Shown here: positions 1 through 64,000 of the stretch, in pieces
Layout: each line of letters begins with the position of its first letter
Position numbering within the stretch: the stretch's first letter is position 1
Source of the DNA: a virus
Virus record (IMG/VR): IMGVR_UViG_3300042898_002514
Strand: one strand, 5' to 3'
DNA length: 64,000 nucleotides
Program-made: the position numbers and the translations under genes
Notes under the pieces: model-generated
Seen by the model: only the letters and a program-made list of their open reading frames with translations
Databases searched by the model: none
What the model was told of the DNA's origin: nothing

Positions 1-424
1 GTGTGATCTTTGGCTTCATCTTGCCCACGTGAGCTGCTTTCTTGTAGTTGCAGCTCTTGCAGGCAGTGGCGGAGTTTTCCCAAGTGGTCTTGCCACCTTT
101 GCTCACAGGCAGTACGTGATCCAACGTGGCAGTGACTTCTGTGACTGCGATGCCACAATATTGGCAGGTGTAGGCATCACGCAGAAATATGTTGCGTTTG
201 CTTAATCTCATAGTGTGCTTGGGTTTTTGATATTGATTCAACATGATCACCGCAGGCACACGAGTCTGCCATCTAGCACTGTGTACTATCCAATCTTCGT
301 GCCATTCAAGCACCTTGACCTTGTCTAGGACCATATATCTGATGGCTTCCTGCCATTCGACCACACTCAGTGGAAGTAGGCTCACGGGTTGCATATCTGC
401 GTTTAATAAAAGTGTACTGCTCAT
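1..424 (-). CDS. McrA-like HNH endonuclease (3' end outside window)
   Basis: Manual translation MSSTLLLNADMQPVSLLPLS...RDAYTCQYCG...TLDHVLPVSKGGKTTWENSATACKSCN; absent from the ORF track because it is truncated. Confidence 0.9.
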   Translation of the reverse strand, partial: MSSTLLLNADMQPVSLLPLSVVEWQEAIRYMVLDKVKVLEWHEDWIVHSARWQTRVPAVIMLNQYQKPKHTMRLSKRNIFLRDAYTCQYCGIAVTEVTATLDHVLPVSKGGKTTWENSATACKSCNYKKAAHVGKMKPKIT

Positions 425-552
425 TTTGATTTACTAATCATCTATCGGACAAGTATTTAACATATAGCATCATTATACACTCAGATTACTTGCAAAGCAA
501 GACAAATTTGTATAAAATATATGATACAACAAATTTATAAAAGGATTAGCGA

Positions 553-1137
553 ATGTTAGTACCAATGGTAATTGAATCATCTAGTAAAGGCGAACGAGCC
601 TACGACATTTACAGCCGACTGCTCAAAGAAAGAATTATCATGCTGAATGGTCCTGTAGAGGATCAAATGGCCAATGTTATTGTAGCCCAATTACTATTTC
701 TAGAAAGTGAAAATCCAGACAAAGACATCAGCCTGTTTATCAACAGTCCCGGTGGAGTTGTCACATCGGGTATGAGCATCTATGACACCATGCAATTTAT
801 CAAACCCGATGTATCAACCTATGTTATGGGACAGGCCTGTTCAATGGGATCATTGTTGGCCACTGCCGGAGCCAAAGGCAAACGTTTTATGTTGCCCAAT
901 GCTCGACACATGATTCATCAACCCAGTGGCGGTGCTCGCGGACAGGCCACAGATATGCAGATTCAAGTTGAAGAGATTATTAAAATGAAAAAGACATTGA
1001 CTGAAATCTATGTCAAACACAACAGCCAGGGCAAAACTTTTGCACAGATGACTGCTGATATGGAACGAGACAAATTTATGAGTGCTGATGAAGCATTGGC
1101 CTACGGACTCATCGACAAAATTATAACGGAGAGATAA
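553..1137 (+). CDS. clpP: ATP-dependent Clp protease proteolytic subunit
   Basis: [22 protein letters not shown], catalytic Ser in ACSMGS, MIHQP, ERDKFM. Confidence 0.97.
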
Positions 1138-1520
1138 TGAACTTACAGACATTGGGTAAAATAGACAAGGGTTGGGGATTTGAATTGGTGTTTGCCAACA
1201 ACGACAAATACTGCGGCAAACTATTGGTATTTGAACGTGCAGGGGCCAAGACCAGTTTGGTGTTTCACAAAGAAAAAGCCAAGAGTTGGTTTGTGAATGC
1301 AGGCAAGTTCAAAGTTAAATTTATCGATGTTGCCACCGGAGAAGTAAAAGAAGCTGTGCTAGAAGAAGGACAGACTGCTGACTTTGGGCAGCTAGGACCA
1401 CATCAAGTAGAATCTCTAGTGGCCAACAGTGTGATATTTGAAGTTGGTACTGGAGACTATGCAGAAGATCGTTTTAGACTTGCGCCGGGTGACACGCAAA
1501 TGAAGCAGTCAGCGCCGTAA
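1137..1520 (+). CDS. Cupin-fold protein (sugar isomerase-like)
   Basis: [25 protein letters not shown] is a common phage cupin pattern. Confidence 0.65.
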
Positions 1521-2685
1521 TCAGATCTTCAATCATACCATCATCGTGAAACGGAGTGGGAGCAATACGCAACCGCTCCGTTCCTACGGCAACTGTGGGA
1601 TTGTTGATAGGCTGTATGTAGATGTTGTGTTCGTTGAGCAGTTCATCACTGATGGCTTTACAGCGAACAGCTTCTCCTACTAGGATAGGTACAATGTGAG
1701 TGGTAGTACATTCCATTGCAGGCATACCGGCCACAGATAATCTATGCTTGAGCTTACGAGCCCGTTCTTGATGTTTGTCACGCAATTCATTGTGATCCTT
1801 TAGGTACTTGACCGCAGCCAGGGCACCAGCACAACTTACAGGACTCATACTTGTGGTAAAGATAAAGCCCGCAGCTACTGAACGGATGGCGTCAATGACT
1901 TCTACATCGGCAGCTATATAACCACCTTGGACTCCATAGGCTTTCCCTAATGTACCATTGACTATGTCAATACGGGATTGTAGCCCAAGCTCTTCAACTT
2001 TCCCACCACCGTGGGGACCATAGAGTCCTACCGCATGAACTTCATCGATATATGTTATAGCACCATAACGATCTGCTAGATCGCAGATTTCTTTGATGTG
2101 TCCAACATCGCCATCCATTGAGTAAACTGATTCAAATACTATACAGGGTGTATTGCCTGTGAGCTGTATGCTGGTTAATATATCTTCTAGGTGATTGAGA
2201 TCGTTGTGACGAAACACAGTCTTTGGAGCACGACTGTGTACCATACCTATGACTAGGCTGTTGTGGTTCTCACTGTCTGATACAAAATGTATGTTGGGTA
2301 TGATCTTGCTTAAAGCAATTAATGTCCACTCGTTGGCCACATAGGCTGAACTAAACAGCAAGGCCTTAGCTTTGTTGTGCAAGGTGGCTAGTTCGTGTTC
2401 TAGAGCCACGTGATAGTGACTGGTGCCTGCAATATTGCGAGTGCCTCCGCTGCCTGCTCCTGTGTGATCTAGTGCAGTATGCATGGCATCTAGTACAACT
2501 TTATGCTGGCCCATACCTAGATAATCATTGCTACACCAGTTTGTGATAGTTTTGATATTATAGGGACCGTACCACATAGCTGAAGGGAACTTGCCCTTTT
2601 CGCGGATGATATCGTTAAACACACGATATTTGCCAGTGTCTTTAAGATTTTTTAGTAGAGCATTAAAGGGAGCTTTGTTTATCAT
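1474..2685 (-). CDS. hemA: 5-aminolevulinate synthase (PLP, C4/Shemin pathway)
   Basis: [56 protein letters not shown]. Confidence 0.96.
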
Positions 2686-2730
2686 AGTAAGTGTATTTAA
2701 CCTGCTAAATATTAGACTGAGGATTTTGAA

Positions 2731-2961
2731 ATGGATATAGTTAAATTAGATGTACCCTTGTTTATACGCCTGCTAGAGCTGGCTCGCGAAGATGTCAAAC
2801 AAGATGCTGACCTGCATGATGTTGCAGAAGCTGTGATCAAATTATCACAAGAGGGTGTTGTTACTATGGCTGACTATGATCAAATCGTAGGTTTTATGCA
2901 AAAGCAAGGTGATCCTGCAAAAGAAGAAATTGCACGTATTAGACAACTAGGTGGTATGTAA
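2731..2961 (+). CDS. Conserved phage hypothetical protein, probably virion-associated
   Basis: TAAATA upstream, GAGGA SD, C-terminal RIRQLGG motif. Confidence 0.7.
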
Positions 2962-2963
2962 TA

Positions 2964-3932
2964 ATGGCCGATATAAACTATTGGGGACTAACCGGAACAA
3001 AACGTAGCGTTACCGGAATAACATTGGCCACTGCCACCGTTGACACACTAATCACAGCCATTGCCACAGACGAAGGACTACCAGCAGATTATTATCACTG
3101 GAGTCTCTTAAGTGATCCTAGCAAAAATAGCATTACCTTTGGTGATAGTTCTACAAAGTTATCAGCAATGGGGCTGGTAGACGGTGATACTGTGTTATGT
3201 ACTCCACAACAAAATGAAAGTAAACAAGAACGGCAGCTGAGAAAATTATATATTGCTCAGGCAAAAAAGCAAGCATTTGGCGACACAACTAAACCTTACT
3301 ATCGGGTGAACAACACTTTTGATATCACTCTATTACCGGACACCTATGCCACTGACGCAGATGATAATCCTAATACTGGAGGATTGCTACAAGGACGTCC
3401 GTGGATCAACGTTGCAGCTATTACATTTACATCTGGAGTTTATCATCGCACAGTAACCGGCACAACGAATGCTAATGGCTACTTTGGTACTGATTTTACT
3501 CCGGCTAACGATGATCTAACATTTTTTGACACCTATGCCGCAACGTCTCAAGGTGTCTATACAAGTTTAAACTTATCCAGCCTACCAGAGTATAGTAGTA
3601 TTATGCTAACAGGATACTTCTTAGCACCTACTACAGATACCTATACATTCTACACCAACACCGACGATGCTAGTTATATGTGGATAGGCCCGAATGCCAT
3701 CACTGGATATACTCATACCAATGCTATTGTACAGAATGGCGGCCTTCACGGTCCTGTAGAAGTGAGCGGAACCGTTGCAATGACCGCAAACATCTATTAT
3801 CCTTTCCGTGTTATGTTTGGTAACCTAACAGGCCCAGGAACAATGACAGTTAGTTGGGCATCTAGTACACAGGCTAAAACATCGACTTGGACAGGTAAAC
3901 TGTTCTACAACTCAGCCACTAACGGATTCTAA
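2964..3932 (+). CDS. PA14-domain (carbohydrate-binding) protein
   Basis: LTGYFLAPTTDTYTFYTNTDDASYMWIG...NGGLHG...YYPFRVMFG is a PA14 signature. Confidence 0.8.
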   Translation: MADINYWGLTGTKRSVTGITLATATVDTLITAIATDEGLPADYYHWSLLSDPSKNSITFGDSSTKLSAMGLVDGDTVLCTPQQNESKQERQLRKLYIAQAKKQAFGDTTKPYYRVNNTFDITLLPDTYATDADDNPNTGGLLQGRPWINVAAITFTSGVYHRTVTGTTNANGYFGTDFTPANDDLTFFDTYAATSQGVYTSLNLSSLPEYSSIMLTGYFLAPTTDTYTFYTNTDDASYMWIGPNAITGYTHTNAIVQNGGLHGPVEVSGTVAMTANIYYPFRVMFGNLTGPGTMTVSWASSTQAKTSTWTGKLFYNSATNGF

Positions 3933-3933
3933 T

Positions 3934-4092
3934 ATGACTGAAGAAACAGAAACATATCAACGACTAAAACCCAAATGCACCTGCTGGTGTACCGCACACT
4001 GCGGATTCAGCTGTATGACAGACGGCTGCGATTGCCCGGACTGTGAATGTAGTGATTGTGTAGACAAAGGTATTCAACGAGGCTACAACTAA
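3934..4092 (+). CDS. Small Cys-rich metallothionein-like protein (52 aa)
   Basis: MTEETETYQRLKPKCTCWCTAHCGFSCMTDGCDCPDCECSDCVDKGIQRGYN; fills the gap between neighbours, TAATG overlap with next gene. Confidence 0.7.
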   Translation: MTEETETYQRLKPKCTCWCTAHCGFSCMTDGCDCPDCECSDCVDKGIQRGYN

Positions 4093-4727
4093 TGAGTTTC
4101 TTAGTGGCTAATCTGCCACCTGTACATTGTTTTGTAAGACGAGAATTTCTCTACGATTTTAAATCAGGATACGGAGAGTATGAACCCTGCATCTGGGTTA
4201 GTATCAAGAGCCTACGCAGTCAAGCATTCCGCATAGAAAGCTATTTGCCCAGATACGGTGCTCTCTATGACAAGCTGCCCCTACATGCCTATGTGAGTAG
4301 AAACACTGACTTAGAGTCGGACAAGTTCCTATCATTGGACACCTTACAGATTTGGGATTGTTTCAGCTATGACATAGCTGTGATCCAGAAAGCATTTCTA
4401 CGCAATCTCAGCTGTGAGTTCTATGCCAAGGATCGTCAGCTACACAAGGGCAAATACTTGTTCACAGTGGACAATGCCGCACCTGACATGAACATCATAG
4501 ACACCACATATTCAGAATGGCCTGAAGATCACAAGAGCTTTAACTTTATCGAACTAGACAACGGACAGTATGCCGCACAGCCCAACAATCGCTGCAGATT
4601 CTTTGATGCCGCCAGCAATCCCAAAGAAATGCTGCACCCAGACTTCAAAGTGGCCACTAAGAAGTGGGTGGTTGAACAGAACCCTAAATGGCGTCTAGGT
4701 GACTCAGACACTGTTACATACGAATAA
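4092..4727 (+). CDS. Conserved phage hypothetical protein
   Basis: Start revised to MSFLVANLPP; LQIWDCFSY and NGQYAAQPNNR motifs. Confidence 0.8.
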   Translation: MSFLVANLPPVHCFVRREFLYDFKSGYGEYEPCIWVSIKSLRSQAFRIESYLPRYGALYDKLPLHAYVSRNTDLESDKFLSLDTLQIWDCFSYDIAVIQKAFLRNLSCEFYAKDRQLHKGKYLFTVDNAAPDMNIIDTTYSEWPEDHKSFNFIELDNGQYAAQPNNRCRFFDAASNPKEMLHPDFKVATKKWVVEQNPKWRLGDSDTVTYE

Positions 4728-4751
4728 ATACTAGCACTTATTGGAGTTTAT

Positions 4752-5192
4752 ATGAAAAGATTTTTAGCCGTATTATTGTTAGTCCCGGTACTAGCATTTG
4801 CACAGGGCAAGATGCCTGCCAAGTCAGCGACTTATGACGCACAAGTTATTAGAGTGAGTGATGGCGATACTATTGTAATCGCCGCTCCCTTTCTACCACT
4901 ACCGCTCAAACCTGAACTTGCTGTTAGAATCTACGGAGTCGACACCCCGGAAAAAGGACACAGAGCTCAATGTCCACAAGAAGACCAGCGAGCGCAACTG
5001 GCGAGTAAATTTACAACTCAAGCCCTACAATCCCACCCAAAGCACCAAGTTATTATCTATGGATGGGATAAGTTTGGTGGCCGTATATTGGGAGATATCT
5101 TGGTAAACGGACAGAGCATTAGACAGGGACTTATTAGCAACGGTCACGCTCGTGAATACTACGGTGACGCTAAACAAAGCTGGTGCAATTAA
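4752..5192 (+). CDS. Thermonuclease (SNase-like) with signal peptide
   Basis: RVSDGDTI, RIYGVDTPE, DKFGGRILG; hydrophobic N-terminus. Confidence 0.9.
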   Translation: MKRFLAVLLLVPVLAFAQGKMPAKSATYDAQVIRVSDGDTIVIAAPFLPLPLKPELAVRIYGVDTPEKGHRAQCPQEDQRAQLASKFTTQALQSHPKHQVIIYGWDKFGGRILGDILVNGQSIRQGLISNGHAREYYGDAKQSWCN

Positions 5193-5205
5193 TTTTAGAA
5201 TAGAA

Positions 5206-5300
5206 CACCTACCTTAGGAACGCTTGCGTTACTTGGTGTGCCCGGCTGCTGGGCAGAACGTTATCGGAGTCGTGCCCGGGAATGGCGTTCTAAGTGAGCA
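5206..5300 (+). ncRNA. Candidate structured RNA in a GC-rich intergenic region
   Basis: Stems TGCCCGG/CTGGGCA and AGAACGTTA/TGGCGTTCT, outer ACTT/AAGT pairing. Confidence 0.45.
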
Positions 5301-5315
5301 CTAACATAAAGAGCT

Positions 5316-5963
5316 GTGATGAAAAAGATTGCGTTATTCTTACATCAACCCAAGTGCAGTGTGCAAAGCGGCAATGGGATTATGCAAGCCCTGGGCTCAC
5401 ATTACAGTTTTAAAATATTCACCCGCCACGAAGTTGAGCGGGATTTCTTTGACGATGTAGACTGTATCTGTATTCCCGGAGGCATAGGGGATGCCAGTAG
5501 TTTTGATTATCTATTCAGCGAGAATGGAGATGCAGTCAAAAGATTTGTTCGTGGTGGTGGCCGGTACCTAGGCATCTGTATGGGAGCCTATTGGGCCGAA
5601 CATTACTATCTTGATCTACTCAAAGACATTCGTGCAGAACAATACATTACCCGTCCAGGTGCTGACACACGCAGACCACACGCCAAGAATCAACGAGTGT
5701 TGTGGCAGGGTGAAGAAGAATCTATGTTCTTCTATGATGGCTGTGCTCTAGTAGGTGCAGGCATTGACACAGCCAAGATATGGAGTCTGTATCCCAACGG
5801 TGATCCAATGGCTGTTATACAGGGCAATGTAGGCATCATGGGCTGTCATCCCGAAAGTCAACCTCATTGGTATGAAGGCTATTCATGGATGCAGGGTCTG
5901 TACCATAATGGTCACCACCACACATTGTTATTAGACTTTGTTGACGAATTGATGACTTTGTAA
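5316..5963 (+). CDS. BPL_N / class I glutamine amidotransferase-like protein
   Basis: IPGG, GGRYLGICMGAY nucleophile elbow, HPE. Confidence 0.85.
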   Translation: MMKKIALFLHQPKCSVQSGNGIMQALGSHYSFKIFTRHEVERDFFDDVDCICIPGGIGDASSFDYLFSENGDAVKRFVRGGGRYLGICMGAYWAEHYYLDLLKDIRAEQYITRPGADTRRPHAKNQRVLWQGEEESMFFYDGCALVGAGIDTAKIWSLYPNGDPMAVIQGNVGIMGCHPESQPHWYEGYSWMQGLYHNGHHHTLLLDFVDELMTL

Positions 5964-5993
5964 TCTTAGTGTAATCGAATATTCGTTAAATAT

Positions 5994-6881
5994 TTGATGC
6001 AAAAGACTTATCGTAGTATTTTTGTAAGCGATGTCCACTTAGGTACCAAAGACTGCAAGGCTGGACAACTAAATAATTTCCTCAAGCATAATAGTTGTGA
6101 CACACTATACCTTGTGGGAGATATAATCGACGCCTGGAAGATACAACAGAACAAATGGCGGTGGAAGCAGAGCCACACTAATGTGGTACGCAGAATACTA
6201 GGTCACGCCAAGCGTGGAACTCGTGTGGTATTCATAGCAGGCAATCACGATGAGTTTCTAAGACCCATGATACCGTATGGCTTTTCATTTGGACTAGTAG
6301 AAATACACAATCAAATAGAACATATAGGTGCAGACGGCAAACACTATCTAGTTACACATGGTGACCTATTTGATGGCATTACTAGACTGGCACCGTGGAT
6401 TGCGTTCTTGGGAGACAAGGCCTATGACTTTATTCTTAGCCTCAACAATAAATTTAATTGGATTCGTCGTCGTATGGGTTTTGGGTACTTTAGCCTTAGC
6501 AAATTTCTTAAGCACAAGGTTAAAAAAGCAGTAGACTTTATATTCAAGTTTGAAGAGAATCTAGCAGGCTATTGCAAGAAACGTGGCTTTGATGGAATCA
6601 TATGCGGACACATACACCATGCAGAGATCAAAGAGATCAACGGTGTAACTTATATGAATGACGGTGACTGGGTTGAATCGTGTACTGCACTTGTAGAACA
6701 CCACAACGGCCGTTGGGAAATTATAACTTGGACCAAGGAGCGAGATGATGTGGCTATTGATACTGACAGCGATACATATAAACGATCCCCAGGATCAACC
6801 AGGCAGAGTAGAACTCCAGTTCCAAGATCAAAAGACCTGCGAGCAAGTCCTAAGCAGCCTCAAGTGGCAGCTGAAGTTTAA
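5994..6881 (+). CDS. LpxH/PlcP-like metallophosphoesterase
   Basis: SDVHLG, LVGDIID, GNHD, HGD, CGHIH, NDGDWVES. Confidence 0.9.
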   Translation: MMQKTYRSIFVSDVHLGTKDCKAGQLNNFLKHNSCDTLYLVGDIIDAWKIQQNKWRWKQSHTNVVRRILGHAKRGTRVVFIAGNHDEFLRPMIPYGFSFGLVEIHNQIEHIGADGKHYLVTHGDLFDGITRLAPWIAFLGDKAYDFILSLNNKFNWIRRRMGFGYFSLSKFLKHKVKKAVDFIFKFEENLAGYCKKRGFDGIICGHIHHAEIKEINGVTYMNDGDWVESCTALVEHHNGRWEIITWTKERDDVAIDTDSDTYKRSPGSTRQSRTPVPRSKDLRASPKQPQVAAEV

Positions 6882-6918
6882 AAATTTTAAGGTGGTAGGC
6901 CAATGCAAACGACAATAA
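6748..6918 (+). CDS. Small protein overlapping the phosphoesterase 3' end
   Basis: AAGGAG SD at 6735-6740; MWLLILTAIHINDPQDQPGRVELQFQDQKTCEQVLSSLKWQLKFKNFKVVGQCKRQ. Confidence 0.55.
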   Translation: MWLLILTAIHINDPQDQPGRVELQFQDQKTCEQVLSSLKWQLKFKNFKVVGQCKRQ

Positions 6919-7619
6919 GCGATAAAATTACCATTGTGGTTCCCTGCAAGAATGAGGAGAACTACATACACCATTTGCTAGACTCTCTACGCAGCCAAAA
7001 CATTGGTGATACTAGAATCATCATTGCTGATTGTTCTACAGACAATACTCGTGAAGTTATTCAAGCCGCAAAGGGCAAGTTAAATGTAGAAATCATTGAA
7101 GGTGGGCCTGTTTCGCTGGCCAAGAACAATGGAGCACAACTGGTCACTACTCCCTATATCTTGTTTATTGATGCTGATGTGCGATTCTTTAAAGATAATG
7201 TAATACAAGATGCTGTTGACATGATAGAGCGTAAGAACCTAGACCTCATAGGATTGAATATCAAATGCTATGATCGAGACCTACGAGCAAAGATTGGGTT
7301 TACAGCATTTAACCTAATCAATCATGTATTAAAATATGTTAGTCCTTTTGCTGTTGGTGCTTTTATGCTAACACGCAGGGATCGCTTTGAACAGTACGGC
7401 GGCTTTCCGGAGCAGTTTGCAACATCAGAAGACTTCTTCTTGAGCCGTAAGTACAGCCCTAAGAAGTTTAGAATCATACGACATCACTTTGGTCAGGACA
7501 GTCGTAGATTCAAGAAGATGGGCTATATGGGCATGGCCAAGTATCTAGTCAAAAACTTTGTCAATCGCAACAACAAAGCCTATTGGGACAGTTTAGACAG
7601 CACCAGATACTGGAGTTAA
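6903..7619 (+). CDS. Glycosyltransferase family 2
   Basis: IVVPCKNEE, DCSTDNT, LFIDAD, SEDFFLS. Confidence 0.92.
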   Translation: MQTTISDKITIVVPCKNEENYIHHLLDSLRSQNIGDTRIIIADCSTDNTREVIQAAKGKLNVEIIEGGPVSLAKNNGAQLVTTPYILFIDADVRFFKDNVIQDAVDMIERKNLDLIGLNIKCYDRDLRAKIGFTAFNLINHVLKYVSPFAVGAFMLTRRDRFEQYGGFPEQFATSEDFFLSRKYSPKKFRIIRHHFGQDSRRFKKMGYMGMAKYLVKNFVNRNNKAYWDSLDSTRYWS

Positions 7620-8192
7620 AACTAGTTCGTAGAGTTCGCGCCAGTTCTTGACCACAGGGTATGAACATTCATGATGCATATTGTGCCCGTGTTCAATAAG
7701 GATAGAGCGCAGTCCTAGACTGTGGCCAACATCGGCATTGGCAGGCTTGTCTTCAATCCACCACATGCCACTCGCCTTGTAAGGAGCCAATGCTGAATCT
7801 TTGTCTGCACCTGTGTCCAGGCAAATAACACTTTCAATGGCATTGCCAAACAGTTTACGAAGATTCATTTCACGCAGTTTGCCTGCGTTCTTGTCTAGAC
7901 TTAGACTTGTGATCACCCGGAATTCATAACCGTGTTCTTCGTGCAGTCTTTTAACATAGTGAGCTGAATCACGTAGAGCAGGAAGAAAGCCAATGGCTGC
8001 TGACTCGTTGAAAGTTTTAACAACTTTCTTTGAATCCCGTTCCTCTAGCTCATTGTAGTGATCATGCAGATAATAGCTTTTCTTGTTGTCTGCTGTTAGA
8101 GTGTAACCGCGTTCTTGCATCCAAACTGAGAATGCCCATTCCCAATCTAGCAAAACTCCATCTGCGTCTGTGAGTATAAGTTTATTTTTCAT
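7593..8192 (-). CDS. HAD-family 5'(3')-deoxyribonucleotidase-like protein
   Basis: DADGVLLDW motif I, ITS, WIEDK. Confidence 0.85.
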   Translation of the reverse strand: MKNKLILTDADGVLLDWEWAFSVWMQERGYTLTADNKKSYYLHDHYNELEERDSKKVVKTFNESAAIGFLPALRDSAHYVKRLHEEHGYEFRVITSLSLDKNAGKLREMNLRKLFGNAIESVICLDTGADKDSALAPYKASGMWWIEDKPANADVGHSLGLRSILIEHGHNMHHECSYPVVKNWRELYELVLTPVSGAV

Positions 8193-8241
8193 ACTATATT
8201 ATAGCATAATTTAACCCTTATGTCAACGGGCTAAGTAAAAG

Positions 8242-8946
8242 ATGACTATAATAATCGCAACCCTAGTAATGACGCACATCACAATAGTCTGTGTCACACT
8301 ATATCTACACAGAAACCAAGCACATAGAGGAATTGAATTTCACCCAATCCTGAGCCATTTTATGCGTTTTTGGTTGTGGATGACCACAGGCATGACTACT
8401 AAGCAATGGGTAGCAATTCACCGTAAACATCATCAAAATACTGATGTAGAAGGTGATCCACATAGTCCACACGTATTTGGTATTTGGCCATTGGTATTTG
8501 GTGGAGTCAAGTTTTATAATCGTGCTGGCAAAGATGCTGACATGATCATGAAATACGGAATGGGCACTCCCAAAGACTGGATTGAACGCAAGTTGTATAC
8601 CCCACATCACAAACTAGGCATTCTCTTAATGCTAGTCATAGACTTATTGTTATTTGGGCTTTGGGGGTTTATGGTGTGGGGTGTACAAATGTTATGGATT
8701 CCGTTCTGGGCCGCTGGATTTATCAACGGCATCGGACACTGGTGGGGCTATCGCAATGGCGAAACCAAAGACCACAGCCGTAATATAGTGCCTTGGGGCA
8801 TACTAATTGGCGGTGAAGAACTACACAACAATCATCACTTAGATCCTGCTAATCCTAAGCTGAGTCGTCGTTGGTTTGAGTTTGACATAGGTTGGATGTG
8901 GTTTAGTCTATTTAAATTTTTAAGACTGGCCAAGTTACGCACATAG
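8242..8946 (+). CDS. Delta-9 type fatty acid desaturase
   Basis: His boxes HRNQAH, HRKHH, LHNNHH; DPHSP; transmembrane segments. Confidence 0.93.
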   Translation: MTIIIATLVMTHITIVCVTLYLHRNQAHRGIEFHPILSHFMRFWLWMTTGMTTKQWVAIHRKHHQNTDVEGDPHSPHVFGIWPLVFGGVKFYNRAGKDADMIMKYGMGTPKDWIERKLYTPHHKLGILLMLVIDLLLFGLWGFMVWGVQMLWIPFWAAGFINGIGHWWGYRNGETKDHSRNIVPWGILIGGEELHNNHHLDPANPKLSRRWFEFDIGWMWFSLFKFLRLAKLRT

Positions 8947-8970
8947 AAAAAGGACCCGAAGGTCCTTTTT
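8947..8970. terminator. Bidirectional intrinsic terminator
   Basis: AAAAAGGACC-CGAA-GGTCCTTTTT between convergent genes. Confidence 0.85.
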
Positions 8971-9010
8971 CATTTACTATATTATAATATACCGCTATGC
9001 GGCTAATAAT

Positions 9011-9286
9011 TTACTTCTTGGTAGCGCCAGCATTGACAAATGCGTACATTTTCTCTGCTGTTTCTAGAACTTTATCAAGTCCTGGGAAAGTTGGCATGTC
9101 TACCTTAGTAACGATCTGACCAGTCTTCTCATCGCGAGTAGCAGTCATTTCCCAACCTTGGAACTTGGCTTGGAAGTCGTCTTGTACTAGGCTCTTGGCC
9201 ATGCCCAAGATGTCTGTACGAATTTCGTATCCGTTCTTGTTGAATTTAACTTCTGGTAGCTTTGGTGCTGTAAAAATTTCTGACAT
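9011..9286 (-). CDS. Conserved phage hypothetical protein
   Basis: AGGAG SD; NKNGYEIRTDILGMAK...AEKMYAFV. Confidence 0.8.
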   Translation of the reverse strand: MSEIFTAPKLPEVKFNKNGYEIRTDILGMAKSLVQDDFQAKFQGWEMTATRDEKTGQIVTKVDMPTFPGLDKVLETAEKMYAFVNAGATKK

Positions 9287-9373
9287 AATAATCTCCTGTG
9301 TGTAATGTCTGTTTACATAGATACTTCTTTTTCTCTATGTACTATTATATATGCTCTATGATCTAAAAGCAAC

Positions 9374-9949
9374 TTATTTCTTGAACTTGTTTACTCGTTC
9401 TTTAATAAGTTTAACCACTACGTCACTGAGCACAACCTCATAGTGGTTATAATCTACTTCTACTAGTTCCATATCCTCATGATGCTTCTGACTAGCAATA
9501 GTCACAACACCATCATTGGGCTCATGCATGAATGCACTTTGTCCTTTGACTGTTACAATGTTAGTCCAAGGATGCTGTATCTTGATGTTTCTTGCCTGTT
9601 TCATAACCCAACTACTAGGACCAATGTCACGCATCAGTCTGCTGAACGGCAAGAAGTATTGGGCATAGTCTGCCACTTCGGCGCCACCATATGGTGTGCT
9701 TAGAGTAACAGCACCTTTAACAGCATCGGGCATACTATTGGCCAAATGCAGGCTATAGATACCGCCTAGACTATGTGCAACAAACACTAGATCAGTATTC
9801 CCGTCTAACGTAGACTGCATATCTTTTAGGTTGTTTTCAAACCCATTGCGACTGTCGTAGTTTATATCTAGTCCGTCGCCTAGTTTACTCTTGATGTAAT
9901 TGAAGCTCTCGCTGGTGGCATTGGCACCGTGTATATACACTAATTTCAT
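9374..9949 (-). CDS. Alpha/beta hydrolase (lipase/esterase-like)
   Basis: Start revised to MKLVYIHG; AHSLGG, STPYGG, NDGVV, NHYEV. Confidence 0.88.
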   Translation of the reverse strand: MKLVYIHGANATSESFNYIKSKLGDGLDINYDSRNGFENNLKDMQSTLDGNTDLVFVAHSLGGIYSLHLANSMPDAVKGAVTLSTPYGGAEVADYAQYFLPFSRLMRDIGPSSWVMKQARNIKIQHPWTNIVTVKGQSAFMHEPNDGVVTIASQKHHEDMELVEVDYNHYEVVLSDVVVKLIKERVNKFKK

Positions 9950-9965
9950 GCCAGTATTTATTAGC

Positions 9966-10061
9966 TTAGAACCAGCCGTGAAATTCGTCAACTATAGGAT
10001 GTACTTCCCACCCTTGTTGTTTCCAGCGTAACAGCATTATTACGGTGTCTAAGTAGTTCAT
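9966..10061 (-). CDS. Small hypothetical protein (31 aa)
   Basis: MNYLDTVIMLLRWKQQGWEVHPIVDEFHGWF; abuts the upstream ORF. Confidence 0.5.
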   Translation of the reverse strand: MNYLDTVIMLLRWKQQGWEVHPIVDEFHGWF

Positions 10062-10181
10062 TTAGTTTGTGTATACGGCTTTGGCTTCTTCAATGCGACC
10101 TTGACGAGCAAGACTTGCGGCAGCACGGGCCTGTGCAAATGATTCTAAAAATGACCAGATTGAGTTTAAGATTGTTTTCAT
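10062..10181 (-). CDS. Small hypothetical protein (39 aa)
   Basis: MKTILNSIWSFLESFAQARAAASLARQGRIEEAKAVYTN; AAGGA SD, ATGA overlap. Confidence 0.6.
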   Translation of the reverse strand: MKTILNSIWSFLESFAQARAAASLARQGRIEEAKAVYTN

Positions 10182-10354
10182 AGATAAGATTCCTTTTGGG
10201 AGTTGAATTGTCGAATATAATTTTCGAGTTGTGCGGCATCGGTAATGCCTTTGGTGCTTAGATATTGATCTAAGCGGCTTTGATAGCTGGATCCAGGGAA
10301 CATTTCGGATAGACGTTCCATAATAGCTAACATTCGATCTGATAAAAATTTCAT
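10178..10354 (-). CDS. Small hypothetical protein (58 aa, DUF3563-like)
   Basis: MKFLSDRMLAIMERLSEMFPGSSYQSRLDQYLSTKGITDAAQLENYIRQFNSQKESYL; AGGA SD. Confidence 0.6.
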   Translation of the reverse strand: MKFLSDRMLAIMERLSEMFPGSSYQSRLDQYLSTKGITDAAQLENYIRQFNSQKESYL

Positions 10355-10487
10355 TGTGTTTCCTGTGTGTTAGTGTAGACTCAGTGTTTCTACTGAGTTA
10401 TTTATCCGGCTCTTGTGCGATCGCACATTTTTCAGTACAATGTTATTATTGTTTAAAATGAGTTAAATACACAATAGGAATATTTCA

Positions 10488-10772
10488 ATGAAGCTTCAAA
10501 CCAGATCGATTTTGCAGGAACTAAATTCTATTGCCGATGTGCGCAGCACTGATTCGTTGATAGAAAGTCGTGCTGCCAACATCATCAATTCGGCTATTAA
10601 CCTCTTGGAAAGTATTCATAAAAATTATGATTCTGCTTCAGCAGACGAACTTGAGCGTAGACTTATCAATGCAATCAAGGGTCAAGATCCTGCAAAATTC
10701 ACACGTGGTGTTCGCAGAATAGCAGAAGCACGTAAACTCAAGAAAAAATTGGATGAAAGCAATGATCAGTAA
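10488..10772 (+). CDS. Conserved jumbo-phage hypothetical protein (late)
   Basis: TAAATA and AGGA upstream. Confidence 0.75.
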   Translation: MKLQTRSILQELNSIADVRSTDSLIESRAANIINSAINLLESIHKNYDSASADELERRLINAIKGQDPAKFTRGVRRIAEARKLKKKLDESNDQ

Positions 10773-11577
10773 ACTGTCAGAAGGCGGCAACGTATTCAAA
10801 GGCCCGGAAAAACAACCACTAACACAGCGTATTGCCACAGGAGACGTAGAGGAAACCATTCTCTACATTGAAAAAATCACAGGTCTTGACTTTACCAAAG
10901 AAAAGCATCTTGATGACAAGAAGCCGGTTAAATGGCTAGGTACCACAGGCCGCAAAGAAGATCCAGATGGCACCTTTGAAAAGAACAGTTCAGGTGATCT
11001 AGACCTGTCAGTTGATGCCAACGAAGTGGATAAAAAATCATTCGCTGAAAAACTCATTGCACAATTTGGCAAAGAAAACATCAAACTCAGCGGAGACAAT
11101 GTACACTGGAAGGTGCCAATCAAAGGCAGTCCGGACAATGGATTTGTACAAGCAGACTTTATGTTTTCAGCTAATCCTAAATTTCAACAAGGCTCAATGA
11201 TTGGTGGACAGGGCGAGTATCGCGGTGAACATCGACATATCCTATTGAGTTCAATTGCTCGTGCTCGCGGCATCAAGTACAGTCCAAAGCACGGAATACT
11301 AAATGCTACCACAGACGAACTACTACCCAATGGCAACGACTGGAATCAAATTGCCAAGGTGTTGCTGGGACAAACAGCCACAGTTAAAGATATCAAATCA
11401 GTGGACAACATTTTAGATTTTATTAAAAAATTGCCTAACTACGAAGAACTAGTTGCAGGCGCAAGAGAAACATTGGGCAAGCAAGGTATTACCTTGCCGG
11501 AAAACGTAATCTCGTTTGAAAGTGCGCAAACTGGAACACCCTCTTGGTTTCGCAAAATGATGGAACGAGTTAAATGA
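10762..11577 (+). CDS. Pol-beta-superfamily nucleotidyltransferase-like protein
   Basis: LGTTG...SSGDLDLSVD and VQADFM acidic triad; N-terminal LSEGGNVF. Confidence 0.65.
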   Translation: MISKLSEGGNVFKGPEKQPLTQRIATGDVEETILYIEKITGLDFTKEKHLDDKKPVKWLGTTGRKEDPDGTFEKNSSGDLDLSVDANEVDKKSFAEKLIAQFGKENIKLSGDNVHWKVPIKGSPDNGFVQADFMFSANPKFQQGSMIGGQGEYRGEHRHILLSSIARARGIKYSPKHGILNATTDELLPNGNDWNQIAKVLLGQTATVKDIKSVDNILDFIKKLPNYEELVAGARETLGKQGITLPENVISFESAQTGTPSWFRKMMERVK

Positions 11578-12674
11578 GAGCATTTGAATTTTTACGTGAA
11601 GCTGAAGCAGCCCCTGCACCCAAGAAAGTGGGCCGTGAGTTCAACCACCTAGAAGATCTTGTATTCACAGAAGCCAATGGTGCAAACAAGGCCATTAAAA
11701 TACTAAAAGATCTAGCCAGTCCCGAAACCAGTATCACGATCAAGTGGGACGGCAATCCCACAGTGTACTGGGGACGTGAGGATGATGGCAGTTTCCGACT
11801 GGTAGGCAAAAACAACTGGGGACGTGAGGAAGGCAAAAGTTCTAGCCCAGACGAACTCAAACAGTTTATCATGAGTCGTGGCAAAGGCGAAGATTGGCGT
11901 GAGAAGTTTGCCGGAGATATGGCAGCATTATGGCCCATATTTGAACGTGCAACTCCTGCAGAGTTTCGAGGTTATGTCTACGGAGACATCCTATTCCATC
12001 CAGGCAAACCATATGCCGGCGCTAACGGCAAAATTACATTTACTCCCAATCAAACCACTTACTCTGTTGCTGGCACTAGTGAAATTGGTCGAGCATTGGC
12101 CAAGGCCAAGGTAGCAGTGGCGGCACACAAGGTGTTTGGTTACTTTGGAGACAAGACAGGTGCGGACTTTGACGATCCTGATCAGTTTAGTGGCAATCCA
12201 GACCTAAAGGTATTTGGCTTGACCAGTGTTAGCTATAGACCAGCAGTTGGTGCAGACAATATTGCTGCTATTGAAGCACTGGCTAAAAATCAACAGGCCA
12301 TTGATAAATTGTTAGCTCCTGTTGCTGGTATGGGCTATCTGCAGAGTGAAATTTACACTTTTGTAAATAACCAATCGAAAACAAAACAACTGGACAATAT
12401 CAACACAGAAGCTTTTATGGCCTTTGAGCAAAAGACTCCTGCCAAAGCTGCCAAGATAGCGGCACACAGCGAACTGCACCCCGGAGTCATGGATGTGATG
12501 TTTGAACTAGTGCGTGAGATCATGGCGGCCAAAGACGAAGTAATTCGTGAGCTAGATGCATCAGGCGGCGACATAGAACAAACTACAGGTGGTAAGCCCG
12601 GTGGTGAAGGCTATGTTGCAGGCGGTTCAAAATTAGTGCCACGTGATCGCTGGACTCCGTTTCGAGCCGATTAA
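11574..12674 (+). CDS. RNA-ligase-fold protein (DUF6267-like)
   Basis: HLED, IKWDG (KxDG), YGD, GEGYV, KLVPR match ligase motifs I, III, IV and V. Confidence 0.6.
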   Translation: MRAFEFLREAEAAPAPKKVGREFNHLEDLVFTEANGANKAIKILKDLASPETSITIKWDGNPTVYWGREDDGSFRLVGKNNWGREEGKSSSPDELKQFIMSRGKGEDWREKFAGDMAALWPIFERATPAEFRGYVYGDILFHPGKPYAGANGKITFTPNQTTYSVAGTSEIGRALAKAKVAVAAHKVFGYFGDKTGADFDDPDQFSGNPDLKVFGLTSVSYRPAVGADNIAAIEALAKNQQAIDKLLAPVAGMGYLQSEIYTFVNNQSKTKQLDNINTEAFMAFEQKTPAKAAKIAAHSELHPGVMDVMFELVREIMAAKDEVIRELDASGGDIEQTTGGKPGGEGYVAGGSKLVPRDRWTPFRAD

Positions 12675-12759
12675 CAGGTCTAAGACCACGGTTTTTTCCA
12701 ATCTGACTAAATAATATGCCAGTCCCGGAGCGGGACTATTGATTTAAGGAGAACATATC

Positions 12760-13128
12760 ATGGCAACATTCACAAGAACAAATCCAACAGCAGTAGCTCG
12801 CGGTACAATTCAATACACATCCGAATTAACATTCTACAAAGTAGTTCTAAATGGATCAGGACTAGCAGTAGCAGCTTCAGACGCAGCCGCAGCAAAGATT
12901 TCCGATGCACTAGGTTCTATAGCTCGTTTGTTTCAATTCAAAAGCAACGGTCTTGAAATTTTTATGGTAGCAGATCGTCACAGCACCAGCATCGACGCTG
13001 TTGCTAGACTAATTGCTCAAGTTCTAGATACAGGTACATTTACTAATACAGCCGGCAGCGGTGTTGCTACATTGTCTGATTCCAACACAATTACAGTAAC
13101 TGTTCCGACAGACCTAGAAGGTATGTAA
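12760..13128 (+). CDS. Probable virion structural protein
   Basis: Late promoter, TAAGGAG SD, Ala/Thr-rich, followed by a terminator. Confidence 0.65.
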   Translation: MATFTRTNPTAVARGTIQYTSELTFYKVVLNGSGLAVAASDAAAAKISDALGSIARLFQFKSNGLEIFMVADRHSTSIDAVARLIAQVLDTGTFTNTAGSGVATLSDSNTITVTVPTDLEGM

Positions 13129-13155
13129 TTTTAAATTCTCAGGGATGGGAAGACT

Positions 13156-13179
13156 AAGCCCGGTTCGCCGGGCTTTTTT
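13156..13179 (+). terminator. Intrinsic terminator
   Basis: AAGCCCGG-TTCG-CCGGGCTTTTTT. Confidence 0.9.
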
Positions 13180-13219
13180 ACGACTACAATTTTGTAGAGT
13201 TAAATAGTAGCATATAATT

Positions 13220-13624
13220 ATGCAACTGTTCAAACTTGTCAGTGTGGTTGATATCACACGTTCTCGTCCATCTAGATCAGAAACAGATCATTTGAAATTG
13301 GGGCAACAGGCCAATTTCAACAGCCTCATACAGGCCATTGGCATTAGGTCAAATGTGGAATGGGATCGAGACCCAGAATGCCACACAGGTAGACTACCCG
13401 ATGCTATAGAAGGTGCTGCCACTCATTGGATTTGGGAATTTTCAGTTGAAAGAGATTTTGTTTTTCGACTTGGTGACGATCCAGTGGGTCTGCTGTTGGA
13501 TGACCTTGAAGGTGTTCCTGTGATAAATCAGTTAAATAATTCAGTAGATATTACACCTTCAATATTTCAAACCAAAGGTGATCGTGCAAATATTTGGATA
13601 TACGAAATCTCACAAGCGGGATAA
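13220..13624 (+). CDS. Conserved phage hypothetical protein
   Basis: VDITRS...QQANFNSLIQAIGIRSN; late promoter. Confidence 0.75.
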   Translation: MQLFKLVSVVDITRSRPSRSETDHLKLGQQANFNSLIQAIGIRSNVEWDRDPECHTGRLPDAIEGAATHWIWEFSVERDFVFRLGDDPVGLLLDDLEGVPVINQLNNSVDITPSIFQTKGDRANIWIYEISQAG

Positions 13625-13720
13625 ATATAATTTAACAGGCAAAACAATTAGGCATTTCGGAACACTTAGGCACATGGCTCGGAGCGAGCACTTGACTTAA
13701 CATAAAAGGAAACAGCCTAC

Positions 13721-14026
13721 ATGGCCACAACCGTAGAACGACTTGGTGTAGTAGAAACCAAGGTAGCGAACCTAGACGAAAAATTAGATGAGATCAAGGT
13801 TGATGTTAAAGACATGCACGACTGTCTAGATAAAACTAGAGAAAGTGTCATGGCCAAACTAGAAGACATGTATGGTGCAAGCTGTGAACAACATAGTCAA
13901 TTGGCCAGTAAAATTACAGAATTAGAAAAATTTAGACAAAAATGGATCTATATGACTGCTGGTGGCGTAGCGGTATTAGGCTGGGTATCAGGGCATATGG
14001 ATCTAGTTGCCAAGATGTTTAGCTAA
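13721..14026 (+). CDS. Coiled-coil protein with C-terminal TM helix (holin-like candidate)
   Basis: Heptad pattern followed by WIYMTAGGVAVLGWV. Confidence 0.6.
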   Translation: MATTVERLGVVETKVANLDEKLDEIKVDVKDMHDCLDKTRESVMAKLEDMYGASCEQHSQLASKITELEKFRQKWIYMTAGGVAVLGWVSGHMDLVAKMFS

Positions 14027-14068
14027 TATCAATCACCCACTTAAATAAGGGCCATAGGTCCTTTTTTT

Positions 14069-14509
14069 ATGACAAACATACAGCGGCGGTTAGAGCACTT
14101 AGTAGCTAACGCACAGCATAAACTCATAGCTGACAACCACATTCTGCCACTGAAGGTTGCTGAAGGTATTCTTGTAGGTGATGTGTTAATCGTCAGTGAA
14201 GAAACTACAAAACATCTTTATAGGCACAACAGTCTTATCTACAGCAACATTAATCTCAATGCCACAGCAATCAGAATGGCCAATCTAGTGACAAAAAATA
14301 CCAATTCTGCAACCGTAGATAAAATTTACAGATTAGACCAAGAGTACGGCAAATGGTTCACAGATAGTCAGATTCTAAGAACACAGTATCAAAAAGCTGT
14401 CATAACTAAAAACTATGAAAAAGCGGATACTCTTTGGGCAAGGTACTGCGAAAGCAGAGATAAAACTCTAGCTGCCAAAGAAACTGTAACCGCTTTGACT
14501 TATTTCTGA
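14069..14509 (+). CDS. Hypothetical protein
   Basis: 146-aa ORF after TAAATA. Confidence 0.7.
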   Translation: MTNIQRRLEHLVANAQHKLIADNHILPLKVAEGILVGDVLIVSEETTKHLYRHNSLIYSNINLNATAIRMANLVTKNTNSATVDKIYRLDQEYGKWFTDSQILRTQYQKAVITKNYEKADTLWARYCESRDKTLAAKETVTALTYF

Positions 14510-14540
14510 ATAAATAATACATCACTATGGATCAACCAAT

Positions 14541-15752
14541 ATGAAAACCACAGATCTCTTCAAAATTAATAGAACCAGTAAAAGACTGAACGAAAGTATG
14601 TTTAAGACTTTTGGTCGCAAACTGAATCTAGAAACATTCAATGTTGAACAGCTGGAAGATGCTAGAAACAAACTGCGCACACAGATCTACACAGCACGTA
14701 GCAGTTCTGGCTTCAATGAAACTGTGGAAAATGATGCACTGTCACAGGCACAGTTCATGCACGATGCCATAGTAGCTGAATTATCAGAGCGTGATGAACC
14801 TATTGTAGACAACACAGTACAAGAAGGTGCAGACATCGACAAACAAGCATTGATGATGATCCTCAAAAACTTTGATGAAAACATGAACGAACGTGGTGGC
14901 TACGGTGATCCTGATTATAATAAAGTACTAGCAGCTCTCAATCAAGGTGATGTTGAATCTGCTGTGGAAGAAGTATATTATGCCTATAGTGATCAAGACG
15001 GTGGCGAAATTGACATGGCCGACTACCTAGAAGATCTAGAAGATCAGTTCAAAGATATGGTTGGAAGCGAAAACATTCAAACAGAATTAAGTACAAACAC
15101 TCTAAAATCTTATCAAGACAAAGCAGGCAAAGACATTGTAAACACAATGACTTCCGGCGACTATATGACCACAGACAAGAGTGCAAAGAAAGTTATGAAT
15201 CGTATGAGAGGCAGTGAAAAAGCTGACAATAAGATTTACAAAAAAGAGAATGAAAGCATAGAACAAACAGGAGAAAGTATGAATAATTTAAGAGAAGGTG
15301 AGATCCAGCAAGCAAGTGCGATCGTCACAGCAAAGACCATGGTTGACAGAGTGGGCCGTTGGATTGAAGAACTAAGCGGTATGGAGAATGATACTCTATT
15401 GCAGTTAGGTGATAGCATCCGTGACGAAATGGGACAAGAACAGGCAAAGGGATTTATTGAAGCAGTGGCTCCGGCAATTCAATCAGCCTTGGAAAATCTC
15501 AAGACCACACGTGAAGCATTGGCCACTGGAGTACGTACACTAACAGGTGAAGAACAGCCTGTCAATATGTTAGGCGGCGAGCCGGCAGCTGACATGGCTG
15601 CTGAACCCGATGCCATGAACGCAGATGCTGAATTAGGTGGAGACGAATTTGCCGCTGCTGAGCCAGCTGCAGGTGGTGCAGAAGAAGCAGGTCGTGAGAT
15701 GCGCGAAAGTATCAACCATCAGAATCGTTTGATGAGAGCATTAGCAGGATGA
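14541..15752 (+). CDS. Acidic probable prohead core/scaffold-like protein
   Basis: Very acidic, repeated LxE/VxE motifs, GREMRES near the C-terminus. Confidence 0.6.
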   Translation: MKTTDLFKINRTSKRLNESMFKTFGRKLNLETFNVEQLEDARNKLRTQIYTARSSSGFNETVENDALSQAQFMHDAIVAELSERDEPIVDNTVQEGADIDKQALMMILKNFDENMNERGGYGDPDYNKVLAALNQGDVESAVEEVYYAYSDQDGGEIDMADYLEDLEDQFKDMVGSENIQTELSTNTLKSYQDKAGKDIVNTMTSGDYMTTDKSAKKVMNRMRGSEKADNKIYKKENESIEQTGESMNNLREGEIQQASAIVTAKTMVDRVGRWIEELSGMENDTLLQLGDSIRDEMGQEQAKGFIEAVAPAIQSALENLKTTREALATGVRTLTGEEQPVNMLGGEPAADMAAEPDAMNADAELGGDEFAAAEPAAGGAEEAGREMRESINHQNRLMRALAG

Positions 15753-16051
15753 AACTCGAAGAATTCACCAGTGGGTTACGACTAAGAGAGTTAACACCTC
15801 CTATGCCTGGTGCAGCGGCTCCGGGTGCTAAACCGTCTCCGTTGGGAACATTTGCAGCTGGTGCTGCAGGATCAAAACCTCCAGCTGCCGGTCAGCCACC
15901 GGCCCCAGCAATGGATCCTCAAGCAATGGCCAAACAGCAGGCAGCTCAGGTCAAACAGATGGCCGAACGAAAGAAAGCCATTCAAGAGCAGATTAAAGAA
16001 ATGCAAAAGCAGATTCAAGAACTTACTAAAGAATTGAGCACACTAAAATGA
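15749..16051 (+). CDS. Pro/Ala-rich coiled-coil hypothetical protein
   Basis: ATGA overlaps with both neighbours. Confidence 0.7.
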   Translation: MKLEEFTSGLRLRELTPPMPGAAAPGAKPSPLGTFAAGAAGSKPPAAGQPPAPAMDPQAMAKQQAAQVKQMAERKKAIQEQIKEMQKQIQELTKELSTLK

Positions 16052-16416
16052 GATTTTTTGAATTTGGCGGAAACTCCGGAATAGAAATTGATCGATTCAT
16101 AATGGTTCTTAGAAACTATATAGGTCGTGCTGCCAGTCAAAAAGCCCCTTCGAAATTAAATTGGAACGGACTCAACAAAGTTTTAGCAATCAACGGATTT
16201 GAGCTTACCGCTGATTATGAAACTTTCAAAGCCATGTACGATTCAAGTCCGGCAGTACAGGCAATGATTTCAAATTTCAATGATGACGGCATTGAGCTCA
16301 AAGTGCCAGGCGCCGGCAGCGAAAAACAAAAACCAGACGGCACCAAAGACAGTCAAGCGGAAGTAGATAAAATTGCAGCCAGTGCTGCCCCACAACAATT
16401 AGCCACCCAGGCTTGA
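16048..16416 (+). CDS. Hypothetical protein (MRFFEF N-terminus)
   Basis: ORF track, translationally coupled. Confidence 0.7.
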   Translation: MRFFEFGGNSGIEIDRFIMVLRNYIGRAASQKAPSKLNWNGLNKVLAINGFELTADYETFKAMYDSSPAVQAMISNFNDDGIELKVPGAGSEKQKPDGTKDSQAEVDKIAASAAPQQLATQA

Positions 16417-16450
16417 CAACATAATATCTTTACTGTAATATATACAGTAT

Positions 16451-17146
16451 ATGATTATCAACCCACCACCCTTTGTTGAACGTTTCCAATATAAAAATTG
16501 TGTTCAAATCAACGACCCCGTAACACGTAAACGTGTTTACCAAACTCCCGACGGCGAAAGTCTACCCTCAGTGACTACTATATTGAGTGCCACCAAAGAC
16601 ATGACTCATTTGAACGAATGGAAGAAACGAGTAGGAGTTGAAAAAGCACAACAGATTACCACTGAAGCTGCAGGCGTAGGCACAGCCATGCACAGCAATC
16701 TAGAAAGATTCATTGCTGGTATACAACGACAGCCTGGTAACAATCCTGTTCACGTACAGGCTAACAAAATGGCTGATGTTATTATTGAAAATGGATTATC
16801 AAAAGTATCCGAAGTATGGGCTATGGAACAGAGTCTATACTATCCGGGATTGTTTTCAGGTACAACTGATCTAGTTGCAGTACACGATGGAGAGCCCGCA
16901 GTATGCGATTACAAACAGACCAACAAGCCCAAGAAAGCGGAATGGGTAGAAGATTACTACCTACAGCTGATGGCCTATATATTAGCACATAATGAAGTCT
17001 ATGGCACAGACATCAAGAAAGGTGTTATCTTTATGTGTTCACGAGACTTTCAATATCAGCAGTTCACACTAGAACCTACAGACTTCAACAAGTGGCAGGA
17101 TGCCTGGCTCACAAAGGTAGAGGAATACTACAAGCTAGGTAGATAA
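16451..17146 (+). CDS. PD-(D/E)xK exonuclease (Cas4/RecB-like phage exonuclease)
   Basis: LPSVTTILS, GTAMH, GTTDL, CDYKQ, QLMAY; TTGACA promoter upstream. Confidence 0.9.
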   Translation: MIINPPPFVERFQYKNCVQINDPVTRKRVYQTPDGESLPSVTTILSATKDMTHLNEWKKRVGVEKAQQITTEAAGVGTAMHSNLERFIAGIQRQPGNNPVHVQANKMADVIIENGLSKVSEVWAMEQSLYYPGLFSGTTDLVAVHDGEPAVCDYKQTNKPKKAEWVEDYYLQLMAYILAHNEVYGTDIKKGVIFMCSRDFQYQQFTLEPTDFNKWQDAWLTKVEEYYKLGR

Positions 17147-17175
17147 ATACTCTATAACGCATAGAGGATATCAAA

Positions 17176-19047
17176 GTGGCTGTAATTCAAATCTCGAAAA
17201 TCCAGGTCAGAAGAGGCCAAAAAAATTCAGGCATAGGTGTTCCACAACTGAGTTCAGCAGAATTTGCCTGGGCTGTTGACAGTCAAGAACTATTCATAGG
17301 CAACGGCAGTGTTGCTGAAGGTGCCCCGGCAGTGGGCAACACCAAAGTCCTTACTGAACACGATAATATTTTAGAATTGGCCGCCAGCTATAGATTTGCT
17401 GCCGATGATAATTCAATTACTCTCAGTATTGCTCGTGGATTGCAGTCTAAAATAGATGAGATACAGGTCAGTGTGGTAGATTTTGGTGCAATACCAGACG
17501 GATCAACTGACAGCACTCTAGCATTTACCACGGCCATTGATGAACTGTTTAAAAATTCCAACGATAAATTTAAAAAAATATTGGCTGTGCCAAATGGTGT
17601 GTATCTTTTTCTTGATGATCTAATTATACCTAGCAATGTGTTGATCAAGGGAGAAAATTCACAAGAAACAGTTCTAGAAATAGGAGATAACAATATTATC
17701 TTCCAAGACATCTCCGGTAGACCGCAAGGCATTGTGATAGAAAATTTAACCATTAATCATAACGATGGTCAAACAGTCATAACCGGTTCACAGGAATGTA
17801 AATTCAAAAGTGTTAAATGGCAATCTGGATATGTGTTAGGTGATGCTGTGTTTGTGCCGGAAAATGCCAGTTGTTTGTACAACATACCCACAATGAGTAT
17901 AGGTGGTAACGTCATAGTATCGGGCAGCGGAGTGAGTTCAACTATCAACACTGCCTTTACCAGTACTTTTGCCAACACCCTAGGCATAGCAGTAGGAACA
18001 TTAAATGCTGATGCCACATTTAGTGCAAACTTTGAAGCTGTTGTGGTAGGCGGTAGTATTAAAATTAGTTCCAAGTCAGATGCAACATTGGCCGCAACAG
18101 TGCAATCTAATTTCACAGTGACCAGCTTGTCTTCGGGCAGCGGCAGTACCAGCACTATTACTCCAGTGCTGGCAGAATTCACAGATGGGTCTGCCAATGT
18201 AACTGCATCAGTATTTTGGGAAAATAACTTGTTTGGCACCAGAGTCAACAAACTGGTGTTTGAAGATTGCAAATGGCATTCAACACCATTGGCAGTGGAA
18301 TGCCAACAGACTGTGTCATTTGATTCAGTAGTGGATTTTGAACACTGTGAATTTTTTGTCTGTGATACAGGAATATATATTGGCGGTGTTGTTGGTCAGG
18401 GAAATCTTTGGCACATTGACGACTGTCACTTTGAAGAAGTGGCCAATCAAGCATTCATTAGTACTCAAGGAAGAGGAACACAGTTTCAAAGATCTAGATT
18501 CACCAACTGTGGCAACAACACCAACAGTGCGTCTTCACCATATACTAGTATAGTGTCATTTGGTGAATCCTTCGGCAACACATTGGTAAACTGTTCCAGC
18601 AATCGACATCAAGAATCTGGAATTGTCAGTGTGACTACTGCAGATACTAGAGTGGAATTTGAAAATGCTAGCTCAGCCAGCCTAGTGGATAGAAACTACA
18701 GCGAACTATATCTCAGTGATGCACCAAGACCATTGGCTGTGTTCAGTGCATACAACAACTACATTTATGTTGATTACACTTTGAGATTAGGTCAGCACGT
18801 AAGGACCGGACAAGTTGTCATAGTGATTAACACATTTAACACTGACATAGAAATTTCAGATACATATACCTATTCGGGAGGAGGAATTGTTATGACAGGA
18901 TTCGAATTTTTTGCAGAACTAAAAAACAACAGCAACTATGATGATTCAGCTGGACCAAATAATGACACCCTACTTCTTAAATATCAAAACCCATTAATTT
19001 CTGGTGCTATTGGTTCAATCGAATATAATATTACCTACGGTGTTTGA
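17176..19047 (+). CDS. Tail fibre/baseplate-associated protein with pectin-lyase-like beta-helix
   Basis: MAVIQISKIQVRRG..LSSAEFAWAVD N-terminus; VSVVDFGAIPDGSTDST; beta-helix repeats. Confidence 0.75.
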   Translation: MAVIQISKIQVRRGQKNSGIGVPQLSSAEFAWAVDSQELFIGNGSVAEGAPAVGNTKVLTEHDNILELAASYRFAADDNSITLSIARGLQSKIDEIQVSVVDFGAIPDGSTDSTLAFTTAIDELFKNSNDKFKKILAVPNGVYLFLDDLIIPSNVLIKGENSQETVLEIGDNNIIFQDISGRPQGIVIENLTINHNDGQTVITGSQECKFKSVKWQSGYVLGDAVFVPENASCLYNIPTMSIGGNVIVSGSGVSSTINTAFTSTFANTLGIAVGTLNADATFSANFEAVVVGGSIKISSKSDATLAATVQSNFTVTSLSSGSGSTSTITPVLAEFTDGSANVTASVFWENNLFGTRVNKLVFEDCKWHSTPLAVECQQTVSFDSVVDFEHCEFFVCDTGIYIGGVVGQGNLWHIDDCHFEEVANQAFISTQGRGTQFQRSRFTNCGNNTNSASSPYTSIVSFGESFGNTLVNCSSNRHQESGIVSVTTADTRVEFENASSASLVDRNYSELYLSDAPRPLAVFSAYNNYIYVDYTLRLGQHVRTGQVVIVINTFNTDIEISDTYTYSGGGIVMTGFEFFAELKNNSNYDDSAGPNNDTLLLKYQNPLISGAIGSIEYNITYGV

Positions 19048-19462
19048 TCTATACAACAATGATAGATTAATAAAATGGAAACAATTTCGTGATAGCATAG
19101 AAACTAGCCAAACTCCACTAGAGGATGTTGCACATCTTTGGAGTCGAGCACCATTTGTTAGTCATTATCTCAACCCCCTTACTCCGGACAAGTGGCCGGA
19201 TCCTTGGCATCTAGTTTTAAATTCTAAACTAGATGAGCTTGCTATTGTTCTTGGAATGCTGTATACTTTAAAGTTAACACAGCGGTTTATAGCAAGTCGA
19301 TTTGAGATACATATGTCTACAATGGAAGCCAGTAGGTACAGTAAATATTTTTTGGTAGTAGACAATCACGTTTTAAACCTGGAATATGGGTGTGTTTTGT
19401 CAACTGTTGAATTAAGCGGAGTTGAAACCAGCATCATCTGGACAAATAACAGTAACAAATAA
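19040..19462 (+). CDS. Conserved phage hypothetical protein
   Basis: GTG start overlapping previous stop; WPDPWHL. Confidence 0.7.
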   Translation: MFDLYNNDRLIKWKQFRDSIETSQTPLEDVAHLWSRAPFVSHYLNPLTPDKWPDPWHLVLNSKLDELAIVLGMLYTLKLTQRFIASRFEIHMSTMEASRYSKYFLVVDNHVLNLEYGCVLSTVELSGVETSIIWTNNSNK

Positions 19463-19496
19463 ATATCAGATCGCAAAGAATAACGTAGAGAAAACA

Positions 19497-21830
19497 ATGA
19501 CAATAACGGTGATTAAACGCAATGGGCAAAGAGAACAGTTGACACTGGAAAAATGGCAGACACAGATTGCAAAAGTATGTAGAGGAATAGCCGATGTCAG
19601 TCAGAGCATGATTGAAATCAAAGCCCAGCCACATTTTTACGATGGAATCACCACACAAGAAATAGATGGCATCACGCTGAGAGCTATTGTGGATTTGATT
19701 GATGTAGAATCAAATCCAGATGTTGGACATGTTAACTATCAATATGTAGCAGGCAAGCAACGTTTAAGTATGTTGCGTAAGGATGTTTATGGCTCCTACG
19801 AGCCTCCCCACCTCTACGAGATTGTAAAAACCAATGTGGCCACTGGTTTGTACACAGCTGAATTATTGACTTGGTACAACGAAGAAGATTGGAACAAGAT
19901 GAATGACATGCTGGATCATTCTAAAGATGAAGAATATGGGTATGCTGCCATCGAGCAGTTGATTGAAAAATATTTGGTCAAGAATCGTGCCACAAAGGAA
20001 ACTTATGAAACTCCACAAATTAGATACATGGTCGCGGCCGCTACTGTATTTCACCGAGAAGAACAGAATGCATCGAGAATGCGCTACATCAAAGAATATT
20101 ACACAGCAGCTAGTGACGGCTTGTTTACTCTTGCTACTCCTGTGCTCGCTGGTCTTGGGACTCCTACTAAACAGTTTAGTAGTTGCGTACTTATCAGGAG
20201 TGACGATGATCTGGACAGTATATTTGCTTCAGGTGAAATGATGGCCAAGTATGCCAGCAAGCGAGCAGGCATTGGTTTGGAGATAGGACGATTGCGTCCA
20301 CTAGGCAGTCCCATCCGTGGTGGTGAGATTATGCACACAGGTATGATACCTTTCCTGAAAAAATGGTTCGGCGACCTAAGAAGTTGCAGTCAAGGAGGTA
20401 TTCGTAATGCAAGTGCTACTGTTTTTTATCCTATTTGGCATCATCAGTTTGATGATCTTATTGTGCTTAAAAACAACCAAGGAACAGAAGAAACCCGAGT
20501 CCGTCATATGGATTATGGGGTTGTGCTTAGTGCTTTCTTCTGGAGACGATTTAAAAACAAAGAACAAATAACGTTCTTTGATCCCAACCAAGTACCAGAC
20601 TTATACGAAGCGTTTTATCAAAACACAGAACGCTTCGAAGAGCTCTACGTAAAGTACGAAAAACGCAAAGACCTGCGTACCAAGACCATGAGTGCCGAAG
20701 AAGTTTTCAAGAGTGGTATACTGAAAGAACGCACAGACACAGGTCGAATATATCTTGTATTCATTGATAATGTAATGAATCAAGGACCATTTGATCCTGA
20801 GTATCATACGATTTATCAAAGTAACTTGTGTTGTGAGATCCTATTACCCACCCGTTCATTTAAGAGATTAGACGACGAGGATGGCCGCATAGCGTTATGT
20901 ACACTGGGATCTATCAACTGGGGAGCGTTCCGGAACCCGGAGGATATGCGTAGAGCCTGCAGGATTCTACAGCGTAGCCTGTGTAACATTCTTGACTATC
21001 AAGACTTCTTATCAATACAAAGTAAATTAAGTAATGATGAGATACAGCCCCTAGGCATTGGCATTACTAATCTAGCCTATTGGCACGCCAAGCGTTCATT
21101 GAAGTACGGGGAACAGGATGCATTGGCAGAAGTCAAAACCTGGATGGAGCATCAGGCCTACTATCTCACAGAAGCCACAGTTGAACTGGCCAAGGAACGT
21201 GGACCTTGTTTAGAGAGTGCCAAAACACGTTACGGACAAGGTGTGTTTCCCTGGGAACTGCGGGCTAAGGGAGTCAACGAACTAGCAGACTTTACGCCTG
21301 AACTTGATTGGGAAGCACTACGTACGAATATGAAAGAACACGGTGTTCGTAATGCCACCTTGATGGCGGTAGCACCTGTTGAATCAAGCTCAGTGGTAAT
21401 TGATTCAACTAACGGCATTGAAATGCCAATGAGCTTGATCAGCACTAAAGAATCAAAGGCAGGATCGTTTACGCAGGTTGTTCCAGAATATAATAGATTA
21501 AAAAACAAATATCAATTGATGTGGGAACAAAAAGACTGCGATGGTTATTTGAAAACAGCGGCTGTTATTGCTGCTTATGTTGATCAATCAATTTCAACTA
21601 ACACATTCTATAATCCTGCACATTTTCCAGAACGCAAAGTTCCAACAACCCTGATTGCTAAGAATTTGATGCAGGCACATATGTGGGGATTAAAAACATT
21701 CTACTATAGCTTGATTAACAAAGCAGGAAGCAAAATGCAAGAAGAACAATTAGTGGTGCAAGTAAACGGACACACAAATTCTGTAAATGGATATGAAATA
21801 GAAGAGGACTGCGAGGCCTGTAAATTATGA
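19497..21830 (+). CDS. nrdA: Ribonucleotide reductase class Ia alpha subunit
   Basis: ATP cone (VIKRNG), QFSSCVL, SNLCCEI, DQSISTN, KTFYY, C-terminal CEACKL; start revised. Confidence 0.97.
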   Translation: MTITVIKRNGQREQLTLEKWQTQIAKVCRGIADVSQSMIEIKAQPHFYDGITTQEIDGITLRAIVDLIDVESNPDVGHVNYQYVAGKQRLSMLRKDVYGSYEPPHLYEIVKTNVATGLYTAELLTWYNEEDWNKMNDMLDHSKDEEYGYAAIEQLIEKYLVKNRATKETYETPQIRYMVAAATVFHREEQNASRMRYIKEYYTAASDGLFTLATPVLAGLGTPTKQFSSCVLIRSDDDLDSIFASGEMMAKYASKRAGIGLEIGRLRPLGSPIRGGEIMHTGMIPFLKKWFGDLRSCSQGGIRNASATVFYPIWHHQFDDLIVLKNNQGTEETRVRHMDYGVVLSAFFWRRFKNKEQITFFDPNQVPDLYEAFYQNTERFEELYVKYEKRKDLRTKTMSAEEVFKSGILKERTDTGRIYLVFIDNVMNQGPFDPEYHTIYQSNLCCEILLPTRSFKRLDDEDGRIALCTLGSINWGAFRNPEDMRRACRILQRSLCNILDYQDFLSIQSKLSNDEIQPLGIGITNLAYWHAKRSLKYGEQDALAEVKTWMEHQAYYLTEATVELAKERGPCLESAKTRYGQGVFPWELRAKGVNELADFTPELDWEALRTNMKEHGVRNATLMAVAPVESSSVVIDSTNGIEMPMSLISTKESKAGSFTQVVPEYNRLKNKYQLMWEQKDCDGYLKTAAVIAAYVDQSISTNTFYNPAHFPERKVPTTLIAKNLMQAHMWGLKTFYYSLINKAGSKMQEEQLVVQVNGHTNSVNGYEIEEDCEACKL

Positions 21831-22015
21831 CAACACAAAATATTGGACAACAAATAGAAAACATTAAAGCAGCGTTGGAAACAATAAATTCTTTAATGGC
21901 TGAACTTCATCCCAACAATGTTGAGATAAGAATCGTATACAAAGAACCCGATAATGGAGAACCTCCAAGACTAGATCTCTGGAGGGCTGTAGCACACGTG
22001 GATTACTTAAAATGA
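21827..22015 (+). CDS. Small hypothetical protein between nrdA and nrdB
   Basis: ATGA/ATGA-type overlaps with both neighbours. Confidence 0.65.
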   Translation: MTTQNIGQQIENIKAALETINSLMAELHPNNVEIRIVYKEPDNGEPPRLDLWRAVAHVDYLK

Positions 22016-23112
22016 GTAAACAACAATACAACCTAAACACAAAGACAGACTACCTTAATCGCAAGATGTTTTTGGATCCAGCTGGGCCTGTGACCATACA
22101 GAGATTTGAAGAAGTCAAATACAAAAAAATTGCCGACTTTGAAGCAACAGCACGTGGCTTCTTTTGGCAACCAGAAGAGATCAGTCTTACCAAAGATTCA
22201 AACGACTTCAAAGACGCCAGCGATGCTGTCAAGCATATCTTTACCAGCAACTTGTTACGCCAAACAGCCTTAGACAGTTTACAAGGACGTGGCCCAAGTC
22301 AAATCTTTATGCCTGTAATATCTTTGCCAGAACTAGAAGCACTAGTATACAACTGGACATTTTTTGAAACCAACATACATAGCAAGAGTTATAGCCACAT
22401 CATTCGCAACATCTACAATGTACCCAAAGATGTGTTTAACACCATACATGACACTAAAGAAATTGTAGACATGGCATCAAGTGTGGGCAACTACTATGAA
22501 GCACTTCACGTTATCAATTGTCGTAAACAGCTAGGCGAGACAGTTACAGAGAAAGAACACATCCGAGCAATATGGATGGCCTTACACGCAAGTTATGCTC
22601 TTGAGGCATTCCGTTTTATGGTTAGTTTTGCTACTAGTTTAGCAATGGTAGAGAATAAAATCTTTATGGGCAATGGTAATATTATTCAATTAATTCTACA
22701 AGACGAGTTGTTACACAAGGGATGGACTGCCTATTTGATCAACCAAGTGGTCAAAGAGGACACACGGTTTGTTGAAGCCAAACAAGAATGCGAAGCAGAA
22801 GTGTATCAACTGTACATGGATGTGATACGTGAAGAAAAAGATTGGGCCACATACCTGTTTAAGATGGGACCAGTTATTGGACTCAACGCTAATATCCTAC
22901 GTGATTTTGTGGACTACACAGCAGTAGATGCACTAAAACAAATTGGTATCAAGTACCAGGCGACAGCGCCTAAGTCAACTCCGATCCCTTGGTTTAACAA
23001 GCACACTGATACTAGCAAGAAACAAACAGCACTACAAGAAAGTGAAAGCACAAATTATGTCATTGGCATAATGGGAGAAAGCCTAGATTACGATGAGCTA
23101 CCGGCCATCTAG
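22012..23112 (+). CDS. nrdB: Ribonucleotide reductase class Ia beta subunit
   Basis: FWQPEEI, DSLQGR, ETNIHSKSY, LEAFRF, QDELLH. Confidence 0.97.
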   Translation: MSKQQYNLNTKTDYLNRKMFLDPAGPVTIQRFEEVKYKKIADFEATARGFFWQPEEISLTKDSNDFKDASDAVKHIFTSNLLRQTALDSLQGRGPSQIFMPVISLPELEALVYNWTFFETNIHSKSYSHIIRNIYNVPKDVFNTIHDTKEIVDMASSVGNYYEALHVINCRKQLGETVTEKEHIRAIWMALHASYALEAFRFMVSFATSLAMVENKIFMGNGNIIQLILQDELLHKGWTAYLINQVVKEDTRFVEAKQECEAEVYQLYMDVIREEKDWATYLFKMGPVIGLNANILRDFVDYTAVDALKQIGIKYQATAPKSTPIPWFNKHTDTSKKQTALQESESTNYVIGIMGESLDYDELPAI

Positions 23113-23120
23113 GAATATAT

Positions 23121-23288
23121 ATGTACAAGGTACAATTTAAAAGTAAAAGTCCTTTTGAATCTTGGAATTCTATAGGCGGTGCTGGCACCGAATCTCAGGC
23201 CATTTCTATGGCCCTGGCCAAAAAAGCTAAAGGTGCTATACTGGTTAGAGTCCTTGATAAAAAAGGCAGAGTTATATATTCAAGTTAA
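23121..23288 (+). CDS. Small hypothetical protein (55 aa)
   Basis: AGGA SD; MYKVQFKSKSPFESWNSIGGAGTESQAISMALAKKAKGAILVRVLDKKGRVIYSS. Confidence 0.65.
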   Translation: MYKVQFKSKSPFESWNSIGGAGTESQAISMALAKKAKGAILVRVLDKKGRVIYSS

Positions 23289-23290
23289 TT

Positions 23291-23743
23291 ATGAAAACAC
23301 TAAGAGAATACATTAACCTCATTGAAGGTAAAATTGACGATAGCTGGTTTAAAGATGGGGCATTTAAAACTTTTAAGAAGCCAATTCCAGTGCCGTATAC
23401 CATTGCCGACAGTGATGGAGTTACACAAACATTGGAAGGTCCAGTAGAGCATAAGGCAGGACATTATATCATGGGTCCGGGTCCTAAGAAAGAATTTTGG
23501 CCTTTGGATCCTGAAAATTTTCATGACAAATACGACGACAATCATGACGGTACAGGAACCCCTAAGGGTGGTGTAATCAAAATAGCTAAGTTGGCTGATC
23601 ACGATGGCGTTATTAAAGCCACGTGGGGCAACTTGGAATATACCGCAGGCAATGATGTTATTGTGCGTCACGGCGAAGGAGACTATGGTGCTGTGAAAAA
23701 AGACATCTTCCAACAGACATATGACACAAAGGAAATAAAATGA
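23291..23743 (+). CDS. PGDYG-like protein with MKTLREYINLIE leader
   Basis: QTLEG, EGDYGAVKKDIFQQTY, internal duplication. Confidence 0.65.
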   Translation: MKTLREYINLIEGKIDDSWFKDGAFKTFKKPIPVPYTIADSDGVTQTLEGPVEHKAGHYIMGPGPKKEFWPLDPENFHDKYDDNHDGTGTPKGGVIKIAKLADHDGVIKATWGNLEYTAGNDVIVRHGEGDYGAVKKDIFQQTYDTKEIK

Positions 23744-23967
23744 AAGCAACAGTATGGTCAAAGTACCATTGCCCCTATTGTGACCAGGCCAAGGCCTTGT
23801 TAAAACAACGAGGTATTCCGTTCGAAGAAAAGAAAATTGGAGACGGATATACTCGAGAAGAACTATTGGAAGCTGTTCCAACAGCACGAACAGTTCCGCA
23901 GATTTTTATCGGCGAAGAACTGATTGGTGGATTTACAGAACTTAAAGCACATTTAGAAAAGGTATAA
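23740..23967 (+). CDS. Glutaredoxin
   Basis: CPYC, TVPQIF, IGGF. Confidence 0.95.
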   Translation: MKATVWSKYHCPYCDQAKALLKQRGIPFEEKKIGDGYTREELLEAVPTARTVPQIFIGEELIGGFTELKAHLEKV

Positions 23968-23968
23968 A

Positions 23969-24259
23969 ATGTTAATTAATAAAGGCGTATCAGCAGGCGA
24001 AGTAATCACTCTTAAACTCACAAGTGGTGAAGAAATTGTTGCCAAGTTAGTAGAAGACGGTGCAGTTTATTATAAACTAAAAAATCCGCAAGTAATTGGT
24101 ATGGGGCCAAAAGGTCCAGGTTTAATGCCTTACCTGTTTACAGTCAATCCGGATACTGAAGTTAAACTACAAAAATCAACTGTTACTGTAGCCGAAGCAA
24201 CAGATTCACAGTTTGCCAAACAATTTCTTGAATCAACTACTGGCATTGCGTTGGCCTAA
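23969..24259 (+). CDS. Conserved T4-like phage small beta-barrel protein
   Basis: LKLTSGEEIVAKL motif, TTGI C-terminus. Confidence 0.7.
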   Translation: MLINKGVSAGEVITLKLTSGEEIVAKLVEDGAVYYKLKNPQVIGMGPKGPGLMPYLFTVNPDTEVKLQKSTVTVAEATDSQFAKQFLESTTGIALA

Positions 24260-24263
24260 TAGT

Positions 24264-24527
24264 ATGCCAGGCGTAGCAAGAGTCAATGTAGACAACTGTG
24301 GGGGGCTAGTTATTGAAGCACTGGTTCCTTCGGTAATAGTCAATAATGCTCCTATATCCGTAACTGCTGCATCAGTAGAAGGTCATGGCAGTGGTGAACA
24401 TGGTGGTCCTAAAACACAGGCTGCAAGTGGGAATGTGTTTGCTGGGAACAAACCAGTTAACCGTCAGGGAGATGCCTGCACCTGTGGCGACCCATTGACT
24501 GGGTCGTCAAATGTCTTTGCTAATTAA
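24264..24527 (+). CDS. PAAR-domain spike tip protein
   Basis: MPGVARV, VFAGNKPVNRQGDACTCG, GSSNVFAN. Confidence 0.9.
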   Translation: MPGVARVNVDNCGGLVIEALVPSVIVNNAPISVTAASVEGHGSGEHGGPKTQAASGNVFAGNKPVNRQGDACTCGDPLTGSSNVFAN

Positions 24528-24532
24528 ATAAT

Positions 24533-24952
24533 ATGATTAAATTAAAAAAAGCGTTCTTTTTTGTTCTAGGCTGTCTTTGCCTAGTAATGGCATACATTGG
24601 AGTTATAACTCCGGGTATTCCTTATAGTCCCTTTGTGGTTGCAAGTGCTTTTTGTTTTGCAAGAAGTTCAGAACGTATGCATAACTGGATTATGAATCAC
24701 AAGCTGTTTGGACCTTTCCTACGCAATTGGTCAGAGAAACGTGTATTTCCACAAAAGATGAAATATCTTATGATTGGCATGATGTCGTTGAGTTTGATCT
24801 TAATGAGTATTGGGACAGTGCCATTGCGTGGTGTTATCTATACAGGTATCTTTATGGCTCTCGTAGCTGTATGGGCCTGGAGATATCCCAGTACCCCAGA
24901 AGAATATGATCGAAGAAAAGAAACAGGAGAAAAAATAGCATGGCTAAAATAA
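24533..24952 (+). CDS. ybaN: YbaN/DUF454 inner membrane protein
   Basis: GVITPGIPYSPF..CFARSSERMHNWIMNHKLFGPFL. Confidence 0.85.
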   Translation: MIKLKKAFFFVLGCLCLVMAYIGVITPGIPYSPFVVASAFCFARSSERMHNWIMNHKLFGPFLRNWSEKRVFPQKMKYLMIGMMSLSLILMSIGTVPLRGVIYTGIFMALVAVWAWRYPSTPEEYDRRKETGEKIAWLK

Positions 24953-25191
24953 CTCTTGATGAACTTGTGGATATTGCTTTTGCACACGAAGAAGGCGACC
25001 CGTTTGACTGGGGAGTATTTTCCAAAGGCCAAGAGCAGACCATGCGAATGATAGGCTCTAGTATTCTAGAACAGTTTGACAAAGAAACAATTACAGATGC
25101 GGATAGATTAATCATGCTGGCCACTATCACTAAACTGGTCACTGAGAATATGATCTTACACACTAGATTGATGAAACAAAATGAAATGTGA
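24940..25191 (+). CDS. Hypothetical protein
   Basis: AGGAG SD, coupled. Confidence 0.7.
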   Translation: MAKITLDELVDIAFAHEEGDPFDWGVFSKGQEQTMRMIGSSILEQFDKETITDADRLIMLATITKLVTENMILHTRLMKQNEM

Positions 25192-25489
25192 ACAAGGCGA
25201 TCTTGCCAAAATTATCATGAGCATACGGCCTACCAACATAGGCAAAACTGTGTTGGTGGATGAGTATGTGGGACATTTTACGCAAGGTGAGGAATTTCAG
25301 TTTAAGGGAATTGCCTGCAAGGCTGCTATTACAGATCACTTTTGGTGGATAGCCACAGAATTTGGATTGAGTAATATGTACGGAGATACTCCAAAGGCCT
25401 ACATTCCAGATTCCTGGTTAGAACCTATTCGTCCTATGAAAGAAGTCCAAAAGCAACAAGAAGACATTGACTTAACTGTTAAAATGTAG
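25181..25489 (+). CDS. Hypothetical protein
   Basis: MKCEQGDLA...PDSWLEPIRP phage family pattern. Confidence 0.7.
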   Translation: MKCEQGDLAKIIMSIRPTNIGKTVLVDEYVGHFTQGEEFQFKGIACKAAITDHFWWIATEFGLSNMYGDTPKAYIPDSWLEPIRPMKEVQKQQEDIDLTVKM

Positions 25490-25497
25490 TTAAATAT

Positions 25498-25848
25498 AAG
25501 TTATTGCTGTATGAAGCGATGAGAAATAAGTTCAAGACGCGGGGGCAGTGCCCGCCAGGTCCACCAAAAGGATATTTATGAAGTACACCGCATTGTGCCC
25601 AAGTTGTTTTAATAGATTTAGTTGGGCACCAGGTAAAGGTTTAACAAGACATAAGTGTTTTTCTGATGGGCCTGACACAGGATCGATTGGGCAAAGAGTA
25701 ACAGAGTGGACAGCTCGGCAATGTAGAAGCCGTTAGGATTGGGGTCTCCCGGTCGAAGACACAAAAAAGTAACCGCAAACGACTCAAAGTTCGCATTAGC
25801 TGCCTAAACTCAGCTTAGGGTAAGACATACCTCGTAACAGAAACTCGG
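25498..25848 (+). ncRNA. ssrA: Two-piece (circularly permuted) tmRNA; outer ends approximate
   Basis: Acceptor piece ends GCGGG-GGCAGTG-CCCGC-CAGGTCC-ACCA (25566); coding piece starts GGGCCTG (25668, G3.U70); tag ANDSKFALAA* at 25775-25807. Confidence 0.92.
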
Positions 25849-25875
25849 AACCCGCTTCGGCGGGTTTTCTTTTTG
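25849..25875 (+). terminator. Intrinsic terminator, copy 1
   Basis: AACCCGC-TTCG-GCGGGTTTT. Confidence 0.9.
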
Positions 25876-25883
25876 TTTTGTAC

Positions 25884-25912
25884 TTGACATTTGGCACTAT
25901 TGACGGTATAAT
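25884..25912 (+). promoter_or_regulatory. Sigma70-type promoter
   Basis: TTGACA-N17-TATAAT. Confidence 0.85.
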
Positions 25913-25955
25913 AAACACATACGCTAAACAAGCGGCCACATCTAGAAAGACTAAA

Positions 25956-26669
25956 ATGATTTCCGATAACATCAAAAACTTAACTACTGAAGAATACAGA
26001 TTGTTGCAGTCAACACAAGACCGAACACGGTGGACTGAGTTTTATGGATTACCTGACGCAATGTATTATCCTGTACAAGCTCCCATTTCATCTAAACGTA
26101 AAGGTGATATATGGGAAGATAAAATACGTGCATCATCTGGGCTATTAGAAAAGCAAGACGAAACCCATGATGCCACTTTAGACTCTGCTGTTGTTAAATT
26201 GCAAAATTTACGGGGAGCCCGTGTGGAAATCAAATATACTGTAATAGCCAAAGGTGACTCTACAAAAGCAATTGAAAAAAGAGGATATGCTCTAGAAGCA
26301 GGCGCACGTACTAAGAAACTTGTAAAGAATCCGCTTGCTACTAAAGGTTATAATTATATCGGTGGCGGCACTTTTCAACAGATACATCCAGACAAAGCTG
26401 ACTACGGATTGTTTTCTGCGGTGTTCGGCAACGGTGCTGTGCATTACTGGGTTCCTTATCACCTAATCTCAACCACCGCGGGTGCTGATAATTTCACTAA
26501 AGGTATGATACCGTTACAATCACAACACCGAGGACACACTACAGAAGGACAAATTAGTAGACCGGAAAAATTCCATGATTTGTTCTTATTAGACATCACA
26601 TGGGAAACTCCATTCCTTACAGATTTATCTAAATACGATTTATCTAAATACGAAAACTTGGTGTACTAA
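25956..26669 (+). CDS. Putative PD-(D/E)xK restriction endonuclease
   Basis: KGDIWE...HDATLD...VEIK, FQQIHP; adjacent to a methyltransferase; start revised to MISDNIK. Confidence 0.6.
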   Translation: MISDNIKNLTTEEYRLLQSTQDRTRWTEFYGLPDAMYYPVQAPISSKRKGDIWEDKIRASSGLLEKQDETHDATLDSAVVKLQNLRGARVEIKYTVIAKGDSTKAIEKRGYALEAGARTKKLVKNPLATKGYNYIGGGTFQQIHPDKADYGLFSAVFGNGAVHYWVPYHLISTTAGADNFTKGMIPLQSQHRGHTTEGQISRPEKFHDLFLLDITWETPFLTDLSKYDLSKYENLVY

Positions 26670-26676
26670 ATATAAA

Positions 26677-28260
26677 ATGCTAGAAGAAAAAAATATACAA
26701 TCAAAAAAATATCAGTTAGGACAATTTTTTACACCCGTGGATCTTGTTAAAGAAATTCTGGGTAATATAAAAGTTGACTCTGATATTGTAATTGAACCTA
26801 GTTTCGGGGGCTGCGGGTTCATTGAACCTATGATCGAAATGTATCCTGACAAAAAAATTGTGGGAGTTGAGCTTGATCAAGAATGGTACGACAAGGGAGT
26901 TGACCGATTTCCTAATTTGGATCTGTACCATTCTAATTTTTATGACATTGATAAAGAATTAGTTTTTGAAAATAAGAGTGTATCTTTTATTGGCAATGTT
27001 CCTTTTAGAAGCCCTGCATACAGTTTAACTACACATAAAAAATATGTAAAAGCACTAGCACACAAGTATGAAGTTACTGGTATTAGAGAAGAAGCTGTTT
27101 TCTTTATTATAAAAACGGCAGACATTATGATTACCAATAACTATACTGGCGGGATCCATTATGTTATTCCAAAAAGTCTAGTTACTAACGATTCTAAATT
27201 TTATCTACAATTTAAAAACTTCTTAAAAAAGTATTTTAAAATTGTAGCAGTGTTCGACGTAGATCCATCCAAGTTTGATAATGTAGCACAAGGACTGATT
27301 GTACTTAGTATGCAGATTGGTGGCGACACTACTAACTACAATACTCTACATAATGGAGTAGAAGAGCCAGTGGATGAAGTATTACAACTATTATCACCAG
27401 ATATCCCATTTCAGCAAATTTTTAAAAAAACTTACTTAGGGTCAGTTCCTGCAGAAAGTTTTCTAATTAGTTCGCCTGGTGAATCTCAAACAGAATTTAA
27501 GAATAGATTGGTTAGGATTTTTAGTAATCCCGTTACTGCGGCGTCATTGGCTACAGATTTAACGCACAATAAAAAATTCCATTTGAAAATTCTTAGCAGT
27601 AAAGACCCTGTTAAAGTACAGTCTAAATTAGAACAAATTGCAGATTATATAAACGAAGTTAAAACAGTAGTCAAAGATTTATCAATTTTTGCAGATGACA
27701 AAAATTATAAACCAATTCAGCAACGTAAAGTAACACGATTCTATTTTAGAAATATAGCATTAAAAAAATGTAGTTTTGTATACGAACTAAATCCAAATCC
27801 GCAACCTAGTTTTTACTTTACATCTAATCCGTCTAGCGGAAGTACTGATTACTTTGGGTATTGTGAATATGACATTACTAGAAATAGTAGTCCGGGGTGC
27901 TGTAGGACTGTTCCTTTAAAAAATATGGCTGACAACCTAACAGACAAATTTAAGGTATATTGGAATACCGCAACTGAGAACGAAGAGGGCATTTCCCTTC
28001 CGTACGAATTTGTGTTTAGTTATATAAAGTATGTTTCTGCTCAACCCTGGTACAAGCAACAAAAGCAAATAAGAAAACGTTTTTACTTCTGTCTACCAAA
28101 ACAGTTTATGAAAGAGTGGATTAGCTCATTAGATGCTGAAGCAGAAACAATAACTATGGCAGGATTCCTAGCTCTACATATAGAAGAGCCAGAGGTTATC
28201 GACGATATCACAGATCAAGAAGCAGAAGATAGATTTAACAATTTATTCATTGTCGAGTAA
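26677..28260 (+). CDS. Amino (N6A/N4C) DNA methyltransferase-like protein
   Basis: LGQFFTP, IEPSFGGCGF (motif I), GVELD, GNVPF (motif IV variant). Confidence 0.8.
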   Translation: MLEEKNIQSKKYQLGQFFTPVDLVKEILGNIKVDSDIVIEPSFGGCGFIEPMIEMYPDKKIVGVELDQEWYDKGVDRFPNLDLYHSNFYDIDKELVFENKSVSFIGNVPFRSPAYSLTTHKKYVKALAHKYEVTGIREEAVFFIIKTADIMITNNYTGGIHYVIPKSLVTNDSKFYLQFKNFLKKYFKIVAVFDVDPSKFDNVAQGLIVLSMQIGGDTTNYNTLHNGVEEPVDEVLQLLSPDIPFQQIFKKTYLGSVPAESFLISSPGESQTEFKNRLVRIFSNPVTAASLATDLTHNKKFHLKILSSKDPVKVQSKLEQIADYINEVKTVVKDLSIFADDKNYKPIQQRKVTRFYFRNIALKKCSFVYELNPNPQPSFYFTSNPSSGSTDYFGYCEYDITRNSSPGCCRTVPLKNMADNLTDKFKVYWNTATENEEGISLPYEFVFSYIKYVSAQPWYKQQKQIRKRFYFCLPKQFMKEWISSLDAEAETITMAGFLALHIEEPEVIDDITDQEAEDRFNNLFIVE

Positions 28261-28273
28261 ATTAAATACAATC

Positions 28274-28299
28274 AAAAAACCCGCTTCGGCGGGTTTTTT
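28274..28299 (+). terminator. Intrinsic terminator, copy 2
   Basis: AAAAAACCCGC-TTCG-GCGGGTTTTTT. Confidence 0.9.
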
Positions 28300-28426
28300 G
28301 GTAAAGTTAATCAATTATCACATCGAAGTTGTGCGTGTACGCACAAGTTTTGTTTGATATTTTGCGTATAATGGTAGTATAAACCACTAATTAAGTTTAT
28401 GACTCATATTATTAAAAAGGAAAATT

Positions 28427-29323
28427 ATGACAACAACAATCACGATCAAAGACAAACCAATTAACGCAACTTATCAAAATGTCACAGGCCTAACAGGCGG
28501 AACCGGAACCGGTGCTGCGTTTGATGTTACTAAAACAGACGGAGTATACTCTGTTGTTCTAGACAGTCTAGCAGCCAGTGCAGGTACAGGTTACCTTGCC
28601 GGCGACACAATCACCCTTGCTGGTACAGCATTAGGCGGCGCAGTGGCTAACAACTTGATCGTCACAGTGGCCACAGTTGGCACCGCAGGTAAGATTGCCA
28701 CCTTTGGTGTAGTGGGTACAGGTCGCGCAGGTGATGGCACAGTGGATATCACAGTTGACGTTACTGGTACTACCGGAGTTGACACTTATGCAATGGGTGG
28801 CAAGAGCACAGAGTTCACAGTTACTAAAACTGCTGACAATGTAAAGTTAGCCAGCACATTGGTCAGCAACATGGAATTCAATCTTGCCAACCACGAGCGT
28901 GTGGTGTTCACGGACAAGGCTGTTGCCTATGATGCCGCAGGTCGTGCAGGTGATGTTTACGCATTGTTAGCTGCCGCACTTGGTACAGCTGATGTTACCA
29001 AAGCCTATACAGGTGTTGGCATTCGACTTGCTGATTCAGGTTGGACCAACAAGGAATTAGCCACAGCATTGTTAGCCACAGATGTTTACAAAACAGATGC
29101 AGGTGGTGTTAGCAATGAAACATTTATCAAGCACGTTTACAAAAATGTCTACGGCACTGATGCTACATTGACACAGGTTACAGACTACACAGCATGGATG
29201 ACCAACAACAAGTTGAGTCAGGCTGACGTCTTAGTTGCTGCCAGCGAGTTGGCAGCTTTTGAAACTACTATTGGGTTAGTTGGTCTAGCAACTACAGGTA
29301 TTGAGTATACTCCGGTAGTGTAA
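28427..29323 (+). CDS. Thr/Gly/Ala-rich surface protein with DUF4214 (S-layer-associated)-like C-terminus
   Basis: LANHERVVFTDKAVAYD, SNETFIKHVYKNVYG, VGLATTGIEY. Confidence 0.7.
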   Translation: MTTTITIKDKPINATYQNVTGLTGGTGTGAAFDVTKTDGVYSVVLDSLAASAGTGYLAGDTITLAGTALGGAVANNLIVTVATVGTAGKIATFGVVGTGRAGDGTVDITVDVTGTTGVDTYAMGGKSTEFTVTKTADNVKLASTLVSNMEFNLANHERVVFTDKAVAYDAAGRAGDVYALLAAALGTADVTKAYTGVGIRLADSGWTNKELATALLATDVYKTDAGGVSNETFIKHVYKNVYGTDATLTQVTDYTAWMTNNKLSQADVLVAASELAAFETTIGLVGLATTGIEYTPVV

Positions 29324-29340
29324 ACACTTTACAATTTACC

Positions 29341-29361
29341 AAAGGCTCTTCGGAGCCTTTT
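29341..29361 (+). terminator. Intrinsic terminator
   Basis: AAAGGCTC-TTCG-GAGCCTTTT. Confidence 0.85.
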
Positions 29362-29488
29362 CTATTATTAGTTCTTCCTATTAGTGCCATTAAAAAATAT
29401 TAGTCAAAACTAATGGAAAACCATTGATTTATAGCGTAAATAAATGTACAATAATTATTGTTTCATTCACACACAAGGAGATATAAGC

Positions 29489-30028
29489 ATGAAAACAGTT
29501 GGAGATAAATTAGCCCCATTCGCAATTACAGGTGTCAAGCCAGGACAACCAGAAGATGCGTTCTACACTATTACAGAAAATAGTTTCGAAGGCAAGTGGA
29601 AAGTAATCGTTTACTATCCAAAAGACTTTACATTTGTTTGCCCAACAGAGATTGTGGCCTACGACAAGTTGACACAAGACTTTGCTGACCGTGATGCAGT
29701 CCTGCTAACAGGTTCAACAGATAATGAGTTCTGTAAAGTAGCATGGCAGACTGCACACGCTGATTTGAAGAAAATCACACATCACCAGTTTGCTGATACA
29801 CAGCGTGGTGAGTTGAGCTTGATTGAACAACTGGGTGTGTTCTATGCTCCAGCTGGTGCGGCATTACGTGCCACATTCATTGTTGATCCAAGCAACGAGA
29901 TTCAGCATGTTACAGTCAATAACTTAAATGTTGGTCGTAGCCCAGAAGAAACACTTCGTGTGTTGGATGCGCTACAAACAGGTGAACTCTGTGCTTGTAA
30001 TCGTACAGTGGGCGGAGAGACTCTATAA
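29489..30028 (+). CDS. ahpC: Peroxiredoxin AhpC
   Basis: YPKDFTFVCPTE, GELCACN; start at MKTVGDK after AAGGAG. Confidence 0.95.
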   Translation: MKTVGDKLAPFAITGVKPGQPEDAFYTITENSFEGKWKVIVYYPKDFTFVCPTEIVAYDKLTQDFADRDAVLLTGSTDNEFCKVAWQTAHADLKKITHHQFADTQRGELSLIEQLGVFYAPAGAALRATFIVDPSNEIQHVTVNNLNVGRSPEETLRVLDALQTGELCACNRTVGGETL

Positions 30029-30444
30029 TGTTAAACACAAAAAATGTTGATCGTGTTGGAAATACTTTAGTTGATATTTTTCACCGATTGGCACTTTTTG
30101 GAATAGGCGCCGCAACGGTATGGGCCGCTGGCTGGACGTTTTTTGAAATGTTCCAGAAGCACCATGCCGGAGTTGCCGACTTGTTGCTAATGTTTATCTA
30201 TTTGGAAATTGGGGCCATGGTTGGGATTTACTTTAGAACCAATCATATGCCTGTTAGGTTTCTACTTTACATAGCAATAACTGCATTGACCCGGCACATG
30301 GTAGACATCATGAGTCACCAGCCCATCAACATTGTTGAGATGCTGTCAGTGGCTGGTTCCACATTTATTATTGCCATCAGCGTATTGGTTATTCGATACA
30401 CTAGTGCAAAATTCCCTAGCGATAAGAAAGATGAGGTAGCATAA
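30028..30444 (+). CDS. psiE: Phosphate-starvation-inducible PsiE family membrane protein
   Basis: DLLLMFIYLEIGAMVGIYFRTNHMPVRFLLYIAITALTR. Confidence 0.88.
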   Translation: MLNTKNVDRVGNTLVDIFHRLALFGIGAATVWAAGWTFFEMFQKHHAGVADLLLMFIYLEIGAMVGIYFRTNHMPVRFLLYIAITALTRHMVDIMSHQPINIVEMLSVAGSTFIIAISVLVIRYTSAKFPSDKKDEVA

Positions 30445-30445
30445 A

Positions 30446-30952
30446 ATGAGTTTTATTGAATCAGTAAAAGGCGTATTACCAGAATACGCAAAGGACACTA
30501 AGTTAAACTTGGACGCTGTCCTTTTGCGTAGTACACTAGATGCAGATGTGGCTATGGGGTGTGCTGTGGCTGCATTGGCCGCAACTGGCAACGGCAAGGT
30601 GCTTGCGGTGTTGTTAGCAGATGCTCCAGTACATGCTGACTCTGCAATGACAGCCGCTAGTATTATGGCACAGAACAATGTATGGTACCCTTACGTTGAA
30701 ATGGCAGATGATCCTAGTCTAAAAGGATTGCCAGCACAGTTACGCATGAACGCTATTGCTAGTCACGGCGGAACTACTAAGGCAAATTTTGAAGCATTCT
30801 CTTTGGCAGCTAGTATTGTGGGCAAGTGTCACTTCTGTGTGAAAGCACATTATGAAACACTAAAAACAGAAGGCTATAGTGTAGAGCAACTGCGTGACAT
30901 TGGTAGAATCGCGGCAGTTATGAATTCAGTTGCTAAGGTGTTGAACAGCTGA
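30446..30952 (+). CDS. ahpD: Alkyl hydroperoxide reductase AhpD
   Basis: PEYAKDTKLNL, MAQNNVWY, CHFCVKAH. Confidence 0.93.
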   Translation: MSFIESVKGVLPEYAKDTKLNLDAVLLRSTLDADVAMGCAVAALAATGNGKVLAVLLADAPVHADSAMTAASIMAQNNVWYPYVEMADDPSLKGLPAQLRMNAIASHGGTTKANFEAFSLAASIVGKCHFCVKAHYETLKTEGYSVEQLRDIGRIAAVMNSVAKVLNS

Positions 30953-30958
30953 TACTGT

Positions 30959-31663
30959 TCATTTATGTTTTAATCGTGTTAAAACTTTTAGAACGTTGAC
31001 CCATGTTTTTCGAACATTCCATACTATCATAGTTGAGCCGTGATTCCACGACGATAGTCTATGCATTTTTCTAGTATCGATATAGTAGGTAGTATTTGGT
31101 AAAAATGTTTTAATATTACCTTCTACTTCCCATTCCAAATTATCGCTCGAGTTACCTAAAAAAGTAACAAGCCTAAATGTATCACGATTAAGTAAAAAGT
31201 GATCTCTGTGTCTTGGGTAAAAGCCGCCGGCATTTAATCTTATGATAAAACTACGACACATAGGGGAGAAGAATTCCATAATTTCCTGACAAGAATGTAG
31301 TAGAGGAACAGCATCAGTTGGATAGGTAAATTCAGTTTCTTTTGGAAAACGACCTATTTTTGCGTGAACGTGCGACAATCCCGTTGGACTGATTGCAGTG
31401 TCACCGTTCAACCCAAACAATAAAATTGAATCTCTATCGTTGGTTATTCCTTCTTTTGGCTGGAACGGTCGCCATAGGTCTTTAAGCCTACCCTTGTCGT
31501 CTTCCCAAATTGACTGATCAATTAAAAAATCTAAAGGCTCCCAGCAACCTATTGCACTTAATTGCATTTCGCACATTAAATGTTCGGTTGATACATCGAT
31601 ATTTAAAGACGATGAAAAGTCGTTTGGTTTAGTAGGAAAAGCAAATTTAGGATCAGTGGTCAT
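30959..31663 (-). CDS. AspH-like 2OG-Fe(II)/cupin oxygenase
   Basis: RLNAGGFYPRHRD...YYIDTRKMH. Confidence 0.65.
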   Translation of the reverse strand: MTTDPKFAFPTKPNDFSSSLNIDVSTEHLMCEMQLSAIGCWEPLDFLIDQSIWEDDKGRLKDLWRPFQPKEGITNDRDSILLFGLNGDTAISPTGLSHVHAKIGRFPKETEFTYPTDAVPLLHSCQEIMEFFSPMCRSFIIRLNAGGFYPRHRDHFLLNRDTFRLVTFLGNSSDNLEWEVEGNIKTFLPNTTYYIDTRKMHRLSSWNHGSTMIVWNVRKTWVNVLKVLTRLKHK

Positions 31664-31688
31664 TCTGTATTTAATAAATAACCACAGT

Positions 31689-32333
31689 ATGAAAATAACA
31701 ATTGGACCTAAACACCTAGAACGCGAGTTTACTTTTACTATTCCGGAAGTAGATAATATTGGAATTTTTATGTCGGGCGGTTTAGACTCGTCTGCAATGT
31801 TATCTTTAATTTTAACAGAACTATATCAGACTGATCGATTAAAAACAGTATCATTGACTGCTTTCACTATAGAAAAACCAACAGGCGAGACAAGGTATGC
31901 AACTCGTATTTTAAAGCAGTTTGAAGACCATTTTCAAGTTGGCATATTGCACGTGAATAATATTCCTAATACTGAAGAGGCAATTCGCCAGGGAAGAATG
32001 GACTCTAATGTTGTTGCTGAAACATGCAAACAGTTTAACGGACAAATTTATCTGAGCGGAAACAATATGCCATCGCCGGATATTAAAATATTCAAAGGCA
32101 GCCTAGGTTTTGTCTACAAACAAACTCCATTGTATCAGCAACCTTTTTTGGATCTACTTAAACCACACATGACTGATATATTGTACAAACTAGGAACTGA
32201 CTTTATAATACCATATACACATTCTTGTTCTCGGCAGCTCAGAGGAAAATGCAATTTATGTTATTCTTGCGAGGAAAGGAGTTGGGGATTTGAAGAATTG
32301 GCATTGGTAGATCCCGAAACTATAGATTTGTAA
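31689..32333 (+). CDS. QueC-like PP-loop ATPase
   Basis: MSGGLDS; THSC...CNLCYSCEERSWGF. Confidence 0.7.
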   Translation: MKITIGPKHLEREFTFTIPEVDNIGIFMSGGLDSSAMLSLILTELYQTDRLKTVSLTAFTIEKPTGETRYATRILKQFEDHFQVGILHVNNIPNTEEAIRQGRMDSNVVAETCKQFNGQIYLSGNNMPSPDIKIFKGSLGFVYKQTPLYQQPFLDLLKPHMTDILYKLGTDFIIPYTHSCSRQLRGKCNLCYSCEERSWGFEELALVDPETIDL

Positions 32334-32410
32334 TATTGGGTCTTGACAACCTCCAAACTAAATGTTATACTACTAACATAGTTTAACAAGTTTGGAGGTT
32401 TCTTTTGACA

Positions 32411-32797
32411 ATGCATTTAGAAGGCCCGTGGCTTAGTACCACAGGTAAACGCAAAGGCAAGCAAAAGTTTGCATCAGCTGAACACGCTAGAAAGGCTAGA
32501 GAATTGGACGAAAGTTGGAAAGAACTACAGAAGAAATGGGCTGTAGAAATTGAAGACAAGAAGCGTAAACGAGCATTGTCTGCAGAACCACTCAAGGGAA
32601 ATTACAGTCTTGCCATTCCGGCAGACCGTAGTACTGCTCACATCAAGAGCGTGAACACAGGTGGCAATGCAGTATTGCGACCTAATCCAGTCTACACAGG
32701 AACCAAGGTCAAAGGCATTGCCACTATGCACAAGTCAAATGCGGTGCCTGTGTTTTCGGACGAAGAAGCACAAGATATCTCCAAAATGCGTCGATAA
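32411..32797 (+). CDS. Conserved T4-like phage basic protein
   Basis: YTGTKVKGIATMHKSNAVPVF...ISKMRR; sigma70 promoter upstream. Confidence 0.8.
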   Translation: MHLEGPWLSTTGKRKGKQKFASAEHARKARELDESWKELQKKWAVEIEDKKRKRALSAEPLKGNYSLAIPADRSTAHIKSVNTGGNAVLRPNPVYTGTKVKGIATMHKSNAVPVFSDEEAQDISKMRR

Positions 32798-33083
32798 TCA
32801 CCAGTTTCTCGGGAGATTTCGAATCTATGGGGTATATATTAAACGTTTCGCAAAGAAACTGAGATAGTTGACATGACAGAGATACCATCAAAATCATGTC
32901 CGCGGGTCTTGGCCAATGAGAAACCCGTATTTTCGGGATGCCAAGGGTCGCCAAAGGTACCACAAGTTGTGGTGGCTAATGGAGACAACTACACGAAAGT
33001 AGGGTTCTGTCAGAGCCTCGTGAAGTTAACTCCCTTTATGTAATGTTGTAGAAGTTTTACAACACCAAGTCAAAGGAGGACTT

Positions 33084-33638
33084 ATGGAAAAGTTATTTAG
33101 ATTTACAGCCTATGTTATGGGCTTAGTTGTAGTAGCCATGTTGGTGCAAAGTATTACTCAGACCAAAATGGCAAAGCTACGTGAGGGTCAGATGTTATCA
33201 TCGCCTGATATTGTGTCAATCAAAACTAGAGAACGACAACTAGAATGTCTAGCGATGAATATCTATCGCGAAGCAGGCCACGAAAACTTTGAAGGCAAAG
33301 TAGCAGTAGCACAGGTCACTATGAACAGGGCGGCTCATCCTTCGTTCCCAAAAGATGTCTGTGCAGTTGTTTTTCAAAAGTCAGTAGTGATAGACAGAGT
33401 CATTTGCCAATTCTCATGGTACTGTGACACTGCTCACAAAGCTAGACCTGTTAACCAATCAGCTTATAATGAAAGTATGGCTGTGGCCAAGAAAGTGTTA
33501 TTGGAAGGCTTTCGACTTGACGTAATGAAAGAAGCATTGTATTATCATGCTAACTATGTCAATCCTCGTTGGCCTTTAGAAAAAATTGGATCAATCGGTA
33601 ATCATATCTTTTACAAAGGAAAGAAAACAAATGGCTAA
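33084..33638 (+). CDS. SleB-like cell wall hydrolase (Hydrolase_2)
   Basis: CLAMNIYREA, AVAQVTMNR, CQFSW, YYHANYVNP, IGNHIFY. Confidence 0.92.
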   Translation: MEKLFRFTAYVMGLVVVAMLVQSITQTKMAKLREGQMLSSPDIVSIKTRERQLECLAMNIYREAGHENFEGKVAVAQVTMNRAAHPSFPKDVCAVVFQKSVVIDRVICQFSWYCDTAHKARPVNQSAYNESMAVAKKVLLEGFRLDVMKEALYYHANYVNPRWPLEKIGSIGNHIFYKGKKTNG

Positions 33639-33966
33639 TCTAAATAAATTTAATCCGTTACCCCAATTTGAAAATCTTCAAGAATTTAAAACTTGGGCTA
33701 CGGCTAAGGTCAGTCATATTTCAGCAGAAACATTTGGTTGGTTGGCAGTTATTGTCTTACACGCTGCTACTGTTCCTAGTCTGTTTGCAGTAATGAGCGG
33801 CCTAACTGACAAGATGCCCGCAGTGGATCTTGTGCTGTTATGTTGGGGCGGCCTGACCTTGTTGTTTGTTAAAGCCACGGTGCAAAAAGATATGCTCAAT
33901 GTAGTTACTATCGGATTGGGGTTTATTGTCCAAGCAGTAATGATGGCGCTGATATTTTTTAAATAA
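33631..33966 (+). CDS. Small multi-TM membrane protein (possible holin)
   Basis: Three hydrophobic helices, coupled to the hydrolase. Confidence 0.6.
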   Translation: MANLNKFNPLPQFENLQEFKTWATAKVSHISAETFGWLAVIVLHAATVPSLFAVMSGLTDKMPAVDLVLLCWGGLTLLFVKATVQKDMLNVVTIGLGFIVQAVMMALIFFK

Positions 33967-34014
33967 ATTTAGTATAGTTTTTAACTTTATTAAAGGCCGG
34001 TAAATACTAGCTCA

Positions 34015-35472
34015 ATGAAAATAAATCTAAGTGATAAAATCATAGCCTGGTTGGCTCTTCTAAGCGGACTAACTATATCTGCTGTGGCAATTTGGTACAG
34101 CGTGGCTGGCCTTGTTTCAATCTTTGCGGCCGCAGTTATACCTATTATTGTAATGGGTGTTGTGTTAGAGGTCAGCAAATTAATTGCCACCGTATGGCTC
34201 AAGATAAATTGGGCCCGTGCTCCTATTTTTATTAGGTCGTATCTAATTGCGGCCATTGCTATCCTAATGGTGATAACATCAATGGGTATCTTTGGATTCC
34301 TATCAAAAGCACATAGTGATCAAAGTCTTGTAAGCGGTGACGTACAAAGTAGGATTGCCGTCTATGATGAGAAAATCAAAACAGAAAAAGAAAATATAGA
34401 TGCAAATCGTAAAGTTCTCAAACAACTTGATGAGGCAGTGGACCAAGTTATGGGTCGCTCAACAGATGAAAAGGGTGCCGAAAAAGCAGTCGCAATTCGT
34501 AAAGCCCAGCAAAAAGATCGCGGCCGTATTACTCAAGAAATTGCTCAATCGCAAAAGACCATCTCTACACTTAACAGTGAGAGAGCACCTATTGCGGCAG
34601 AGGTTCGAAAAGTGGAGGCCGAGGTTGGACCAATAAAATACATAGCTTCTTTTATTTACGGAAGCAATCCAGATGCCAATCTATTAGAAAAAGCTGTCAC
34701 CTGGGTAATCATTATTATTGTTGCGGTATTTGATCCTCTGGCAGTGATCTTGTTGTTGGCCAGTCAATACAGTTTTCAATGGTTCCGAACTGCTCGAGAA
34801 GAAGACGACGAGTTAGCAGTAAAAGAATGGTTCGAACAAGGCAAAGAACGTGCTCGTCAATTAGATCAAGAAGCCGCAGAGCAAGATGTCAAAATAAAAG
34901 CAGAACCTTTTATTCCGGCCGGCAGCCCATTATGGCCATTCCCGGTTCAAGGACCAACACTATCAGTCGAAGACAGAGAATTGGGTATTTTTGAAAAACA
35001 TCCTTATCTTTTAAAACCGTGGGTAAGTCAAGTACCGGAAGAATTTCGAGTGGGTCCACAGGTCCATAAAACTGAGGAACCGACAGAAGAAGAGCACACT
35101 GATGAAGATGAATTGGCGCAAGCATCTGAAAGTGAAGCATCTGCAATGACCCGTTGGAAAGCAGATCATCCTGACAGCAGTTTGAAACTTCAGAGAAAAC
35201 TTTTTGAACGTAATGTTATCAAAGAACTACCCTGGCAATCTTATCTAAGGCCGCAGCCTGATCACGATGATGCTGCTGGCGAAGCTGCCAAATGGATAGA
35301 AGAACAACGTGTTCTCGCAGACGAATCTAAAAAAAAAGACAGTGACCTGGTTGGAGAAACAAGGGACACAGCAGATCAAGAAAACCAAGGAAGTGTAGAA
35401 TACGTTCAAAATGCAGAACAGACTAAGTCCACTCTTTGGCAACGTGTGAAAGCAAAAAAAGATGAACAGTAA
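34015..35472 (+). CDS. Membrane-anchored coiled-coil protein
   Basis: Three N-terminal TMs, coiled coil, VGPIKYIA, VFDPLAV TM, acidic tail. Confidence 0.75.
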   Translation: MKINLSDKIIAWLALLSGLTISAVAIWYSVAGLVSIFAAAVIPIIVMGVVLEVSKLIATVWLKINWARAPIFIRSYLIAAIAILMVITSMGIFGFLSKAHSDQSLVSGDVQSRIAVYDEKIKTEKENIDANRKVLKQLDEAVDQVMGRSTDEKGAEKAVAIRKAQQKDRGRITQEIAQSQKTISTLNSERAPIAAEVRKVEAEVGPIKYIASFIYGSNPDANLLEKAVTWVIIIIVAVFDPLAVILLLASQYSFQWFRTAREEDDELAVKEWFEQGKERARQLDQEAAEQDVKIKAEPFIPAGSPLWPFPVQGPTLSVEDRELGIFEKHPYLLKPWVSQVPEEFRVGPQVHKTEEPTEEEHTDEDELAQASESEASAMTRWKADHPDSSLKLQRKLFERNVIKELPWQSYLRPQPDHDDAAGEAAKWIEEQRVLADESKKKDSDLVGETRDTADQENQGSVEYVQNAEQTKSTLWQRVKAKKDEQ

Positions 35473-35848
35473 AGTGATTTTGGTCACCGATCCCGATGAC
35501 GTAGCCTACGATGGTGTGAGATTGTTGCTGGTCAATCTTACCGCTGACCAAACACAATTATTATCTACAGCATTGTCGAAAATCAATAATTTACCAATGG
35601 TGGTTCTTTATATCTGGAACAACAGTAGTCCAGATTGGTTGTTTGATAAAAAACACAAGAGTCACCATATAATCTTTAATGCGGAACACGAAAATCAGTT
35701 AATAACTGGTTATATGGCTGCACAACGTAATTCATCTTATTTTGGGATACTAAAAAACCTAGCTAAGGTCAATACAAAGGCTATATATAGTATTGATGAC
35801 TGCATCAAATTATTAGAAACCGTAATAGGAACTTATGAACAACAATAA
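35462..35848 (+). CDS. Hypothetical protein
   Basis: Coupled ORF. Confidence 0.7.
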
Positions 35849-36077
35849 TACAATTAGACTAACTGGTAATACCGTTTTTGTCAAAGAAAACGAAAATATC
35901 AATCAAGCTCTAAGAAGATTCAAAAAGAAAATAGACGACAGTGGACTTTTGGAAGAACTACGTGCCCGTGAATTTTATGAAAAACCCACAACTGAGCGCA
36001 AACGCAAAGCTGGCGCAGCCAAAGCACGTTGGAATAAAAAGCTCAGAGAACAACAACTTCCTAAAAAAATGTTTTAA
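35835..36077 (+). CDS. rpsU: Ribosomal protein bS21
   Basis: [13 protein letters not shown]...[14 protein letters not shown]. Confidence 0.93.
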
Positions 36078-36116
36078 TCTATTGACCATTGGTCAGAAAG
36101 GTAGTATAATAGCTGT

Positions 36117-36698
36117 ATGAACACAGATATTATGATTGACTTGGAGACGCTAGACGTACTCCCCACCGCAACTATCCTTACTATCGGAGCAGTTAAATTT
36201 GATCCGTTTGGTGACGATGTTAATGACCCAAAATGTGAGAAATTTTATGTCCGTGTTGATGTTGATAGTTGTGATCGGATTGGTGCTACGGTTAGTCAGG
36301 CTACCTTAGACTGGTGGTCCAATCAAAGCCAAGCTGCTCAGGACGAAGCATTTGATCCTGCAAATAGAATTTCTATCGAAGAAGCAATGACACAACTGTA
36401 TAAGTTTTGTTGGGGCGGCAAGCGAGTATGGAGTCATGGTGCAGGATTTGATGTTATTATTTTAGAACATTATTTTCGCAAGATAGGCAAAGCTATTCCT
36501 TGGAGTTTCTGGGAAGTACGCGATACTCGCACTATATTTGACATTGGAATCAATCCTAACCGGCCTCCTGTACTAAAACATCATGCCCTTGAAGATGCTT
36601 GGAATCAAGCAGTAGGTGTTCAGAATGTTTATAAAAAATTACGAACTGCTAGTAGTATCAACGGTGAACTTTTTCAACCGTTGGCACATCAAAGATAA
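36117..36698 (+). CDS. DEDDh 3'-5' exonuclease
   Basis: MIDLETL, GAGFD, RDTRT, HHALEDA. Confidence 0.9.
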   Translation: MNTDIMIDLETLDVLPTATILTIGAVKFDPFGDDVNDPKCEKFYVRVDVDSCDRIGATVSQATLDWWSNQSQAAQDEAFDPANRISIEEAMTQLYKFCWGGKRVWSHGAGFDVIILEHYFRKIGKAIPWSFWEVRDTRTIFDIGINPNRPPVLKHHALEDAWNQAVGVQNVYKKLRTASSINGELFQPLAHQR

Positions 36699-36779
36699 AT
36701 AAAATCGTAAATTGTACCAATAGGGCAATTTACAGAGCATAGTGCTCACAATTTAGATCTTACTTTATAAGGAGATATT

Positions 36780-38681
36780 ATGTCTAAGATCATCGGTATT
36801 GACCTCGGCACCACGAATTCTTGCGTGGCTATCGTCGAAAATGGAATTCCCAAAGTTATTGAGAATTCAGAAGGTGCTAGAACTACACCCAGCGTGGTTG
36901 CCTACACCAACAATGAAATTCTAGTTGGTGCCAGCGCAAAACGCCAGGCAGTAACAAATCCCAAAAACACCATCTATGCTGCCAAGCGTTTGATTGGTCG
37001 TAAATTCACTGAGGATGCAGTTCAAAAGGACATCGACCTGATGCCTTATGAAATTATCCAAAACGGTAATGGTGATGCTTGGGTCAAGGCAGGAGAACAA
37101 CGTCTTGCTCCTCCGCAGATTTCAGCAGAAGTTCTGCGTAAAATGAAAAAGACAGCGGAGGATTATTTAGGTCATGAAGTTACTCAAGCAGTTATCACAG
37201 TTCCTGCGTACTTTAACGACAGCCAAAGACAAGCTACCAAGGATGCTGGACAGATTGCCGGCTTGGAGGTACTGCGTATTATTAACGAGCCTACTGCGGC
37301 AGCTCTTAGTTATGGCGTTGATAAGTCTGATAAAGCTGACAGGAAGATTGCTGTTTATGATCTTGGTGGCGGTACTTTCGACGTATCGATCATTGAGATC
37401 GCGAACGTGGAAGGCGACAAACAAATCGAAGTACTAAGCACCAATGGTGACACCTTTCTAGGTGGTGAAGATTTTGACCAACGCATTATGGAATTCCTAG
37501 TTGATGAATTCAAGAAAGATTCCGGAATCGATCTCAAGAAAGATATGCTTGCCCTACAGCGTTTAAAAGATGCTGCTGAAAAAGCCAAGATTGAATTATC
37601 GAGTTCTGCACAAACAGAAGTCAATCTTCCATACGTTACAGCTGATGCTAGTGGTCCTAAACATCTAGTGGTAAAGATCACCCGTGCAAAACTAGAAAGT
37701 CTTGTAGCTGATCTAATCGAACGTAGTCTAGCACCTTGCCGCACAGCTATGAAAGATGCAGGCATTACCGCCACTGACATCGACGAAGTTATTCTTGTTG
37801 GTGGTCAAACACGTATGCCTAAAGTACAAGAAGCTGTTGAGCAACTGTTTGGCAAAGCACCCCGTAAAGATGTTAACCCCGACGAAGCTGTGGCCGCAGG
37901 CGCCGCCATTCAAGGTGCTGTTCTAGGTGGTGATCGCAATGACGTTTTGTTGTTGGATGTTACACCGTTGAGTCTAGGCATTGAGACCATGGGTGGCATT
38001 ATGACCAAGCTGGTGCAAAAGAATACAACTATCCCAACTAAAGCTAGTCAAACATTCTCTACAGCAGAAGACAACCAGCCTGCTGTGACCATCAAAGCGT
38101 TTCAAGGTGAACGCGAACTCGTACAACATAACAAGTTACTAGGCGAGTTTAACCTAGAAGGTATTGCACCAGGACGCAGAGGACAACCTCAGATTGAAGT
38201 GAGTTTTGACATTGACGCCAACGGTATCATGCACGTCAGCGCCAAAGACAAAAACACCGGCAAAGAAAACAAAATCACTATTAAATCAGATAGTGGATTG
38301 AGCAAAGAAGAAATCGAGCGTATGGTTCAAGATGCTGAAGTCAATGCAGAAGCAGATAAGAAAGCACGTACACTGATTGAAACACGTAATGGTGCTGAAG
38401 CACAGATGCACGAAGTACGTAAAGATCTAGAAGAGTTCCGTTCAGAACTTTCTGAAACAGAAATCACTGAGTTAGAAACAGTGATCAAAGCAGTAGAAGA
38501 AGCTACCAAAGGCACAGACCCTGAAAAGATCACTGAAGAACTCAACAAGGTTTATCCGGCAATGAAAACATTATTGGATAAAAAGCAGGCCAAGGAACAG
38601 GCAGCTCAGGCGCCTCAACCAGAAGCCAAAGCAGATGACAATGTGGTAGACGCTACGTTTACTGAAACTAAGTTTAGCTAA
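36780..38681 (+). CDS. dnaK: Hsp70 chaperone DnaK
   Basis: [25 protein letters not shown]; full length. Confidence 0.98.
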
Positions 38682-38740
38682 TTGTCAAATAGGGGGTACT
38701 TTCGAGGCCCCCATTGTTCTTACTTTATAAGGAGACTATT

Positions 38741-39178
38741 ATGAACAACAATCAACTATCGAGATTAGACACACTGAGCAGAGCACTTGTGGGATTTGAC
38801 ACAATGTTTGACCAAATGGAACGCAGATTTGCCAACCAAGTGTCTACCAACTATCCTCCATTTAATATCCTCAAATGGAATGAAGACCAATACGAAATTC
38901 AAATTGCAATTACTGGATTTGAGAAGGAAGAAATTCGAGTAGAAGTCGAGCGCAATCAATTGAGCGTATTTGGCGAATCTAAAGAAATGTCTTTAGGAGA
39001 TGCCATGTACCTTCATCGTGGACTTGCTACACGAGACTTTGAAAAAACTTTTACTTTAGCAGAGCACATGGAAGTTAAGGTAGCCGAGATTAGAAACGGT
39101 ATGTTGAGAATTCAACTTTTCCGTAACGTTCCGGAATCCGAAAAACCACGTATCATTGATATTGTGGAAATTAAGTAA
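38741..39178 (+). CDS. ibpA: Small heat shock protein (Hsp20)
   Basis: NYPPFNI, YLHRGLATRDF, NGMLRI, PESEKPR. Confidence 0.93.
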   Translation: MNNNQLSRLDTLSRALVGFDTMFDQMERRFANQVSTNYPPFNILKWNEDQYEIQIAITGFEKEEIRVEVERNQLSVFGESKEMSLGDAMYLHRGLATRDFEKTFTLAEHMEVKVAEIRNGMLRIQLFRNVPESEKPRIIDIVEIK

Positions 39179-39223
39179 TTAATTAGGGGAGACTTACTCC
39201 CCTAATTTGGAGCAAATAAAAAT

Positions 39224-39526
39224 ATGTCCACTGATTTAAAAATTGATGAAAAAATAACAGTTTCCTTACAGCCACCAAAGCTATGGAAAGTTGTATTGCT
39301 GAACGATGATAAAACTCCTATGGAATTTGTCATCGAAGTGTTAACTGAAATATTCAAACACGCACAGGATCGAGCCAAAGACATTACCTTGGAAATACAC
39401 AACACGGGTAGTGCGGTAGCAGGAATCTATACACACGAAATCGCCGAACAAAAAGGCATCGATTCTACTCAGGCTGCAAGACAAAATGGATTTCCTTTAG
39501 TGGTAACCATTGAACCAGATGCATGA
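39224..39526 (+). CDS. clpS: Clp protease adaptor
   Basis: KVVLLNDDKTPMEFV, IHNTG, EIAEQK, FPL. Confidence 0.93.
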   Translation: MSTDLKIDEKITVSLQPPKLWKVVLLNDDKTPMEFVIEVLTEIFKHAQDRAKDITLEIHNTGSAVAGIYTHEIAEQKGIDSTQAARQNGFPLVVTIEPDA

Positions 39527-39792
39527 ATCAAGAAGATATCAGAGTTATAAAATACACTGATCTTGGCACAAAGAGATTTCAATATTGGCTAACTCTTTTT
39601 GATTGTAGAAGCGGCAATCAAACTTCTGGGAAAAAAGGAAAAAGAACCTTGATAGCATATCTAGAAAGTTTGTTTGGCCCATTAGGCCAAAGATGGCATT
39701 TTCAAAGGCAAAATGAACAGATATATACTGTTAAATTAGATCAGGAGAAAGACCTCCTGATTTTTCTTTTGAAGTTCAAATTAAAGAATTAA
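39523..39792 (+). CDS. Small protein of the paralogous FxLK-tail family
   Basis: C-terminal LDQEKDLLIFLLKF. Confidence 0.6.
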   Translation: MNQEDIRVIKYTDLGTKRFQYWLTLFDCRSGNQTSGKKGKRTLIAYLESLFGPLGQRWHFQRQNEQIYTVKLDQEKDLLIFLLKFKLKN

Positions 39793-39803
39793 ATATACAT
39801 ATT

Positions 39804-40349
39804 ATGAGTCTACGAGAAATCACACACGATCTGCACGAAGAAGCAGAAAAAACAATCTTCGCAACGAAATTGGTCAGCGGGTCTTTTACCGCAGAAGAAT
39901 ATGCTAATTATCTTTGGCAAATGGTGCTGGTCTATAACGGTATCGAAACTGCCTGTAAAAGTCAAGGAATGTTGACCAATCTAAAAGATATTGAACGAAC
40001 ACACAAGATCTATCAAGATTGTATAGAACTAGTTGGTCCACATCACAACTTGTTTTGGTTGCCGGTTACCATTGAGTACTATCAATATCTTTTAGAACTC
40101 AATATGAATCCTGAAAGAAAACATTTGATAAAAGCTCATATGTATTGTCGTCATATGGGAGACTTGTTTGGCGGACAAATTATTAAAAAGAAAGCGCCGG
40201 GTCAAGGAAGATTCTATGACTTTGACGATGCACATAATTTAAAAGCAGCCATCCGTGCTGAACTCACTGATGACCTAGGACCCGAAGCTCGAATAGCCTT
40301 TGAATGGGCTATCAAGATAATGAAGGCTCTAAACAATGAAAGGCACTGA
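39804..40349 (+). CDS. hemO: Heme oxygenase (biliverdin-producing)
   Basis: LREITHDLHEEAE, HMYCRHMGDLFGGQII, EARIAF. Confidence 0.92.
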   Translation: MSLREITHDLHEEAEKTIFATKLVSGSFTAEEYANYLWQMVLVYNGIETACKSQGMLTNLKDIERTHKIYQDCIELVGPHHNLFWLPVTIEYYQYLLELNMNPERKHLIKAHMYCRHMGDLFGGQIIKKKAPGQGRFYDFDDAHNLKAAIRAELTDDLGPEARIAFEWAIKIMKALNNERH

Positions 40350-41029
40350 TGAGTCAAGTTTGGGAAAAGTTAGTTGAGATCCAACATCTATTGGAAGATA
40401 ACTTCAGCCGCACGGGTCAAGAGGTTAATGAATCTGGGATGGAAAGATTTAATCAGCCAGGTTGGGTTAATCGCATCTGGACTAGCGATCGTTATCGTCG
40501 TGCTCACATTGATGTTGTAGATGCTCGAGAAAGTAAAGGGTTATGGATGATGCACTGCTGTGTGTTTCCACATACACACAACCCTGCTCCTATTTTTGGC
40601 TTTGACGTAATAGCAGGTAAGAATAAGATCACAGGTTGCTTTATTGATTATAGTCCTACAGGTGATTTTGATCATCCTATGATTGAATACTTTGCTGAAG
40701 AAGTTGGCCGATACGACTGGAATAAACCACGTAAACTTCCCGAATGGGCAGAGCGTATTTTTAGTCCGCATATGATTGCTGCGGGCAATGTCAGCGACGA
40801 AAGCGAATTAGCACAGATTGCAAGTCTAGCACATATACTAGTTAATCACTACACAGAATGTGTGGGAGAAACTAATAATACTGCAGAAAGCACCAAAGAT
40901 CAGCAGAATTACTATGCTCAAAACCAAAAGCAAAACCCACATACTCCTAAAGTAATGGTCAGTTTAGGTTTAAGCGAGGAAGATGTCCAAATGTTTATCC
41001 AGGACTGTCTTTTTCCTGAATTGAAATAA
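40349..41029 (+). CDS. Ferredoxin-dependent bilin reductase (PcyA/PcyX type)
   Basis: RRAHIDVVD, MHCCVFP, PIFGFD, LPEWAERIFS, QKQNPHT; HIDVVD instead of PcyA HLE favours the PcyX type. Confidence 0.88.
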   Translation: MSQVWEKLVEIQHLLEDNFSRTGQEVNESGMERFNQPGWVNRIWTSDRYRRAHIDVVDARESKGLWMMHCCVFPHTHNPAPIFGFDVIAGKNKITGCFIDYSPTGDFDHPMIEYFAEEVGRYDWNKPRKLPEWAERIFSPHMIAAGNVSDESELAQIASLAHILVNHYTECVGETNNTAESTKDQQNYYAQNQKQNPHTPKVMVSLGLSEEDVQMFIQDCLFPELK

Positions 41030-41052
41030 ATTCAGCTATATAAATAGCTAAC

Positions 41053-41421
41053 ATGGAAATTCTTGCACTTTTACTACTGTTTCAAATCAAGCACTGGTAT
41101 GCTGATTTTAAGATACAGACCTATATGCAGACCGTTAAAAAAGGTGTGTGGCTAGATCCTGTTGGCATAAGTCATACGCTAGATCATGTCTGGGGAACAT
41201 TAGTATTATTGTTGATTTTTAGTTTCTTTCATCCAATCAGTGCTGTTACAATGATATCTGTAGCAGTTATTGAAGGCGTATATCATTATGTAATAGATTA
41301 CACCAAGGTAAAATACGGTTGCAAAGACAATACTAAACCCTTATTTTGGAATCAATTCGGCCTAGATCAACTAGCGCATCAAGCATCTTACTTGGCCATT
41401 GCGGCTGTCATCTGTCTTTAG
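41053..41421 (+). CDS. DUF3307-like membrane protein
   Basis: HWYADF..Q, HYVIDYTK, GLDQLAH. Confidence 0.8.
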   Translation: MEILALLLLFQIKHWYADFKIQTYMQTVKKGVWLDPVGISHTLDHVWGTLVLLLIFSFFHPISAVTMISVAVIEGVYHYVIDYTKVKYGCKDNTKPLFWNQFGLDQLAHQASYLAIAAVICL

Positions 41422-41484
41422 ATAACTCATAGTTTATTCTAGCACAACTCCCGGTAAATACATTACAAACCCGGGAGCGAACCG

Positions 41485-41967
41485 ATGAAGAAAACCTTAG
41501 TGACACTAGGGATGATGCTGGCATTATCCACGACTGCACAAGCAGAGTTAGTACAACAATTTAAAAATCCAGCCTTTAGTGGCATTGGATTTAGCAGTCA
41601 TGTGTTGACCATTGACAGCATTGAAAAGTCACGACGTGATGCTATCGAAGCAGACAAAAAAGCAGCCATTGCCAAAGCTGAGGCTGAACTGCTAAACACC
41701 CCGTTGAATAGATTCATGAGTCTATTTCAAAGTCAAGTATATGCTCAACTTGCAACACAGTTAAGCAACAACCTATTCACAAACAAATGCGCTGCCGCAG
41801 ATGGCACGGCGATTCCAGGTTGCGTGAATCCAACAACAGGTAACTTTGCTCTAGATGGTAATACAGTTACCTGGGCCAAGGCCAACGACAAAGTTACACT
41901 GACAGTAGTAGATGCCAAAGGTACTGTTACTCGAGTTATAGTTCCAATTGCTAGTTTTAGTTTTTAA
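41485..41967 (+). CDS. csgF: Curli assembly protein CsgF-like
   Basis: Signal peptide then ELVQQFKNPAFSG (CsgF F-x-NP-x-F-G N-terminus); precedes csgG. Confidence 0.82.
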   Translation: MKKTLVTLGMMLALSTTAQAELVQQFKNPAFSGIGFSSHVLTIDSIEKSRRDAIEADKKAAIAKAEAELLNTPLNRFMSLFQSQVYAQLATQLSNNLFTNKCAAADGTAIPGCVNPTTGNFALDGNTVTWAKANDKVTLTVVDAKGTVTRVIVPIASFSF

Positions 41968-41976
41968 GGAGAAAAT

Positions 41977-42915
41977 ATGAAAGCAATTAAATTATCCTTA
42001 ATCACATTAGCCGTAGTAGCCCTAGCTGGATGTTCAACCGTACGTCCATGGGGCAGTACACAAATCAAAGAAGAAGCTACAGTTACAGACACAATCAACA
42101 AGAGTTTTGCCAATGTTCCTGCACCAGCAGGTCCGGCAGTGACAGTGGCAGTGTATGGTTTCAAAGACCTAACAGGACAGCGAAAGCCAAGTTCAACACT
42201 CAGCTTGTTTTCAACAGCAGTCACCCAGGGTGCTGAAGCATACCTAATGAAGAGTTTACAAGAAGTTGGTAATCGTCAATGGTTCACAGTTGTTGAGCGT
42301 GTTGGCTTGGACAACTTGTTAAAAGAGCGTCAGATGATCAAACAGACACGTGAGATCTACGAAGGCGCTAATGCCAAACCGTTACCACCATTGCAAATGG
42401 CTGGTGTTATTCTAGAAGGTGGCATTATTGATTATAACAGCAATACACTAACAGGCGGCACAGGTGCTCGTTGGTTAGGTATTGGAACATCTACCGCCTA
42501 TACTCAAGACGTGGTTGTGATCAGCCTACGTTTGGTCAGTGTTCAAACTGGAGAAGTACTAACCACTGTTACAGTGGAAAAGAACTTGCTCAGCACCGCC
42601 GACGGTGCCACTGCGTTGAAGTTTTTCAACCAAGCAACACAGGCATTTGAATTTGATTCAAGCCAAACATTTAACGAGCCAGGTAACTATGCCCTACGTT
42701 CAGCAATCGAAACAGCGGTTATTGAGTTGATTAAAAAGGGAGAGCGTGGTGGCCTGTGGCAATTCAAGGAGAAGTCCAATGAGTTGGTTCAAGCACAAAC
42801 CAAGACCAAAGACGCAGCCAAAACTGCATCCTCACCACAGCAGTCCGATAGCGGAAAAAGTGTTGAAGGAAGCAAAGAGAAGAGTATCTGGACACGAATC
42901 CAGTTCTGGAAGTAA
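41977..42915 (+). CDS. csgG: Curli secretion channel lipoprotein CsgG
   Basis: Lipobox LAGC; VAVYGFKDLTGQRKP, STAVTQG, VERVGLDNLLKERQMI, EGGIIDY. Confidence 0.95.
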   Translation: MKAIKLSLITLAVVALAGCSTVRPWGSTQIKEEATVTDTINKSFANVPAPAGPAVTVAVYGFKDLTGQRKPSSTLSLFSTAVTQGAEAYLMKSLQEVGNRQWFTVVERVGLDNLLKERQMIKQTREIYEGANAKPLPPLQMAGVILEGGIIDYNSNTLTGGTGARWLGIGTSTAYTQDVVVISLRLVSVQTGEVLTTVTVEKNLLSTADGATALKFFNQATQAFEFDSSQTFNEPGNYALRSAIETAVIELIKKGERGGLWQFKEKSNELVQAQTKTKDAAKTASSPQQSDSGKSVEGSKEKSIWTRIQFWK

Positions 42916-42943
42916 AAATAACCCACAAGGTTAGGAGCAAAAA

Positions 42944-43732
42944 ATGAAACAAACAATTATAACAATATTATTAGCAGCAGCATTTCCAGTAATGGCCCAG
43001 ACTGCTGTAACTGCACCAAGTGCAGCCACAATCCCAACAATGGTAACTGTTAGCCCTAACGCAACAGCCTCACTAGCCATTGCCACAACTAACCGCATCT
43101 TTATCGATCAAAGCGGTGACAATCCTAATGTCAATATGACACAAAATGGATCAGGTAACAAAGCAGGATCAGCTGCTCGTCCAGTATACCTACGTGGCAT
43201 TGATCAGAAGATTGTTACTAACCAAGTTGGTGCCAGCAACGAAATCAACCTAGAAGTAAAGAACGACACCACAGGCACAGGTGTTGGCGCAACCGTGACT
43301 ATTCAGCAGTTGGGTAACACTAACAAAGCTGACGTGGCCTGCGGTTATGGCAATGCCAGCGATGGAACTACAGCACTAACGGGATGTAAAGCAGCTGACC
43401 TAAACATGAAGTTCACAGGCAACAGCAATGAAATTCAATATCGTGGCACAGGCGACGACTTGAAAGCTGCTATTGATGTAACGGGCAACACCAACAAGTT
43501 CTTCATTGATGCTATTGGTGGCAAGCACACTGACACAATCAAAGTGGTAGGTGATACTAACGAGTTTAACATCAGTCAGCGTTCAACTGGTGCAGCTGGT
43601 AGTAGTGTTTGGGTTGACTTGGCTGGTAACAGCAACAAGTTTACTATCAGCCAAACTGGAACTATTGACAACGTGGTTAATATCAAAAGTATATCCAACA
43701 GCGGTATATTCAATATAACACAGAAGAACTAA
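42944..43732 (+). CDS. Secreted curlin-repeat protein (CsgA/CsgB-like)
   Basis: Signal peptide; N-x5-Q-x-G-x2-N repeats (IDQSGDNPN, IQQLGNTN, ISQTGTIDN). Confidence 0.75.
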   Translation: MKQTIITILLAAAFPVMAQTAVTAPSAATIPTMVTVSPNATASLAIATTNRIFIDQSGDNPNVNMTQNGSGNKAGSAARPVYLRGIDQKIVTNQVGASNEINLEVKNDTTGTGVGATVTIQQLGNTNKADVACGYGNASDGTTALTGCKAADLNMKFTGNSNEIQYRGTGDDLKAAIDVTGNTNKFFIDAIGGKHTDTIKVVGDTNEFNISQRSTGAAGSSVWVDLAGNSNKFTISQTGTIDNVVNIKSISNSGIFNITQKN

Positions 43733-43741
43733 GGAACGGCA

Positions 43742-44920
43742 ATGAGAGTTGCTGCTCTTATCATAGGCTTGATCACAGCCGTGTCGGCATGGGCAGATAT
43801 CGGATCGGTTACTGAATCGTCCGGTACTGCTATTATCAAGCGTGGTAAAGATACAATTCAAATTGTCAAAGGCACAGAAATCAAAACCAATGACAAGATT
43901 GAAACTAAGAATGGAAAAGTCAAGATCGTTTTTAAAGACGATACGAACGTTACTGTTACTGAGTCGAGTAGCCTTATTATTGACGATTTTGTATATGATC
44001 CTAAAAGCGGTGCCGGAAAACTAGGACTTAAAGCTGCCGCAGGTACTGTGCGCTATGTATCAGGCAGTATTGCCAAAGACCCCAAGAATGTAAAAATCAA
44101 CACACCTACTGCGGCCATTGCTGTTCGTGGCACAGACTTTGTCATGGCTGTTAGTGAAACAGGCGCTAGTATGATCATGTTGATGCCAACCTGTGAAATA
44201 GAACAAAACGTAAACTTAAAAGGACTTACCTGCGGCAGTGGCGCTATTGATGTAGAGACACCGGCAGGCATAGTTAAACTTAATCGTCCTTATCAAGCTA
44301 CCTTAGTTGAAACATTAAATGGTATTCCTAGTCCTGCTGTTATTGTTGCTCTCAACGGCATGGCCATTGGCAACAACCTAATGGTTAATCCTCCAAGAAC
44401 TACTACTGGAGTCAGCGTGATCGCTGCTGCTCGTGCTGCTGCTGAAAAGACAGGCGATGCGAAGAAAGACGGCAAAAAAGACGACAAAGACAAAGATGAC
44501 AAAGATGATGCTAAAGATGGCGAAAAACAACAAGTGGCTAGTAAAGGTGAAAAAGGTGGAAGCAACAAGTCTTATAAGCAAGGACGTAGTGCCAATGAAG
44601 GCGATGAGAATTTAGACACTGCTACTAAGGTAGGATTAGATACTGCCGCTAACAAAGATGCCTTAGTCACTGAAGTGGCCGCAGTAAGCGAAACTGAAAA
44701 TCCCTACGTTAAGAAATTGTTTAAAGATAAAAGCGAAACACAACAAATAGGTTGGATGTTTGAAAGCCTAAGCCCTAACAGTCGCAACTATGCTAATGTT
44801 GTTATGCCTTTAGATACCAAAGTGCAGGTGATTGTTACACAGGACATGCAGACCAACAGTTGGAACTTCAGCAGTGGTAAAGCCGTGGGACAGATTGTTA
44901 TCAATCAGAACTTTAGATGA
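43742..44920 (+). CDS. Periplasmic FecR-domain protein
   Basis: Signal peptide; IGSVTESSG, NDKIET, FKDDTNV, TPTAAIAVRGTDF. Confidence 0.88.
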   Translation: MRVAALIIGLITAVSAWADIGSVTESSGTAIIKRGKDTIQIVKGTEIKTNDKIETKNGKVKIVFKDDTNVTVTESSSLIIDDFVYDPKSGAGKLGLKAAAGTVRYVSGSIAKDPKNVKINTPTAAIAVRGTDFVMAVSETGASMIMLMPTCEIEQNVNLKGLTCGSGAIDVETPAGIVKLNRPYQATLVETLNGIPSPAVIVALNGMAIGNNLMVNPPRTTTGVSVIAAARAAAEKTGDAKKDGKKDDKDKDDKDDAKDGEKQQVASKGEKGGSNKSYKQGRSANEGDENLDTATKVGLDTAANKDALVTEVAAVSETENPYVKKLFKDKSETQQIGWMFESLSPNSRNYANVVMPLDTKVQVIVTQDMQTNSWNFSSGKAVGQIVINQNFR

Positions 44921-46800
44921 AAAAGATATTATTAGCTTTACTGTTCGTATGCTCTAATGCATTTGCTGACCTAACTGATATCAAGTTTGGACAAAGCCAA
45001 ATTGCCGACAGTCAGTGGAATGTCAATGCCTGTCTCAATACTACTACCTGCCAAATCTACAGTAAACAACCGGGTACTATGTATAAGATTCCTTGGTTTA
45101 ACGGAACCTGGAGTTGGCAAGCAGGACAATATGTTCAATTTGCAGCAACTGGTAATGGTAGTTACCCTTACGAAGGTAAAGTTTACAATAGCAATGGCAC
45201 ACTAGCAGGTACTATTGGCACCGGTAAGATTGTCAACATGGGTCCTGACTATTTCTTCTTTGTGGGCAGTGACAATAACACAGGACAGTTATTCAGTGGA
45301 TCAAGTGGTATGAATAACACTAACGGTGTTTCATGGACTGGCACACTTAACCCCACAGTAGCACAGGCCAACACTTATGCCAACGCTAACTATTCTACTG
45401 TACCGTTGACCGCAGGACAAACTGCTACAACTACACCGAGTAGTGCCCCGGCTGACTGGAAATTGATTAGAACTAATAGCACACCTGTGGTTATCAGCAC
45501 TATATTTCCCACTAGCAATAACAGTCCGTTTGGAGAAGGTGCAACACAGGCCTTTGACGGCAATGTTAATACCAAATATCTAAATTTTGACAAAAAGAAT
45601 GCAGGTGTAACTGTCAAACTAAGTCAAGGTCGAGTGGTTCAGAAATTTACTATTACAACTGCTAATGATTTTAGTGGCCGTGATCCTACTAGCTATAAAC
45701 TGTATGGTAGTAATAACGGTGCCAACTGGACACTGATTAAACAAGATAGTTTAAGTTTAAGCGAGTCGAGATTTTGGACTAGTCCCGAAATAGCGACAGG
45801 CAATACTACTGCCTATATCTACTACTTCATATTGTTTCCAACAACTAAAGCAGGGGAATTCTGTGGGTTAAACTGCGACAGTATGCAAATTGCTGAAGTT
45901 ACCTACTACTATGATTTAAATGATGGCGTTACTAGTACTGATACTGGTTCAGGCGGAACTCCTGCTAATCCAGGTCAAGCAGGCAGCGTTTGCGCCGACT
46001 GTGCTCCTACTTGGCCTTCTACTAGCGACATAACTGTAAATCAAACAGCGCAGAAGAATTCTGCTAAGAGTCGTGTTAGTAACATTACATTGGGCAACAG
46101 TTTATATCTTGATCAAAAGATTGGCAGTAGCGGTAATGCAATAACCATTGAACAAACAGGCAACTATAATAAGATCTCAGGCCTAGGTGGCACTGACTAC
46201 GCTGTCATAGACGGTGACAACAATACCTTAAACATCAAACAAGGTGATACCCTGGGTAAGAACTTGTTTGAATTCAGCGTCACAGGCAACACAAATAACA
46301 TTACCTTATGGCAAGCACGTAATCCTACAACTGGCTTACAAGACGGACAAGAGAGTGGTGGACACTATATGGGTCTAAATATCAACGGCAGCACAAACAC
46401 GTTGAGTCTAAAACAAAGCAATGACGGCGGAACTGCAAGTGGGCACTTTGCCTATGTTGATGTCACTGGTAATAGCAATCAAGGAACACTGAAGCAAATG
46501 GGCAACGGTGAGAAAACATTCTTTGGCGTTGTCAACGGTAATACTAATGTATTTGATGTTACACAACAAGGATCAGGCAGTTACTTTGATCTAAGCCTAA
46601 CAGGCAACGGGCACAATGTTACTGCCAGTCAAAAGGACGCAGGCAGTCACAAAGCCACTATCAACTTGACCAATGCTGGTGGCTCTAGCACAGTTAATCT
46701 AATACAACAAGGCACCACAGCACAAAACATTAATATTACACAACAGTGTGCTACATTATCTGGATGTAGTGTTTCAGTAACACAAGGCACGGGACCATAG
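44917..46800 (+). CDS. Secreted protein with F5/8 (discoidin) domain and C-terminal curlin repeats
   Basis: AFDGNVNTKY..RDPTSYKLYGSNNG; then IEQTGNYN, LKQMGNG, VTQQGSG, LIQQG repeats. Confidence 0.75.
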   Translation: MKKILLALLFVCSNAFADLTDIKFGQSQIADSQWNVNACLNTTTCQIYSKQPGTMYKIPWFNGTWSWQAGQYVQFAATGNGSYPYEGKVYNSNGTLAGTIGTGKIVNMGPDYFFFVGSDNNTGQLFSGSSGMNNTNGVSWTGTLNPTVAQANTYANANYSTVPLTAGQTATTTPSSAPADWKLIRTNSTPVVISTIFPTSNNSPFGEGATQAFDGNVNTKYLNFDKKNAGVTVKLSQGRVVQKFTITTANDFSGRDPTSYKLYGSNNGANWTLIKQDSLSLSESRFWTSPEIATGNTTAYIYYFILFPTTKAGEFCGLNCDSMQIAEVTYYYDLNDGVTSTDTGSGGTPANPGQAGSVCADCAPTWPSTSDITVNQTAQKNSAKSRVSNITLGNSLYLDQKIGSSGNAITIEQTGNYNKISGLGGTDYAVIDGDNNTLNIKQGDTLGKNLFEFSVTGNTNNITLWQARNPTTGLQDGQESGGHYMGLNINGSTNTLSLKQSNDGGTASGHFAYVDVTGNSNQGTLKQMGNGEKTFFGVVNGNTNVFDVTQQGSGSYFDLSLTGNGHNVTASQKDAGSHKATINLTNAGGSSTVNLIQQGTTAQNINITQQCATLSGCSVSVTQGTGP

Positions 46801-46801
46801 T

Positions 46802-46960
46802 ATGTTCAACGCCATAGGCTCATTGATGTTGGCAGGCATGCTAGCCCAGGAGCCTCGTTGTGTAAAATGGACTTGGACCGGGGATGTTTATAATCGTCGA
46901 GTTGTATGCTTAGAATGGACTAAGCCGCCACCCAAAGATAAGGATCCTAAGAAAACATGA
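46802..46960 (+). CDS. Small hypothetical protein (52 aa)
   Basis: MFNAIGSLMLAGMLAQEPRCVKWTWTGDVYNRRVVCLEW; overlaps the next start. Confidence 0.55.
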   Translation: MFNAIGSLMLAGMLAQEPRCVKWTWTGDVYNRRVVCLEWTKPPPKDKDPKKT

Positions 46961-47442
46961 TTGATCCTATTACCCTTGGCATTGCTTTTACAGCCGCACA
47001 ACAATCAGTTGGTTATATTAAAAAGGCCATTGCCTTAGGCAAGGATGTCAACAGCCTTTACGGACAGTTTGCCAAGTTCTTTGAAAACAGCGATAAAATT
47101 CACAGTGCTAATGCAGCCGCACAAACCAGCAAAAAGATTCTCACAGACGGACAGATCAGAGCCATGTCAATAGAAATTGCCATGCAGAGTAAAGCCTTGC
47201 GAGACGCAGAAAAACAACTCAAAGAACTGTTGATATATAGTGGTAATAGTGATGTTTGGGAACAAATGATGGCTGAGCGTGTACGTATGTATAAAGAACG
47301 TGCTAAACTAGAAGCAGACTTAGCAAACGCTAGGATAAAGGCCAAATCAGATTTAATAGATAGAGCACTAATTTTTATAAGTTTTTCAGCATTAGCAATA
47401 CCTGCGTTTGCCTTTAGTTTTGCTATGTTAGTAAGATCGTAA
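46957..47442 (+). CDS. Conserved phage protein with C-terminal TM
   Basis: MIDPITL..., helical, TM tail. Confidence 0.7.
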   Translation: MIDPITLGIAFTAAQQSVGYIKKAIALGKDVNSLYGQFAKFFENSDKIHSANAAAQTSKKILTDGQIRAMSIEIAMQSKALRDAEKQLKELLIYSGNSDVWEQMMAERVRMYKERAKLEADLANARIKAKSDLIDRALIFISFSALAIPAFAFSFAMLVRS

Positions 47443-47447
47443 TCAAT

Positions 47448-47471
47448 AAAAAGCCCCTTCCGGGGCTTTTT
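47448..47471. terminator. Bidirectional intrinsic terminator
   Basis: AAAAAGCCCC-TTCC-GGGGCTTTTT. Confidence 0.88.
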
Positions 47472-48130
47472 TACATTCTAGCTTTCTTATACTGCACTGC
47501 TGTTATTACCATCGAAGCACACCAAGGTAGCACAGTCTTAACCCAACCGGCTAAAGGTTCTAGCCAATCTTGCAATAGAGGTTCTTTGATAGCCATTTGA
47601 AATGCCACAGCAAATAATACAAAGCTGCCTACGAACACACTGTTGGGATACTTCTCAAGTATCTTGCTGACTAATCCAGCACCGAATAATATAATAGGTA
47701 CACTGATCAACAGGCCAGCAATGACTAACACAAAATTTCCATTTGCGGCCGCGGCAATACCAAGTGCATTGTCTATGCCCATAACTGCGTCAGCGACTAC
47801 AATAGTACTAATGGCACCCCAGAATGTGTCTTTGGCTTCAATGTCGTGATCACCTTCATCAAAAACCAACTTCCAGCCAATCCACAATAGCGCAGCACCG
47901 CCTATTAAGCGTAGCCCTGGAATCATTAATAGGTAGGTCAGTGCGGCTACAGAAATAAAGCGGATAGCAATAGCACCAAATGTTCCCCAAAGAATTGCTC
48001 GTTTGCGTAGATGTTCTGGTAATTTGTTAGCGGCCATTCCGATAACAAGAGCGTTATCACCGGCTAATACAATGTCTATCAAAATGATAGCGAGAAATGC
48101 CCAAAGGGCCTGGATCGTAAAGAGTTCCAT
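47471..48130 (-). CDS. TerC/YjbE family metal (Mn) membrane protein
   Basis: IDIVLAGDNALVI, ADAVMGIDNALGIA. Confidence 0.92.
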   Translation of the reverse strand: MELFTIQALWAFLAIILIDIVLAGDNALVIGMAANKLPEHLRKRAILWGTFGAIAIRFISVAALTYLLMIPGLRLIGGAALLWIGWKLVFDEGDHDIEAKDTFWGAISTIVVADAVMGIDNALGIAAAANGNFVLVIAGLLISVPIILFGAGLVSKILEKYPNSVFVGSFVLFAVAFQMAIKEPLLQDWLEPLAGWVKTVLPWCASMVITAVQYKKARM

Positions 48131-48144
48131 ATCTTCCTTAAAGT

Positions 48145-48237
48145 TATGGTCTCACCGCTTTGTCTATAGACCGGGTATATGTATACCGTGTTGACGACCT
48201 ATAAAACCAACACCTGTTGGCTAGTTACTCCCCAAGG
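48145..48237 (-). promoter_or_regulatory. yybP-ykoY (Mn2+) riboswitch
   Basis: Minus strand reads CCUUGGGGAGUA...GUCGUCAACAC...GGUGAGACCAU directly upstream of TerC. Confidence 0.88.
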
Positions 48238-48258
48238 TATTTAGCGATAAATATTACT

Positions 48259-50319
48259 ATGAAAAAGCTACTATTAAACCCTTGGACCGCATTGGTCACT
48301 CTAGCATTAGTATTAGGCATCCGTCTTGTAGATCCTAGTTTTATTGAAAGCGTAAGACTACGTTATTTTGACACATTAGTAACTAGTCAACCTGCCAACG
48401 ATGTTCCTGTTTATACAGTCAACATTGATGAAGCAACTCTAGACAAGCTAGGACAGTTTCCTTTCCCTAGAGACATGTATGCTGATATCATTAAAGAGAT
48501 TTATAGACGTGATGCCGGACTGGTTGTGTTTAACGTGCTAATGCCAGAGAAAGATCGTTTTGGCAAGGATGCCGTACTAGGTGAAACACTTAAGAAGTAT
48601 CCTGTGGTATTACCAGCACTAGGAAGTGAACGTCAAAAGAATATTACTCATAGAACACCTGCACAAGTAATAGGCATGGATCCTAAGGGACTAGTTGTTG
48701 AGTATCCAGGATTGATTAGTAATGTGGAGCCGCAAGAAAGTCTAGCAGCAGGTGTTGGTATTGTTAATACATTTCCAGAGATAGACGGTGTTGTTCGTCG
48801 TATGCCCATGGTCATACTAAGTCAAGAAAAACTACATCCTAGTCTAGCATTAGAGACACTGCGTGTGGCTGCCAAGGATCCCAAGTTCCAAGTCAAGATT
48901 GGTGACATGGGTGTAGAAGCTGTGCGTGTTCCTAAGTTTGGCAAAGTACCAACGGACAACGAAGGTCGTGTTTGGATTGATTGGTCAGCAACGCCTAGAG
49001 AATACAGTTACATGCAGTTGCCTGAATCATTTGACGGCGGTATTGTTATTGTTGGACTCAGTGCTGCTGGTCTGGTAAACCCTGTTAGTACAGCCAAAGG
49101 TGAAGTATGGCCACAATACCTACAAGGTGCAGTCATTGGCACTATGATGACGCAGAGCAACATACAGCGTCCAGGTTGGGCTGACCAAGCTGAGATCATT
49201 GCCTTGCTGGCCGCTGGATTACTAGTACTATTTTTATCAAGGTGGACCTATGCTTTTATTCCTGTTGTTGTCTTTCTCGGCGGCAGTCATTTCGCTATAT
49301 CTTATCTATATGAAAACTCCAGAATCCTATTGGACGCCACTTGGTTTGTTGTTGGCTGTAGTCTGGTATACATTCACGCTTATAGTGTCAAATTTTTAAG
49401 CGAGTACTTGCAAAAGTCACAGATTAAGAAACAGTTTGGCAGCTATGTAAATCCTGTAATTGTTGAACGCCTACAAAAAGATCCTAGCTTTATTAAACTA
49501 GGCGGAGAGAAGAAAGACCTTACCATCATCATGAGTGACATGCGCAACTTTACTGGCCTAGGTGAAACCTATGGTGATGACGTTGTGGCATTTACACAAA
49601 CAATGAATCGTTATATGACTGCCATTGCTGAACCTATACTGCGCAACAATGGATGCTTGATCAAGTTCATTGGTGATGCTAGTCTGCACGTTCATGGTGC
49701 TCCGATCCAAGAGCTTCAAGATCCTGATCATGCTCACGCTGCTGTCCGCACTGGACTAGAAATGATTCATGCTGTTGAACTGTTTAACATCGAACTTGAA
49801 CGAGAAGGAAAGCCACGTGTAGGTATGGGTTTGGGTATTAACACCGGTCCTACACTAATCGGTAACATTGGTAGTAAAGACCGATTTGGATATGATGTAC
49901 TAGGTGACTCAGTTAGTTTAACAGCACGACTAGAAAGTCAAACCAAGAACTATGGACAACTAATCATTATCAGTGAAAGCACAGAGAAGCGTGTTAACGA
50001 TCAGTACTTTACTATTCCTTTAGACTGTATTGCAGTCAAGGGCAAGACCATTGGTGTTAATATTTTTACTGTATTCTACATGCCTGATGAAACTGTAGCA
50101 GTTAAATGGAACACTGCCCGTGATATGCATAACGGTATGTTGACCTATTATAAGCAGCAAAAGTGGGATGACGCTATAGAATTATGCAAGACACTCACTG
50201 GTGAATTTGACGGCAATATGGATCACTACTATGAACTGTGGATTGAGCGTATAGCTGATATGCGCTCTAGAGATTTACCAAAAGATTGGGACGGTACCTA
50301 CAAAGCTACCTCGAAGTAA
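48259..50319 (+). CDS. CHASE2-domain class III adenylate/guanylate cyclase
   Basis: VNIDEATLDKLGQFPFPR, DGVVRR, three TMs, SDMRNFT, KFIGDA, GDSVSLTARLES; start revised to MKKLLL. Confidence 0.95.
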   Translation: MKKLLLNPWTALVTLALVLGIRLVDPSFIESVRLRYFDTLVTSQPANDVPVYTVNIDEATLDKLGQFPFPRDMYADIIKEIYRRDAGLVVFNVLMPEKDRFGKDAVLGETLKKYPVVLPALGSERQKNITHRTPAQVIGMDPKGLVVEYPGLISNVEPQESLAAGVGIVNTFPEIDGVVRRMPMVILSQEKLHPSLALETLRVAAKDPKFQVKIGDMGVEAVRVPKFGKVPTDNEGRVWIDWSATPREYSYMQLPESFDGGIVIVGLSAAGLVNPVSTAKGEVWPQYLQGAVIGTMMTQSNIQRPGWADQAEIIALLAAGLLVLFLSRWTYAFIPVVVFLGGSHFAISYLYENSRILLDATWFVVGCSLVYIHAYSVKFLSEYLQKSQIKKQFGSYVNPVIVERLQKDPSFIKLGGEKKDLTIIMSDMRNFTGLGETYGDDVVAFTQTMNRYMTAIAEPILRNNGCLIKFIGDASLHVHGAPIQELQDPDHAHAAVRTGLEMIHAVELFNIELEREGKPRVGMGLGINTGPTLIGNIGSKDRFGYDVLGDSVSLTARLESQTKNYGQLIIISESTEKRVNDQYFTIPLDCIAVKGKTIGVNIFTVFYMPDETVAVKWNTARDMHNGMLTYYKQQKWDDAIELCKTLTGEFDGNMDHYYELWIERIADMRSRDLPKDWDGTYKATSK

Positions 50320-50670
50320 TCAGTCGCCGGCAGCGCCTTTAATTTCTTCTTTTGTAGCCTTACGCTTGCCGATTGGCGGCCCTTCTTCTTCTGAAACTTT
50401 GTTGATTTCGTGTTCGGCCTTGATACGTTCGTACTCAATGGTCTTGCCACGTAGTTCCATGACAGTTTCTACTTTCTGATTCAACCTGATAAGATCGTTA
50501 TCAAGCATACGAATACGATCAATAAGAGCGATAAGAGTTCCATTGGCTTGTCCTATAACGGGTTTGATTTCTGTGGTAACCCAGGTCCACACGTAATAGA
50601 TGAAGTATCCCATGCCACCTGCGGCCACAATAGGAAAACCATATTTGTTTACTAGTTCTACTGGATCCAT
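50320..50670 (-). CDS. Small membrane/coiled-coil protein
   Basis: YGFPIVAAGGMGYFIYY TM; LIDRIRMLDNDLIRL. Confidence 0.75.
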   Translation of the reverse strand: MDPVELVNKYGFPIVAAGGMGYFIYYVWTWVTTEIKPVIGQANGTLIALIDRIRMLDNDLIRLNQKVETVMELRGKTIEYERIKAEHEINKVSEEEGPPIGKRKATKEEIKGAAGD

Positions 50671-50798
50671 TTTAATTGTTCCTTAAAATTGCTAGGATCA
50701 AACGATCGTTTAATTCTTTCCATAATTCGGGTTGGGCGTCTTTGTCTATGTTAACGGCTACTGCATGTAGTAATGCTATCTCTTGACAGTCGATCATG

Positions 50799-51077
50799 TT
50801 AATCTTTCCTTTGATCTGCTTGTTCTGCTCTACTGATACGATCGTAGTCAGGTTGTAGACCTAATGCATGACTTACTTTAACATCAATACGCTGTAGTTG
50901 ATTGGTCATGGTGTCAACACGACTGTCTAGGCCTTTGATAATTCCCCCCATTCCATTTACACTGCTAGTAACTCCAGCAAGGATAAATTTTAGTGTTAGG
51001 AAAACAAAGTAGCCAGCCGCCATGGCACCTGCTATAGGAAACCCAAGTTCGGCCACTAGTTTAAAAAAATCACCCAT
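50799..51077 (-). CDS. Small membrane/coiled-coil protein, paralog of 50320-50670
   Basis: LGFPIAGAMAAGYFVF TM; LDSRVDTMTNQLQRID. Confidence 0.75.
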   Translation of the reverse strand: MGDFFKLVAELGFPIAGAMAAGYFVFLTLKFILAGVTSSVNGMGGIIKGLDSRVDTMTNQLQRIDVKVSHALGLQPDYDRISRAEQADQRKD

Positions 51078-51291
51078 GTTCTTGTTCCCCTTCTTTTATG
51101 AATTTCTCCAGGGGGTCCAGCTTTCTCAGCATGGCTCGGCCGTCAATATTTTGAACAACAAAGCAGTCACCCGCTTTCCAGCCCAATTTATCAATGTTTA
51201 GTTCTTTGTCCAGAATGATAGATTCTGGGTTGACATCCCAATCGTAGTCGTAGTACTTCACCGATTCGCTCCCGGTATAATTTATATACAT
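51070..51291 (-). CDS. Hypothetical protein
   Basis: LDKELNIDKLGWKAGD, AbrB-like pattern. Confidence 0.6.
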   Translation of the reverse strand: MYINYTGSESVKYYDYDWDVNPESIILDKELNIDKLGWKAGDCFVVQNIDGRAMLRKLDPLEKFIKEGEQEHG

Positions 51292-51356
51292 ATTTAATCA
51301 GGTTGACAGAAATTAAAACTGACTGTATAATATACATACATTACCTGGAACATTCT

Positions 51357-52211
51357 ATGAAAATTAAACTGGTATCGGATCTGCATTTAGAATTCAGTGA
51401 TATCAATATCCAAAATGATCAAGATTACGATGTTTTGATTCTCGGTGGCGATATTATGATTGCACAGGATCTACATGACCACATTGCCGCTGATTTCAAT
51501 CCGTATAGCAGTGGCGCATTTGCCGATCTTAGCCGTAAAATGCAACGTGTTGCTCGCTTCCGTGATTTTTTCAAGCGTTGTAGTTTTCAGTTCCCCCATG
51601 TAATTTACATTATGGGCAATCACGAATTCTATCACGGCAAATTTTATGCGGCTATTGATTATATGCGTGAAGAAGTTGCCAAGTATCCTAACATCTACTT
51701 GTTAGAACAGGATATGAAAATTATCGACGATGTTGTGTTTGTGGGTGGAACATTGTGGACAGATATGAATGGTCGTGATCCACTTACAATGCATGCCATC
51801 AAAGACATGATGAACGATTTCCGAATTGTGCGAAATGACAAACGTGAGTATGCAGCTATGAGTCCGTTGGATGTTGCCATACGTCACGATAAGACGCTGA
51901 GTTACATCAAACTGATTGTTCAAGAACATAAAGATAAGAAGTGCGTGGTAGTCGGGCACCACGCACCTAGTTTTAAAAGTGTCAGTGAACAATACGCTAG
52001 TCAAACACTTATGAACGGTGGATATGCCAGTGACCTAAGTGAGTTCATTATGGATCACCCGCAGATTAAATTGTGGACACACGGGCACATGCATCAGCCA
52101 TTTGATTATATGATTGGAGAGACTCGTGTTGTTTGCAACCCACGTGGTTACGAAAACGATGGCTACAGTGAAAACAGTGGTTGGAATCCTAACATAGTAT
52201 TGGAAGTATAA
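51357..52211 (+). CDS. Calcineurin-like metallophosphoesterase
   Basis: SDLHLE, GGD, GNHE, GHHAP, HGHMH, NPRGY; TTGACA-N17-TATAAT upstream. Confidence 0.92.
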   Translation: MKIKLVSDLHLEFSDINIQNDQDYDVLILGGDIMIAQDLHDHIAADFNPYSSGAFADLSRKMQRVARFRDFFKRCSFQFPHVIYIMGNHEFYHGKFYAAIDYMREEVAKYPNIYLLEQDMKIIDDVVFVGGTLWTDMNGRDPLTMHAIKDMMNDFRIVRNDKREYAAMSPLDVAIRHDKTLSYIKLIVQEHKDKKCVVVGHHAPSFKSVSEQYASQTLMNGGYASDLSEFIMDHPQIKLWTHGHMHQPFDYMIGETRVVCNPRGYENDGYSENSGWNPNIVLEV

Positions 52212-52525
52212 TGAGCAAGCCTGTGGTTATGAGTCCCGATCAATGGGGCAGTGTTCTCGAACGCATCAAGCAACGAGAAAAGCCCAGTGTCTATCTTTCA
52301 CGAACAAAGATGAAAGACGTGCTGGGCTTTACTGTGCGTGATCATAGAGAGTATGTCAAAGACCCTGATTATGTAAGACGTCCACAAGACAAAGATGAAT
52401 GGTTTTATATGGAACCAAGCGGCTGGTTCGAAGGCAAAAAGAATGTACATACTGTTCGTTTGGATTTCTACGACGAACAAAAACGCACAATGTTTTTGTT
52501 AAAATATGGTAACGGCCAAGATTGA
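52211..52525 (+). CDS. Small protein, FxLK-tail family
   Basis: FYDEQKRTMFLLKY. Confidence 0.7.
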   Translation: MSKPVVMSPDQWGSVLERIKQREKPSVYLSRTKMKDVLGFTVRDHREYVKDPDYVRRPQDKDEWFYMEPSGWFEGKKNVHTVRLDFYDEQKRTMFLLKYGNGQD

Positions 52526-52528
52526 ATT

Positions 52529-53344
52529 ATGAAAAAATTATTTTTGTTATTTTGTGTATGCATTTCAACTATAAGTTATTCACAACCAAGTCACGGAGCC
52601 TGGGGACTCTACGATTATGATCTCACGGAATATCAAATGGTTTATAATAGGAGTGATGTTCGTAGCATTGCTTCTATTACAAAACTGTTTACAGCAACAA
52701 CTATCCTAAGGCAGGGCCTTGATCTAGACGAGAAAGTCAAAGTTACCGGCAAGTCCAAAGGTAGATTCCCTCGAGGTGCTATGGTTCCTAGAATCGATCT
52801 AATGAAGGCCATGTTAATCAGTTCAGACAATCTAGCCGCCGAAACTCTTGCACACTCATATCCAGGCGGGTTTGATGTATTCATATCTGACACAAATCAA
52901 TGGGTGATGGGAACAGGGCTTACCAGAACTCGAATTGTAGATGCCAGTGGCCTGCTGCCTGGTAATGTCAGCACTATAGATAATCTTGTTGCTTTTTTAT
53001 TTAGAATTAAAGACCATGACATCATTCAAGCTATATCCAATGAACGAACAACCACATTAAAGTTACCAAAAGGTAAAAAGACTGTCAAGATAAATCTAAG
53101 AAATACCAATCCTACATTATTTGAATTTGATAATATTATTATTTCTAAAACAGGATTTACAAATCCTGCAGGTAGGTGTGTGGCAATGTTGGTTAGAAAA
53201 GAAGATAGATTGTATGCTGTGATTGTGCTAGGACAGCCCAATGTAAAAGAACGCAGTCAACTGGCCAACGAACTGATCAGCAAAGAACCAATTCCACAAG
53301 CACCCCCTGTGTACCAAACTATTGAATTTGCATTTCCTCTATGA
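52529..53344 (+). CDS. Peptidase S11 D-alanyl-D-alanine endo/carboxypeptidase (PBP7-like)
   Basis: Signal peptide, SITK, SDN, KTG motifs. Confidence 0.92.
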   Translation: MKKLFLLFCVCISTISYSQPSHGAWGLYDYDLTEYQMVYNRSDVRSIASITKLFTATTILRQGLDLDEKVKVTGKSKGRFPRGAMVPRIDLMKAMLISSDNLAAETLAHSYPGGFDVFISDTNQWVMGTGLTRTRIVDASGLLPGNVSTIDNLVAFLFRIKDHDIIQAISNERTTTLKLPKGKKTVKINLRNTNPTLFEFDNIIISKTGFTNPAGRCVAMLVRKEDRLYAVIVLGQPNVKERSQLANELISKEPIPQAPPVYQTIEFAFPL

Positions 53345-53592
53345 ATACAACACTGCCTTCTATTAGAGAAGTTCTAGCAACAAGAGTGAGAGCTGTGTTT
53401 CCCTATAGGATCAATTTTGACAAGGTAGGTTATGAAAATCTACCGCTGATGAAATCTTGGTGTGAAGATAACTGTAAAAGCCTTTGGCGTTGCGAAAGCT
53501 ATCACACACTGTATTTTCAATTTGAAGATGACTATGATGCCACTATGTTTATGCTTCGTTGGGGCTCAGCAGAAGGCAATAAATTAAAATGA
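53341..53592 (+). CDS. Small protein, FxLK-tail family
   Basis: WCEDN...FEDDYDATMFMLRW. Confidence 0.7.
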   Translation: MNTTLPSIREVLATRVRAVFPYRINFDKVGYENLPLMKSWCEDNCKSLWRCESYHTLYFQFEDDYDATMFMLRWGSAEGNKLK

Positions 53593-53936
53593 CAAAAACT
53601 AAAGATTATCAATTTGAACCCAGTCAAGGTTTTTTTGGTAAGCCTCCAACACGGAATACATACAAATATATGCAAATAGGCGATCAAGTAGAGGAAGTAA
53701 GAGAAATAGTAGTACACGAATTCATGATGGGCGATGTTGATGATCCGGACTTATATGCAGCCCAACCATTATGGGAATGGCAACAAAGCGAACAAGGACA
53801 ATGGATTATGTTAAATGCTATAGAAACTCCTTGTTGGTATAGAATTCCAGATCAACTACAATATGGATACAAGTTTCAAGTCCGCGCCAAACTATCGGGG
53901 CCTAGACTCACAGAATATCTACTGAGGCAAAGCTAA
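53589..53936 (+). CDS. Conserved jumbo-phage small protein
   Basis: GDVDDPDLYAAQPLWEWQQSEQGQW. Confidence 0.7.
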   Translation: MTKTKDYQFEPSQGFFGKPPTRNTYKYMQIGDQVEEVREIVVHEFMMGDVDDPDLYAAQPLWEWQQSEQGQWIMLNAIETPCWYRIPDQLQYGYKFQVRAKLSGPRLTEYLLRQS

Positions 53937-54184
53937 TGACAGTGGCCATGATGTCAACCAAGACTAAAAAAAGTTTTCCAAAACCTACAGAAGGACTTAT
54001 GTCCGTGCTCAAGGACTATCACGTTGTTCGCCTACCATACACTGACGATCTATACAACGATATGCTGACTTGGTGTTTGGAACATTGCCAAAATAAATTT
54101 AGAGATATGCAGGAATCGAACGGTCGTGCTTGGTATTTTCAAAATCCAGAAGATGCCATGATGTTTGCAATGAAATGGAGTTGA
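53936..54184 (+). CDS. Small protein, FxLK-tail family
   Basis: WCLEH...FQNPEDAMMFAMKW. Confidence 0.7.
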   Translation: MTVAMMSTKTKKSFPKPTEGLMSVLKDYHVVRLPYTDDLYNDMLTWCLEHCQNKFRDMQESNGRAWYFQNPEDAMMFAMKWS

Positions 54185-54185
54185 C

Positions 54186-54461
54186 GTGTATATTTGGGAT
54201 GAAGAGTATAAAAAATTAGCACCGCCTCAAGAAATCCTTGATAAATGCCATCAGGTAATTATTACAGATGTCGATGCAGGCGGCCAAGGCGAACCATTTT
54301 GGAAAATTAAAAAATGGGCAAGGACTCATTGCACGAGTTTTGTTTGGATGGAAGTATCGGACGTCAGTGATGTGAGCCTTCATTGGGATGAATTAGCCTG
54401 TTACTATTTTGGCGACGAGAGGGATGCGCTAATGTTTAAACTCAAATACAAAAGCAGTTGA
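54186..54461 (+). CDS. Small protein, FxLK-tail family
   Basis: WARTH...FGDERDALMFKLKY. Confidence 0.7.
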   Translation: MYIWDEEYKKLAPPQEILDKCHQVIITDVDAGGQGEPFWKIKKWARTHCTSFVWMEVSDVSDVSLHWDELACYYFGDERDALMFKLKYKSS

Positions 54462-54515
54462 CTTTAATCAAGATTTGTGTTATACTAGACGTACACTTAC
54501 ATACAGGAAAATAAA

Positions 54516-54737
54516 ATGATATATATTCTGCTGTTCTTAGGATTAAATCAAACACCGGCACATTTAGGCACATACTCTAATCTTCAAAGTTGTCAAAATG
54601 CAATCCGTGGGATTTACCAAACCAAGATGACTCCGCGAGGAATTGATCTCAGTGTTGAGCTGCAAGAAAGTATTAGATTCGCCGTTGACAACAAACTAAA
54701 ATATCAGCAGGATTATATCTGTCAGATCAAAGAATAA
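54516..54737 (+). CDS. Small hypothetical protein
   Basis: AGGA SD, sigma70-like promoter upstream. Confidence 0.65.
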   Translation: MIYILLFLGLNQTPAHLGTYSNLQSCQNAIRGIYQTKMTPRGIDLSVELQESIRFAVDNKLKYQQDYICQIKE

Positions 54738-54738
54738 A

Positions 54739-55023
54739 ATGAAAACTAGAGAAGAAATTATCAATTCGATGTGTTATACCTGGCGACACGATTTTGGATT
54801 AGACAAGGATCCCAACGATGACTCTATTGCGTCAGGTATGACTGCCATTGAACGTGTGCTTTTATGGAATGCCATGGCACAGATATTTGACAATGACATT
54901 TCTCCTCTGTTAGATGAAGCGAATGATATCCAGCGTGGCACTAGAATAGTGTTGCCAAAAACTCAAGAACAGGCCGAAGCTATGTTGGCGTCGGCAGAAT
55001 TTTACTTGGACTCAAACAAATGA
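54739..55023 (+). CDS. Hypothetical protein
   Basis: MCYTWRHDFGL...MAQIFDNDI. Confidence 0.7.
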   Translation: MKTREEIINSMCYTWRHDFGLDKDPNDDSIASGMTAIERVLLWNAMAQIFDNDISPLLDEANDIQRGTRIVLPKTQEQAEAMLASAEFYLDSNK

Positions 55024-55445
55024 AAATTGGACTTAGCTATAGCCGTTGTGTTTTGGACATTGTTGAGGGCCGTGTTGACATTGACGATGTACTGGTATTG
55101 ATCACTCGTACAGATTTTGATCCACGAGATGATGAACAGTGGAGTGGAATTTGGTCAGGTTATTGTCACGGCGGCATGAGTAATCCCGAATGGGGCAATT
55201 ACGATTCTCAAAGTAAAGAGGATGAAGACAAATTCCGTAGTGTGAGTATTATGCTCTACTCAGATGGTAAGATGCACCAACCTCGCCAATTTGGTGCTCA
55301 TCCTCGCCGGCGTCCGGAAATTTGGTTGGAAGCAGTATTACCTAGCAGTGAATTGGAAACAAATCCAGCCGCTAAAATGGCCTGGGATAACTTCCAGGTA
55401 ATTTCAGGATTGACTAACGTTAAGCTAGATAAGGAATATAGTTGA
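55020..55445 (+). CDS. Hypothetical protein
   Basis: MKIGLSYSRCVLDI...GKMHQPR. Confidence 0.72.
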   Translation: MKIGLSYSRCVLDIVEGRVDIDDVLVLITRTDFDPRDDEQWSGIWSGYCHGGMSNPEWGNYDSQSKEDEDKFRSVSIMLYSDGKMHQPRQFGAHPRRRPEIWLEAVLPSSELETNPAAKMAWDNFQVISGLTNVKLDKEYS

Positions 55446-55729
55446 TCTCATTTAACTTTACCATCCGCAACTCGTGGTGTGCTCGTTTTGATAATCTGTG
55501 GTGCCGTAGTTACACAACTCCGTTTACGAACAAGGTCATTGAACTAGAAGTTACTAGGGAAAGTGTTCTAGTGTCGTTCAGTTTTAGTTGGACTGTACGG
55601 CAAGACCACGCCGGCCTTGATTTTGAAGCTGGCCTGTTTGGGTACTGTGTGCATTTTAACTTCTACGATAATAGACATTGGAACTACGAAAAGAAAGCGT
55701 GGGAAACCTATGAAGAAAATTTACTATGA
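55442..55729 (+). CDS. Hypothetical protein
   Basis: TTG start with AAGGA SD; DHAG...YDNRHW. Confidence 0.6.
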   Translation: MISFNFTIRNSWCARFDNLWCRSYTTPFTNKVIELEVTRESVLVSFSFSWTVRQDHAGLDFEAGLFGYCVHFNFYDNRHWNYEKKAWETYEENLL

Positions 55730-56168
55730 AAAAGTTGGGCGACGGTATGTGCCTGTTGCAGAATATGACAACGACTTTTTGGACAGCTTTCCAAAAGGTA
55801 ACCACCTGGTTATGTCTTATCCCGGAGGCAGTAGTCGTAGGTTTAATATTGATCCTAACTATGCGGCTATGATTGCCGCGGGTAGAGTTGCTGAAGATGC
55901 CATATGTCGAGCAATTAGCAAAGCCAGCGAAATGCGACCTCAACGAACTCCGATTACTCTAGGGCAGAAAAAAGCCTGGGAAAAGTTAGCCAAAGAGTTT
56001 GGTGATGAACTATGCTCACTAACTTACGGCAGTTCTAGAGATCATGCAGAAGCTGGCATTAAAGCCATGCAGGATGAAGCAGACAAATTGATGAAACACG
56101 ACGGTGTTCGTAAAGCCTACGAGCAGTTTCAGCTAATATGCGAGTTGACCAAGGAACGCCATGGATAG
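55710..56168 (+). CDS. Hypothetical protein
   Basis: Start revised to MKKIYYEKVGRRYVPV. Confidence 0.7.
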   Translation: MKKIYYEKVGRRYVPVAEYDNDFLDSFPKGNHLVMSYPGGSSRRFNIDPNYAAMIAAGRVAEDAICRAISKASEMRPQRTPITLGQKKAWEKLAKEFGDELCSLTYGSSRDHAEAGIKAMQDEADKLMKHDGVRKAYEQFQLICELTKERHG

Positions 56169-56349
56169 AAGCGAAATGCAGACTAGAATGGCAGAATTGA
56201 TGTTGCCAATTGAAAAACAAATACTCATGTGTGATGATCGGCAGGATCTACTCATGATGGCCTGTGCTATGTTACAGCACGTAAACACCATTTTTACACA
56301 GGAATTAGGCGAAGCGGGCAAAAATCAGATGTTTCGAGATATGCTTTAG
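56161..56349 (+). CDS. Small hypothetical protein
   Basis: AAGGA SD, coupled. Confidence 0.65.
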   Translation: MDRSEMQTRMAELMLPIEKQILMCDDRQDLLMMACAMLQHVNTIFTQELGEAGKNQMFRDML

Positions 56350-56375
56350 AATAAACTTATGCTATAATTATCACA

Positions 56376-56969
56376 GTGATAAGTAATAGTAATCCCAAGG
56401 AGCAGATCTTGAAGAAAATTGATGAGTTCAATGCTAGTGATAGAATTGGCGTAAAATTATTAGACAATTCCATCCACTATCTCGGTGGTGAAATCACTGC
56501 TGAAAATGTGGAGGAATGCATCAAATGGATTGTTTATGAAAATCTCGAAGTCAAGGAAAAAATACTCACCCTTTATGTAAATTCCACAGGGGGAGATCTA
56601 TATCAAGCATTTGCTCTTATAGACATCATGCAGAGCAGTAAACACAGTGTGAGAACTATTGGTGTTGGCAGTATAATGAGTGCTGCCTTTTTGATTTTTG
56701 CTGCGGGCGCCAAAGGAGAACGATACCTAGCTGCCAACACAGGAATTATGTGTCATCAGTTTTCTGGGAGTGCCGCTGATATTAAGTTTCACGACCTCAA
56801 GGCTGAAATGAAGGAAAACGAATTCTTGAATCAAAAGATGATCAATATACTGCAACAGGCCACGGATCTAACACCATCAAAGATAAAATCAAAATTGTTA
56901 CCGGCTTCAGACGTTTATATGACTGTTCAAGAAGCACTAGATTTTGGTATCGCAGATCAATTACTATAG
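56376..56969 (+). CDS. Second, divergent ClpP-like protease (start uncertain)
   Basis: YVNSTGGD, SIMSAA, IMCHQ, DVYMTVQEALDFGIAD. Confidence 0.85.
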   Translation: MISNSNPKEQILKKIDEFNASDRIGVKLLDNSIHYLGGEITAENVEECIKWIVYENLEVKEKILTLYVNSTGGDLYQAFALIDIMQSSKHSVRTIGVGSIMSAAFLIFAAGAKGERYLAANTGIMCHQFSGSAADIKFHDLKAEMKENEFLNQKMINILQQATDLTPSKIKSKLLPASDVYMTVQEALDFGIADQLL

Positions 56970-56976
56970 GACACAC

Positions 56977-57231
56977 ATGGAAGTCATCAGCATCAACAGC
57001 AAACGCAAAGAAGATATTCAACAGCAAGAACAAAAGAAAGCCATGTTAGCAGTGATTGAATTCATCAAAGCGGAAATAGAAAGCGATAGCATAAAAGAAT
57101 TTGTGGCCTGCTCAATCGACGACGGCGGAGAAGTCCAGATACACGTGGCAGCAATGGATCTCCCTGGAAGTGTGGGTCTGTTTGAAATCGGCAAACACAT
57201 TTTGATCACGGGTGAAACAACATTTGAGTGA
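56977..57231 (+). CDS. Hypothetical protein
   Basis: AGGA SD; start revised to MEVISIN. Confidence 0.7.
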   Translation: MEVISINSKRKEDIQQQEQKKAMLAVIEFIKAEIESDSIKEFVACSIDDGGEVQIHVAAMDLPGSVGLFEIGKHILITGETTFE

Positions 57232-57269
57232 ATGTGGTAAAAAAGCCACATAATCAGATCATATTTTTG

Positions 57270-57298
57270 TTGACATATAAATAAAAAGACATTACAAT
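57270..57298 (+). promoter_or_regulatory. Sigma70 promoter P1 of the tRNA operon
   Basis: TTGACA-N17-TACAAT. Confidence 0.8.
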
Positions 57299-57355
57299 AC
57301 ATACAGTTGGTTAGGAAGGCGTCAAAATTTATTTTGCCAAAACGGCAAATAGAGG

Positions 57356-57384
57356 TTGACAAGAGAACTAAATAACTGTATAAT
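57356..57384 (+). promoter_or_regulatory. Sigma70 promoter P2 of the tRNA operon
   Basis: Perfect TTGACA-N17-TATAAT, followed by a 5' hairpin at 57391-57413. Confidence 0.9.
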
Positions 57385-57432
57385 TAAAACATAGACAGCA
57401 AGGTGCTGTTTATAAAAGGAAAAAGAAAGCAA

Positions 57433-57576
57433 ATGAAATCATTTAACAGACATCAGTTTAATACGATGCCCAAACAGGTAGGTGTAATAGCCTGCTCTTG
57501 GTTATCGATTAATGGTGGAAGTTTATCATATGATCGTACACCAGAGATTTCAAGGGTCCGGGAGGACGTAGTGTAA
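57433..57576 (+). CDS. Putative attenuator leader peptide (47 aa, all 20 amino acids)
   Basis: MKSFNRHQFNTMPKQVGVIACSWLSINGGSLSYDRTPEISRVREDVV; purine-rich RBS (AAGGA 57416-57420); below the ORF-track cutoff. Confidence 0.7.
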   Translation: MKSFNRHQFNTMPKQVGVIACSWLSINGGSLSYDRTPEISRVREDVV

Positions 57577-57640
57577 AGTAAAACATACACCGCAAACTTC
57601 AAGGACCCTGGGAATTAAAACTCCTGGGGTTTTTTGTTTT
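57553..57640 (+). promoter_or_regulatory. Antiterminator (57553-57609) / intrinsic terminator (57605-57640) switch
   Basis: AGGGTCC/GGACCCT, GAGG/CTTC and GTGTA/TACAC versus ACCCTGGGA/TCCTGGGGT plus TTTTTGTTTT; both need 57605-57609. Confidence 0.8.
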
Positions 57641-57648
57641 AAGGAACA

Positions 57649-57801
57649 ATGACAGAGAAAAAGATTAAAGAAGCAGAATGGACAGTGACGCACACTCTTA
57701 CTAAGGATCAGTTTTTGAAACTGATCCATAATAAGGTGAAACGTGTGGCACAGTATCATCGAGCTATAAACAAGCAGGAAAGTAGGCCAAATGCCCGCTA
57801 G
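57649..57801 (+). CDS. Small basic protein (50 aa), first gene after the attenuator
   Basis: AAGGA SD; MTEKKIKEAEWTVTHTLTKDQFLKLIHNKVKRVAQYHRAINKQESRPNAR. Confidence 0.6.
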   Translation: MTEKKIKEAEWTVTHTLTKDQFLKLIHNKVKRVAQYHRAINKQESRPNAR

Positions 57802-57907
57802 TACTGCAACGTGGTAGGGGAAACGAGGTCCTCGCAACACACGATAAACAGTTGTAAACGGGCGGCCTAGGCGATGAAGTCTCTTTTGTGAGATAAAAAA
57901 CCCTAGC

Positions 57908-58020
57908 GTATTAAAGCATTCTTTACGAACAGTCAGACTAAGTAGTTTAGAATGTTTTAATACACACATTCTTCATTCAGCTCTTGACGCTGTCTAAAAG
58001 CATAGCGGAGAGTGTGTTTA
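57908..58020 (+). repeat. Two tandem CAUU/ARUG-core hairpins (elements D and E)
   Basis: 57908-57922 pairs with 57949-57963; 57961-57972 pairs with 58009-58020. Confidence 0.65.
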
Positions 58021-58028
58021 CAATTTAT

Positions 58029-58117
58029 GGAAGTGTGCGCTGAATTGGTTGAAGGCAACGGACTGTAAATCCGCCACATAAGAAACATTGTAGGTTCGAA
58101 TCCTACCACTTCCACCA
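58029..58117 (+). tRNA. tRNA-Tyr(GTA)
   Basis: Cloverleaf, long variable arm, CCA. Confidence 0.93.
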
Positions 58118-58123
58118 AGTTTT

Positions 58124-58199
58124 GCCTCGTTCATATAACGGTCTATTATATCCGCCTGTCTAGCGGAATACAGGGGTTCGACTCCCCTACGAGGCGCCA
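58124..58199 (+). tRNA. tRNA-Asp(GTC)
   Basis: Cloverleaf; loop CT-GTC-TA (U37). Confidence 0.9.
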
Positions 58200-58205
58200 G
58201 TTTAT

Positions 58206-58281
58206 TCCCCGATAGCACAGAGGTAGTTGCGCTTCGCTGTTAACGAAGATGTCGTACGTTCGATCCGTACTCGGGGAGCCA
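58206..58281 (+). tRNA. tRNA-Asn(GTT)
   Basis: Cloverleaf, GCCA end. Confidence 0.93.
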
Positions 58282-58287
58282 GACAAT

Positions 58288-58361
58288 GTATCTCTAATGT
58301 AATGGCAGCATCACAGTCTCCAAAACTGTTCGTCGGGGTTCGAGTCCCTGGAGGTACGCCA
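58288..58361 (+). tRNA. tRNA-Trp(CCA)
   Basis: Cloverleaf, GCCA end. Confidence 0.92.
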
Positions 58362-58369
58362 AACAATTT

Positions 58370-58444
58370 GCACGATTCGTCTATCGGTTAGGACGCTGCC
58401 CTTTCAAGGCGGAAAGACGAGTTCGATTCTCGTATCGTGTACCA
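58370..58444 (+). tRNA. tRNA-Glu(TTC)
   Basis: Cloverleaf. Confidence 0.93.
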
Positions 58445-58451
58445 ATATACC

Positions 58452-58525
58452 GCGGGATTAGTTTAATGGTCAAACGAAACCTTGCCAAGGTTTAGTCAGG
58501 AGTTCGATTCTCCTATCCCGCTCCA
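58452..58525 (+). tRNA. tRNA-Gly(GCC)
   Basis: Cloverleaf, U73. Confidence 0.93.
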
Positions 58526-58528
58526 TAT

Positions 58529-58620
58529 GCCAGCGAGACTTGACAGTCAGAGAGTCCTTATAAGACTTTTAGCGCCAGATTAGCGTTCTTGAGAGGGTTT
58601 GATTCCCTCCGCTGGTACCA
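58529..58620 (+). tRNA. Atypical tRNA with TAT anticodon (nominal Ile)
   Basis: GCCAGCG/CGCTGGT acceptor, 4-nt D loop, CT-TAT-AA loop, long variable arm, TTTGATT T loop. Confidence 0.7.
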
Positions 58621-58626
58621 CACCAT

Positions 58627-58704
58627 ATAGGGATGGCAGAGAGGCCCAATGCAACAGTCTGCAAAACTGTAAACCCGTGGGTTCGAATCCCACTCCCTAT
58701 TCCA
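58627..58704 (+). tRNA. tRNA-Cys(GCA)
   Basis: Cloverleaf, U73. Confidence 0.92.
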
Positions 58705-58708
58705 ATAT

Positions 58709-58785
58709 ACCCCTGTACGCTAATTGGTAGTGCGGGTAGACTTAAAATCTGCTGGATGGCGGTTCGAATCTGCCCAGGGGTACCA
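58709..58785 (+). tRNA. tRNA with TAA anticodon (nominal Leu), short variable loop
   Basis: Cloverleaf, 5-nt variable region. Confidence 0.85.
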
Positions 58786-58853
58786 ATCAACCAGTCTTGG
58801 ACACGCAGACTTTAAAGCGATGTGGGAGTAGGTGGAAGCCCTGCACCTAATAT

Positions 58854-58943
58854 GGAAGTATGGCTGAGCATGGCTTAAGGCAGCAGTCTTGAAAACTGAA
58901 GGCTCGAAAGGGTCCGTGGGTTCGAATCCTACTACTTCCGCCA
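58854..58943 (+). tRNA. tRNA-Ser(TGA)
   Basis: Cloverleaf, long variable arm, G73. Confidence 0.93.
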
Positions 58944-58947
58944 ATTT

Positions 58948-59021
58948 TCCCGGATAATTAAATGGTATAATAATCGGCTGATAACCGGTCTTCGCAAGTT
59001 CGATTCTTGCTCTGGGAACCA
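58948..59021 (+). tRNA. tRNA-Ile(GAT)
   Basis: Cloverleaf. Confidence 0.9.
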
Positions 59022-59124
59022 ATTTTTAAAATGGAGAATGACATGAAACGAGGTAAACTCTAGTGTCATCCTAGACCCCCGTATGGTCCTGGATGGCACG
59101 TAAAAGAAAATATTTACGATCCAT

Positions 59125-59199
59125 CCACGCTAAACTTTAGTGGCGAAGTACCCGGCTCTTAACCGGACTAACTGAGTTCGATTCTCAGAGCGTGGACCA
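59125..59199 (+). tRNA. tRNA-Lys(CTT)
   Basis: Cloverleaf, CT-CTT-AA loop. Confidence 0.85.
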
Positions 59200-59202
59200 T
59201 AT

Positions 59203-59278
59203 GGGAGTATAGTGAAATGGTTATCACAGCAGACTTTTAATCTGCCAGTTCCGGGTTCGAGTCCCGGTGCTCCTACCA
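59203..59278 (+). tRNA. tRNA-Lys(TTT)
   Basis: Cloverleaf. Confidence 0.93.
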
Positions 59279-59359
59279 TAGACAAACACATTAGAAGCCT
59301 TCGTGACTGTGGGCGAGTAGGTCTCTAAGTCGTTTCCGACTAGTGTGTTTTTCTATGGT
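59275..59359 (+). repeat. ACCA-anchored long hairpin, element A
   Basis: ACCATAGACAAACACATTAG / CTAGTGTGTTTTTCTATGGT, 45-nt interior. Confidence 0.8.
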
Positions 59360-59464
59360 TAGTATCAGAAGATGTGATCGAAACAGGTGTACTAGTCATA
59401 CACAATGTCGTGACCGGAGGATGAGAAGTCGCAAGAGTAGGCCTGACCGCTAGAGGGTAGCGAC

Positions 59465-59552
59465 ACCATATAAAAACACATTAGGCCTGATCATAGATCA
59501 TCGCGGGTATAGTGCCTTCCGAGCCGCGGACTTGAGTGTGTTTTTATATGGT
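59465..59552 (+). repeat. ACCA-anchored long hairpin, element B
   Basis: ACCATATAAAAACACATT / AGTGTGTTTTTATATGGT, 52-nt interior. Confidence 0.8.
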
Positions 59553-59624
59553 AACGTAGCATAATGGTCGTGCACCTCCTTCATACGGAGCAAGGTGCTG
59601 GTTCGAATCCAGCCGTTACCACCA
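59550..59624 (+). tRNA. tRNA with CAT anticodon (Met or Ile2)
   Basis: Cloverleaf, TT-CAT-AC loop. Confidence 0.88.
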
Positions 59625-59627
59625 AGT

Positions 59628-59824
59628 TTTGTAAGTGTCAGCAAGAGAAAGACTCGCTAGGAAGATTCTTCGAAGGTCAACCTAGTGCAAAAGTAGGGCG
59701 GGTTCGAGTCCCGTAAAAGCAGCGGAGCACCTATGTCAAGTATTCCAAGTGATGTACCACCTCCCGTCCGGACCAGTGCAATCGGGTGAATGGTAGAGAT
59801 TAAAGTGGCTCTACTACTTACAAA
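59628..59824 (+). ncRNA. Unassigned ~200-nt structured RNA
   Basis: Closing stem TTTGTAAGT/ACTTACAAA, UUCG hairpin, internal T-arm mimic. Confidence 0.6.
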
Positions 59825-59833
59825 TTCAATTAT

Positions 59834-59909
59834 CTCTCTAAAGTGTTATCTGGTTGCATCCGCGGTTTGGGGCCGTGTGGTCTAGGTTCGAATCCTAGTA
59901 GGGAGACCA
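59834..59909 (+). tRNA. tRNA-Pro(TGG)
   Basis: Cloverleaf, G37. Confidence 0.9.
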
Positions 59910-59917
59910 GTTTCTGT

Positions 59918-59991
59918 TGGGGGTTAGTTAAATGGTATAACCGCGGATTTTGATTCCGCTATTAAAGGTTCGATTCCTTTACCCTCTGCCA
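59918..59991 (+). tRNA. tRNA-Gln(TTG)
   Basis: Cloverleaf, U1.U72 mismatch. Confidence 0.9.
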
Positions 59992-59998
59992 AATTTAT

Positions 59999-60075
59999 CG
60001 GACCGTAATTCAATTGGATAGAAAGCAAGTCTTCGAAACTTGAGGTTGGGAGTTCGAATCTCTCCGGTCCGGCCA
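59999..60075 (+). tRNA. tRNA-Arg(TCG)
   Basis: Cloverleaf. Confidence 0.9.
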
Positions 60076-60091
60076 TATAAAGGAAAATGCT

Positions 60092-60259
60092 ATGAAAACA
60101 ATTACATTTAAAAATAGATTCAACAATGAGCGAGTGGTCTGTAATGATCCCAAGGCTGTACAAGTAATTGACGGCATTGAGTACCTGTTGGTCAGCAAGA
60201 CCATTCAAGATAGAAAATTTCTAATGCGTAAAGATGCATTGGAGAAGATTAAAACATAG
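60092..60259 (+). CDS. Small hypothetical protein (55 aa)
   Basis: AAGGA SD; MKTITFKNRFNNERVVCNDPKAVQVIDGIEYLLV... Confidence 0.65.
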   Translation: MKTITFKNRFNNERVVCNDPKAVQVIDGIEYLLVSKTIQDRKFLMRKDALEKIKT

Positions 60260-60265
60260 ATCAAT

Positions 60266-60339
60266 GTTGTTCCTAGTGTAGTGGCTGCACAACTGTCTGT
60301 GAAACAGTTAGAGAGGGTTCGATTCCCCGGTTCAACCCA
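60266..60339 (+). tRNA. tRNA-His(GTG), irregular
   Basis: G-1/C73, CT-GTG-AA loop; two U.U mismatches in acceptor, irregular T stem. Confidence 0.7.
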
Positions 60340-60355
60340 ACAAAGTAGAAATATC

Positions 60356-60760
60356 ATGGAACAAGTAAAAATATTAAACACATTAAAGGGATCTGTTCGT
60401 AAGTTCGAAGAATTACTAGGACGATCATTGTACAAGGCAGAAGCAGACGACTCAGTATTGACACTGTATCTGTCCAAGACAAACTATGTAAGATTCCAAC
60501 ATCACCAAGATTGTTGCGAAAGTGTTTACATAGAAGACATATGTGGTGACCTCGATGACCTTGTGGGAGCACCACTAGTTGAAGCTGAAGAAGTTTCTGA
60601 CTATGAAGGTGAAGCTACAGGAGACGAGTCTTACACATGGACATTTTACAAGTTTGCTACACGCAAGGGATTTGTAACTGTTCGGTGGTATGGTTCCAGC
60701 AATGGATACTATTCCGAAAGTGTCAGTGTTGATGTAGTTGATACTACTATAAAGGATTAA
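60356..60760 (+). CDS. Conserved phage protein (HQDCCE motif)
   Basis: HHQDCCESVYIEDICGDL, WTFYKFAT, WYGSSNGYYSE; start revised to follow the His tRNA. Confidence 0.8.
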   Translation: MEQVKILNTLKGSVRKFEELLGRSLYKAEADDSVLTLYLSKTNYVRFQHHQDCCESVYIEDICGDLDDLVGAPLVEAEEVSDYEGEATGDESYTWTFYKFATRKGFVTVRWYGSSNGYYSESVSVDVVDTTIKD

Positions 60761-60761
60761 T

Positions 60762-60837
60762 GCAACTTTAGCTGATGTGGTCATAGCGGCGGTTTGAAGA
60801 ACCGTTGAACCAGGTTCGATTCCTGGAGGTTGCACCA
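60762..60837 (+). tRNA. tRNA-Phe(GAA)
   Basis: Cloverleaf, G37. Confidence 0.92.
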
Positions 60838-60875
60838 AGACAAATGCGAGAATGGTGGAATTTAATAAATATTAT

Positions 60876-61439
60876 ATGAACATATTATTCCTTCCAATTG
60901 ATATTGAAATTCCAAAGATTGATACATCAAAAATACAGTCTACAATTAACGTCATCAACAACCTAACCTACATAAAAACTGCAGAGTATCAACAGTATTG
61001 GGATACTTCTAGAATTACTGAAACAGTTGATGATACTTTAAAATCTGTACTAGATCAGTTGCCTATAAGCAAAGTAACAAATGTATATTATAAAGAGCAA
61101 AGACAAGCTGTGTCACCTCATTACGATGTATATCCAAATATGAAATTTGAAGAAGGAGAATACACTAATATTTTAGATAACGAACCTGCAGGGTATCGTC
61201 TAGTCCTAGAAGGGTCCACTGATGTACTTTATGTTAAAAGTGGAGGCACGTTTAAGTTAGCAGAATTGCCATCTGTGCCTTGTTGTTATCTTTTAAATAC
61301 CACAGCAGGGCTACACATGCTCAAGGATGATCCGGGCAGAAAGATTATCTATATTAGAGGATTTATTGATACAGCAAGGCATCAGACGCTGATAGAAAAA
61401 AGTCTCAAACGTTATAAAAATTTAGCAATTATTGCATAA
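60876..61439 (+). CDS. Cupin/2OG-Fe(II) oxygenase-like protein
   Basis: PHYD...LLNTTAGLH...RKIIY; TAAATA upstream. Confidence 0.6.
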   Translation: MNILFLPIDIEIPKIDTSKIQSTINVINNLTYIKTAEYQQYWDTSRITETVDDTLKSVLDQLPISKVTNVYYKEQRQAVSPHYDVYPNMKFEEGEYTNILDNEPAGYRLVLEGSTDVLYVKSGGTFKLAELPSVPCCYLLNTTAGLHMLKDDPGRKIIYIRGFIDTARHQTLIEKSLKRYKNLAIIA

Positions 61440-61443
61440 CATT

Positions 61444-61518
61444 GCCGCCTTTGTATAATAGAGAATACAGCTCTCTTCCAAAGTGCGAATAGGAGTTCGA
61501 TTCCTAGAGGTTGCACCA
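61444..61518 (+). pseudogene. Chimeric pseudo-tRNA (TCC anticodon, 3' end matching tRNA-Phe)
   Basis: Poor acceptor pairing; 61495-61519 matches 60814-60838 at 24/25 nt. Confidence 0.7.
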
Positions 61519-61563
61519 ACTAAGTTGGACTCTTAGAACTCTACATAATTAATAAATACCAAC

Positions 61564-62127
61564 ATGCAAAACTTTTATAAACACTTTCCAGAAATAGATA
61601 ATGTATATTGGACTAACTATTTTTTGAAAGAATTCATACCAAAATATAAAATTTTTGAACAATTGTCTAGTCCTTTATATATGATGTATTTTAAAAAAGA
61701 TTTTTATAAAGATTTAGAAATATTAAAACTTAGTTCGTTGCTAGTTAGTAAACTAAAATTTCCACCGATTGAATATTTTTCAATATTTAAACACACGTAT
61801 TCCCAGGCCATTCATGCTGATGGTAAATCAACATTGAGATATGCAAGCTTCAACTTACCTCTCGTGGGGTTTGAAGGGACAAGGATGTGTTTTTATAATA
61901 CAAAATCAAATGTTATTCCTAAAGTAGCAGATGCTTATTATTTTAAAGAAGATGATGTATGTCTTGCTACAGAACTAGAAGGCAAGAATGAATGGACATT
62001 AGTAAACAGTTCAATCCCACATAATATTGTGAATGTAGATTTTAATAATCCTAGAATAACAGTATGCATTAGATTTAATGGTAATCCAAAACTTGAGGAT
62101 CTAATAACAAATGAAATTCAATCCTAA
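61564..62127 (+). CDS. Cupin/2OG-Fe(II) oxygenase-like protein
   Basis: IHADG..ASFNLPL..LVNSSIPHNIVN..RITVCIRF; AT-rich; TAAATA upstream. Confidence 0.65.
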   Translation: MQNFYKHFPEIDNVYWTNYFLKEFIPKYKIFEQLSSPLYMMYFKKDFYKDLEILKLSSLLVSKLKFPPIEYFSIFKHTYSQAIHADGKSTLRYASFNLPLVGFEGTRMCFYNTKSNVIPKVADAYYFKEDDVCLATELEGKNEWTLVNSSIPHNIVNVDFNNPRITVCIRFNGNPKLEDLITNEIQS

Positions 62128-62159
62128 GGACGGCACCAAAAAATATTTTAAAATAACTG

Positions 62160-62188
62160 TTGACAAGATAACGTAATGACTATATAAT
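62160..62188 (+). promoter_or_regulatory. Sigma70 promoter for the second tRNA block
   Basis: TTGACA-N17-TATAAT. Confidence 0.88.
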
Positions 62189-62241
62189 AGTTACATACTA
62201 AGCAATTAGTAATGTTCATTAAAAATTTAAAGTAAGATTTT

Positions 62242-62325
62242 GCGCAAGTGGTGGAATGGTATACACGATGGTCTTAGAAGCCATTGCCGAAAGGATTGAG
62301 AGTTCGAGTCTCTCCTTGCGCACCA
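62242..62325 (+). tRNA. tRNA-Leu(TAG)
   Basis: Cloverleaf, long variable arm. Confidence 0.93.
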
Positions 62326-62408
62326 TATTGAAACATATTAAAGATAGGGTTGTAACGGTTCATTGAACTTTAGTACATACCGTGGTAGTTAGTGTGTTTC
62401 AATATGGT
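62322..62408 (+). repeat. ACCA-anchored long hairpin, element C
   Basis: ACCATATTGAAACATATTAA / TTAGTGTGTTTCAATATGGT, 47-nt interior. Confidence 0.8.
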
Positions 62409-62418
62409 AAAGAATTTT

Positions 62419-62493
62419 GCCTGGTTAGCTCAGGGGTAGAGCGTCTCGTTTACACCGAGAGGGTCCGCGGTTCGAAACCGTGACCAGGTACCA
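62419..62493 (+). tRNA. tRNA-Val(TAC)
   Basis: Cloverleaf. Confidence 0.93.
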
Positions 62494-62512
62494 CTAGTAG
62501 AAAGAAGACTGT

Positions 62513-62653
62513 ATGATACCCAAAGAAATTATAGACCAGGCATACCGAAATATTCCTAACAAAGTGGGGTTTGCTGTCAATTGGAATTTTACGCCGACTT
62601 GGCGTGGTGTGAGATATTACTGGTATAAATTACTACGTAAAGCAACAAGATAA
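62513..62653 (+). CDS. Small hypothetical protein (46 aa)
   Basis: MIPKEIIDQAYRNIPNKVGFAVNWNFTPTWRGVRYYWYKLLRKATR fills the gap between tRNAs. Confidence 0.5.
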   Translation: MIPKEIIDQAYRNIPNKVGFAVNWNFTPTWRGVRYYWYKLLRKATR

Positions 62654-62654
62654 T

Positions 62655-62742
62655 GGAGCATTGGCCGACCGGTTAAGGCAACAGATTGCTAATCTGTCAC
62701 TGCGCAAGTGGTGAGTAGGTTCGATTCCTACATGCTCCGCCA
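62655..62742 (+). tRNA. tRNA-Ser(GCT)
   Basis: Cloverleaf, long variable arm. Confidence 0.93.
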
Positions 62743-62744
62743 GA

Positions 62745-62935
62745 ACGTTCCGAGTGTCTTCGGATAGTGTGACCCGCACGATGAGAAGTAGTGTGACAAC
62801 TACGGGTGGTAGTCTTTAAACCCAAAGGCCGCTAGCAATGCGAGAACGGTCCCTGTCGGGAAGCGGGTGGAAGGTACGAGTGAGAGGTATGATAGCGTCA
62901 TATCTTTCTGTACTATAATTACCGCCGGGGGACGT
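62745..62935 (+). ncRNA. Unassigned ~190-nt structured RNA
   Basis: Closing ACGTTCC/GGGACGT, several internal stems, motif shared with 59406-59465. Confidence 0.6.
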
Positions 62936-62967
62936 CAGAGCAACCAGATTTTAATAAAGGAAACATA

Positions 62968-63180
62968 ATGAAACCAGGTCCAAATTACAAGATGTCATCT
63001 TTGACTAAAGCAAGTCTAGCAATGAGTAGAGTTCTAGATCCTCACAAGCGAGGTGAGTGGAAACGTGCCATGATTGATGCAGAGCTATGTGCCGCTGTTC
63101 AACCCAAGCGTGAAACACGCAAACCGGGCAATGGTAATTTTACCACCCATGCATCTGGGACCGTATCTTCAGGAAGTTGA
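62968..63180 (+). CDS. Small hypothetical protein
   Basis: AAGGA SD; MKPGPNYKMS...WKRAMIDAEL. Confidence 0.7.
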   Translation: MKPGPNYKMSSLTKASLAMSRVLDPHKRGEWKRAMIDAELCAAVQPKRETRKPGNGNFTTHASGTVSSGS

Positions 63181-63181
63181 T

Positions 63182-63472
63182 ATGAGCAAGGGATCTAAAG
63201 CAAGACCCTTTAGTGTCAGCCAGCGTGAGTTTGACAATAGATGGGATACAATTTTTCGCAAGAGTCCTCAAGAAGTGCAAGATGCAGTTCGAGAAGATGA
63301 AGAATTTAACAGGATTGATACTATGCAAGTACGAGTAAAAGAAGATGAAAGTAAAATCGGATCTTGCGGTTGCGGTCGTTCGCCAACCGGCAAGTGCATC
63401 GGTTGGCACGGACTAACCGAAGAAGCATTTAAAGAAAAACTTCAAGAGTATAAACTCAACGAAGGTAAGTGA
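63182..63472 (+). CDS. CDGSH-like Fe-S/Zn finger protein
   Basis: CGCGRSPTGKCIGWH; start revised to MSKGSKARP. Confidence 0.7.
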   Translation: MSKGSKARPFSVSQREFDNRWDTIFRKSPQEVQDAVREDEEFNRIDTMQVRVKEDESKIGSCGCGRSPTGKCIGWHGLTEEAFKEKLQEYKLNEGK

Positions 63473-63478
63473 AATATT

Positions 63479-63554
63479 GGGGGATTGGTATACTTGGCTA
63501 ACACACCTGGTTTGCAACCAGGAGCAAACGGTTCGAATCCGTTATCCTCCACCA
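63479..63554 (+). tRNA. tRNA-Ala(TGC)
   Basis: Cloverleaf with G3.U70. Confidence 0.93.
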
Positions 63555-63560
63555 AGCATT

Positions 63561-63634
63561 GCCCTTATAGTTAAATGGTATAACGGCGGTTTTGTAATCC
63601 GCAGTTTGCAGTTCGATTCTGTGTAGGGGCACCA
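63561..63634 (+). tRNA. tRNA-Thr(TGT)
   Basis: Cloverleaf. Confidence 0.9.
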
Positions 63635-63650
63635 ATATAGTCAAAAGATG

Positions 63651-63679
63651 TTGACAAACATCTTGTATAGTGCTATAAT
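63651..63679 (+). promoter_or_regulatory. Sigma70 promoter
   Basis: TTGACA-N17-TATAAT. Confidence 0.88.
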
Positions 63680-63946
63680 AGTTTTGTTGTGTAGCAATAC
63701 ACAACCGGCAAAGTGAAAGGTAGATGAGAGAAGACACTACTGTTTGGCTTCATGCCAAATGGAACTTAACTCCAAATACTCTGAAAAAGTATCCGTGTCA
63801 TTGTGTTCCGGCCCCAAAAGATATTTGTTTATTGATTACCGGAAATATAGTGACCCCTGTGGATTGTATATTGAGCATTGTTATTTGCACATTGTCCAGT
63901 CTTTTACTTGACCTTTCACTGAACCGTTTTTTAACCTGAGGAAAAT

Positions 63947-64000
63947 ATGACATCAAGATTAACATCAGAATTAGCAGTAGAACAGATAGGCAATAGGTTT
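63947..64000 (+). CDS. rpoZ: RNA polymerase omega subunit-like protein (partial)
   Basis: GAGGA SD; MTSRLTSELAVEQIGNRF resembles the omega N-terminus (ARxTxExxxxxIxNRF); only 18 codons visible. Confidence 0.65.
   Translation, partial: MTSRLTSELAVEQIGNRF

Follow-up and report, generated by a model that had tools for sequence, protein, structure and literature searches.

Why phages carry tRNA arrays and when they use them is debated, and it has been suggested that the tRNAs compensate for codon usage, substitute for host tRNAs that have been degraded, or help to evade defences that cleave tRNAs. A leader region located ahead of such an array in IMG/VR record IMGVR_UViG_3300042898_002514 raises a related question, namely whether transcription of the tRNAs is itself controlled, and by what signal. 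The DNA analyzed was a 64,000-nt stretch of this record, hereafter called the window, whose gene content is phage-like (ribonucleotide reductase, DnaK, and a ClpP-type protease). The leader region consists of tandem promoters, a short open reading frame (ORF), and an intrinsic terminator. The original prediction regarded it as an attenuator in which the ORF audits the tRNA pool, a core reading that was supported by comparative tests on homologous loci.

Conservation of the leader ahead of the tRNA array

Relatives of the window were found as IMG/VR contigs of up to 383 kb, and the bearers of the element are a clade of very large phages. By using the ClpP-like neighbour gene as a query, 78 IMG/VR loci were retrieved, and 51 further loci were obtained with an invariant 19-mer from the leader ORF. 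A protein search with the leader peptide gave 31 hits, and a subsequent profile search gave 379. The comparative set comprised about 60 metagenomic phage loci and 158 distinct variants of the leader peptide, which are 45–54 residues long with identity down to about 33%. Across the relatives, the region 57231–57660 exhibited 67–86% identity. No INPHARED phage record matched 57200–58030 in either near or distant DNA searches, so that no cultured relative was found there. The leader peptide matched no Pfam or PHROG family, and an Rfam scan of 56500–64000 with E up to 1 returned only tRNAs and chance hits, without any family for the leader.

The features of the region are listed in Table 1. The two sigma-70 promoters, the 47-codon ORF with its 20 amino acids and 34 distinct codons, an antiterminator (57553–57609) whose 5' arm is formed by codons 41–47 and which competes with the terminator for 57605–09, and a set of 19 tRNAs for 17 amino acids ahead of the next promoter had all been named in the original prediction, together with 24 tRNAs for all 20 amino acids in the whole window; each of these counts and coordinates was confirmed.

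Table 1. Features of the leader region and of the tRNA array that follows it in the window
Feature	Position	Strand	Evidence or remark
Promoter P1, TTGACA-17-TACAAT	57270–57298	+	Sigma-70, 11/12; both hexamers conserved in alignment A1
Promoter P2, TTGACA-17-TATAAT	57356–57384	+	Sigma-70, 12/12; hexamers invariant in alignment A1
5'-terminal hairpin of the P2 transcript, ATAGACAGCA/TGCTGTTTAT	57391–57413	+	Present in minimum-energy and centroid folds
Leader ORF, 47 codons and TAA, all 20 amino acids	57433–57576	+	Homologues in 40 DNA loci and 158 distinct peptides
Putative sensing core, codons 1–38 (M...SYDRTPE), already with 20 amino-acid types	57433–57546	+	Core contains all 20 in 118/157 variants
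Nearly invariant block AGTYTATCATATGATCGYACACCAGAG, codons 30–38, containing the palindrome ATCATATGAT	57520–57548	+	Alignments
Antiterminator 5' strand, AGGGTCC and GGAG, codons 41–44	57553–57564	+	RNAalifold consensus, compensatory changes, minimum-energy fold
Apical hairpin GTGT/ACAC around the stop codon TAA (57574–76)	57571–57590	+	Double changes in 4/4 pairs
Antiterminator 3' strand, CTTC and GGACCCT	57597–57609	+	Consensus structure; 57605–09 common to the terminator
Intrinsic terminator, ACCCTGGGA (57605–13)/TCCTGGGGT (57622–30), then T run	57605–57640	+	−16.8 kcal/mol
50-codon ORF, putative first read-through product, good AAGGA Shine-Dalgarno	57649–57801	+	Present in only some relatives
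Putatively gated tRNAs, 19 for 17 amino acids	58029–60837	+	Upstream of the next 12/12 promoter at 62160

Each of the 36 distinct loci has two or more near-consensus promoters upstream of the leader ORF. A hairpin is kept at the 5' end of the P2 transcript in the homologues, where its stem sequences differ, and it may serve as a stabilizer of the RNA. The leader ORF is retained in 40/40 DNA homologues with an invariant ATG, a length of 45–55 codons, and TAA as the stop codon in 39/40. The conserved ORF anticipated upstream of tRNA arrays in related phages was indeed found. Wherever a locus extends more than about 600 nt downstream, a same-strand tRNA array begins 262–1027 nt past the leader stop. 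The first tRNA of the array varies among the loci (Tyr, Asp, Ile, Pro, Glu, Val, or Ala), and the gene on the other side is likewise variable, ClpP not being constant across loci. Because the array always follows while the upstream gene varies, the element travels with the tRNA array and not with its upstream neighbour.

The expectation that this region gates the array held in part. Between the terminator and the first tRNA of the window (57640–58028), no promoter scoring 10/12 or better was detected, and 28/36 of the relatives' loci, like the window, have no comparable promoter in this interval. In the other 8/36, an extra consensus promoter is located just before the first tRNA, after the terminator, and gating would there be only partial. 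The 50-codon ORF that stands first beyond the terminator of the window matched no Pfam or PHROG family.

Competing helices and the fixed stop codon

RNAalifold folding and pair counts were based on alignment A2, which contains 38 sequences. The consensus structure was the antiterminator, not the terminator. Its outer helix pairs AGGGTCC (57553–59) with GGACCCT (57603–09), its middle helix GGAG (57561–64) with CTTC (57597–600), and its apical helix GTGT (57571–74) with ACAC (57587–90), the last enclosing the stop codon. For these 15 pairs, 94.9% of the cells were paired, with changes on both sides in 9 of the 15 pairs and in 50 cells. The observed pair values were attained by 0/500 shuffles, and slid controls were 22–48% paired. 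Examples of the compensatory changes are an outer pair that turned from A-U to G-C and a GUCC/GGAC stretch that became GUUC/GAAC. The terminator, with a GC-rich stem of 8–9 bp, was paired in 100% of the cells in the 38 sequences and contained one compensatory pair. The covarying stems expected for an attenuator were hence recovered. Since five columns (57605–09) are common to both structures, the antiterminator and the terminator are mutually exclusive.

The calculated energy of the free RNA was −23.3 kcal/mol for the antiterminator versus −16.8 kcal/mol for the terminator, and the full-length minimum-energy fold, with a z-score of −4.5, contains the former. The free leader therefore favours the antiterminator, and an untranslated leader should read through. 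An anti-antiterminator of the region-1 type was searched for in the leader and none was found, the 5' arm not being predicted to pair upstream. The upstream hairpins within codons 15–38 were well paired and exhibited no covariation. Among the leader hairpins, a candidate at 57506–57536 with its outer pairs was 89% paired with almost no covariation; the 3' strand of this possible hairpin, which would pair with 57506–19, lies in the nearly invariant block 57520–57548, and it may serve as a pause hairpin that keeps polymerase and ribosome in step.

The position of the stop codon is fixed relative to the RNA structure in 40/40 homologues, as had been expected, at 20–28 nt past the start of the 5' arm and 23–32 nt ahead of the 3' arm. 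This holds even though at least two reading frames are used across the arm (frame 0 in 29 sequences, frame 2 in 10). Among the C-terminal tails are such different peptides as …SRVREDVV, …RVRRTVV, …EPGSVEMLV, …REGWDG, and …GFLEGSGYA, and the differences among the homologues are frame-restoring indels, e.g., GGGAGGAC versus GGAGGACT. What appears to be conserved at the ORF tail is the RNA, together with the need for a ribosome to cross the arm and halt inside the loop. A ribosome with its A site on a stop codon covers roughly 15 nt upstream and 12–15 nt downstream. Given this footprint, a ribosome at the leader stop would mask the inner helices and the greater part of the 5' strand, with the 3' arm left exposed. 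If the ribosome instead stalled with its A site no further than about codon 36, the arm would stay free.

The Shine-Dalgarno sequence of the leader ORF is weak or badly spaced, the window having AAGGA 12 nt away from the ATG and the relatives having GAGA-like sites. That the ORF is translated is suggested by the selection on its amino-acid set, described below, and by indels in multiples of 3 nt. When the same genome pairs were compared, the amino-acid identity was 0.59 for the leader versus 0.69 for the adjacent ClpP-like gene, whereas the codon identity at identical residues was 0.80 for the leader versus 0.51 for that gene. The peptide is thus conserved below the level of its own codons, in line with the poorly conserved peptide that had been foreseen. 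The fixed leader codons include TTT, AAT, CAT, TAT, GAT, AGT, ATA, ACA, CCA, and GAG, and T is the third base of 91% of the two-fold NNY codons in the leader, versus 60% in bulk genes. Such a pattern fits a regulatory frame, in which the codons or the RNA would weigh more than the peptide. The constraint on synonymous sites could also stem from an RNA-level function instead of codon choice. The block 57520–57548, which is conserved even at synonymous sites, contains the 10-nt palindrome ATCATATGAT.

Amino-acid set and codons of the leader

The leader of the window uses 20 amino-acid types and 34 distinct codons, among which are four Arg codons (AGA, CGT, AGG, and CGG), four Ser codons (TCA, TCT, TCG, and AGT), and ATA; TTA is its sole Leu codon. 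At the phage composition, the chance of obtaining all 20 types was p = 0.019 for 47 residues and p = 0.004 for 39 residues. Windows of real phage proteins contained the full set in 2.1% (47 residues) and 0.6% (39 residues) of cases, and other ATG-ORFs of 40–55 codons in all the fetched loci in about 2%. The full set in the ORF of the window alone is therefore weak evidence and unremarkable, and the caveat attached to the original prediction, that 20 types in 47 codons can arise by chance, was justified by this p of about 0.02. The decisive evidence comes from the homologues, because the complete set, the ORF, and both helices are conserved there and the helices covary.

Among the 158 distinct variants, 136 contain all 20 types and the other 22 contain 19, the missing type being mostly Cys; none contains fewer. 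The complete set is already present in the 35–40 residues ahead of the arm in 118 of 157 variants, and in 98 of these 118 it is the last residue of the core, the Glu of …TPE, that completes it. The leader has no codon runs, and its rare residues are usually single-copy and mobile, Cys for instance being found in at least six alignment columns. The rare residues tend to be relocated when they are lost from their usual position. In the variants that lost the Tyr of SYD, a Tyr was present elsewhere in 43/43, typically as ASYW, whereas a second Tyr occurred in 17/115 of those that kept it. His was present elsewhere in 38/38 variants when off its usual column versus a second copy in 16/120 when on it, and the corresponding figures were 80/97 versus 4/61 for Cys and 12/13 versus 55/145 for Lys. 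On the DNA tree, at least 10 moves of the single Cys and at least 9 of His are counted, with no tip lacking either residue.

Shuffling within columns yielded 32.5 ± 2.9 sequences with all 20 types (maximum 44) versus 60/67 observed. A tree-aware simulation, in which the columns evolved independently along the DNA tree with their own composition and fitted rate, yielded 18.9 ± 6.3 (maximum 35 in 2000 runs) versus 36/38 observed. We take this as selection on the completeness of the amino-acid set in the leader. Such selection makes sense only when the frame is decoded, which argues for its translation. A short ORF would here be under selection of a new kind, which keeps the complete amino-acid set and not the sequence.

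The excess diversity that had been expected over shuffled controls was thus observed for amino acids, above both the shuffled and the tree-aware expectations, but not for codons, as the 34 distinct codons equal the 33.3 ± 2.1 obtained by synonymous recoding of the same peptide. The leader was not enriched in phage-decodable codons (0.83 versus 0.79 in bulk genes) or in Watson-Crick cognate codons (0.40 versus 0.49). A match between the leader codons TTA and ATA and the phage tRNAs with TAA and TAT anticodons had been suggested from the window, and this idea was not supported by the comparison of 23 loci, in which no covariation was found between leader codons and array anticodons (ATA/TAT, TTA/TAA, AGA/TCT, GGA/TCC, and others). 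In several loci, the leader keeps its Cys though the array is devoid of tRNA-Cys. Loss of Cys from the leader showed no clear correspondence with loss of tRNA-Cys: of two Cys-less leaders, one precedes an array without tRNA-Cys within 10 kb, and the other an array with an odd tRNA-Cys(ACA). Since the leader does not mirror the array, it would sense the combined host and phage pool, if it senses tRNAs.

Proposed attenuation of the tRNA array

From the comparative evidence, the element is best described as a ribosome-mediated transcription attenuator that governs read-through into the phage tRNA array, with a leader peptide selected to contain every amino acid; we give this reading a probability of about two in three. 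Two strong early promoters would fire into the leader. A naked leader RNA would fold into the antiterminator (57553–57609), in which the 5' strand of the terminator is sequestered, and the RNA polymerase would continue into the tRNAs. When translation proceeds smoothly to the stop codon at 57574 inside the antiterminator, the ribosome would occupy or unwind the 5' strand (codons 41–47); the freed 3' strand would then pair with 57622–30, and transcription would end at the T run (57636–40). Were the ribosome to stall at any point from codon 2 to about codon 36, or not to load at all, the antiterminator would be kept, and transcription would extend over the small ORF and the tRNAs. Because this stretch of codons covers 19–20 amino acids, a lack of almost any one charged tRNA would raise the transcription of the array, the net effect being a homeostat for decoding capacity.

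The switch most likely gauges the ability of the cell to translate whichever codon it meets, and allows the tRNAs to be transcribed when translation is impaired. We lean, with modest conviction, toward the stricter form of this proposal, a virus-encoded sensor of the whole pool that performs a 20-amino-acid test translation, the completion of which turns the tRNA operon off and failure of which at any codon turns it on. Loss of tRNAs, amino-acid starvation, and a general slowing of ribosomes are not told apart by the present data, and a link of the element to anticodon nucleases is speculation.

The RNA switch may instead be real but set otherwise, by general ribosome loading or coupling or by a trans-acting protein or RNA of the phage or host that acts on the block 57520–57548, with the complete amino-acid set as a side effect. 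The synonymous conservation of that block with its palindrome, the lack of covariation between codons and tRNAs, and the read-through default of the ribosome-free RNA, by which any general drop in initiation would open the switch, all agree with such a control. We nevertheless consider it unlikely, as it leaves unexplained the relocation, rather than loss, of single-copy Cys, Tyr, His, and Lys, the excess of complete sets over the tree-aware expectation, and the stop codon fixed inside the antiterminator across frames; in addition, no Rfam family, T-box included, was matched.

A further proposal is that the terminated leader transcript (about 245–330 nt) or the peptide acts in trans, beside or instead of attenuation in cis. 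Transcription from the strong tandem promoters would yield the short RNA in large amounts, its sequence is conserved beyond structural need, and the Sinorhizobium rnTrpL/peTrpL system provides a precedent (PMC6614838, PMC7298713). This is quite improbable, because the strict linkage to the tRNA array and the complete amino-acid set are not explained by it; a trans-acting leader RNA or peptide is compatible with the attenuator reading, the two not being exclusive. Very unlikely, finally, is an ordinary small protein gene with strong early expression and its own terminator, where pairing stabilizes the 3' end of the mRNA and the tRNAs are transcribed from other promoters: although the ORF is conserved with its ATG and TAA, is labeled a hypothetical protein by gene callers, and is followed by a promoter ahead of the tRNAs in 8/36 relatives, the covarying helix competes with the terminator and does not extend it, the C-terminal quarter of the peptide frameshifts while the RNA is kept, its amino-acid identity is lower and its codon identity higher than those of the neighbouring protein gene, a complete amino-acid set follows from no protein function, and the first tRNAs have no other consensus promoter in the window and 28/36 loci.

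The attenuator so proposed resembles the trpL, hisL, pheL, leuL, thrL, and ilvL attenuators of E. coli and that of pheST in that a short leader ORF is followed by a mutually exclusive antiterminator and terminator. As in the amino-acid operons, the stop codon is placed such that a terminating ribosome would mask the 5' strand of the antiterminator, and a stall upstream would lead to read-through; the geometry of the ribosome at the stop is that of the trp attenuator. The leaders of the amino-acid operons carry codon runs for the one to three amino acids that are regulated, whereas the phage leader has no runs and only one or a few codons for each amino acid. Enrichment in regulatory codons, a criterion for attenuators, is accordingly not found in it, the rare amino acids occurring mostly once. 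The regulated genes also differ, being tRNAs in the phage element versus biosynthetic enzymes or a synthetase in the known attenuators. In the absence of a region-1 anti-antiterminator, a phage leader that is not translated is expected to allow read-through, in contrast to the trp leader, which terminates when untranslated.

T-box riboswitches are similar in that tRNA charging is read out through an antiterminator/terminator switch, by which genes related to translation are controlled. However, a T-box directly binds one specific uncharged tRNA and contains no ORF, whereas the phage element has a conserved frame and no Rfam T-box match. The pyrBI and pyrE attenuators are similar in that the readout depends on the distance between ribosome and polymerase over a leader ORF near the terminator. 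A close ribosome prevents termination in pyrBI, whereas an arriving ribosome is proposed to promote it in the phage element, and NTP-dependent pausing is used by pyrBI and pyrE, whereas it is the ORF composition that appears to be selected here.

As with the tRNA clusters of T4, T5, vibriophages, and huge phages, the element is associated with a large array in a large phage, which would plausibly help where host tRNAs are lost to degradation or are ill matched. Phage tRNAs have been discussed in relation to tRNA-targeting defences such as PARIS (PMC11464382). Full-text literature searches, whose coverage was incomplete, returned no report of a cis-regulatory sensor ahead of a phage tRNA array, the papers found treating what phage tRNAs do. 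We read the element as a variant form of ribosome-mediated attenuation, for which these searches gave no earlier description.

If the proposal is true, the element would be the first attenuator that responds to decoding capacity as a whole and not to a single metabolite, as well as the first known cis-regulatory logic for phage tRNA arrays. It would widen classical attenuation from one amino acid to the whole pool, and the element, being natural and compact, could be used to report translation capacity. Huge phages would then supply tRNAs on demand when the host tRNAs decay, are cleaved by defence nucleases, or misfit the codon usage of the phage. A conserved switch of this kind, with all 20 amino acids in its leader, would demonstrate that tRNA production responds to decoding trouble in at least one phage lineage.

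Invariant block and codon endings of the leader ORF

A nearly invariant block within the 47-codon leader ORF, 57520-57548 (codons 30-38), was conserved among 38 phages even at its synonymous sites. It contains a perfect 10-nt palindrome, ATCATATGAT, at 57525-57534, which might bind a protein, contribute to a pause hairpin, or represent fixed codons. When the codon endings were compared over the 38-phage leader alignment (A2), the T-ending share of two-fold NNY codons was 91% for the leader ORFs versus 60% for bulk genes. The leader NAY codons for queuosine-type tRNAs (Asn, Asp, His, and Tyr) were all fixed as NAT in these phages, except for a few AAC codons for Asn.

Sequences flanking the leader

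Features of the window and of homologous loci of related phages are listed in the table. The promoter module located upstream of the leader was inserted as a third copy in two relatives, indicating that promoter copy number varies. Just 5' of the first promoter (P1), a hairpin of GCCACAT-TA-TGTGGC followed by a T run was observed in most relatives (columns 5-40 of A1, the alignment of homologous leader regions) and probably terminates the upstream operon. The 3' arm of its counterpart in the window (57236-57265) is degenerate. On the other side of the leader, a 50-codon ORF starts 9 nt past the T run of the intrinsic terminator, and read-through would yield its product first; the ORF gave no family match in Pfam or PHROG. 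Most relatives possess an SD-ATG at the position 3' of the terminator, but the 50-codon ORF is kept in some relatives and deleted in others. The 139-codon ORF on the opposite strand is probably spurious, because it spans sequence that some relatives have and others lack.

Features of the window and of related loci (L-prefixed)
Feature	Locus	Coordinates	Strand	Remarks
Third copy of GGTTGACA...TATAAT promoter module	L007	4976-5040		between P2 and leader ORF; A1 columns 200-300
Third copy of GGTTGACA...TATAAT promoter module	L014	4993-5050		between P2 and leader ORF; A1 columns 200-300
50-codon ORF	window	57649-57801	+	AAGGA Shine-Dalgarno, well spaced
139-codon ORF	window	57550-57969	-	overlaps terminator and downstream 50-codon ORF
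tmRNA	L130	3513-3897		upstream of leader; 375-kb relative
GrpE	L130	19654-20151		after array; 375-kb relative
DnaK	window	36780-38681
ClpP-type protease	window	56376-56969
700-aa protein, CHASE2 sensor and adenylate/guanylate cyclase domains	window	48217-50319

Unusual tRNAs and accompanying genes

ARAGORN assigned a tRNA-Cys with the anticodon ACA (A34) within the array of the L130 phage (L130:12728-12801), whose leader contains no Cys codon; this is either an unusual anticodon or a mis-call. In the window, the sequence between array segments at 61444-61515 matched the tRNA model with 23.7 bits, below the gathering score of 29, and could represent either a degenerated tRNA or some tRNA-like element. 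The lineage of the window and L130 carries many translation and proteostasis genes.

What the first reader, a model, noticed from the sequence alone, without database searches (positions are those of the whole stretch)
57908..62408. Family of long hairpins with a conserved stem and variable 26-52 nt interior, anchored on ACCA ends
Elements A (59275-59359), B (59465-59552) and C (62322-62408) are 18-20 bp stems of form ACCATA..AAACAYATT / AGTGTGTTT..TATGGT with unrelated, internally structured interiors. D and E (57908-58020) share the core, and the tmRNA spacer stem is similar. Compensatory changes between copies indicate selection on pairing. A and C sequester the ACCA of the preceding tRNA; B covers the 5' end of the next. 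The simplest reading is RNase III-type processing stems gating tRNA maturation. The more novel reading is a cassette format releasing variable small RNAs (decoys, antitoxin or CRISPR-repeat mimics, antisense guides).
Basis: partly seen in the sequence, partly recalled or inferred. Interest (0 to 1): 0.7.

Follow-up and report, generated by a model that had tools for sequence, protein, structure and literature searches.

The report
Constant-stem RNA cassettes in phage tRNA arrays
Between the tRNA genes of this T4-like freshwater phage sit three RNA hairpins of a large, phage-only and apparently undescribed family: one nearly invariant 18-19 bp stem, starting on the CCA end of the preceding tRNA, encloses a different, conserved and exchangeable small folded RNA in each copy, and what these RNAs do is unknown.

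Summary
A (59275-59359), B (59465-59552) and C (62322-62408) are RNA hairpins on the tRNA strand and the only clear family members in the window. D is a diverged copy, E a degenerate one, and the tmRNA spacer an analogue.

The family occurs in more than 170 uncultured phage contigs (239 elements, 157 interior types). I found it in no bacterial genome apart from three small MAG contigs, and in no Rfam family. This scan already reported the same family on other DNA (e1-5367156, e1-5374320, e1-5649103, e1-5407280).

New here:
- The carriers are T4-like phages near the pelagi- and cyanomyophages.
- tRNA-Lys(UUU) is followed by a family hairpin in 7 of 8 genomes, each with a different interior.
- The same interiors, 85-100% identical, recur in unrelated flanks.
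- The family core also forms the excised intervening segment of permuted tmRNA genes, including that of cultured Pelagibacter phage Mosig.
- Most tmRNA spacers lack the core, so excision alone probably does not explain why the stem sequence is conserved.

Best reading: an excised spacer module that frees stem-clamped small RNAs. Host RNase III is the likely cutter but this is untested. No partner protein was found.

The parts
59275..59359 (+). Hairpin A. The stem is ACCATAGACAAACACATT / AGTGTGTTTTTCTATGGT and the interior is 49 nt. Its first four bases are the ACCA end of tRNA-Lys(UUU).
   Evidence: I4; 57.9 bits on +. The interior is 98% identical to L059:1142-1226, which has a different stem variant and different flanks.
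59465..59552 (+). Hairpin B. The stem is ACCATATAAAAACACATT / AGTGTGTTTTTATATGGT and the interior is 52 nt. Its last GGT is the 5' end of tRNA-Met.
   Evidence: I9; 60.3 bits. The interior occurs in 17 IMG/VR contigs in at least 6 flank contexts, with a compensatory change GGTC/GACC to GATC/GATC.
62322..62408 (+). Hairpin C. The stem is ACCATATTGAAACATATT / AGTGTGTTTCAATATGGT and the interior is 51 nt. It starts on the ACCA of tRNA-Leu(UAG) and ends 11 nt before tRNA-Val.
   Evidence: I6; 62.5 bits. The interior is 86% identical to L022:1424-1510, with compensatory changes.
57905..57966 (+). Hairpin D, a diverged relative. It has a 15-bp stem GTATTAAAGCATTCT / AGAATGTTTTAATAC.
   Evidence: I23; z -5.1; 18.6 bits, E about 0.02. 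It scores below 8 bits in the position-weight scan.
57964..58033 (+). Hairpin E, a degenerate member. It keeps the inner core ACACATT / AGTGTGTTT and a 3' arm AGTGTGTTTACA[ATT]TATGG that runs into tRNA-Tyr (starts at 58029). The outer 5' arm is missing because D abuts it.
   Evidence: (z -3.2). It gets no covariance-model hit.
25563..25669 (+). Intervening segment of the window's permuted tmRNA gene. It is a long hairpin from the ACCA end of the acceptor piece to the GGG 5' end of the coding piece. It is an analogue of the family, and its 3' arm AAGTGTTTTTCTGATGG resembles a family 3' arm.
   Evidence: tmRNA_permuted 102 bits; z -4.0; 14.3 bits.
59203..59278 (+). tRNA-Lys(UUU). Its 3' ACCA is paired inside hairpin A.
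   Evidence: tRNA-Lys(UUU) is followed by a family hairpin in 7 of 8 genomes examined.
59550..59624 (+). tRNA-Met(CAU). Its first three bases are the end of hairpin B.
62242..62325 (+). tRNA-Leu(UAG). Its 3' ACCA is paired inside hairpin C.
57356..57384 (+). Perfect sigma-70-type promoter (TTGACA, 17 nt, TATAAT) upstream of the first tRNA array.
   Evidence: 12 of 12; D10.
62160..62188 (+). Perfect sigma-70-type promoter upstream of tRNA-Leu, hairpin C and tRNA-Val.
   Evidence: 12 of 12; D10.

Best explanation
A, B and C belong to a phage-specific family of RNA modules that are co-transcribed with tRNAs.

Shown:
- Each module is an 18-19 bp helix of nearly fixed sequence, ACCAUAUWRAAACACAUU paired with AGUGUGUUUYWAUAUGGU. 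It often has an A.C mismatch at pair 9 and a U.G wobble at pair 17.
- The helix pairs the ACCA 3' end of the upstream RNA with the leader, and sometimes the first bases, of the next RNA. It encloses a 30-100 nt structured RNA.
- The interior is conserved in its own right and is exchanged between sockets.

Inferred:
- The module is an excised spacer. A double-strand-specific cut in the AU-only middle of the helix, most likely by host RNase III, would separate the two flanking RNAs. The short outer duplex would then fall apart, so that exonucleases can trim back to CCA and RNase P can cut the next 5' end.
- The interior would be released as a small RNA clamped by the inner 9-bp core AAACACAUU/AGUGUGUUU.
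- The core plus interior behaves as a cassette that moves between tRNA-array spacers and the tmRNA spacer, probably by recombination in the conserved arms.
- The cargo RNAs are probably functional. A minority imitate the T-arm of tRNA. Their function is unknown.
For: Structure on the tRNA-sense RNA:
- 94.8% of cells are paired, 11 of 19 pairs change on both sides, and 0 of 500 shuffles reach this; slid controls pair 30-56%.
- With the 3' arm fixed, 51 of 924 cells of the 5' arm at pairs 10-16 carry transitions, all of which keep G.U pairing. With the 5' arm fixed, only 11 of 637 cells of the 3' arm are mismatched.
- The covariance model scores 13-19 bits higher on the tRNA strand.

Place:
- 119 of 239 elements start on a tRNA's ACCA and 97 abut the next tRNA.
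- All 16 model hits in 7 complete genomes lie in the tRNA-array 20-kb chunk.
- Strong promoters lie on the same strand.

Excision:
- The family core forms the intervening segment of permuted tmRNA genes in L017, L081 and Pelagibacter phage Mosig.
- By established knowledge of two-piece tmRNA, that segment must be removed.

RNase III compatibility:
- The helix is about 19-21 bp, the usual size of cellular substrates.
- Its central 9 bp are A-U only in the commonest variants, so they avoid the G-C antideterminants of the proximal box (PMC3867540).

Cargo conserved and exchanged:
- 157 interior types occur among 222 unique elements.
- In 48 of 58 pairs with interiors at least 85% identical, neither flank is alike.
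- Seven genomes carry seven different interiors after tRNA-Lys(UUU).
- The B interior sits in at least 6 contexts.
- Interiors show compensatory changes.
- T-loop motifs occur in 18 of 132 interiors against 3.8 expected.
Against: - No cleavage, transcript end or accumulation was observed.
- RNase III does not need a fixed sequence, and 8 of 11 tmRNA spacers in these phages do without the core. Processing therefore does not explain why 18 bp are nearly invariant.
- No partner protein was found.
- Elements were collected with fixed-arm patterns in scans capped at about 120 loci each, so the family's real diversity is under-sampled and the conservation figures are inflated on the arm that was fixed.
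Confidence: 0.6

Rival explanations
1. The constant stem is a protein-binding handle. A host or phage protein would recognise the fixed helix, with its A.C mismatch and U.G wobble, and the variable interiors would be effector modules. This is the Y RNA design. The modules could, for example, be decoys or inhibitors of host tRNA-targeting or RNA-sensing defences. Processing would be only the way the particle is released.
For: - The sequence, not just the pairing, is nearly invariant across paralogous lineages and across phages of 100-400 kb.
- tmRNA spacers of the same phages vary freely in their inner stems.
- The interiors are hyperdiverse at a fixed site after tRNA-Lys(UUU), which looks like an arms-race locus.
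- T-arm mimics are enriched, and some interiors have tRNA-like layouts.
- RNA-repair-type genes sit beside the arrays.
Against: - No TROVE/Ro gene was found in 20 contigs.
- The Ro-binding motif GNCGAAN0-1G (PMC4201824) is absent from the stem.
- There is no YrlA match on the hairpins.
- The candidate neighbours are not universal: the DUF2828+DUF7788 protein is in 3 of 19 long contigs, the PF04308 protein in 11 of 19, and neither is in the window.
- No tRNA-Lys anticodon-loop mimic was found.
Confidence: 0.3
2. The elements are selfish, MITE-like DNA cassettes whose terminal inverted repeats are the conserved arms. They would spread between phages into CCA-TAT-G tRNA junctions. They would be tolerated because their repeats fold in the transcript and are cut out, as with Neisseria Correia elements. 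On this reading the interiors are passengers.
For: - Conservation drops abruptly at the arm ends.
- The same core plus interior is found in unrelated flanks and in two kinds of site, tRNA spacer and tmRNA spacer.
- Chimeric arms occur (L009).
- Empty junctions often read CCA-(A)TAT-G, so a filled site looks like an insertion with a palindromic ATAT duplication.
- HNH and endonuclease-I-like genes lie in the arrays.
- Correia elements bind RNase III and are cut by it (PMC2649163).
Against: - There are only 1-4 copies per genome, and never outside the tRNA array or the tmRNA gene.
- No transposase was identified.
- Interior orientation is constant relative to the tRNAs; the apparent flips come from mis-oriented or composite calls.
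- Interiors are conserved with compensatory changes, which passengers would not be.
- No direct-repeat target duplication can be told apart from the palindromic stem.
Confidence: 0.2
3. These are pure processing or gating stems. The hairpins would only separate the tRNAs and time their maturation, and the interiors would be meaningless loops.
For: The position on CCA ends and tRNA 5' ends, and the analogy with tmRNA spacers.
Against: - Interiors are long (mostly 36-72 nt) and structured.
- They stay 85-100% conserved across unrelated contexts while flanks differ.
- The stem sequence is far more constrained than pairing requires.
- 87 of 239 elements abut no tRNA that ARAGORN recognises.
Confidence: 0.08

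Closest known systems
RNase III processing stalks (stems flanking 16S/23S rRNA; phage T7 early-RNA sites R1.1 and others; PMC3867540)
   Same: A helix of about 20 bp formed by sequences that flank an RNA to be released from a polycistronic transcript. The centre is A-U rich. The host enzyme is presumed to cut.
   Different: - Known stalks have no fixed sequence across species; here 18 bp are nearly invariant across more than 170 phage contigs.
- The stalk starts exactly on a tRNA's ACCA.
- The enclosed RNA is a small exchangeable cassette rather than one fixed product.
- Cleavage has not been tested.
Intervening segment of permuted (two-piece) tmRNA genes
   Same: It runs from the CCA end of the acceptor piece to the 5' end of the coding piece, forms a hairpin and is excised. 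In L017, L081 and Pelagibacter phage Mosig this segment carries the family core.
   Different: Most tmRNA spacers in these phages, including the window's, have other, freely covarying inner stems. The family is mainly found between tRNA genes.
Phage T4 small stable RNAs, species 1 and 2 (rnaC, rnaD)
   Same: Small non-tRNA RNAs of unknown function, encoded in and co-transcribed with the tRNA cluster of a T4-type phage. rnaC has a T-arm-like hairpin.
   Different: There is no shared stem. The covariance model finds nothing in the T4 tRNA region. T4 has two fixed genes, not a constant clamp with swappable cargo.
Y RNAs of bacteria and phages (YrlA/YrlB; Rfam RF02553; PMC4201824)
   Same: A long closing stem formed by the two ends, plus a variable module that in YrlA imitates tRNA. 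There are several per genome.
   Different: The Ro-binding motif is absent, there is no TROVE gene nearby or in the contigs, and there is no model match on the hairpins.
Correia repeat enclosed elements of Neisseria (PMC2649163)
   Same: Short elements whose terminal inverted repeats fold in transcripts into a hairpin that RNase III binds and cuts.
   Different: Correia elements are high-copy, dispersed, inserted in either orientation, and have a conserved core. Here there are 1-4 copies, all in tRNA arrays or the tmRNA gene and all in one orientation, with hypervariable yet conserved interiors.

Membership tests
Y RNA / YrlA (RF02553) | Match to the Rfam covariance model | tested here: not met
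   No YrlA hit on A, B or C at E<=1, nor on 15 hairpins in five loci at E<=0.1. The one weak YrlA hit (28 bits against a gathering score of 69) lies elsewhere.
Y RNA / YrlA (RF02553) | Ro60-binding motif GNCGAAN0-1G in the stem | tested here: not met
   The motif is taken from PMC4201824. The stem consensus ACCATATWRAAACACATT / AGTGTGTTTYWATATGGT does not contain it.
Y RNA / YrlA (RF02553) | A Ro60 (TROVE) gene encoded next to the RNA or in the genome | tested here: not met
   PF05731 was found in 0 of 20 contigs, 8 of them at least 90% complete. The control genomes gave positives.
Bacterial RNase III substrate | Regular helix of about two turns (roughly 20-22 bp; minimum about 11 bp from the cut) | tested here: met
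   19 conserved pairs, with pairs 20-21 paired in about half of the members. The criterion comes from PMC3867540.
Bacterial RNase III substrate | No G-C antideterminant pairs at proximal-box positions 2 and 4 | tested here: inconclusive
   Pairs 4-12 are A-U only in the commonest variants, which is compatible. But the cleavage site is unknown, so the boxes cannot be placed, and some variants have G-C at pairs 7-9.
Bacterial RNase III substrate | Cleavage by RNase III in vitro or rnc-dependent processing in vivo | not testable with these tools
   No RNA data could be obtained. No phage-encoded RNase III was found.
MITE / Correia-like mobile element | Conserved terminal inverted repeats with a sharp boundary | tested here: met
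   Conservation falls to background at nt 19 and -19.
MITE / Correia-like mobile element | Many dispersed copies per genome, inserted in either orientation | tested here: not met
   1-4 copies per complete genome, all within the tRNA array. The cargo orientation is constant relative to the tRNAs (after re-orienting doubtful calls).
MITE / Correia-like mobile element | Target-site duplication | tested here: inconclusive
   The flanks read ACC-ATAT...ATAT-GGT and empty junctions often read CCA-TAT-G. ATAT is a palindrome, so a duplication cannot be told from stem pairing.
tmRNA intervening segment | Lies between the acceptor piece (ending CCA) and the coding piece of a permuted tmRNA gene | tested here: not met
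   A, B and C lie between tRNA genes. Only the separate hairpin at 25563-25669 has this position. Family-core hairpins do occupy it in L017, L081 and Mosig.
T4 rnaC / rnaD | Sequence or structure similarity to the T4 RNAs | tested here: not met
   No R1 hit in T4 69000-74000. The folds differ.

The most novel reading that the evidence does not exclude
The constant stem is the handle of a phage small-RNA display system. T4-like phages would keep, at fixed sockets in their tRNA operons (above all behind tRNA-Lys(UUU)) and in their tmRNA gene, a rapidly exchanged library of more than 150 kinds of small structured RNAs. All would be cut out and bound through the same 9-18 bp handle by one as yet unidentified protein. 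They would act as decoys or inhibitors against host tRNA-directed or RNA-sensing defences, in effect an RNA-level counterpart of anti-defence gene islands.
Probability: 0.2. Interest if true: 0.9.

Novelty: new variant of a known kind. Interest (0 to 1): 0.72.

Why it matters
Phage tRNA arrays are usually read as lists of tRNAs. Here they also carry a second, modular class of RNA genes with a common clamp and more than 150 kinds of cargo, conserved across a large group of abundant freshwater T4-like phages and reaching marine pelagiphages.

If the cargo RNAs are functional, this is a large unexplored pool of phage small RNAs at a site whose turnover looks like that of an arms-race locus.

If they are passengers, it is a new way for a mobile element to live harmlessly inside tRNA and tmRNA genes.

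Either way the clamp is a natural scaffold for releasing defined small RNAs from a tRNA transcript. It also gives a simple signature (covariance model R1) for annotating these elements.

Tried and rejected
- **Y RNA / Ro:** no TROVE gene, no motif, no model hit.
- **DUF2828+DUF7788 protein as partner:** it lies beside the arrays in 12 loci but is in only 3 of 19 long contigs and not in the window. It has no sequence relative among solved structures. I did not fold it.
- **PF04308 RNaseH-like protein as partner:** found in 11 of 19 long contigs and 5 of 8 complete genomes, and absent from the window.
- **Phage-encoded RNase III:** none.
- **Core-genome search for a universal RNA-binding protein:** the 7-31 families shared by 7 complete genomes that I annotated are T4-type replication and virion genes plus PhoH and Hsp20, with no obvious candidate. 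About ten of these families were not scanned.
- **Antisense-guide idea:** interiors show no more complementarity to their own roughly 10-kb loci than shuffled interiors do.
- **Decoy of the tRNA-Lys anticodon loop:** no UUU-anticodon-like loops. The anticodon-loop signature is only weakly enriched, 13 against 4.7.
- **Cultured carriers:** BLAST of B and of the tmRNA gene against 50,697 phage records found nothing useful. The low-complexity filter may hide A-rich arms. A model search of Mosig, Melnitz, DSL-LC02 and S-CREM1 found only Mosig's tmRNA spacer.
- **Host origin:** the pattern scan of 185,579 species genomes gave three small MAG contigs only. 150 Burkholderiales genomes gave no strong hit.
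- **Terminator reading:** no U-tract follows the stems.
- **TIGR arrays:** I considered them from PMC12045711 and rejected them, because there is no tandem 36-nt periodicity.
- **Inverted cargo as a sign of DNA flipping:** the 17 apparent cases trace to loci without tRNAs, to threshold artefacts or to composite arms.
- **Published catalogue:** the supplements of the IMG/VR structured-RNA catalogue are not held, so I cannot exclude that the motif is listed there without description.

Full report
**What is in the window.** Positions 57.9-63.7 kb hold 24 tRNA genes, all on the + strand, behind three perfect sigma-70-type promoters at 57356, 62160 and 63651. Within this array, A (59275-59359), B (59465-59552) and C (62322-62408) are inverted repeats of 16-20 nt, 90-100% complementary. 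Each folds far better than its shuffles, with z-scores of -4.9, -5.2 and -7.5. A and C begin with the ACCA that ends tRNA-Lys(UUU) and tRNA-Leu(UAG). B ends with the GGT that begins tRNA-Met. No Rfam family matches them at E<=1.

**The family.** I scanned IMG/VR with the 3' arm AGTGTGTTTNNNTATGGT. The scan returned 120 loci, which is its cap. In 149 of 161 matches a complementary 5' arm lies 5-141 nt upstream. A second scan with the 5' arm added 54 loci.
- After merging there are 239 elements, 222 of them unique.
- 112 of the first 121 sources (120 loci and the window) carry tRNAs.
- Conservation is ACCATAT[A/T][A/G]AAACACATT at the start and AGTGTGTTT[C/T][T/A]ATATGGT at the end. It falls to background at position 19 on either side.
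- On an alignment of 135 members, 94.8% of cells pair, 11 of 19 pairs show changes on both sides, and none of 500 shuffles reaches the observed values. Slid controls pair 30-56%.
- Pair 9 is usually A.C or another mismatch, and pair 17 is mostly U.G.

**RNA, and which strand.**
- With the 3' arm held fixed, the 5' arm shows 51 changes in 924 cells at pairs 10-16. All are A-to-G or C-to-U, which keep wobble pairing on the tRNA-sense RNA.
- With the 5' arm held fixed, the 3' arm shows only 11 mismatches in 637 cells.
- A covariance model (R1) scores A, B and C at 58-62 bits on the + strand and 43-45 bits on the - strand. The same asymmetry holds in other genomes.
- This is what selection on a hairpin in the tRNA transcript predicts. 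It is not what a duplex-DNA site predicts.

**Members in the window.** Only A, B and C are clear members.
- D (57905-57966) scores 18.6 bits. Read by eye, it is a diverged copy with compensating changes in the inner stem.
- E keeps the inner core and a 3' arm with a 3-nt insertion that runs into tRNA-Tyr, but it has lost its outer 5' arm to D.
- The 'tmRNA spacer' exists. ARAGORN missed it, but Rfam finds a permuted tmRNA at 25463-25852. Its intervening segment, 25563-25669, is a long hairpin from the ACCA of the acceptor piece to the GGG 5' end of the coding piece.

**Who carries the family.** Seven complete or near-complete IMG/VR genomes with the element (100-364 kb, GC 38-45%, 25-41 tRNAs, six with an ARAGORN-called permuted tmRNA) share T4-type genes: gp5, an SbcC-like gp46, UvsW, RNase H, gp44, gp32, gp15, the gp21 protease and gp25, plus PhoH and Hsp20.
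- The nearest cultured phages, by UvsW at about 50% identity, are Pelagibacter phage Mosig, Methylophilales phage Melnitz and cyanomyophages of the Kyanoviridae.
- The element is phage-only as far as searched. A two-arm pattern scan of 185,579 species genomes found three small MAG contigs, labelled Planktophila, Polynucleobacter and a gammaproteobacterium, which are probably mis-binned phage. 150 Burkholderiales genomes gave no strong model hit.
- Each genome has 1-4 copies, all inside the tRNA array.

**Context.** 119 of 239 elements start on a tRNA's ACCA, most often tRNA-Lys(UUU) and also Glu, Gln, Ile and Leu. 97 abut the next tRNA, most often Met or His. 87 abut no tRNA that ARAGORN recognises. 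Tandem hairpins occur, for example in L065, L007 and L085. Junctions without a hairpin have short A/T spacers that often end in TAT before the next tRNA. So part of the outer-arm sequence, ACCA-UAU...AUAU-G, reflects ordinary trailer and leader preferences. The inner core AAACACAUU/AGUGUGUUU does not.

**The interiors are not junk and they move.**
- The 222 unique elements fall into 157 interior types.
- All three window interiors recur elsewhere. A is 98% identical to L059, which has another stem variant and different flanks. C is 86% identical to L022, with compensatory changes. B recurs in 17 contigs in at least six different flank contexts, with a GGTC/GACC to GATC/GATC compensation.
- Among 58 cross-contig pairs with interiors at least 85% identical, neither 80-nt flank is alike in 48.
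- In 7 of 8 genomes tRNA-Lys(UUU) is followed by a family hairpin, and every one holds a different interior.
- T-loop motifs are enriched, 18 of 132 interiors against 3.8 expected. Canonical 5-bp T-arms occur 7 times against 0.3 expected. In one cargo family the T-stem covaries next to an acceptor-like extension of the clamp.

**The tmRNA link.**
- In L017 (ARAGORN permuted tmRNA at 13937-14332) and L081 (the same tmRNA flanks as the window's gene), the intervening segment is a hairpin with the family core. In L081 the interior is 100% identical to the one behind tRNA-Lys in genome G006.
- The cultured Pelagibacter phage Mosig has CCACCA-TAAACACATT...AATGTGTTTA-TGGGG as its tmRNA spacer.
- By established knowledge of two-piece tmRNAs, this segment must be removed to give the two pieces. 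The family hairpin therefore sits exactly where an excised spacer sits, and the core plus cargo has moved between a tRNA spacer and the tmRNA gene.
- 8 of 11 tmRNA spacers in these phages, including the window's, have other, freely covarying inner stems. Assuming those spacers are processed normally, excision does not need the core sequence. Something else must hold it constant.

**Mechanism.**
- Shown: an RNA hairpin on the tRNA transcript that pairs a CCA end with the next leader, a nearly fixed stem sequence, and conserved, exchangeable interiors.
- Inferred: a double-strand cut in the A-U-only middle of the roughly 19-21 bp helix. The size and the lack of central G-C pairs fit what is known of RNase III substrates (PMC3867540). 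The cut would release both flanking RNAs for normal trimming and leave the cargo clamped by the 9-bp core.
- No phage RNase III exists in 19 contigs, so the host enzyme would act.
- Why the sequence is fixed is open. It may be a protein handle, or homology that lets cassettes recombine between co-infecting phages. T4-type tRNA regions are known targets of homing-endonuclease-driven gene conversion, and HNH and endonuclease-I-like genes sit in these arrays.
- I found no universal partner protein.

**Known or new.**
- Rfam 15 has no family for it.
- The text of the IMG/VR structured-RNA catalogue does not describe it, and its supplements are not held.
- T4's own small stable RNAs, rnaC and rnaD, share the context but not the design.
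- Earlier follow-ups of this scan described the same family on other genomes and likewise found it undescribed. I re-derived their main points independently. I add the T4-like identity of the carriers, the tRNA-Lys socket with replaced cargo, the tmRNA link with its built-in control, and a cultured carrier of the core.

**Caveats.**
- Elements were gathered with fixed-arm patterns in capped scans.
- Orientation was set by the local tRNA strand.
- E-values from the model are rough.
- No transcript data could be obtained.

Noticed in passing
window 25463-25852: A permuted (two-piece) tmRNA gene: Rfam tmRNA_permuted 102 bits and alpha_tmRNA 72.6 bits. ARAGORN did not report it. Six of the seven related complete phage genomes also carry one by ARAGORN (G020 does not), and L017's matches the betaproteobacterial model.
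   Followed up: partly
L254 1501-1550 (Pelagibacter phage Mosig, MT647606, about 111664-111713): The tmRNA intervening segment of a cultured marine pelagiphage carries the family core AAACACATT/AATGTGTTT directly after CCACCA. This makes it a possible experimental system.
   Followed up: partly
window 59360-59464 and 62743-62900: A 105-nt stretch between A and B ends in ...GCGAC-ACCA, which feeds into B. Its visible 3' part (the last ~35 nt before B) is conserved in the related contig L260. It shares GATGAGAAGT with a stretch after tRNA-Ser(GCU). Neither folds better than shuffles, and their nature is unknown.
   Followed up: partly
window 58529-58620: ARAGORN calls a 92-nt 'tRNA-Ile(UAU)' here. 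It has an acceptor stem, a T-arm and an ACCA end but an odd middle, and it gets no Rfam tRNA hit at E<=1. It may be a tRNA-shaped RNA that does not decode.
   Followed up: no
window 61444-61515 and 59625-59833: At 61444-61515 there is a sub-threshold tRNA-like match (23.7 bits against 29) ending in CACCA. Between tRNA-Met and tRNA-Pro there is a 200-nt gap with a T-arm-like GGGTTCGAGTCCC. These may be further non-canonical RNAs of the array.
   Followed up: no
related loci, e.g. L030:6100-6666, L018:7278-7754, L005:7338-7817, L051:4266-4727, L119:3775-5202: Genes that recur beside the tRNA arrays of related phages: a metallophosphatase, a PF04308 RNaseH-like protein, a dual-specificity phosphatase, an AAA_33 kinase and a DUF2828+DUF7788 protein. 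The set looks like RNA repair or RNA quality control.
   Followed up: partly
L048 6904-6957: A near-threshold match to Dicty_Class_I_RNA (40.4 bits against 41.5) inside a phage tRNA array.
   Followed up: no
window 36780-38681, 48217-50319, 56376-56966: The phage encodes a full-length Hsp70/DnaK, a CHASE2-domain adenylate/guanylate cyclase and a ClpP-like protease. This is an unusual accessory set for a T4-like phage.
   Followed up: no
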